A stretch of DNA of 28,728 nt, taken from the NCBI GenBank assembly GCA_016200955.1, contig JACQDU010000062.1:1-28728 (forward strand), given 5' to 3'. Source of the DNA: a bacterium. GTDB lineage: Bacteria; Planctomycetota; J058; JACQDU01. Under the pieces are notes generated by a model, which had not been told where the DNA came from, did no database searches, and worked only from the letters and a program-made list of their open reading frames with translations. A program made the translations under genes and the position numbers. Position 1 is the first letter of the stretch. Each line of letters begins with the position of its first letter. Positions 1-28,728 of this stretch are shown one piece after another.

Positions 1-2
1 GC

Positions 3-1040
3 GGCTTCCACCTCGAGTCGAGCTCGGACGAGGTCCAGGCGAGGCTCGTCGCCGACTCGAAGAAGATCGACGCGTCCTCGGTCGACGAGGGATCGCTCCT
101 CGCGATCGGCGAGATCCGGAAGCTCGCGAACGAGGCCGCGGCCAAGCGCGCGGCGGGAGAGGGGCCCGACGAGGCGCTCGAGGCGATCGACGCCGCGACG
201 CGAGCGCGCGCGCGCGACCCGAAGATCAAGGGGCGCGCCGTGATCCTCGAGGCGAAGGGCGACCTCTGGCTCACGGGAGACCTCCACGGGAACGTCGAGA
301 ACCTCCGGCGCTTCGCGGAAGCGGCCGCGCTCGACGCGAACCCCGACCGGATCTTCGTCGTCCAGGAGATCATCCACTCGCGCGTCATCACCTCGGACCA
401 GCGCGACCTCTCTTTCGTGGCGATCCTCGAGGCGCTCAAGCTCGTCGCGCGCTACCCGGGGCGCGTCTACTACCTCCTCGGCAACCACGACCTCGCCTTC
501 GGCCTCGGCCGAGACCTCGTGAAAGGAGGGAAGTCGCTCAACCGGTATCTCTACAAGGGAATGGCCTTCATGTATCAGGCTCGCCACGAGGAGGTGGCGC
601 AGGCTTACATGAAGTTCATCAGGGACATGCCGGCGGCGATCGTCGCTCCGAACGGGGTCTTCATGTCTCACTCGACTCCCAAGAAGCCGTACATCCCGTC
701 GCTCTCCATGGAGTACCTGACGACGACCTCGGCGAAGCTTCCGCTCGAGAAGTGCGGCCCGATCAAGGCGCTCGTCGAGGGGAGAGACTTCGAGGAGCCC
801 ACGATCAAGGCCTTCACCGAGCGCATGGAGACCGACTTCGTCGTCTGCGGGCACACGCCGACGCCCAAGGGGTTCCGCGTCGCGAACTCGCGGCAGCTCA
901 TCATCGACTCGCAGCACGCGAACGGGCGCTACGTCACGTTCGACCTCACGAGGCGCTACACCATGGACGAGCTCATGGCGCGCGTGAAGCCGATCCTGGG
1001 AGACGAGGTCTCGTCGGAGCTCGTGGGCGAGCTCATGTGA
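3..1040 (+). CDS. Calcineurin-like metallophosphoesterase, 5'-partial (frame is open to the window edge; the track start at 240 is internal)
   Basis: Frame reads without stops from nt 3 (GFHLESSSDEVQARL...) into GDLHG, GNHD, FMSHS and VCGHTP motifs. Motif II is atypical (VQEIIH instead of GDxxD). Confidence 0.85.
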   Translation, partial: GFHLESSSDEVQARLVADSKKIDASSVDEGSLLAIGEIRKLANEAAAKRAAGEGPDEALEAIDAATRARARDPKIKGRAVILEAKGDLWLTGDLHGNVENLRRFAEAAALDANPDRIFVVQEIIHSRVITSDQRDLSFVAILEALKLVARYPGRVYYLLGNHDLAFGLGRDLVKGGKSLNRYLYKGMAFMYQARHEEVAQAYMKFIRDMPAAIVAPNGVFMSHSTPKKPYIPSLSMEYLTTTSAKLPLEKCGPIKALVEGRDFEEPTIKAFTERMETDFVVCGHTPTPKGFRVANSRQLIIDSQHANGRYVTFDLTRRYTMDELMARVKPILGDEVSSELVGELM

Positions 1041-3490
1041 GCGGGGCGAACGCCGCGCTCGTGCCGGGCTCGACGTTCGGCGCCTACCGGATCGTCGAGG
1101 TCCTCGGCCGCGGAGGCATGGGCGTCGTCTACAAGGCCCAGGACCAGCGGTCGGGGCGAGCGGTCGCGCTCAAGATCGTCTCCTCGGAGCTCGCGAGGGA
1201 CGCGACCTTCCAGAAGCGCTTCCAGCGCGAGGGGCGCGCCGCGGCCGCGCTCCGCCACGAGAACGTCGTCGCGCTCCACGAGGCGGGCGAGGAGAACGGG
1301 ACGCCTTACCTCGCCTTCGAGCACGTGGAGGGAGGAACGCTCAAGGCGAAGCTCGCGCGAGGCCGCCTCGCGTGGAGCGAGGCGGCGGAGCTCGGGGCCG
1401 GGATCGCGCGCGGCCTGGCGGCGGTGCACGAGGCCGGCCTGATCCACCGCGACCTGAAGCCCGACAACGTCCTCCTCTGGAAAGGAGACGGCTCGCGCGA
1501 GATCCCGAAGCTCGCGGACTTCGGCCTCGTCGGCGCCCAGGCGTCCTTCCTCGCGGTCTCGGCCGCGCTCACGAAGACGGGCGAGATCCTTGGGACGCTC
1601 GAGTACATGGCGCCCGAGCAAGCCGACGGGCAGCGGGCGCTCACCGCGCGCGCCGATCTCTACAGCCTCGGCGCGGTTCTCTACGCGCTCGTCGCCGGGG
1701 TCCCTCCGTTCGAGGGAACGGGATACGCTCTCCTCAAGAAGCACCTCGTGGCCACGCCACGGTCGCCGCGCTCGCTCGCCCCGGACTTGCCGCGAGGATT
1801 CGAGTGGCTGATCCTCGCTCTCCTCGAGAAGGAACCGGACAACAGGCCCTCGAGCGCCGCGGAGGTCGTGCGCGAGCTCGAGGCGATCTCGCGCGGCGAG
1901 GCGCCCTCCGCTCGCGTCGGCTCCGGTCGAGGGAAGTGCGGTCTGGCCGTCGCCTCTCTCATCATCATCGGAGCGGCCGGAGCCATCGCCTTCGTCCTCT
2001 CTCGGGGAACCTCCCAGGAAGACAAGGAGATGCCCAGGCCCGCGAGCCCGCCCAAGCCCCTCGTGAACGCGAAGCCTCCCCCCGCCTCGACCTCCACGGC
2101 GAGCGCTCGCGACGAGGCGCGACGACTCGTGGCCAGCGCGGTCGCGCGCGCCGGAGCGGGCGACGCGAAGGGAGCGATCGCCGACGACACGAGGGCGATC
2201 GAGCTCGATCCGAAGCTCGTCGCGGCGTGGATCCATCGCGTCGTGCTTCGCCGGGATCAGGGAGACCAGGACGGCGCGATCGCGGATGCGACGCGCGCGA
2301 TCGAGATCGACCCGCGCTGCGCCGATGCCTGGAGCTATCGCGCACTCGCGCGCCAATCGAAGCGCGACCTGCCGGGCGCCATCGCGGACTTCACGCGGGC
2401 GGCCGAGCTGCGGCCCGACGTGTGGGTCTTCATGAACCGCTCGTCCGCGCGCATCCACGCCGGTGATTTCGACGCTGCGCTCGCGGACGCGACGCGCGCG
2501 ATCGAGCTCGGCTCCGACGTCGCCGGGGCGTGGGTGAACCGTGGGATCGCCCACAAGCAGAAGGACGAAGTGCCGGCCGCGATCGCGGACCTCACGCGAG
2601 CGATCGAGCTCGATCCTCGCATGGCGGCCGCATGGGGCGAGCGCGGTCTGGTGAACGAGACGAAGGGCGATCTCGCGGGAGCCCTCGCCGACATGACGCG
2701 GGCGCTCGAGCTCGACCCGAAGCTCGTGCCGCTCTGGGTGCGGCGAAGCGACGTCCACCGGATGATGGGAGAAATGGAGCGATCGATCGCGGCCTCCACG
2801 CGCGCGCTCGAGCTGGACCCCCGGAACGTCGAGGCTCTCGACATTCGTGGGACCGCCAGGCACCTGGGAGGCGATCTCGCCGGCGCCCTGGCCGACTTCA
2901 CGCGCGAGATCGAGCTCGATCCCGGCCGCTCCGAGGGCTACAAGAACCGCGCGGGGGTCCGCGCCCTGACGCGCGACCTCGACGGCGCGATCGCGGACTC
3001 GACCCGCGCGATCGAGCTGGGGTCGAAGAGCGGCATAGCCTGGCAGAGTCGCGCCGCCGCGCGCCGGCTCAAGGGAGACTACACGGGCGCGCTCGCCGAC
3101 ATCGAGAAGGCCATCGAGATCGAGCCCAGGGAGGCCAGCGCTCTCTGTTGCCGGGGGACCGTGAGAGAGAGCCTCAAGGACGAGGAGGGCGCGCTCGCCG
3201 ACTACACGTACGCGCTCGAGCTCGATCCGAAGCTCGCCGACGGCTGGGAGTGCCGCGGCTGGCTCCGCGGGAGGAAGGGCGACCTAGGGTCGGCGATCTC
3301 CGATCTCACGCGAGCTCTCGAGCTCGAGCCGGGACGAGCGGCAGCCTGGAAATGGCGCGGCCTCGTGAGGCGCACGTCCGGCGACCGCGCCGGGGCGACC
3401 TCCGACCTCGAGCGGTTCCTCGAGCTCGGGCCGGGCGATCCCGAGGCGCCGGCCGTGCGGAAGCTGATCGTCGAGCTTCGCGGGAAATGA
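1037..3490 (+). CDS. Hanks-type Ser/Thr protein kinase with TM helix and C-terminal TPR array (~817 aa)
   Basis: GRGGMG, VALK, HRDLKPDN, DFG and APE motifs; hydrophobic LAVASLIIIGAAGAIAFVL; Pro-rich linker; 13 TPRs. GTG at 1037 overlaps the upstream TGA (ATGTGA). Confidence 0.95.
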   Translation: MSGANAALVPGSTFGAYRIVEVLGRGGMGVVYKAQDQRSGRAVALKIVSSELARDATFQKRFQREGRAAAALRHENVVALHEAGEENGTPYLAFEHVEGGTLKAKLARGRLAWSEAAELGAGIARGLAAVHEAGLIHRDLKPDNVLLWKGDGSREIPKLADFGLVGAQASFLAVSAALTKTGEILGTLEYMAPEQADGQRALTARADLYSLGAVLYALVAGVPPFEGTGYALLKKHLVATPRSPRSLAPDLPRGFEWLILALLEKEPDNRPSSAAEVVRELEAISRGEAPSARVGSGRGKCGLAVASLIIIGAAGAIAFVLSRGTSQEDKEMPRPASPPKPLVNAKPPPASTSTASARDEARRLVASAVARAGAGDAKGAIADDTRAIELDPKLVAAWIHRVVLRRDQGDQDGAIADATRAIEIDPRCADAWSYRALARQSKRDLPGAIADFTRAAELRPDVWVFMNRSSARIHAGDFDAALADATRAIELGSDVAGAWVNRGIAHKQKDEVPAAIADLTRAIELDPRMAAAWGERGLVNETKGDLAGALADMTRALELDPKLVPLWVRRSDVHRMMGEMERSIAASTRALELDPRNVEALDIRGTARHLGGDLAGALADFTREIELDPGRSEGYKNRAGVRALTRDLDGAIADSTRAIELGSKSGIAWQSRAAARRLKGDYTGALADIEKAIEIEPREASALCCRGTVRESLKDEEGALADYTYALELDPKLADGWECRGWLRGRKGDLGSAISDLTRALELEPGRAAAWKWRGLVRRTSGDRAGATSDLERFLELGPGDPEAPAVRKLIVELRGK
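2114..3436 (+). repeat. 13 tandem TPR units (~34 aa / 102 nt period) inside the kinase gene
   Basis: Recurrent W-x2-R-G...GD..GA(I/L)AD.TRA(I/L)ELDP pattern, counted 13 times in the translation. Confidence 0.9.
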
Positions 3491-3530
3491 CCGTGAAGAG
3501 CTCGCACGCGAGAGAGCGCGCACCGACCGC

Positions 3531-4487
3531 TCACGGCCCCGCGAGGACGATCGTGCCCGTCTTCTCGTCGAGGCCGTCTTGCAGCTTCTCCTCCGAGGTG
3601 ATCACGACGCGCCGCCCGCCTCGAGCGAGGAAGGCGAGCGCCGACTCGATCTTGGGGCCCATGCTCCCGGGAGGGAACTCGCCCTGAGCATGGTAGGACG
3701 CGAGCTGCGCTCGCGTGACGCGGGAGAGATCGGCGGCGCGCGCGGTCCCGTAACCGATCTGCACCCTCTCGACCGCGGTGAGGACGGCGAGCGTGTCGAT
3801 CCCGAGGTCTCCCGCGAGGAGAGCGCTCGTCCGGTCCTTGTCGACGACGGCCTCGACTCCCCGGAGGAGGCCGTCCTTCCCGCGCGTCACCGGGATCCCG
3901 CCGCCGCCGGCGCAGACGACGATCGCTCCGGCTTCGTGCAAGCCGCGGATCGTCTCTCGCTCGACGACTTCCGTGGGAGAAGGCGAGGCGACGACGCGCC
4001 GCCAGCCCCTCGGAGGGAACTCCTTCACGACCCAGCCGGGCCTGCGCGCCTGCGTGATCGAGGAGTAGAACGCGCCGATCGGTTTCGTCGGGTCTTCGAA
4101 GGCCTCGTCGTCGGGATCGACGAGGACGTGCGTCACGACCGCGACGACGTCGCGCGGGACTCCTCGCCGCGCGAGCTCGTCTCGCAGGAGGAGCGCGATC
4201 ATGGAGCCGATGAAGCCCTGCGTGTCGGCGACGGCCGCGTCGAGCGGGATCGGGCCCATCTCGGTGCGCGCGAGCTCGCCTCGCAGCATGACGTCTCCCA
4301 CCTGCGGGCCGTTCCCGTGCGTGATCACGATCTTCGGCTTCGCGGCGGGCTCGCGCGCGAGCGCCGCGGCGAGGATCCCCATGCTCTCGCGCGTGCGGGC
4401 GAGCTGCTCTTGCACCGTGCCCTTCTCGCCCGGGCGGACGATCGCGTTTCCGCCGAGCGCGATGAGCAGCGAAGGAGGGAAGGTCAT
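3531..4487 (-). CDS. arcC: Carbamate kinase
   Basis: IALGGNA, VITHGNGPQVG, PTKPIG, GWRRVVASPSP, GGGGIPV, GVEAVVDKD, GSMGPKI. Start placed at ATG 4487, 4 nt after the hpt stop. Confidence 0.95.
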   Translation of the reverse strand: MTFPPSLLIALGGNAIVRPGEKGTVQEQLARTRESMGILAAALAREPAAKPKIVITHGNGPQVGDVMLRGELARTEMGPIPLDAAVADTQGFIGSMIALLLRDELARRGVPRDVVAVVTHVLVDPDDEAFEDPTKPIGAFYSSITQARRPGWVVKEFPPRGWRRVVASPSPTEVVERETIRGLHEAGAIVVCAGGGGIPVTRGKDGLLRGVEAVVDKDRTSALLAGDLGIDTLAVLTAVERVQIGYGTARAADLSRVTRAQLASYHAQGEFPPGSMGPKIESALAFLARGGRRVVITSEEKLQDGLDEKTGTIVLAGP

Positions 4488-4491
4488 GCTC

Positions 4492-5085
4492 TCACTGCTG
4501 CTTCGAGCGCTCGCGGGCCGCATCGGCCTCGGCGCGGAGGCGCGCCTGAGCCTCGTGCGTGAGCGCGGCGATGTAGGGGAGGTTCCGGAACCTCCCCTCG
4601 AGGTCGAGGCCGTAGCCGATCACGAAGCGGTCCTCGATCGTGAAGCCCTTGTAGTGGACGGGCACCTCGCGCTTTCGCCGCGCGGGCTTGTCGAGGAGGG
4701 CGCAGATCCGGAGCTCCCTCGGCTTCCTCACCCGGAGCGCGTCGAGGAGGAAGCTCATGGTGAGGCCGGTGTCCACGATGTCCTCGACGATCAGGACGTT
4801 CTTCCCCGCGATCGGCTGGGTGAGGTCGAAGTCGAAGCGCACGCTCCCCGTGGACTCCGTGCCGCCTTCGTAGGACGAGAGGCGCAGGAAGTCGCACGTG
4901 ACGTCGGGCGGCAGCGAGCGGATCAGGTCGGCCATGAAGACGAGCGAGCCCTTGAGCACTCCGACGACGACGAGGTCGGAGGCCGGAGCGAGGTCCCGCG
5001 AGATCGCTCGCCCGAGCTCTCGCGTGCGCGCCTTGATCTGCTCCTCCGAGAGGAGCGGCTCGAAGTCCTCGAAGCGAGGGATCAC
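4492..5085 (-). CDS. hpt: Hypoxanthine phosphoribosyltransferase
   Basis: VGVLKGSLVFMADL, LSSY, PRPP-binding VLIVEDIVDTGLT, FVIGYGLD, RNLPYI. GTG 5085 overlaps the upstream TGA (GTGA). Confidence 0.95.
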   Translation of the reverse strand: MIPRFEDFEPLLSEEQIKARTRELGRAISRDLAPASDLVVVGVLKGSLVFMADLIRSLPPDVTCDFLRLSSYEGGTESTGSVRFDFDLTQPIAGKNVLIVEDIVDTGLTMSFLLDALRVRKPRELRICALLDKPARRKREVPVHYKGFTIEDRFVIGYGLDLEGRFRNLPYIAALTHEAQARLRAEADAARERSKQQ

Positions 5086-6509
5086 GCGTTCCTCCCTTGT
5101 CCCGGCGCCGGCGCGAAGGCCGCGCGGCGGTCCCAGAGAGCGCGGGCCCTCTCGCGCGCGAGGGCGGCCGCGCGCTCGAGGTCCACGCCCGGGCTCGCGA
5201 GGCGGCCGTCTCTCACGACGAACCGGCCTCCCGCGATCGTGTGCCACGTCCTCGCGCCGAGGTTCCCGTAGAGCACGTGAGCGAAGAAGCGCTCTCCCTG
5301 GAGAGGCGTCCAGGGAACGTAGTCGAGCACGACGAGATCGGCCGGGCCGCCCTGGGCGATCTTCCCGAGCTTCGCTTCCTGGAAGAGAAGCTGGGCCACG
5401 CCCGCGTTCCCGGCGAGCGCGGCGTGCGCCTCGGCCCAGCCCGCCCGCGGGCTCTCGGCCCGATCCTTGGAGCCGAGGAAAGCCTGCGTGGTTTCCGCGA
5501 GCACGTCCGCCGACATCCCGTCCGTCCCGAGTGCGAGCTTGACCCCGCTCTCGAGGAGGCGGGCGAGGTCCGCTCTCCCGACGGCGTTGTTCCGGTTCGA
5601 GGACGGGTTCGTCACGACGACCGTGCCCGTCTCCTTGAGGAGAGCGCGCTCGGCCGCGTCCACGTGCACGCCGTGAGCGGCGATCGAGGCCGGCCCGAGC
5701 ACTCCAGCTCGCGCGAGGCGCTGGACCGTGCGCACGCCGCTCCGGCGGAGCGAGTCGTCGGGGTCGAAGCGGCTCTCGGCGACGTGGACGTGGAACCCGG
5801 GCAAGCCCGCTCCCCGCGCGGCGTCGCGCGCTCGCTCGAGCGTCTCGTCCGAGAGGGTCAGGCTCGCGTGGAGGCCGAAGGTCGCGGCGACGTGAGCGCT
5901 ACCGCCCAGCTTCTCCGCCTCCCGCGCCGCCTTGGCGAAGCGCACGTTCTCGGCGATCCCCGCTCGAGCGACCTCGGGGCCATCGCGGTCGGTGACCTCG
6001 AAGCAGGTCGCGACGCGCACGCCGACCTCGCGCGCGGCTCGCGCGACGAGGTCGAGGCTCCCCTCGACCGCCCGCTCGCTCGCGTGGTGGTCGACGACCG
6101 TCGTGACGCCGGCTCGCGCGCACTCCGCGAGGCCGAGGAGCGCGGAGAGGTAGACGTCCTCCGCGTCGAGCGCGCGGTCGAGCGGCCACCAGATCTCCTC
6201 GAGGATCGCGAGGAAATCCGCGGGAGCTTCTCTCCCCGGGAGGAGCGGCATGCCGCGAGCGAGCGTCGAGTAGAGGTGAGTGTGCGCGTTCACGAGCCCC
6301 GGGAGGACGACGCGCCCCGCGAGGTCGAGCACCTCGGGCGAAAGCTCTCCGTGAGCGGCCGTCCACCGGTCGGCCTCGGCCGTCTCGCCGAGGAGCGCGA
6401 CGCGACCGGTCTCGAGCACGATCCCGGCGTCGTCCCGGACCTCGCTCGAGCCGAGGTCGGGGACGACGCGCGCGCGCCTGAGCACGAGGGGACGCTCGCC
6501 GGTCGGCAT
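5082..6509 (-). CDS. ssnA: SsnA-like metal-dependent amidohydrolase
   Basis: PGLVNAHTHLYSTLARG, WWPLDRALD, TVVDHHAS, CFEVTDRDG, ENVRFA, GLHAS, HVHVAES, SNRNNAVG, LALGTDG, ADLVVLDY..PTPL; these follow E. coli SsnA block by block as recalled. Confidence 0.8.
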   Translation of the reverse strand: MPTGERPLVLRRARVVPDLGSSEVRDDAGIVLETGRVALLGETAEADRWTAAHGELSPEVLDLAGRVVLPGLVNAHTHLYSTLARGMPLLPGREAPADFLAILEEIWWPLDRALDAEDVYLSALLGLAECARAGVTTVVDHHASERAVEGSLDLVARAAREVGVRVATCFEVTDRDGPEVARAGIAENVRFAKAAREAEKLGGSAHVAATFGLHASLTLSDETLERARDAARGAGLPGFHVHVAESRFDPDDSLRRSGVRTVQRLARAGVLGPASIAAHGVHVDAAERALLKETGTVVVTNPSSNRNNAVGRADLARLLESGVKLALGTDGMSADVLAETTQAFLGSKDRAESPRAGWAEAHAALAGNAGVAQLLFQEAKLGKIAQGGPADLVVLDYVPWTPLQGERFFAHVLYGNLGARTWHTIAGGRFVVRDGRLASPGVDLERAAALARERARALWDRRAAFAPAPGQGRNA

Positions 6510-6581
6510 GGGGCGGCGAGTTTAACCCGGCCGGAGCGCTCCCGGGCGCGGCTCGCCTTAGAATGCTCCCGGAGGGTCAAC

Positions 6582-7451
6582 GTGCGAAGGCCCGTCGCGC
6601 TTCTCCTCGTGCTCCTCTCATCGGGAATCGTCTTCGCGGAGGATCCGGCGAAGAAGGCGATCAAGCTCGACTGGCAGCCGCGCGCGGGCGAGCGCTACCA
6701 GGTCACGGACGAGGCGACGAGCTCGCGGAAGCTCGTGTCCCGCGAGGGAGACAAGGTCGGCTCGACCGACGAGACGAAGGACGAGCACGCGTTCGCCCTC
6801 TCCTGGGAGATCATCTCGATCGACTCGAAGACCGGCGCGCGGAAAGAGAGGCGGACTTACTCGAAGTTCAAGATCCAGCACGAGTCCGAGGAGGACGGCT
6901 CGCTCGAGGGGAAGTCCGTGGTCCTGGAGCGGCCGCGCGTCGGGATGCCCACGGCCGATATCGAGCCCCGGGGCAAGCTCGGGAAGCTCGCGAAGGAGTA
7001 CCTCGAGGAGCAGAAGTATCGAGACGAGGGCGCGGGGAGGAACCCGCTCGAGCCGCGCTCGCCCGTCGCTCCCGGCGACTCGTGGGAGGTCGAGCTCACG
7101 CCGGCTCTCAGGCTCCTCGGGGACCCTCTCGTGGAGGTCGGGCTCGACCGGAAGAAGTCGAGCGCGCACGCGAAGCTCGTCTCCCTCGCGCAGAAGGACG
7201 GCGCGAGCTTCGGCACGATCGAGGTGACGATCGAGGCCGCGGTCAACGACTTCGCGTCCGAGCTCAAGCTCGAGAAGGGCGCGGTCTACAAGATCCAGGC
7301 GAAGCTCGAGGGCTGCACGGACGGCTCGCGGCCCGATCGCTCGCTCACGGTCGAGGGAAGCCTCGACGGGACGGCGAAGCTCGAGGGAGCGAGCGTCCTG
7401 GTGTCGGCCCGGCACACGGCCAGGCTCGTCGTCGCTCGCTCGAAGGAATAG
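6582..7451 (+). CDS. Secreted beta-strand-rich hypothetical protein (DUF6263-like, tentative)
   Basis: GGAGG at 6571-6575 then GTG 6582; signal-peptide-like MRRPVALLLVLLSSGIVFA; PVAPGDSW motif; strong GC3 bias; TAGAAT -10 candidate at 6559-6564. Confidence 0.7.
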   Translation: MRRPVALLLVLLSSGIVFAEDPAKKAIKLDWQPRAGERYQVTDEATSSRKLVSREGDKVGSTDETKDEHAFALSWEIISIDSKTGARKERRTYSKFKIQHESEEDGSLEGKSVVLERPRVGMPTADIEPRGKLGKLAKEYLEEQKYRDEGAGRNPLEPRSPVAPGDSWEVELTPALRLLGDPLVEVGLDRKKSSAHAKLVSLAQKDGASFGTIEVTIEAAVNDFASELKLEKGAVYKIQAKLEGCTDGSRPDRSLTVEGSLDGTAKLEGASVLVSARHTARLVVARSKE

Positions 7452-7452
7452 C

Positions 7453-8496
7453 TTGTCTTCCACGACGACCCTCATAGAGCAGGAGGCGACGAGGCTTCTC
7501 CGCGGGCTCTCGCTCGGAGTCACGCTCGACGCGAAGCAAGCGGTGCTGAGAGACGGCGAGATCCGCGGCTCGCTCGAGTCGCCGCTCACGAGCGCGGAGG
7601 CGCCCTTCGACCGGGCGTGCGTCTCCGTGAACGCCGAGACTCCCGGCGACTCCGTGGTCGAGGTCTCGCTCGAGGTGAGCCTCGACGACCGGAGCCGGAC
7701 GCGCTGGCTCCCTCTCGGGCTCCTCGGCGCGTCCGACGCCGCGAGGAAGGTCCCGAGGAGCGCGAGCAGCCCGACGACGGGCCCCGCGAGGGTCGCGATC
7801 GACACCGTCGAGCTCGAGCCCGGCCACACGCGCGATCCGTGCGGGCGAGCGCTCCGCGTGCGCCTGGGCTTCCTGCGCTCGTCGTTCGGCGAGAGCCCGC
7901 GCGTCTCGCGCGTCGCTCTCGTCGCCTGGCCCAGGGGAGCGCGCGATCCCGAGACCTCGGGGACGCACGAGGCGTGGGGCCGGGTGCTCTCGGTGCCCGA
8001 GCGCTCGCAGCAGGTCGAGGACGCGAAGGTCGCGGAGAAGATCTGCTCTCCCACGGCCCTCGCCATGGTCCTCGCTTTCCACGGGAAGGCGCGCGAGACG
8101 AGCGAGGTCTGCCGCGAGGTCTACGACCACGCGAGCGGGATCTACGGGAACTGGTCGTTGAACGTCGCCTACGCGGGGAGGCTCGGCCTCGACGCGAAGA
8201 TCGCGCGCATGGGGTCGTTCTCTCCGCTCGAGGCCGAGATCGCGGCGGGCCGTCCGGTCGTGATCTCGCACCGCTGGAGGCAAGGCGAGCTCGAGGGAGC
8301 GCCCCTCGCCGTCTCCCAGGGACACCTCGTCGTCGTCCGGGGGTTCACGAGAGACGGCGACCTGGTCGTCAACGACCCGTGCGCCGACCCGCGCAGGAGG
8401 GAGAGCATCGAGCGCGTCTATCGCCGCCGCGACATCGAGAGGACGTGGCTCGAGAACGCGGACGGGATCGCTTACATCGTGCGCCGCGTTCGCTGA
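7453..8496 (+). CDS. Peptidase C39-like family protein with an extra N-terminal domain
   Basis: Catalytic pattern SQ...ICSPTALAMVL (Cys), GHLVVVRGF (His), VNDP (Asp). TTG start 1 nt after the upstream stop. Confidence 0.85.
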   Translation: MSSTTTLIEQEATRLLRGLSLGVTLDAKQAVLRDGEIRGSLESPLTSAEAPFDRACVSVNAETPGDSVVEVSLEVSLDDRSRTRWLPLGLLGASDAARKVPRSASSPTTGPARVAIDTVELEPGHTRDPCGRALRVRLGFLRSSFGESPRVSRVALVAWPRGARDPETSGTHEAWGRVLSVPERSQQVEDAKVAEKICSPTALAMVLAFHGKARETSEVCREVYDHASGIYGNWSLNVAYAGRLGLDAKIARMGSFSPLEAEIAAGRPVVISHRWRQGELEGAPLAVSQGHLVVVRGFTRDGDLVVNDPCADPRRRESIERVYRRRDIERTWLENADGIAYIVRRVR

Positions 8497-8536
8497 CCGT
8501 CTTGAAGCCGCTCGCGCGCTCGCTTATCGTCCGGGC

Positions 8537-8956
8537 ATGGAGCTCTCGAGGGAGGACCGGCGGCGGATCGCGCGGAGGAGCATGGCGATCGTGCTCGCGA
8601 TAGTCTTCGCCGGCACCGGAGCGGCGGCGCTGTTCGCGCTCCTCGGATCTCCTCGCGCGGCGCTGGGCGTGATCGCCGGGCACGTGGTCGCCGTCCTGTG
8701 CGGCCTCTCGTGGATCGTGGGAGCGGTCTCGACGTTCGACGCTCCCGTGAAGCGCTTCGCCGCGGCGACGCTCGGCCCCGCGATCCTGCGAGCGCTCCTC
8801 GTGATCGGGGTCGTCTTCGGGCTCGGGATGTTCGCGAGAGAGAAGGTCGATATCGTCGCTCTCCTCGTCTCGTTCGCCGCGACGCAGGTGCTCTTGCACG
8901 TCGCTCAGGCGGATTGCTTCGTCCGGCTCGCGGACGCTTCGAAGGCGAAAGCGTAG
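8537..8956 (+). CDS. Small 4-TM membrane protein, ATP synthase protein I (AtpI)-like
   Basis: 139 aa with four hydrophobic segments and an R-x-L-L-V-I pattern in TM3 reminiscent of AtpI; no other atp genes in the window. Confidence 0.5.
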   Translation: MELSREDRRRIARRSMAIVLAIVFAGTGAAALFALLGSPRAALGVIAGHVVAVLCGLSWIVGAVSTFDAPVKRFAAATLGPAILRALLVIGVVFGLGMFAREKVDIVALLVSFAATQVLLHVAQADCFVRLADASKAKA

Positions 8957-9025
8957 TCCACCACCGCCGGCCACTCATTGGTCGGAGTGTAGCCGCCGAC
9001 TCTCCCGCCGTGAACGCCGGACACG

Positions 9026-9053
9026 TTGCCACCGACTTCGCTCGTGCTAAATT
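9026..9053 (+). promoter_or_regulatory. Sigma70-type promoter for the tRNA
   Basis: TTGCCA (9026-9031), 16-nt spacer, TGc-TAAATT extended -10 (9045-9053), 11 nt before the tRNA. Confidence 0.7.
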
Positions 9054-9064
9054 GGGCGCAACTC

Positions 9065-9138
9065 GGCGGCTTAGCTCAGCTGGTTAGAGCGACGGCTTCA
9101 TAAGCCGTAGGTCTGCGGTTCGAGTCCGCAAGCCGCTA
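9065..9138 (+). tRNA. tRNA-Met (CAT), elongator type
   Basis: Cloverleaf: GGCGGCT/AGCCGCT acceptor (G1-U72 wobble), GCTC/GAGC D-stem, ACGGC-TTCATAA-GCCGT anticodon arm, TGCGG-TTCGAGT-CCGCA T-arm, discriminator A9138. Lacks the initiator C1:A72 and 3GC pairs. Confidence 0.95.
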
Positions 9139-9141
9139 ACC

Positions 9142-9179
9142 AAGAAGGCCAGGAACGACGCGGGTTCCTGGCCCTTCTT
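9142..9179. terminator. Probable bidirectional intrinsic terminator between the tRNA and the convergent pilin gene
   Basis: 10-bp perfect stem GGCCAGGAAC (9147-9156)/GTTCCTGGCC (9164-9173), flanked by AAGAA and CTTCTT. Confidence 0.65.
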
Positions 9180-9215
9180 CCGTTCCGGTCAGGGCGAGCC
9201 AGCACCGTGGCCCTG

Positions 9216-9707
9216 CTACTTGCCGATCGGGATCACCGTCGTTCCCGCGTTCGGGATCGTGCACGTGCTCGTGTCCAGCGCGAGCGACTTGCCCGTCGTG
9301 TAATAGAGGACGCCGGCGGTGTTGGCCTCGAAATAGCGGTCGCCGGTGGTCCCTGGCAGGGCGGGGTTCGCGGTGCCGAACCAGAGGAACTCCGACGTCG
9401 TGCCGGAGTAAGCCGCCTGGAAGATGTAGCCCTGCTTCGTCCCCGAACCGAGCACGGAGTCGACCAGCCCGCAGTTGCTGAGCTCCGAGAGCATCCCGAA
9501 GTCGTTGTTGCCGTCCTGCTCCTTGTCGCCGTCGCGGAACAGGACCTCCTGCGTGTTGATCGTCCGCAGGGCTCCGATCGCGGATGCCTCCTGGCCGTGC
9601 TTCCTCGCGGAGAGGAGGCTCGGGATCGCGATCGAGGCGATGATCGCGATGATCGCGATCACGATCATGAGCTCTATAAGCGTGAATCCGGCTCGCTTCC
9701 CTCTCAT
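9216..9707 (-). CDS. Type IV pilin-like protein (prepilin N-terminal cleavage/methylation motif), 163 aa
   Basis: MRGKRAG|FTLIELMIVIAIIAIIASIAIPSLLSAR: G-1, F+1, E+5 and hydrophobic helix. GAGGT before the ATG, which overlaps the upstream TGA. Confidence 0.92.
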   Translation of the reverse strand: MRGKRAGFTLIELMIVIAIIAIIASIAIPSLLSARKHGQEASAIGALRTINTQEVLFRDGDKEQDGNNDFGMLSELSNCGLVDSVLGSGTKQGYIFQAAYSGTTSEFLWFGTANPALPGTTGDRYFEANTAGVLYYTTGKSLALDTSTCTIPNAGTTVIPIGK

Positions 9708-10363
9708 GTCGCTACCTCGCGTGCGGGGCACGCGATCGTCCGCCAGCTCGCGCTCGGGACGAAGGCCTTCGCGACCTCCGCTCTCCCTCGCGCCGTCGCG
9801 AGCGTGAGCGCGGGGACGATCACGCCTCCCGCAAGGCGCACGGTGATCGCCCACCAGGGATCCACGCGAGCGAGGACGGGCTTCGCGATCACGATCCCGA
9901 CCGCCATGGTGAGCATGGCGAGCAAGCCGAGAGCGACGCCGACCGCCAACCGCGCACGCTTCTCGCTCGTCTCCTCCTTCTTCGGCTCCAAGGTCCCTAC
10001 GAGCACGGCCGCGCCTATGAGCGCGGCGGCGACGACCACCGGCCACCCGACGCTCTCGCCCAGGTAGACGACCGCGCAGAGGATCACGCACGGGCTGTAG
10101 AAGCAGTCGACGATCGCCGAGCGCCCCGCGCCGATCCGGTTCAGGCTCATGAGGAAGAGCGTGTCGCAGACGCCGAGCCCGAGGAGCCCGCTCACGAAGA
10201 GGAGTGTCCAGTCGGTGCCCGACGGCTCCGTCGGCCAGAGCGGCGCTCCGATCGCGCGCATCGTCGCGATCAAGAGGAGAAACGCGAACGTGTTCTTGAA
10301 CAGGTTGAGAGCGGCGGGCGCGACCGTGTCGCCGCTCTTCCTGAGCAAGATCACCGCGAACGC
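9704..10363 (-). pseudogene. DMT/EamA-family transporter fragment lacking its own start and the C-terminal part of the second EamA repeat
   Basis: AFAVILLRKSG...ALNLFKN, LSGLLGLGVCDTLFLMSLNRIGAGR, VVYLGE, GVALGLLAMLTMAVGIVIAKPVL; ends abruptly with WRTIACPAREVAT. Confidence 0.75.
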
Positions 10364-11329
10364 CACTCTCTTGCAGGCCTCGACGATCCGCTCGACCGAA
10401 GGGAGCGCGCGCTTCTCGAGCGAGTCGGCGTAAGGCATGGGCACGTCCTCCGTCGTCACTCGCTCCACGGGAGCGTCGAGCCAGTCGAACGCCTCGCGCT
10501 GGACCGTGTAGGCGATCTCTCCCCCGTAGCCGCAGGTGCGCCAGCCCTCCTCGACGACGACGCAGCGGTTCGTCTTCTTGACGCTCGCGACGAGCCCGGC
10601 CTCGTCGAGGGGCTTCAGGGTCCTGGGATCCCAGACCTCGCAGTCGAAGCCCTCCATCTCGAGCGCCGCGGCCGCCTCGAGCGCGAGGTGGACCATGCGC
10701 GACCACGCGACGATCGTCAGGTCCTTCCCCTCGCGCTTGGTGTCGCCCTTCCCGAGAGGGATCGTGATCTCGCCCTCGGGCACCTCGCCCTTCAGGCCGT
10801 AGAGGCGCTCGTTCTCGATGAAGACCACGGGGTTGTCGTCGCGGATCGACGTCTTGAGGAGCCCCTTCGCGTCCCGCGGAGTCGACGGGCACACGACGCG
10901 CAGGCCGGGGACGTAGGAGTAGTAGCTCTCAAAGGACTGCGAGTGCTGCGCGGCGAGCCGGCCGCCGGCGCCGCCCGCTCCGCGGAAGACGATCGGCACC
11001 TTCACCTGCCCGCCCGACATGAGGCGAGCCTTCGCCGCCGAGTTCACGATCGCGTCGATCGCGACCAGGGAGAAGTTGAACGTCATGAGCTCGACGATCG
11101 GCCGGAGCCCGGCGATCGCCGCTCCCACGCCGAGGCCGCAGAAGCCGTTCTCGTTGATCGGCGTGTCGATCACGCGCTTCTCGCCGAAGCGCTCGAGCAG
11201 GCCCTGGCTCACCTTGTAGGCGCCCTGGTAGTGGCCGACCTCCTCTCCCATGAGGAAGACGTCGGGATCGCGGTCCATCTCCTCGGCCATGGCCTGGCCG
11301 AGCGCTTCTCTCATCTGGATGACGGGCAT
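9704..11329 (-). CDS. pdhB: Pyruvate dehydrogenase E1 beta subunit (aa 1-~322) reading in frame into a DMT/EamA transporter fragment
   Basis: MREALGQAMAEEM, GEEVGHYQGAYKVSQGL, DTPINENGF, EL-MTFNF, AAQHSQS, PSTPRDAKGLL, VVVEEGW, DVPMPYA. No stop after ...VEACKRV (10364). Confidence 0.9.
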   Translation of the reverse strand: MPVIQMREALGQAMAEEMDRDPDVFLMGEEVGHYQGAYKVSQGLLERFGEKRVIDTPINENGFCGLGVGAAIAGLRPIVELMTFNFSLVAIDAIVNSAAKARLMSGGQVKVPIVFRGAGGAGGRLAAQHSQSFESYYSYVPGLRVVCPSTPRDAKGLLKTSIRDDNPVVFIENERLYGLKGEVPEGEITIPLGKGDTKREGKDLTIVAWSRMVHLALEAAAALEMEGFDCEVWDPRTLKPLDEAGLVASVKKTNRCVVVEEGWRTCGYGGEIAYTVQREAFDWLDAPVERVTTEDVPMPYADSLEKRALPSVERIVEACKRVAFAVILLRKSGDTVAPAALNLFKNTFAFLLLIATMRAIGAPLWPTEPSGTDWTLLFVSGLLGLGVCDTLFLMSLNRIGAGRSAIVDCFYSPCVILCAVVYLGESVGWPVVVAAALIGAAVLVGTLEPKKEETSEKRARLAVGVALGLLAMLTMAVGIVIAKPVLARVDPWWAITVRLAGGVIVPALTLATARGRAEVAKAFVPSASWRTIACPAREVAT

Positions 11330-11360
11330 GCGGCCTGGCTCCCCTCGAGCTTCACCGATC

Positions 11361-11450
11361 GTCCTGAGCGTAGGCCGCGCGAAGCGCGGCCGTAGTCGAA
11401 GGACGCCCTTCGACTTCGCGGCTCGCCTGCGGGCGAGCCTCTACGTCCGG
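11361..11450. repeat. REP-like doublet: two GTAG-led GC-rich hairpins in inverted orientation between pdhA and pdhB
   Basis: GTAG-GCCGCGC-GAA-GCGCGGC (11370-11390); central inverted repeat AGTCGAAGG/CCTTCGACT (11394-11415); opposite-strand GTAG-A-GGCTCGCC-CGCA-GGCGAGCC (11444-11420). Confidence 0.7.
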
Positions 11451-11473
11451 AGCGAGCGGAAGGCAAGCATCGT

Positions 11474-12481
11474 TCAGGCGTAGACGTTCCTGGTCGCGTC
11501 TTCCCACGAAGGCTCGGGCTCCGATTCGGCGAACAGGACGGCCTCCTCGATCTTCTTCTCGACCGCGAGGTCGATCGCGGCGAGGTCGCCCTCGGCGACG
11601 CCGAGCGAGAGGAGACGCGCGCGCGCGAGCGGGATCGAGTCCTTCGCCTTCCACTCCTCGACCTCCTCCTTCGTCCGGTACTTCGCGGGGTCGGTCATGG
11701 AGTGGCCGCGGTAGCGGTAGGTCACGCACTCGATGAAGGTCGGGCCCTCGCCGCGCCGCGCGCGCTCGACGGCCCGCTCGATGTGCTCGAAGACGGCGAG
11801 CACGTCCTGGGTCTCCGGGAGCCGGTCGCGCGCCATCTCGTAGGAGAGCGCGATGTTCGTGAGGTCCTCGACGGGGACCTCCTTCTCCATGGGAGTTCCC
11901 ATGGCGTAGTGGTTGTTCTCGCAGACGAAGACGACGGGGAGCTTCCAGAGCTGGGCGAGTGCCATTCCCTCGTGGAACGCTCCCTGCGCCGTCGCGCCCT
12001 CGCCGAAGAAGACGAGGGAGACGCGCTTCTCCTCCCGGTACTTCGCAGCGAACGCCGTCCCGACGCCGACCGGGACGTGGCTGCCCACGATCGCCCAGCC
12101 GCCGAGGAAGCCGCGGGCCGGATCGAACATGTGCATGGAGCCGCCGAGCCCCGAGGAGCACCCGGCGCGTCTCCCGAGGAGCTCGGCCATGGCCGCCTTC
12201 GGGTCTCCTCCGCGCGCCAGGAAGTGAGCGTGGTCGCGGTAAGTGCACACGACCCTGTCGTCGGGCCCGAGCGTCGCGATCGCGCCGACCGCCACGGCCT
12301 CCTGGCCGATGTAGAGGTGGCAGAAGCCGCCGATCTTTCCCTGCGCGTAAGCCTTCGCCGCCGCCTCCTCGAAGCGGCGGCAGAGGAGCATCCTCGCGTA
12401 GAGGTCGAGGAGGAGCTTCCTGGGGCCGCTCTCGGCGGGCGACGCGCTCTTCGCCTCGGCTCGGCCGGTCTCGGGGCTCAT
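11474..12481 (-). CDS. pdhA: Pyruvate dehydrogenase E1 alpha subunit
   Basis: RRFEE, KIGGFCHLYIGQEAV, TYRDHAH, GGSMHMF, IVGSHVP, ThDP motif variant FFGEGA...QGAFHE...N, TYRYRGHSMTDP. Start ATG 12481. Confidence 0.95.
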   Translation of the reverse strand: MSPETGRAEAKSASPAESGPRKLLLDLYARMLLCRRFEEAAAKAYAQGKIGGFCHLYIGQEAVAVGAIATLGPDDRVVCTYRDHAHFLARGGDPKAAMAELLGRRAGCSSGLGGSMHMFDPARGFLGGWAIVGSHVPVGVGTAFAAKYREEKRVSLVFFGEGATAQGAFHEGMALAQLWKLPVVFVCENNHYAMGTPMEKEVPVEDLTNIALSYEMARDRLPETQDVLAVFEHIERAVERARRGEGPTFIECVTYRYRGHSMTDPAKYRTKEEVEEWKAKDSIPLARARLLSLGVAEGDLAAIDLAVEKKIEEAVLFAESEPEPSWEDATRNVYA

Positions 12482-12491
12482 TCCGGAAGAG

Positions 12492-12500
12492 ATCCTAGCA
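12492..12500 (-). promoter_or_regulatory. Extended -10 element (TGcTAGGAT) 10 nt before the pdhA ATG
   Basis: Seen on the minus strand; no Shine-Dalgarno between it and the start codon. Confidence 0.5.
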
Positions 12501-12534
12501 AAGCTCGCGAGACGCGAACGCGGGCGGGAGAAAC

Positions 12535-13584
12535 TCAGTCGCGCGCGCGATCGAGCTGGCGCGCGAACTCGCCGGCCTTCCGGGCATCGAGCCACGAGAG
12601 CGGATACTGGATCGTCCCGCCCTCGTGCTCGATCACGAGCCAGCCCTGCTCGCGGCTCGCCCTCGCGATCGTGCTCCTCTTGAGCGCCGAGAGAGGGAGC
12701 TTGACCGAGCACCGGAGGTCCGGGAGGAGCGGGACGACGAGCCCGTCGAGCCCGAGCACGAGATCGGCCGCGGGCGGCTGATCCCACGTCTGGACGATCG
12801 CCATCGTCGCGACCGAGAGGAAAGCGAAGACGATCGCCGCGACCTTCACGAAGCCGTTCGCCGCGACCCCGAGCCCGAACCCCGTGAACGCGAACGCGAT
12901 CGCGACCGTGCTCAGGATCGGCATCTTCCGGGCGAGGAAGCGGCGCGGGTCGTGCGGCTGCACGGGGAGCCGGACGACCGTTCCCAGGAGAACGCCGCCC
13001 GGCCCGAGCGCCCGCTCGAGCACCGAGAGCGCGAGGTCGAACGTCTTCGCTCCGAGCGCGTTGTCCGAGAGCGCGAAGCGGCCCGAGGCGAGGTCGAGGA
13101 TCAGGAGGCGCGGCGCTCCTCCCTTGCGCTCCCGGACGCGGAAGCCGCGGAGCGCCTCCCACGGCCCCTCGGGACCGGGAGCGTCCGCGCCGAGCCAGGG
13201 AAGACGGAAGCCGCGCCGGTCGAAGCGCACGCGCCCGCGGTCGGGATAGCGCTCGAGCCTCCTCGCGACGGCGCGCGCCGGCATGATGAGAGCGCCCGAA
13301 GCGAGCGCGCCGAGGGCCGTGAGCTCGAAGAGGAGCTGCTCTCTGTGCTCGAACGAGAGGAGAGCGATCGCGCCCGCGAGGACCGCCGCGAAGACGAACA
13401 CGCGGACGAGCGCTTGCACGCCGAGCTTGGGCGGGATCAGGTCGACGGCGAAGGCACGAAGCTCCTGCGGCTCGCCCTCGCCCGGCTCGGGCTCGGGGGA
13501 GGAGCCGTCGTCGTCCTCATCCCAGGAGTCCTCGCCGCTCTCGTCGGCGTCCTGGTCGGGATCGCTGCTGCCGTCTTCGGTCAC
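12535..13584 (-). CDS. Hypothetical membrane protein: acidic N-terminal tail plus two (2-TM + beta-rich soluble) modules
   Basis: D/E-rich first ~40 aa; two TM hairpins, each followed by a bacterial-PH-like beta segment (FDRRGFRLP...; LVLGLDGLVVP...). GTG 10 nt after the kinase stop. Confidence 0.7.
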   Translation of the reverse strand: MTEDGSSDPDQDADESGEDSWDEDDDGSSPEPEPGEGEPQELRAFAVDLIPPKLGVQALVRVFVFAAVLAGAIALLSFEHREQLLFELTALGALASGALIMPARAVARRLERYPDRGRVRFDRRGFRLPWLGADAPGPEGPWEALRGFRVRERKGGAPRLLILDLASGRFALSDNALGAKTFDLALSVLERALGPGGVLLGTVVRLPVQPHDPRRFLARKMPILSTVAIAFAFTGFGLGVAANGFVKVAAIVFAFLSVATMAIVQTWDQPPAADLVLGLDGLVVPLLPDLRCSVKLPLSALKRSTIARASREQGWLVIEHEGGTIQYPLSWLDARKAGEFARQLDRARD

Positions 13585-13594
13585 GGGAGAAAGC

Positions 13595-16366
13595 TCACGT
13601 CTTCGGTCCCTCGGGCCCCGCTCCTGCGGCTCGGGCCCGCGCGAGAGCGTCCGCGATCGTCAACTCGACGCGCGGTCCGCTCCCCCCGAGAGTAGCACCG
13701 GGCTCGAACGTCGTCGCGGCCCCTTTCGCGGAAAGGCAGGCCGCGAGAGATCCCAGCGCGAGCGCGAGGGGAGCGTCGGCCCGCACGATCTTCCCCGCCG
13801 CGAGCTCGAAGCGGACGCTCGCGCGGCCGCCCCGGATGGTGAGGACGCCCGTCGCTCCGTCGCGCGCGAAGCGCTGGATCCTCTGTGGCATGTCGACCGG
13901 CACGCGCCACGCTCCGCTCGCGACCTGCTGCCCTCCCGAGGGCGCGCTCTTCCTGGGGGGAGCGGGCGGCGCGGGAGACGCCGGCCCTCCTGGCCTCATG
14001 TCGAGCTTCGAGGTCGTCGTCGCGAACGGGTTCGGGAACCTCCCCGTGCGCCTCGGATCGGGCAGGTCGGTGTCTTCCTGGATGATCGTCGACTCCTCGA
14101 CCGGGAACTGGAGGACGTGCGTGACGCGGTTCGGGTCGAGGACCGGCTTCGCCTCGACGGCCGGCGCCGGAGGAGCGAGCGCGTCGAGCGCCGTCACGAG
14201 GTCCTCGAGCGACGCGTAGCGCTTCTCCGGCTCCTGCTGGAGCGCGCGGTCGAGCACGCGAGCGAGCTCCGGCGGGACCTCGTTCCGCTCGCGGAGAGGC
14301 GTCGCCGTCACGCGGCGCCCTCCCGAGCGCAGCTCGAGCGGCGCCTCTCCCGTGAGCAGGAAGTGGCCGACCGCCGCGATCGAGTAGACGAGCGCGCGAG
14401 GAGTCATCTCCCGCACGCCCGCCGCCTCGGGCGCCTCGTAGCTCGGCATCGAGCGTCCCATCTCGACGCGCGAGCGGCCCGCCTCGACGAGCCCGGGAGC
14501 CAGCCCCACGTCCATGAGCCTCGCTTGCCCGTTCGGCTTGAGCAGCACGAGGCCGGGGCGGATCGCGACGCTCGTGACTCCCTGCGTGCGGGCATAGGAG
14601 ACGGCGCGCGCGAGCAGGACCGTCGCGCGCCGCGCCGTCTCCGAGGCGAGGACGCCTTCCCGGAGGACGATCTCGGACGCGGTCCTCGCCTCGACGGGGT
14701 CGGTCACGATGACCAGGACTCCCTCGGAGGCGCGAACGGCGTGCGCGAGGAGGAGCCCCGGGTGGTCGAGCGAGAGCGCGGTCTTCGAGCGCTCGACGTA
14801 GAGCTTGGCCGCGCTCGGCCCGAGGTCGAGGGCGTGCGCCGCGAGCTTCCGCTGCCGTGGGGGCTGGCCCGGCCGGCTCACGCTGCCCTCGGCCTCGAAG
14901 CGGAGGATCGGCCCTCCGAGCTCGAGGCGGCGCGAGACGGAGACGCCGAGCGCGGCGATCGCCTCGCGCGCGCGCTTCTCGCCGCTCGCCCGGTCCTCCT
15001 CCATGCGAGCGCGGCAGCGGGCGCAGAGGTGCCTCTCCTCGATCTTCGTCGCCTCGTCCGAGGAGCCGGCGTCGTTCGGGAGGTCGATCCCGCAGAGCAG
15101 GCACTTCCAGAGAGGAGCCGCGAGGGAAGGCGGCGCGTTCTCGAGCGCCACGTCGAGGACCGTCTTTCCGAGAGTGAGCTTGTCGCCCGGCCGCAGGAGG
15201 GCCGAGCTGTGGCCCCTCACCTTCAGGCCGTTCACGTAAGTCCCGTTCGAGCTGCCGAGGTTGGTCACGACGAGGCCGCGGCCGCCCAGCTCGAGGCGGC
15301 AGTGCTGGCGCGAGATCCACGGCATGCCGATCGACGTGCTCGCCTGCCCGTCCGCGAGCGAGCGCCCGATCACGAAGCCCTCGCCCACGGCGAGCGGGCG
15401 CTCGATCGTCATCTCGTCCGAGGAGAGGATCACCAGCGCCGGCGCGTCGGCGGCCGGCTTCGGCTTCCGGGGCCGGGCGAGGATCTCGACGAGCGCGCGC
15501 CGCGCCCAGCCCTCGCCCGCTCCTCCGAGGAGCTCGCGCGCGAGCGACTCCGCGGACGAGACCACCTGCTTCGCCTCCGGCCGCTCGTCCGGCTCCTTCG
15601 AGAGCAGCGAGAAGACGAACGCGCCGAGCGAAGGTGGCACCGAGCGCGGGAGCGGCGGCGGCTGGCGCTCCACGAGCTCGCGCAGGCGGGCGAAGACCGT
15701 CTCTCCCGTGAACGGCGTCATGCCCGCGAGGCACCGGTAGGCCGTGCTCCCGAGAGCGAAGATGTCCACGCGCCCGTCGACGGCGTCTCCCTCGACCTGC
15801 TCGGGGGCCATGTAGTCGATCGTGCCGATCGGCATCTCGGAGGAGATCACGCGGTCGCGGGTGACCTCGTCGTTCATTCCCTTGAGCTGGGCGATCCCGA
15901 AGTCGCAGAGCTTCGCGGCGCCGCCCGCGGTGATGACGATGTTCGGCGGCTTCACGTCCAGGTGGACCACGCCACGTGAGCTCAGGTGATCGAGAGCGTG
16001 CGCGACCTCGCAGAGGAGCGCGAGCACGACGCCGGGCGCGAGCGGCCCTCCTTGCCTCTCGAGGAGCTCCTCCAGGCTCGGGCCGTCCACGTACTCGAGG
16101 GCGAGCCACGTGCCCGCCTCGTCGTTTCCTCGCGCCAGGATCCGGACGACGTTCGGGTGGTCGAGCCGCTCGAGGAGGTCGCCTTCCTGCAGGAAGCGGT
16201 CGAGCCGCCGCTCGAGCCGGTCCACCGTCGCGTCGAATTGCCGGAGGACCTTGAGCGCGCAGATGCGGCCGGTCGCGCGCTGGCGCGCCTTGAAGACGGT
16301 CGCCATGCCGCCTTCGCCCAGCACCTCGAGGAGCTCGTAACCGGGGACCGGTTCCTTGTCCGACAC
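13595..16366 (-). CDS. Multidomain Ser/Thr kinase: kinase - FHA - CxxC/CxxC Zn ribbon - pseudokinase - DUF4388-like domain
   Basis: GEGGMA, ALKVL, HLDVKPPN, DFG, APE; FHA GRS...SRQH...SSNGT; CLLC...CARC; second degenerate kinase fold (IRPGLVLL, MDVG, APE); C-terminal TGVLTI...FELAAGKIVRA. Confidence 0.9.
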   Translation of the reverse strand: MSDKEPVPGYELLEVLGEGGMATVFKARQRATGRICALKVLRQFDATVDRLERRLDRFLQEGDLLERLDHPNVVRILARGNDEAGTWLALEYVDGPSLEELLERQGGPLAPGVVLALLCEVAHALDHLSSRGVVHLDVKPPNIVITAGGAAKLCDFGIAQLKGMNDEVTRDRVISSEMPIGTIDYMAPEQVEGDAVDGRVDIFALGSTAYRCLAGMTPFTGETVFARLRELVERQPPPLPRSVPPSLGAFVFSLLSKEPDERPEAKQVVSSAESLARELLGGAGEGWARRALVEILARPRKPKPAADAPALVILSSDEMTIERPLAVGEGFVIGRSLADGQASTSIGMPWISRQHCRLELGGRGLVVTNLGSSNGTYVNGLKVRGHSSALLRPGDKLTLGKTVLDVALENAPPSLAAPLWKCLLCGIDLPNDAGSSDEATKIEERHLCARCRARMEEDRASGEKRAREAIAALGVSVSRRLELGGPILRFEAEGSVSRPGQPPRQRKLAAHALDLGPSAAKLYVERSKTALSLDHPGLLLAHAVRASEGVLVIVTDPVEARTASEIVLREGVLASETARRATVLLARAVSYARTQGVTSVAIRPGLVLLKPNGQARLMDVGLAPGLVEAGRSRVEMGRSMPSYEAPEAAGVREMTPRALVYSIAAVGHFLLTGEAPLELRSGGRRVTATPLRERNEVPPELARVLDRALQQEPEKRYASLEDLVTALDALAPPAPAVEAKPVLDPNRVTHVLQFPVEESTIIQEDTDLPDPRRTGRFPNPFATTTSKLDMRPGGPASPAPPAPPRKSAPSGGQQVASGAWRVPVDMPQRIQRFARDGATGVLTIRGGRASVRFELAAGKIVRADAPLALALGSLAACLSAKGAATTFEPGATLGGSGPRVELTIADALARARAAGAGPEGPKT

Positions 16367-16474
16367 GGACGTATGTTAGGGCGGCCGCGCCCGGCGAGCA
16401 ACTTGCCGGACGCTCGCGCGGCGTGCCCCTGACGCTCGCGCCGTTTCCGATTAGAGTCTTCCCGGGAGAAAGGC

Positions 16475-17833
16475 TTGACCCGGGGGAGCGCGACGTTCGG
16501 GATTCTTCTCCTCTCGCTGCTGCTCCTCCACGCGAAGGGCGCGGGCGCGCAGGACCGGGGGCCGGACCCGGAGAACGACCGCCTCGGGAAAGGCGGCCGC
16601 ACCGGCGCCGAGAGCGCCGAGACGCCTCCCAAGCCGGCCCCGCGCCCGGTCCTGCCCTACGATCCCAACGACGAGGCCCCTCCTCCCGACGCTCCCGGGC
16701 CGAGCCGCGAGAAGCCCGGTTCGGAAGAGAGGGGAAAGCACGACGAGACACCGACGACCGGCGGGATGTTCGAGGGAATCGAGACGAAGGCCGACGGCCG
16801 CATCCGTCTCGAGCTCGGTTACGACTCGAACGTCTTCCGCGCCGAGAGAGGGCGCACGAGCGACTTCTTCTTCCACGGATACGGCGAGGGCAACCTCCTC
16901 GTCCGCTTCCCGGGAGAGCGCGAGCTCTTCGCGAGCGTCACGGGAGAGGGCCTCGCTTACGGGAAGCAGGACCTCGCGAACGAAGCTTACGGCTCGTCGT
17001 TCGCCGACTACTACCACCCGCTCACCTCGCGGCTCGACGTGGAGGTCCAGAACACCTTCGAGTACTCGCGGCAGAACCTCCTCGACGACAACGGCGACCT
17101 CCTCCCGCGCGAGAAGTTCAACGCGTACGACGAGGAGTGCCGCGTGGCCTTCATCGCTCACGCGACGGACGAGCTCTCCTTCGAGATCGGCGGCGGGTTC
17201 CGCTGGAAGGACTTCGAGGAGACGTTCGGGATCCCGTCGCTCGACTTCTACGAGGCTCGCGGGAACGCCGGCGCGCGCTTCAAGATCCCGTGGTGGCCCG
17301 AGTCGAAGCTGCGCGTCCGTTACGTCTTCCGCGAGCGCCACTACCTCCAGCTCCGCGCGAACCTGCGCGACGGAGCCTTCGTCAGGGAAGACCCGAAGCT
17401 AGTGCTCCAGCGCCACCAGGCGATCGTGAGCTACTCGCAGCGCGTCGAGATCCCGTCGCCGTTCTCCAAGAACCCCATGCAGCTCTCGGTCGTCGCCGGG
17501 TACACGTTCACCTACAACGGCGACATCTTCGAGAACGACCGCAGCTACCGCGAGCACTCGGGCTCGCTGCGCGTCGAGTGGTGGATCGTGCGCGAGTGGA
17601 CACGGCTCGAGCTCGAGGTGCGCGGCGGCACGCGGAGCTTCCTCGTGCGCCGTGCGCCCTCGCAGGCGGGGCTCAGGCAGCGCTTCCTCGACTCGTCCGC
17701 GCTCCTCTGGCAGAAGGTCTACGACCACGTCGCGATCGTGGGAGAGGTCGCCTGGTTCCTCTACGACTCGACCGACCCGACCGAGAGCTACGGCCGCTTC
17801 GTGGGACAGCTCGGCATCGAGGTCTTCTTCTAG
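16475..17833 (+). CDS. Outer-membrane beta-barrel protein, probably polysaccharide-associated (BBP2-like, tentative)
   Basis: Signal peptide, Pro-rich linker, LGYDSNVF start of barrel, alternating aromatic beta strands, C-terminal GIEVFF; GAAAGG before TTG; abuts a glycosyltransferase. Confidence 0.75.
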   Translation: MTRGSATFGILLLSLLLLHAKGAGAQDRGPDPENDRLGKGGRTGAESAETPPKPAPRPVLPYDPNDEAPPPDAPGPSREKPGSEERGKHDETPTTGGMFEGIETKADGRIRLELGYDSNVFRAERGRTSDFFFHGYGEGNLLVRFPGERELFASVTGEGLAYGKQDLANEAYGSSFADYYHPLTSRLDVEVQNTFEYSRQNLLDDNGDLLPREKFNAYDEECRVAFIAHATDELSFEIGGGFRWKDFEETFGIPSLDFYEARGNAGARFKIPWWPESKLRVRYVFRERHYLQLRANLRDGAFVREDPKLVLQRHQAIVSYSQRVEIPSPFSKNPMQLSVVAGYTFTYNGDIFENDRSYREHSGSLRVEWWIVREWTRLELEVRGGTRSFLVRRAPSQAGLRQRFLDSSALLWQKVYDHVAIVGEVAWFLYDSTDPTESYGRFVGQLGIEVFF

Positions 17834-18877
17834 GTGAGACTCTCGATCGTCTTCTACCTCTCGGCGACCGAGGTCTCCGGCGGAGCGAAGGTCCTCCTCG
17901 AGCACGCGAGGCGCCTCGCGGCGCGCGGGCACGAGACGGCCGTGCTCGTCCCGCGGGGGCGCGAGCCGCCTCGCTTCTTCGAGCACGGGAGGCCGGTCGT
18001 GCGCGACCTCCCCGCTCGAGCCGACCTCGTCGTCGCGACGCGATACCGCGACATCGAGCCCGCGCTGGCGCTTGCGGGCGGGCGAGCGCGCGTCGTGCAC
18101 CTCGTCCAGGGAGACGACACGGCAGGGCCCCGGGACGATCTCGCCCGCCTGCACGGGCTCGGCTCGGTGCTCGCGAGGCGCCGCGCACGCCGGAAGCTCG
18201 AGCGCTGCGAGCGCACGCTCGCTCTCCCGACGGTCAAGCTCGCCGTCTCCGAGCACCTCCGCGAGCGGCTCGCGCGCTCCGGTCACCGGGCCTTGCTCGC
18301 GCCGAACGGCGTCGACGTCTCGCGCTTCTCTCCCGGCGCGACGCAGGACGATGATGAGAGGAGACCTCCGCTCGGGCGCCAGCGCGTGCTCGTCGCGGGA
18401 GCGCGCTCGGGCCCGACGAAGGGGATCGAGCTCGCGCTCTCGGTGCTCGAGAGCGTCCGCGCGAGCCGCGAGATCGAGATCGCGCACCTCGCGCCCTCGC
18501 TCGACGAGACGGACGCGCGAGCGGACCGGCGCGTCGCCGGAGTTCCCGAGGACCTCGTCGTGGCCCTGCTCCGGAGCACGGGCGTCTTCGTCTCCGCGGC
18601 GAGCGAGGACGAGGGCTTCGACCTCGTCGCGCTCGAGGCCATGGCGAGCGGCGTCGCCTGCGTGCTCTCGGGAGGCGGAGCTCACCGCGAGATCGCGCCG
18701 GGGCTCGTCGTCGGGCGCGACCGCGAGGCCCTCTCCCGTGCCGTTCTCCGGTGCCTGGAAGAGCGAGAAGAACGAGAGAGGCGGCGCGAGATCGGCCTCG
18801 CCGCGGCCGGCGCCCGCTCGTGGGAGATCATGATCGGGCGCGTCGAGCGAGCTTACGAAGACGCCCTCTCGCGCTGA
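17834..18877 (+). CDS. Glycosyltransferase family 4 (GT-B)
   Basis: SGGAKVLLEHARRLAARGHE, KLAVSEHL, APNGVD, KGIE, EGFDLVALEAMASG (EX7E). Confidence 0.92.
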   Translation: MRLSIVFYLSATEVSGGAKVLLEHARRLAARGHETAVLVPRGREPPRFFEHGRPVVRDLPARADLVVATRYRDIEPALALAGGRARVVHLVQGDDTAGPRDDLARLHGLGSVLARRRARRKLERCERTLALPTVKLAVSEHLRERLARSGHRALLAPNGVDVSRFSPGATQDDDERRPPLGRQRVLVAGARSGPTKGIELALSVLESVRASREIEIAHLAPSLDETDARADRRVAGVPEDLVVALLRSTGVFVSAASEDEGFDLVALEAMASGVACVLSGGGAHREIAPGLVVGRDREALSRAVLRCLEEREERERRREIGLAAAGARSWEIMIGRVERAYEDALSR

Positions 18878-18935
18878 CTCACGCGGCAGGCGCTCGCTGG
18901 AAATGCGGGGGAGCCGTGCTTACGATCTCTCCCCC

Positions 18936-20318
18936 ATGGCCGTGATCCCCAAGCTCGAGACGTTCGCCGACCTCGAGGACATCTTCGCGGAGGTCACGGA
19001 CTACGAGAAGGAGACCGGCTATCGCTACGCGAGGAAGACGTTCGACCTCTCGCGCATGGAAGCGCTCCTCGACCGCCTCTCCCGGCCCGAGAGGAGCTTC
19101 GCGTCGATCCTCGTCGCGGGCACGAAAGGAAAGGGCTCGACGACGGCGACCGCCGCGACGCTCCTGCGGACGACGGGCGCTTCGCCGGTCGGGCTCTACA
19201 CGTCTCCTCACCTGATCCACCTCCGCGAGCGGATCCGCCTGAACGCGCGGATCGCGACCGAGGAGGAGTGGCTCGCCGCCGCGAGGCGCGTCGTCCCGGA
19301 AGCCCTCGAGCTCGTGAGCGCGGGGCGAGGGCCGACGTTCTTCGAGCTCACGACGGCGATCGCGTTCCAGTGCTACCGCCAGGAGAAGTGCGAGGCCGCC
19401 GCGATCGAGGTCGGCCTCGGAGGGAGGCTCGACGCGACGAACGTCCTTCCGGGCGAGAAGCTCGCGGCGACGATCGTGACGCAGATCGGCCTCGACCACA
19501 CGTACCTCCTCGGGAAGACGCCGGCCGCGATCGCCCTCGAGAAGGCCGCGATCGCGCGCGCCGGCGTCCCCATGATCGTGGGAGCCCAGGAGCCGAGCGC
19601 TCTCGCGGCGATCGAGCAGACGGCGCGCGCCGCGGGAGCGCCCCTCGAGCGGCTCGGGCGCGAGCTCGAGGTCCAGGTCGAGCGCGTCTCTCTCGACGGG
19701 ACGCGCTTTTCTCTCACGACGCCTCGCGCGCGCTACCGCTCGCTCGAGACGCCTCTCGTCGGCCGCTACCAGGCGGAGAACGCGGCGCTCGCGGTCGCCG
19801 CGGTCGAGCACGCGTGGCTGGGGCCGCTCCGTGCGAGCGGCGTGGCCGCGACGGAGCTCGAAGACGATGTGCGCCGCGGGCTCGCGCGCGTCCGGTGGCG
19901 CGGGCGATTCGACCTCGTCCGCCCCGCTCGCGGGGCGCCGGTGCTGATCGACGGCGCGCACGACCCGACCTCCATGAAGCGCCTCGTCGAGACGGTCCGC
20001 GAGGTCGTGCCCGGCGTGCGCCCCGTCCTCCTCTTCGCGATCGCCAGGGACAAGGAGATCGACCTGATCCTCGACGAGCTCGCCGGCTTCCCCGCGCACG
20101 CCTTCGTGTGCCGGGCGAAGACCAAGCGCGCCGCGGAGCCCGCGGAGCTCGCTTCCAAGCTCGAGTCGCGCGGCGTTCCGTCGACGGCCTGCGAGGGGAC
20201 CTCGGAGGAGGCCCTCGCCCTCGCCCGCTCCCGCGCGGGAGGAGGGCTCGTGCTCGTCTGCGGGAGCATCTACCTCGCGGGAGAGGCGCTCTCCGCGCTC
20301 GGCGAGGACGCGGGCTGA
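18936..20318 (+). CDS. folC: Bifunctional folylpolyglutamate/dihydrofolate synthase
   Basis: VAGTKGKGST, YTSPHL...RERI, TFFELTTA, EVGLGGRLDATN, IGLDHTYLLG, IALEKA, YQAENAALA, WRGRF, IDGAHDP, CGSIYLAGE. Confidence 0.95.
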   Translation: MAVIPKLETFADLEDIFAEVTDYEKETGYRYARKTFDLSRMEALLDRLSRPERSFASILVAGTKGKGSTTATAATLLRTTGASPVGLYTSPHLIHLRERIRLNARIATEEEWLAAARRVVPEALELVSAGRGPTFFELTTAIAFQCYRQEKCEAAAIEVGLGGRLDATNVLPGEKLAATIVTQIGLDHTYLLGKTPAAIALEKAAIARAGVPMIVGAQEPSALAAIEQTARAAGAPLERLGRELEVQVERVSLDGTRFSLTTPRARYRSLETPLVGRYQAENAALAVAAVEHAWLGPLRASGVAATELEDDVRRGLARVRWRGRFDLVRPARGAPVLIDGAHDPTSMKRLVETVREVVPGVRPVLLFAIARDKEIDLILDELAGFPAHAFVCRAKTKRAAEPAELASKLESRGVPSTACEGTSEEALALARSRAGGGLVLVCGSIYLAGEALSALGEDAG

Positions 20319-20386
20319 CGGCCCGAACGGGCGTTCCGGCGCGCGCGGGCGTGCTAGATTGATTCCTCCCGGGAAGGGAGGATTCC

Positions 20387-21703
20387 GTGAAGCCCCCTCA
20401 CCTGACCACGAGGCGTCTCGGCCTCGGTCTCGCTCTCCTCGCTCTCCTCGCGGCGCCGGCGCTCGGGTGGGGACACACCGGGCATTACATGATCAACAAG
20501 CTCGCGGTCGACGCTCTCCCGGAAGGCGCGCTCAAGGCTTACTTCAAGGAGAACCGCGATTACCTCGCCGACCACGCGATCGACGCGGACAACGCGAAGA
20601 CCGGCGACCCGCTCGAGCGGCGGAGGCACTACCTCGACATCGACACCGACGGCATCCGCCCGGAGACTTACCCGCGCTCCTGGAAGGCGGCCGTCGCGCG
20701 CTTCGGCGAGGACACGGCGACCAAGCAGGGCACGCTCCCCTGGTCCATGCAGACGAAGCTCGAGGAGCTCGTCTCGGCCATGAAGGAGCGGGACGCCTCC
20801 AAGATCCTCGAGCGCGCGGCGTGGCTCGGCCACTACGTCGGCGACGCTCACGTCCCCTTCCATGCCTGCTCGAACAACAACGGGCAGCTCACCGGGCAGA
20901 AGGGGATCCACGCGATCTGGGAGAGCCACATGCTCGATCACAACAAGGACGAGATCGAGCCCGCCGTCGTGAAGCTCGTCGCGAAGATGCAGGTGGCCGA
21001 GGTCAACGGCGAGATCTCCGACTGGTGCTTCGATCGCCTGATGACCGGAGACAGCTACGCTCACCAGATCCTCGAGAAGGACAAGGGCAACCGCGCGGCC
21101 GGCCGCGAGAAGAACCTCTGGGAGACGACGGGAGAGATCGCCGAGAAACGCCTCGCCGAGGCGACGACGGGCCTCGCCTCGCTCTGGCTCACGGCCTACA
21201 ACCGCGCGGGCAAGCCCGTGCTCCCGAACGGAAAGGCCCCGGAGAAGCCGCCCGAGCCGCCGCCGGTCCAGCCCCAGAACCCGCCGAAAGGACCCGTGGG
21301 GGGCATGCCGCCCGATCGCGGAGACGAGGACCCGGGCGTCGCTCCTCCGCGACCGGAGAAGCCGGACCCTCCGAAGCCCGAGCCCAAGCCGGAGCCGCCC
21401 AAGCCCGAGCCCAAGCCGGAGCCGGAGCCCGCTCCGAGCGCGAAGGCGACGGACGGCGGGATCAAGGGCCTCCTCGTGCACGACGACGACAACCAGCCGG
21501 GCGCGATCGTGGACGTGCCGGGCGACGCATGCGCGGCGGCGAACATCCACCGGGGCGACGTGATCATCTCCGTGGACGGGAACCACGTGAACAGCGTGGG
21601 CACGCTCAAGCGGCGGCTCCAGGACTACAAGGCCGGGGACTCGGTCCCTCTCGGGATCCTGAGGAAGGGCGCCGAGGAGCTGCACACGGTCCGGATTCCC
21701 TGA
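20387..21703 (+). CDS. Secreted S1/P1 nuclease / Zn-dependent phospholipase C-fold protein with Pro-rich linker and C-terminal PDZ domain
   Basis: Signal peptide ending ALG|WGHTGH; DAD, HYLDID, GHYVGDAHVPFH, HAIWES Zn-ligand motifs; GDVIISVDG PDZ-like C-terminus; GGAGGA RBS at 20377-20382 and TGcTAGATT at 20352-20360. Confidence 0.85.
   Translation: MKPPHLTTRRLGLGLALLALLAAPALGWGHTGHYMINKLAVDALPEGALKAYFKENRDYLADHAIDADNAKTGDPLERRRHYLDIDTDGIRPETYPRSWKAAVARFGEDTATKQGTLPWSMQTKLEELVSAMKERDASKILERAAWLGHYVGDAHVPFHACSNNNGQLTGQKGIHAIWESHMLDHNKDEIEPAVVKLVAKMQVAEVNGEISDWCFDRLMTGDSYAHQILEKDKGNRAAGREKNLWETTGEIAEKRLAEATTGLASLWLTAYNRAGKPVLPNGKAPEKPPEPPPVQPQNPPKGPVGGMPPDRGDEDPGVAPPRPEKPDPPKPEPKPEPPKPEPKPEPEPAPSAKATDGGIKGLLVHDDDNQPGAIVDVPGDACAAANIHRGDVIISVDGNHVNSVGTLKRRLQDYKAGDSVPLGILRKGAEELHTVRIP
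21374..21424 (+). repeat. Coding tandem repeat (24-nt unit, 27-nt period) giving a KPEPKPEP linker
   Basis: AAGCCCGAGCCCAAGCCGGAGCCG at 21374-21397 and 21401-21424. Confidence 0.85.
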
Positions 21704-21706
21704 AAG

Positions 21707-22522
21707 CTACCCCGCGAGCGCCAGAAATATCTGCTTCCGCGAGTCCGTGAGCAGACCCTCGGCCTCGAGGCGCGCCGCGAACTTCGTCACGTCCTTCCCC
21801 GCTTCCGCGAGGCAGACCGAGATGAGGAGAGGCGCGAGGTCCTTCGAGGAGCGCAGCTCGAGGAACTTCCCGCCCGTCTCGCCGGCCATCCACTCGAAGA
21901 CCCGCCGCGTCTCGAGGTACGAGTCGACGAGGACCGTGTAGACCCGGACGCCCTTCTTCGCGAGGGCCTCGACCTCGTCCCGGTAATCGACTCCGCGCGA
22001 GCAGCCGTCGAGGGCGTCCATGCCCGCTCCGTGGGGAGGCTTGTCGCCGACGAGCACGATCGCCTTCCGGGCCGAGGCCCGCCAGGCAAGGGAATTCGCG
22101 GCGCGCAGGGCGCACTCGACCGCCTCGGCGCCGCCGCCTCCCTTGCCGGGAGCGACCTGCCGCGCGTTCAGGAAGGCGCGCACGTCGTCGCCGCGCTCGG
22201 TGAGCGGCTGGACGAGCGTGAGGTAGTGGGCGTTCTCTCCCTGGTCGCCGTGGTCCTTGTAGCAGACGACGCCGAGCCGCGAGCGCGGGACCTCGCGGGC
22301 GATCTCGTCCGCGATCTCGGTCGTGCGGAGGCGGACCTCGTTCAGGTGGACGCTCATGCTGCCCGTCGTGTCGAGGAGGAAGGCCGCGTCGAGCCCGATC
22401 CCGCCCCTCGAGCCTAGGACGACGCCGTCCCAGCGCCGGTCGCCGAACGCGCGCGCTCGCGCGAGGAAGGACTCTCTTGCGGTCTTCGAGAGCCTGCCCT
22501 GAGCTGAGTCGAACGGGGTCAT
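21707..22522 (-). CDS. Stand-alone VWA domain protein (271 aa)
   Basis: MIDAS FLLDTTGSM, VVCYKDH, GGGGAEAV, LAWRASARKAIVLVGDKPPHG, GGKF; GGAGGAG RBS before ATG 22522. The track ORF 21707..23344 merges it with the upstream gene. Confidence 0.88.
   Translation of the reverse strand: MTPFDSAQGRLSKTARESFLARARAFGDRRWDGVVLGSRGGIGLDAAFLLDTTGSMSVHLNEVRLRTTEIADEIAREVPRSRLGVVCYKDHGDQGENAHYLTLVQPLTERGDDVRAFLNARQVAPGKGGGGAEAVECALRAANSLAWRASARKAIVLVGDKPPHGAGMDALDGCSRGVDYRDEVEALAKKGVRVYTVLVDSYLETRRVFEWMAGETGGKFLELRSSKDLAPLLISVCLAEAGKDVTKFAARLEAEGLLTDSRKQIFLALAG
22498..22516. repeat. Short relative of the 11361-11450 repeat family inside the VWA 5' coding end
   Basis: CCTGAGCTGAGTCGAACGG shares CCTGAGC and AGTCGAA with CCTGAGCGTA...GTAGTCGAAGG at 11363-11402. 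Confidence 0.55.
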
Positions 22523-22653
22523 GCTTCTCCTCCGTGGTCCCGCTCTCGTCCTGTGAGAAAAACGACGGATGACGGGAGAGCGGAACGTGAGAACACTACG
22601 CTTACGCACGGGAGCGGGGCGGCGGATCGCCCGAACTCCTCGCTTTCCCGCGG

Positions 22654-23344
22654 CTAGAAGGGATCGACGGTCTCGCTCGCCGCCTTCACGGTCGCCCGGA
22701 GGGCCTCGCGGACCTTCTCGTAAGCGAGGCCGATCTCCTTGAACTTGTCGGGGTCGACGCCCGCGCACGCGGCGTCGGCGTGGTAGATCTTCGCGAGCTC
22801 CCGGTAGACGCGTTTCGCGTCCTCGGACTTCCCCGAGGGCGAGGTCGATGAGAGAGCGGACCTCCTCGAGCTTCGCGGGAGGGAAGCGGCGGGCGTGGGC
22901 GTCGCTCTCCTCGAGAGGGCGCTTCTGGGCCCCGGTGGGAGTCTTCGAGACCGAAGGCGCCTCGGCGGCGGGCGCCGGCACCCCCTCGGGAGCCGCCTCG
23001 ACCACGGCGTCTCTCTGGCGGAAGATGTCCGCGAGGGCCGCGACCGCGAGCGCGATGAGCGGGAGGCCGACTCCGATCGCCGCGACCCTCCCCGTGGGAG
23101 AGAGGGTCTTGAGCGGGGCGTCGAGGGCGACGATCCACGAGAGACCGGCCGCGACCGAGGCCACGACGCTCGCGAAGCGCAGGTCTCCCTGCTCAGGATC
23201 GTCGGGTCCCAGGAGCAGGGCCGAAAGGGTCGGCCAGCTCCCTTGCCCCCACTTCCTCGCCACGCGCGCGAGGGCGCCCGTGGCCGCCGCCGTCGCGAGC
23301 GCCGCCGCGGCGAACCGGAGAGCCGGAGACGAGAAGGCGTCCAT
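22654..23344 (-). pseudogene. Membrane-anchored J-domain-like protein (HAD instead of HPD), split by a 1-nt frameshift
   Basis: Three N-terminal hydrophobic segments in one frame; AKRVYRELAKIYHAD...DKFKEIGLAYEKV in another. Removing one base from the C4 run at 22831-22834 gives a continuous 229-aa protein. Confidence 0.7.
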
Positions 23345-23434
23345 GGAGAATGCTCCCGCTCGTCTATCGGCGCCTTTCGTTCGCGGCTTGAGGACCGGCG
23401 CGCGCGCGGCGCCGCCGCTCCGCGCTCCCGTGTA

Positions 23435-23571
23435 GAATTCAGCATTCGCCGCAGGCGAATGCGGTGGTGCAACAATTCACTTGGGCCGGAGGCCCTAGTG
23501 AATTCAGCATTCGCCGAAATGCGAATGCGGTGGTGCGACGATTCACCTGGGCCCTGGGCCCTGGTGAATTC
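23435..23571. repeat. Two tandem 65/66-nt units, each with two hairpins, bounded by three GAATTC
   Basis: GAATTC at 23435, 23500 and 23566; hairpins 23442-23462, 23474-23504, 23507-23528 and 23540-23570. Confidence 0.9.
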
Positions 23572-23608
23572 GGCGGCTGGCGAAGAAGCACGGATCCACG
23601 AAAGGCCC

Positions 23609-25705
23609 ATGGCCGAGAGCCTCGAGGTCGTCACCTTCGAGCGTCGCGGGCGCCTGAGCATGGGCGCGCTCAAGGGCGGCGGCGAGAAGAACGCGCGGGT
23701 CGTGGACGACCTGGGGGAGACGCTCAAGGTCTCTCTCGACAAGGTCCTCCACCGCTTCCGGGCGAGGATCGAGGACGGCGATGCCCGCGAGGTCAAGGAG
23801 CGCCTGAAGGCGCTCGAGGGAGAGCTGCTCGCGGGCGCTCCGGGTGCGGTCGACCTCGACCTCCTCTGGGATTCGCTCGAGGACGAGCGGGTCTACTCAC
23901 TCGCGCAGCTCGCGGAGCTCTACTTCGGCGAGGCGACCGACCGGGGAGTCGCCGCGCTCGTGCGGGCTCTCGGCGAGGGCGGCGACGGCGACGAGCCGCC
24001 CTATCACTTCCGGACCCGGCCGGGTGGCCTCGCGCGGACGGACCGCGAGACCTTCGAGAAGATCAAGGCTCGCCTCGACGGCGAGCGCCGCCGCCGCGAG
24101 CGCGAGGCGGCCTTCCGCGTCTGGTTCGAGGAGAGCGCGCGCGCAGCGAGGAAGAACGACGGGGCGCGCCCATTCGAGAAGCCCCCCGAGGAGCAGGCCG
24201 AGCACCTCCACGTGCTCGCGGACTACGCCCTCGCGGGAGACCGCTCGCAGCAAGCCGCGCGGGCGAGGAGGCTCGCGGCCGACCTCGGGCTCTCCGACCC
24301 CGACGAGCTCCTCGTGCTCCTCGAGAAGGGAGGATGCCTCGCTCGCGACGCGAACGAGCTCCCCCACCGCGCGGGCGTGCCGATCGTCTTCTCGCATCGA
24401 GTGAGAGCGGAGGCCGAGTCGATCGCCCAGGCGCCCTTCGACCCCTCGCGCGCGCTCGAGGAGGAGAAACGCGTCGACTTCCGGGGGAAGCCGACGACGG
24501 CGATCGACGACGCGACGACCGAGGACGTGGACGACGGGTTCTCTCTCTGGGAGGAAGGGGGAGAGCTCGTCCTCGCGGTCCACATAGCCGACGTGGCCAG
24601 GACGGTCCCGCAAGGATCCGACCTCGACGAGGACGCGAAGCGCCGGGCGACGACGATCTACTTCCCCGGCCAGACGATCCCCATGCTCCCGCCCGTTCTC
24701 CAGAGAGCGCGCCTCTCCCTCGACGCGGGCGTCGACCGGCCGGTCGTCTCGTTCGTGACGCGCATCCGCGCCGACGGCTCGCTCGCGCCGGGGAAGTTCG
24801 CGAGAGGGATCGCCCGCGTCGACCGCCGGCTCACCTACGACGAGACGCTCGCTCCTCCCGAGGAGTGGCGCGAGCCTCTCCGCCGCCTCGAGCCGGTGGC
24901 CGCGAGGCTCCGCGCCGCCCGCGCCTCGGCGGGAGCGCTCCTCCTCGAGCTCCCCGACCTCAAGATCACGATCGACTCCTCGGGCGAGCCGCACCTCGCG
25001 CTCGTCTCCTCCGACACTCCCGGCCACAGGATCGTGAGCGAGCTCATGGTGCTCTACAACCACGAGCTCGGGGGGGCGCTGCGCGACGGCCGTCTCGCGG
25101 CGATCTTCAGGACCCAGAGGGACGCCGTCGCGAAGCCCGCCGTCGCGCCCGACGATCCGCTCTACGCCGTCCGCGCGCGGCGCGGCCTGCCGCCCACGAC
25201 GCTCGAGGTCGACGCCGGCCCTCACAGGACGCTCGGAGTCGACGCTTACGTCCAGGGGAGCTCGCCGATCCGCCGCTACGGCGACCTCGTCGCCCAGCGA
25301 CAGCTCGCTTCTCTCCTGGCCGGCACGGCGCCGTCTTACTCGAAGGAAGACGTGCGCGCTCTCTCGATCGAGCTCGAGCGCGCCGAGAGGAACGCTCGAC
25401 GGCTCGAGGCGGAGCGCGACCTCTACTGGATCTGCCGCTGGCTCGATCATCGACGGAAGGAGGTCCTTCCGGGCGTCGTCTCGCGCTCTCCCGAGGGCGG
25501 GCGGGGGCTCGTGTATCTCCCGGGGATCCACATGGAGCTTCCGCTCGGAGAGCCGGAGCCTCCCGTGGACCTGCCGGAGGGATCCCCGGTCCACGTGGTC
25601 GTCCGGCGCTGCTCGGCCAGGCGGCGGACCGTCACCTTCGCGTGTGTCGGAGGAGAGGGAGCGGCCTCGCCGTCGTCGGTCTCGACGGATTCTCCTGTGC
25701 CGTGA
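23609..25705 (+). CDS. RNase II/RNase R family (RNB domain) 3'-5' exoribonuclease
   Basis: Catalytic AIDDATTEDVDDG, VHIADV, RATTIYFP, IPMLP, SELMVLYN, IFRTQ, H.TLG...Y, SSPIRRYGDLVAQRQL, S1-like C-terminus. Start ATG 23609 (track start 22895 is too far upstream). Confidence 0.93.
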   Translation: MAESLEVVTFERRGRLSMGALKGGGEKNARVVDDLGETLKVSLDKVLHRFRARIEDGDAREVKERLKALEGELLAGAPGAVDLDLLWDSLEDERVYSLAQLAELYFGEATDRGVAALVRALGEGGDGDEPPYHFRTRPGGLARTDRETFEKIKARLDGERRRREREAAFRVWFEESARAARKNDGARPFEKPPEEQAEHLHVLADYALAGDRSQQAARARRLAADLGLSDPDELLVLLEKGGCLARDANELPHRAGVPIVFSHRVRAEAESIAQAPFDPSRALEEEKRVDFRGKPTTAIDDATTEDVDDGFSLWEEGGELVLAVHIADVARTVPQGSDLDEDAKRRATTIYFPGQTIPMLPPVLQRARLSLDAGVDRPVVSFVTRIRADGSLAPGKFARGIARVDRRLTYDETLAPPEEWREPLRRLEPVAARLRAARASAGALLLELPDLKITIDSSGEPHLALVSSDTPGHRIVSELMVLYNHELGGALRDGRLAAIFRTQRDAVAKPAVAPDDPLYAVRARRGLPPTTLEVDAGPHRTLGVDAYVQGSSPIRRYGDLVAQRQLASLLAGTAPSYSKEDVRALSIELERAERNARRLEAERDLYWICRWLDHRRKEVLPGVVSRSPEGGRGLVYLPGIHMELPLGEPEPPVDLPEGSPVHVVVRRCSARRRTVTFACVGGEGAASPSSVSTDSPVP

Positions 25706-25860
25706 AGGGCTGAGCCGGAAAGGGGCGGACGGCCGTGGGGCTGGGGGCGGTGCGAGCCGGCAGGGCTGGGTGCGGGACGACCGCGGCGGGGGTGGGCGCG
25801 GTGCGCACCATCCCTCCTCGTCCCGCTCCAAGGCGTAGTGCCCCATCCGCCAAGGCGGGG

Positions 25861-26130
25861 GTGCCGCGTTCGGGGTGACGGACTCAAACGTGAGCCCCCG
25901 TCCGTTCCCACCTGAGACGCCGTGTTCTCTTCCGCGATCACGCTTGTCAGCGCTGACGTGACCGGATATCTCCCGGACTTGCTGGCTCGACCCAGCCCGC
26001 CCACTTTCACCCGGCCCAGGAGATCGAGAAGACCGTCTCGGCCTACGCTCCCTGATCCGCAGGCGAGAAGATCCTCGCACGACCGTCCGACAACGAGTCC
26101 AGACTGGCCGCGCCACGGCGAGCCGCGGTG
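25861..26130. ncRNA. Candidate structured non-coding RNA (family unidentified)
   Basis: No credible CDS in the ~500-nt gap. Long-range stem CTGAGACG (25912-19)/CGTCTCGG (26034-41), GTGTTCTC (25922-29)/GAGAAGAC (26026-33), plus several local hairpins. Confidence 0.35.
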
Positions 26131-26204
26131 AAATCACCGGCCTCGGCTTCCGCCCGAACCAAATGCCAGTGCGTCTTCCTCTCGTCACGAGAGACGGAGA
26201 TCTC

Positions 26205-28147
26205 ATGCGCCTCAGGAACTTCTCGCTCGTCCTCGCACTCGGGCTCGGGCTCGCGGCTCCCATGCTGGGTCGGCCCGGTCCCGCGGCCGTCGCCAACGAC
26301 GAAGTCTGGCAAGAGGGCTACATCATCTTGACCGACGGGACGCGTCTCGACGGCGAGATCAAGGTGGGCCAGACCAAGGTCAGCTACCGGAAGAAGGGCG
26401 CGACGGTCAGCCGCGACTATGACTTCACCGAGATCGCGAATGACAAGGACAACAAGAAGGAAATCCACCCCGTGGAGGCGGGCGACAAGGCCGGCGGCAA
26501 GTCCAAGCTCGTCGAGATCGTGACGACCGGCGGGAACACTTACCGCGGCATGGGCCAGGAGCAGCCGAACGGCGACTGGAAGATCAAGGTGGGCGGCAAG
26601 GAGCTCCTGGTCAAGAAGAACGAGATCAAGGAGGTCCGCGACATCGAGGACGACTCGGCCGCCGACCCCGATCGCTACGTCGACTTCGACTGCCGCTTCA
26701 TCCTCGAGCGCCCCGCCAAGGACTGGAAGATCCACCACGGGACCTCTCCGACCGTGAGGGCGCAGGCGGCGTTCAACAACGGGAAGGACGAGAGCGGCTT
26801 CGTGAGGGTGAGCGTCCGGCCCTTCCCCCAGGCAGCGTCGAGCCTCTACGACATGGCTCACGCCGACGCGGCGAAGCTCAAGACCGAGGTCGAGGCCGAG
26901 CTCAAGAAGGAGTTCGAGAAGGTCGCGGCCGTAGAAGTCGTCGTCGCCGAGCTCTTCGGCTGCCCCGTCTACGAGGTCCGCTACGAGGGGAACTATGCCT
27001 CGGAGGCGACCTTCAAGTGCGTCGAGCTCCGCTTCGTGCGCGAGAACCTCCTCTACGCGATCACGGGAGGCTGCGACAAGACGATCTGGAAGCCCCCGCT
27101 CGAGCAGAAGCTGAGAGACGCGTTCGCGAGCTTCTCATGGCTCGCCGCGATCGGCGGCGACGAGGACACCTACACGGACACGGCGCTCGGCTTCGCGATC
27201 GACCGGCCGAGCGCGAAGTGGACGATCATCGGCCGTCCGTTCTCCGGCGAGTCGCCCGTCACGATCAAGAAGCAGGACGACGCGGGCGAGATCAAGTCGG
27301 CGCCGACCAGGCGAAGCACGATTACCAGGGAGTCATCGCGGCGATCGGGCAGTACGTGATCCACGCTCAGGGCGACGCGCCGGTCACGGACGCGCGCGCG
27401 AAGGAGATCCAGGACGAGATCAGGACCGTCCTCGACCACATGCGCTTCGTGGACCCGACCAAGACGGCGGAGAGGCTCTCCAAGAATGCCGCGGCCGCGC
27501 TCGAGATGAACGCGGCCTACGACGCTTACAAGGCGAAGAAGCTCGAAGACGCGCTCGCCGGTTTCAGGAAGGCGCTCGTCGCATTCGACAACTACGCGCG
27601 CGCCTGGTTCCTCCTCGGGCTCACTTACGCGGAGAAGAAGGACTGGAAGGAGAGCGCGAACGCCCTGACGCGGGCGGCGGAGCTCGACTCCCAGTATGCG
27701 GGGAAGATGGGCGAGATCGCGTGGCAGCAAGCCCTCGAAGACTGGCACGCGAAGCCGCCCCGGTTCGAGGACGCGAACAAGCTCATGAAGGGCGTCCTCG
27801 CGATCGACTCGAAGAACATCCCCGCTCCCAAGCGCGACGACTACAAGAAGATGGTCGCCGACTGGTGGGCCGACACGAAGAAGGACGACGCCAAGAAGAA
27901 GGACCTCAACAAGAACGTGAGGGACCTCGTCTCGAAGTGCTTCAGGGGAGACCCCGAGATCAACAAGACGCTGGCCGATGTCTACTGTGACGCAGGCGAG
28001 ACGCTTCTCGGGGCGGACAAGAAGAACCACAACACGGCCCACCAGCTCGCGGGCCTGGCCGACGAGCTCGACAAGGCGAGCAAGCGACCCGACGAGCTGA
28101 AGAAGAAGTGCAAGGACGCGGAGAAATCCCTCGTTCCGCATAAGTGA
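26205..28147 (+). pseudogene. Large secreted protein with C-terminal TPR/helical region, interrupted by a frameshift at ~27291-27304
   Basis: GGAGA RBS, ATG 26205, signal peptide MRLRNFSLVLALGLGLAAPML. Coding-like GC3 switches from the frame of 26163..27359 to the frame of 27017..28147 at ATCAAGTCGGCGCC; TPR-like ARAWFLLGLTYAEKKDWKESANALTRAAELD. Confidence 0.7.
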
Positions 28148-28171
28148 GCACCTAGAACGGCCGGCAGCGAC

Positions 28172-28728
28172 ATGATCCTCGTCACGGGCGGGACGGGCTT
28201 CCTCGGGAGCCACGTCGTCTCGGCGCTCCTCGAGAAGGGCGAGCGCGTCCGCGCTCTCGTGAGGCGGCCTCGTCCCGACCTGAAAGCGCGCGGGATCGAG
28301 GTCGCGATCGGCGATGTCGTGGAAGCTGGCTCCCTCGACGCCGCCTTCCGGGGAGTCACGAGAGTCATCCACCTCGCCGGCCGCGTCGATCGAGCGCCCG
28401 AGGCGGCGGACGAGCTCTACCTCGTGCACGTGGACGGCGCCCGGAACGTGCTGCGAGCGGCGGCCCGGGCGAAGGTCTCTCGCTTCGTGCACGTCTCGAC
28501 CTCGGGGACGACGGCCGTCTCCGACTCGCCCGACCCGATCAAGGACGAGCGGGCGCCCGACGCGGTCGAGGTCGTGCGAGCGTGGCCTTACTACCTCTCG
28601 AAGATCTTCGCCGAGCGGCTCGCGCTCGAGGCGGCCTCTCTCGGAGTGCGCCTCGAGTCGGGCGAGCGAGCGAAGGTCCCCGTGGTCGTCGTCTCGCCGA
28701 GCCTCCTCCTCGGGCCGGGAGACGAGCG
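28172..28728 (+). CDS. NAD-dependent epimerase/dehydratase (extended SDR), 3'-partial
   Basis: MILVTGGTGFLGSHVV, HLAG, VHVSTSG, YYLSK (YxxxK), SPSLLLGPGD; runs off the window. Not in the supplied ORF track. Confidence 0.92.
   Translation, partial: MILVTGGTGFLGSHVVSALLEKGERVRALVRRPRPDLKARGIEVAIGDVVEAGSLDAAFRGVTRVIHLAGRVDRAPEAADELYLVHVDGARNVLRAAARAKVSRFVHVSTSGTTAVSDSPDPIKDERAPDAVEVVRAWPYYLSKIFAERLALEAASLGVRLESGERAKVPVVVVSPSLLLGPGDE

Follow-up and report, generated by a model that had tools for sequence, protein, structure and literature searches.

A tandem pair of hairpin-bearing units standing directly before an exoribonuclease gene raises the question of whether the pair constitutes a dedicated regulatory leader of that gene or a sequence that came to lie there for other reasons. 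The pair occupies positions 23435-23571 of the window, by which we mean the whole 28,728-nt stretch of DNA under analysis, and falls within the 264-bp divergent intergenic region that separates a VWA-like ORF from the RNase gene. The original prediction took it for a cis-regulatory RNA, so far undescribed and specific to the RNase gene, and named, as a fallback suggested by C-GNA-G triloops, an element of single-stranded DNA or REP type. Here we analyze the pair in the context of its own genome, a groundwater metagenome-assembled genome (MAG) of 4.99 Mb in 784 contigs (68% complete, 70% GC), of related genomes and of orthologous RNase loci. The results make it highly probable that the two units belong to a non-autonomous, lineage-specific family of small dispersed repeats of the class that comprises REP/BIME, REPIN, PATE and MITE elements. 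Repeats of this class are short and structured; they depend for their multiplication within a genome on an enzyme that is encoded elsewhere, and they accumulate in intergenic DNA.

Each of the two head-to-tail units, 65/66 nt in length, is made up of a hairpin A, a linker GGTGGTGC(A/G)AC and a 14-position hairpin B (Table 1), and the repetition is apparent as direct repeats of 54 nt at 85% identity and of 17 nt without mismatch, with a spacing of 65/66. The stem of hairpin A has the core ATTCGC/GCGAAT in both units. In hairpin B, a T/T mismatch is retained five pairs below the loop (23482/23496 in unit 1, 23548/23562 in unit 2), the pair T23481-A23497 of unit 1 corresponds to C23547-G23563 in unit 2, and the A-T pair at 23474/23504 becomes G-T at 23540/23570. 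Units, hairpins, linker, loops, base-pair changes and mismatch all lie where the original prediction had located them. Its description of the setting was likewise accurate, both in the AT-richer character of the block (58-61% GC against 70-78% in the surroundings) and in the presence downstream of an RNase II/R gene (RNB domain, E 4e-57), whose ATG at 23609 follows the end of the element at 23571 after a gap of 37 nt. Folded as RNA, the 180-nt region reaches -83.7 kcal/mol (z = -4.2, with 0/200 shuffles as good) and forms four stable hairpins; folded as DNA, each unit yields z-scores of -5.2 to -6.0 on either strand. No T runs occur 3' of the hairpins, which rules them out as terminators, and a scan of 23250-23700 for a sigma-70 promoter and an intrinsic terminator found none.

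Table 1. Features of the tandem pair and its locus (positions in the window), with the lengths of the spacers upstream of the RNase gene and its orthologues.
Feature	Position or length	Strand	Evidence or remark
RNB-domain exoribonuclease gene (RNase II/R family, 698 aa)	23609..25705	+	Pfam RNB E 4.3e-57
Divergent neighbour, weak VWA match	21707..23344	-	ORF list; Pfam VWA E 1e-4, below cut-off
TAGAAT, candidate -10 box of RNase gene	23433..23438	+	Sequence; repeat starts inside or just after
Repeat unit 1, short form ~67 nt + shared GAATTC junction	23435..23505	+	Best-scoring family member: nhmmer E 1.7e-20, covariance model 97.7 bits
Hairpin A, unit 1: 9-bp stem, GCA (GNA) triloop, C-G closing	23442..23462 (arms 23442-23450/23454-23462)	+	
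Linker GGTGGTGCAAC, unit 1, contains GTGG tetranucleotide	23463..23473	+	Columns nearly invariant in 23-copy alignment A1
Hairpin B, unit 1: 14 positions, GGA (GNA) triloop, one conserved pyrimidine-pyrimidine mismatch	23474..23504 (arms 23474-23487/23491-23504)	+	
Repeat unit 2, more diverged, GAATTC junction common with unit 1	23500..23571	+	nhmmer E 3.4e-16; covariance model 81.2 bits
Hairpin A, unit 2: 8-bp stem, 6-nt loop CGAAAT (one base inserted vs family consensus)	23507..23528 (arms 23507-23514/23521-23528)	+	
Linker, unit 2	23529-23539	+	
Hairpin B, unit 2, loop CTG	23540..23570 (arms 23540-23553/23557-23570)	+	
Spacer upstream of RNase gene, window	264 bp		
Spacer upstream of RNase gene, L035	77 bp		
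Spacer upstream of RNase gene, L036	227 bp		
Spacer upstream of RNase gene, L037	17 bp		
Spacer upstream of RNase gene, contig encoding P0004	25 bp		

Sequences of the same kind are scattered throughout the genome. BLAST of the block against its own genome returned 51 matches on ~40 contigs and both strands, with full-length copies 83-94% identical, and an iterated nhmmer profile returned 47 matches at E<1e-5 and 71 at E<0.01. A covariance model (R1), built from 23 aligned copies (alignment A1) with the two-hairpin structure, identified 70 matches at E<=0.01; taken together, the nhmmer and covariance model matches are spread over ~60 contigs and both strands. The pattern of hairpin A, with up to two mismatches allowed, occurs at 57 sites in the genome and at 0 in a reversed-genome control. 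Extending each copy by 400-500 nt revealed no longer shared element, the shared sequence never exceeding ~140 nt. The search for further genomic copies had been proposed with the original prediction, and the ~50-70 dispersed copies that it found speak against an RNA specific to the RNase gene.

Metagenomic assemblies carry a corresponding signal. Contigs from four groundwater metagenome runs of one study stack on positions 23451-23491 to a summed depth of ~130, against 3.5-4.4 in the flanks, and the loose ends of the stacked contigs are mutually unlike on both sides, as would be expected where a multi-copy element interrupts assembly. Among the contigs of these four DNA runs there was no joint that skips the element, none that spans the whole stretch and no insertion polymorphism; it is from the distribution of its copies that we infer the mobility of the repeat.

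The dispersed copies also alter the meaning of the base-pair changes between the two units, which had been put forward as covariation. Identity to unit 1 reaches 94% for a copy on contig C351 and 93% for one on C41, and copies on C220, C27 and C28 follow at 91-92%, whereas between the two units it is 86%, placing unit 2 only thirteenth among the matches of unit 1. Because unit 1 is nearer to these distant copies than to unit 2, the apparent covariation is ordinary variation among members. Judged by these identities, the two units are neighbouring members of the family, and not a local duplication that has undergone compensatory drift.

The genomic position of the copies was analyzed using genes called by a GC3-based ORF picker, which yields 86% coding and ~14% non-coding DNA. 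Against this ~14%, 33/47 strong matches are fully intergenic, and the rest are mostly gene-end overlaps or partial matches. The 33 intergenic copies fill 31 spacers, 19 co-directional, 12 divergent and 0 convergent. Convergent spacers make up 16-18% by length or count, so that 0/31 corresponds to P ~0.002-0.005, a value that derives from a single, post-hoc test on crude gene calls. GC content and the frequency of AATT and GAATTC are equal in convergent, divergent and co-directional spacers, so that simple target availability does not account for the bias. Orientation follows no comparable rule. Within co-directional spacers 9 copies run with the direction of the genes and 10 against it, and this randomness argues against a strand-specific leader RNA; with respect to contig GC skew, 23/36 elements lie on the G-rich strand (P 0.13, with short contigs and small skews). 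Comparison of 20 neighbouring genes with Pfam identified 0 RNases, and the functions encountered are unrelated, including thymidylate kinase (tmk), PPK2, two metallophosphoesterases, NuoA, OEP, an ABC1 kinase, a HisKA kinase, a rhodanese/MBL protein, an acyltransferase, an E1 dehydrogenase, a thioredoxin-like protein and a TPR protein.

The absence from convergent spacers lends itself to an explanation in which the host maintains the motif in promoter and 5' spacers, either as a site for a nucleoid or regulatory protein, with two palindromes of ATTCRC/GYGAAT half-sites, or as an element that structures transcripts. REP/BIME elements bind host proteins, the linker and stems of the present family are strongly conserved, and a host role would best account for a distribution confined to divergent (12) and co-directional (19) spacers. 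We nonetheless regard this explanation as unlikely. Copies are 85-94% identical over 67-112 nt, including the non-palindromic linker and loop-proximal bases, which points to copying and not to convergent operators. Within co-directional spacers they lie near the upstream stop codon as often as near the downstream start codon, their neighbours have no common function, the family is absent from the sole other genome of the same taxonomic family and from 39 further relatives, and the spacer bias is itself the outcome of one post-hoc test on home-made gene calls. A variant of this idea, to which we likewise assign a small probability, is that the element has been recruited by the host and is tolerated or selected only in promoter and 5'-end spacers, where its two ATTCRC/GYGAAT hairpins would be recognised by one protein (a domesticated HUH enzyme or a DNA/RNA-binding regulator). 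If this were true, the pair in the RNase leader and other copies like it would tune the expression of many genes at once.

Orthologues of the RNase, at 66-72% identity, are encoded in other metagenomes, and the nearest named homologue belongs to a Planctomycetota MAG, which serves as a lineage hint only. Synteny is kept on four orthologue-encoding contigs, with an S1/P1 nuclease-PDZ gene, a VWA gene and a weak DnaJ-like gene. The orthologous leaders were a further check put forward with the original prediction, and the element is missing at all four of these syntenic loci, where there is either no room for it or no match (Table 1); the family profile (nhmmer) gave no match at E<=10 on L035, L036 and L037. 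We also observed a difference in gene structure on the other side of the spacer. The minus-strand neighbour at 21707-23344 is a single 545-aa ORF in the window, with VWA matches that are sub-threshold only, in the place where the orthologous loci have a weak DnaJ-like gene and, separately, a weak VWA gene, and the discrepancy can stem from either a fusion or a mis-called start.

The upstream regions of the orthologues carry a counterpart of the TAGAAT that precedes the pair. The sequence GGTTAGAAT lies 27 nt (L035) and 9 nt (L036) before the RNase start codons, and in the window GTGTAGAAT is followed directly by the repeat. Removing both units in silico, with one GAATTC kept, leaves TAGAAT 38 nt before the ATG. 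The GGTTAGAAT/GTGTAGAAT motif is found in this way 9-38 nt before the starts of RNB-domain RNases in three metagenomic lineages (L035:3960-3975, L036:3975-3990, window 23430-23438). It is likely a -10 box, as had been proposed for TAGAAT at 23433-23438 and as its occurrence just before the start codon in two orthologous upstream regions bears out, and we infer a promoter function for TAGAAT from this sequence comparison. Two further features of these upstream regions were observed. A sequence ATAGACTTACG is common to L036 and L037, and a 39-nt near-pure G+C stretch (CGGCGCGCGCGCGGCGCCGCCGCTCCGCGCTCCCGTG, 23394-23432) separates CTTGAGG from TAGAAT in the window, where the L035 orthologue has just one base between the two.

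The TAGAAT box is probably ancestral, and the repeat pair would have landed just 3' of it, between box and start codon. Since the pair lies directly 3' of a probably ancestral box, it is likely co-transcribed in the RNase 5' leader. A leader RNA dedicated to the cis-regulation of the RNase II/R gene, providing tandem binding or cleavage sites for autoregulation, would be consistent both with this location between a plausible -10 box, kept in orthologues, and the start codon, which probably puts the block in the mRNA, and with its folding into four stable hairpins. Yet ~50-70 copies adjoin unrelated genes on both strands and point at random with or against the gene downstream, the element is missing before four RNase orthologues in syntenic position, and units 1 and 2 are not each other's closest relatives. 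Together these results render a dedicated leader very improbable and, by the criteria set out with the original prediction, refute its central claim, while its fallback of a single-stranded DNA or REP-type element fits the evidence for a dispersed repeat. Under the preferred reading as a dispersed repeat, the pair is probably part of the RNase 5' leader by an accident of insertion, and its effect on RNase expression, if any, would be a by-product of that insertion and not dedicated control.

The alignment of family members provides a definition of the repeat. The consensus of the 23 short copies in A1 measures ~67 nt and consists of RATTCAGC, hairpin A, the linker GGTGGTGCAAC, hairpin B and TC, with 8 nt before hairpin A at the 5' end and 1-2 nt after hairpin B at the 3' end. 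Hairpin A has an ATTCGCC-GNA-GGCGAAT core. Hairpin B follows the scheme ATTCACTT-GGGCC-GNA-GGCCC-TAGTGAAT, in which an outer stem ATTCAC/GTGAAT is joined to an inner stem GGGCC/GGCCC or GCGCC/GGCGC with one pyrimidine-pyrimidine mismatch, and its outer stem is related to that of hairpin A (ATTCGC/GCGAAT). A long subfamily of nine copies, ~112 nt in length, has the ends and hairpin A of the short form and a hairpin B that contains an extra TTGCGGC/GCCGCAA stem and a variable apex of ~30 nt. The family is modular, occurring as A alone, B alone (C538), A+B and A+long B.

Solo copies of hairpin A are present on C495 at 2741-2775 and 4141-4176, in opposite orientations, in the map-rpsM and rpsK-rpsD spacers; we observe that these copies sit inside a ribosomal protein operon, a highly transcribed unit. 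Near the end of contig C311 (5154-5533), one full unit and three solo hairpin A copies in mixed orientation occur within ~400 bp, a cluster that is possibly a hotspot or a degraded array. On C641 (2470-2560, 3851-3897 and 4467-4498), a hairpin A-like GCATTCGCC-TAC-GGCGATTGC recurs in a long predicted coding region, with the hairpin A-like sequences at 2482-2546 forming an apparent ~27-nt tandem repeat; these sequences may be a palindrome-like repeat of the coding sequence itself, or copies of the element within a mis-called gene.

Structure is maintained across the family. In A1, 86.9% of pair cells are standard-paired, compared with 26-40% when 3' partners are slid by 1-3 columns, and 93.7% of hairpin A helix cells are paired. 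One pair is G-C in 16 copies and C-G in 6, and another is U-A in 9, U-G in 5 and C-G in 3, counts that refer to paralogues with common ancestry. The long subfamily is likewise marked by the C-G variant, so the G-C/C-G switch may go back to a very small number of events. At the mismatch position, 22/23 copies have two pyrimidines, and the loop conforms to GNA in 19/23 copies for hairpin A and 13/23 for hairpin B. G-U and A-C cells are present in similar numbers (23 and 16), and given this near-equality the wobble pairs give no indication of the folding strand. Unusual stability in DNA is known for d(GNA) triloops with a C:G closing pair (PMC3201870; PMC13037366), and their presence here fits a single-stranded DNA intermediate, short of proof.

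Several of these features bear on how the repeat may have spread. Given that it is a dispersed repeat, we put at somewhat less than an even chance that the unit is mobilised as folded single-stranded DNA by a transposase of HUH/Y1 type, in the manner of RAYT/REP or of IS200/IS605-derived PATEs. This mode of transfer is suggested by a pair of imperfect, mutually related hairpins that lie close to the two ends on one strand, by C-GNA-G triloops in both hairpins, which are exceptionally stable in DNA, by the conservation of the in-stem mismatch of hairpin B and of GTGG in the linker, and by ends with no evident target-site duplication and no true inverted repeats. Searches of the genome found no match to Y1_Tnp (PF01797) or OrfB_IS605 (PF01385), and a TnpB-like zinc ribbon (PF07282) reached 22 bits only, below the cut-off; the missing enzyme weighs only lightly against mobilisation, because the genome is 68% complete and repeats and IS elements often go unassembled.

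The main alternative to HUH/Y1 mobilisation is that the unit is a MITE of the classical type, dependent on a DDE transposase with AATT or GAATTC as its target; GAATTC would then be the duplicated target. Both the tandem pair in the window and an inverted, tail-to-tail pair on C167, the only inverted pair seen, share exactly one GAATTC at the junction, as expected of nested insertion into a palindromic duplicated target, and the termini that remain after AATT (CAGC... and ...AGTG) form a weak CA/TG inverted pair. We consider this alternative doubtful. In the individual copies of A1, changes in the 3' AATT go along with changes in the 5' arm of hairpin B and do not follow the 5' flank, so that this AATT belongs to the hairpin and not to a duplicated target. 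Conservation at the 5' end fades gradually, with no sharp boundary, true terminal inverted repeats amount to <=2 nt once GAATTC is set aside, and no copy extends into a longer element bearing a transposase.

Outside this genome the family was not found by either BLAST or R1 in 40 relatives, of which 1 belongs to the same taxonomic family and 13 to the same order, the remainder coming from the same class or phylum; R1 yielded one isolated 30-bit match in genome G004 that is probably due to chance. The comparison with Rfam proposed with the original prediction returned no match, the best overlapping scores being 18.8-21 bits against gathering scores of 63-64, and mir-86 and PreQ1-III, which appear at permissive E-values, were set aside as sub-threshold chance matches. 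An exact 22-base core pattern gave four isolated single matches in 185,579 species genomes and JGI metagenome contigs, collections that may not include the records of the present genome itself. Two of these (L032 and L034) were rejected as family copies, as the rest of the unit is absent and they look like chance, and the other two are single matches in Mycolicibacterium and Noviherbaspirillum. Among the genomes searched, the family is restricted to this one.

The pair represents an undescribed repeat family, with no Rfam match and not found in 40 relatives or in two public pattern scans. What appeared to be a covarying structured RNA upstream of an RNase gene is a genome-wide repeat, for which masking is appropriate and a riboswitch-like leader model is not, and R1 and A1 together define the family for masking in this lineage.

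Comparison with known systems places the family in a wider setting. Integron attC sites, CRISPR repeats, parS/dif sites and known operator boxes were considered and dropped, their defining context or sequence being absent. The autoregulatory leaders of the RNase genes rne, pnp and rnc resemble the pair in presenting stable stem-loops between promoter and start codon, but such a leader occurs once and is conserved together with the gene it precedes, whereas the present element is multi-copy, unrelated to the gene and missing at orthologous loci. Pneumococcal BOX, Neisseria Correia and enterobacterial ERIC elements share its modular build and its location in or near transcribed intergenic DNA, and insertions of this type can alter the leaders or promoters of neighbouring genes; the present repeat differs from them in showing no sequence similarity and no Rfam match. 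The present copies also lack the 26-bp inverted ends and the TA duplication that characterize Correia elements. Nor does the combination of terminal inverted repeats and target-site duplication that defines MITEs describe the family, for the flanks have no copy-specific direct repeats and the sole inverted termini are GAATTCA/TGAATTC, the 3' copy of which is the hairpin B arm.

REP/BIME and REPIN sequences with their RAYTs, as known from Pseudomonas, Stenotrophomonas and Enterobacteria (PMC3116915, PMC3686654), are likewise short imperfect palindromes in tens to hundreds of copies, nearly all intergenic, on both strands and lineage-specific. They resemble the present family in occurring singly, as inverted pairs and as tandem clusters, the latter known for REPINs (PMC3116915), and in a GTGG-containing segment before the palindrome and a conserved in-stem mismatch. 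In the strict sense, a REP has a conserved 5' GT(A/G)G directly followed by the palindrome (PMC3686654), whereas in the present family the linker contains a near-invariant GGTGGTG that ends short of hairpin B by 6 nt, with nothing comparable before hairpin A on either strand. The unit further differs in combining two different same-strand hairpins and a conserved linker, where a REPIN is an inverted doublet of one REP; inverted doublets do not predominate, and the structure closest to one is the lengthened hairpin B of the long subfamily. The 68%-complete assembly yielded no RAYT, and no copy lies between convergent genes. With GTGG not adjacent to the palindrome, no predominance of inverted doublets and no RAYT found, a strict REP/REPIN assignment cannot be made.

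PATEs are miniature derivatives of IS200/IS605 that are moved as single-stranded DNA by TnpA. The present family differs from them in that no TnpA/TnpB gene and no full-length parent element were found in this incomplete genome. It resembles them in being short and non-coding, with a sub-terminal imperfect hairpin near each end on one strand, the arrangement by which PATEs are recognised, and in combining DNA-stable loops with a lack of the usual terminal inverted repeats and of evident target duplication. The family extends the catalogue of REP/PATE-like elements by a repeat with two hairpins and GNA triloops, found in a groundwater lineage that has not been cultured.
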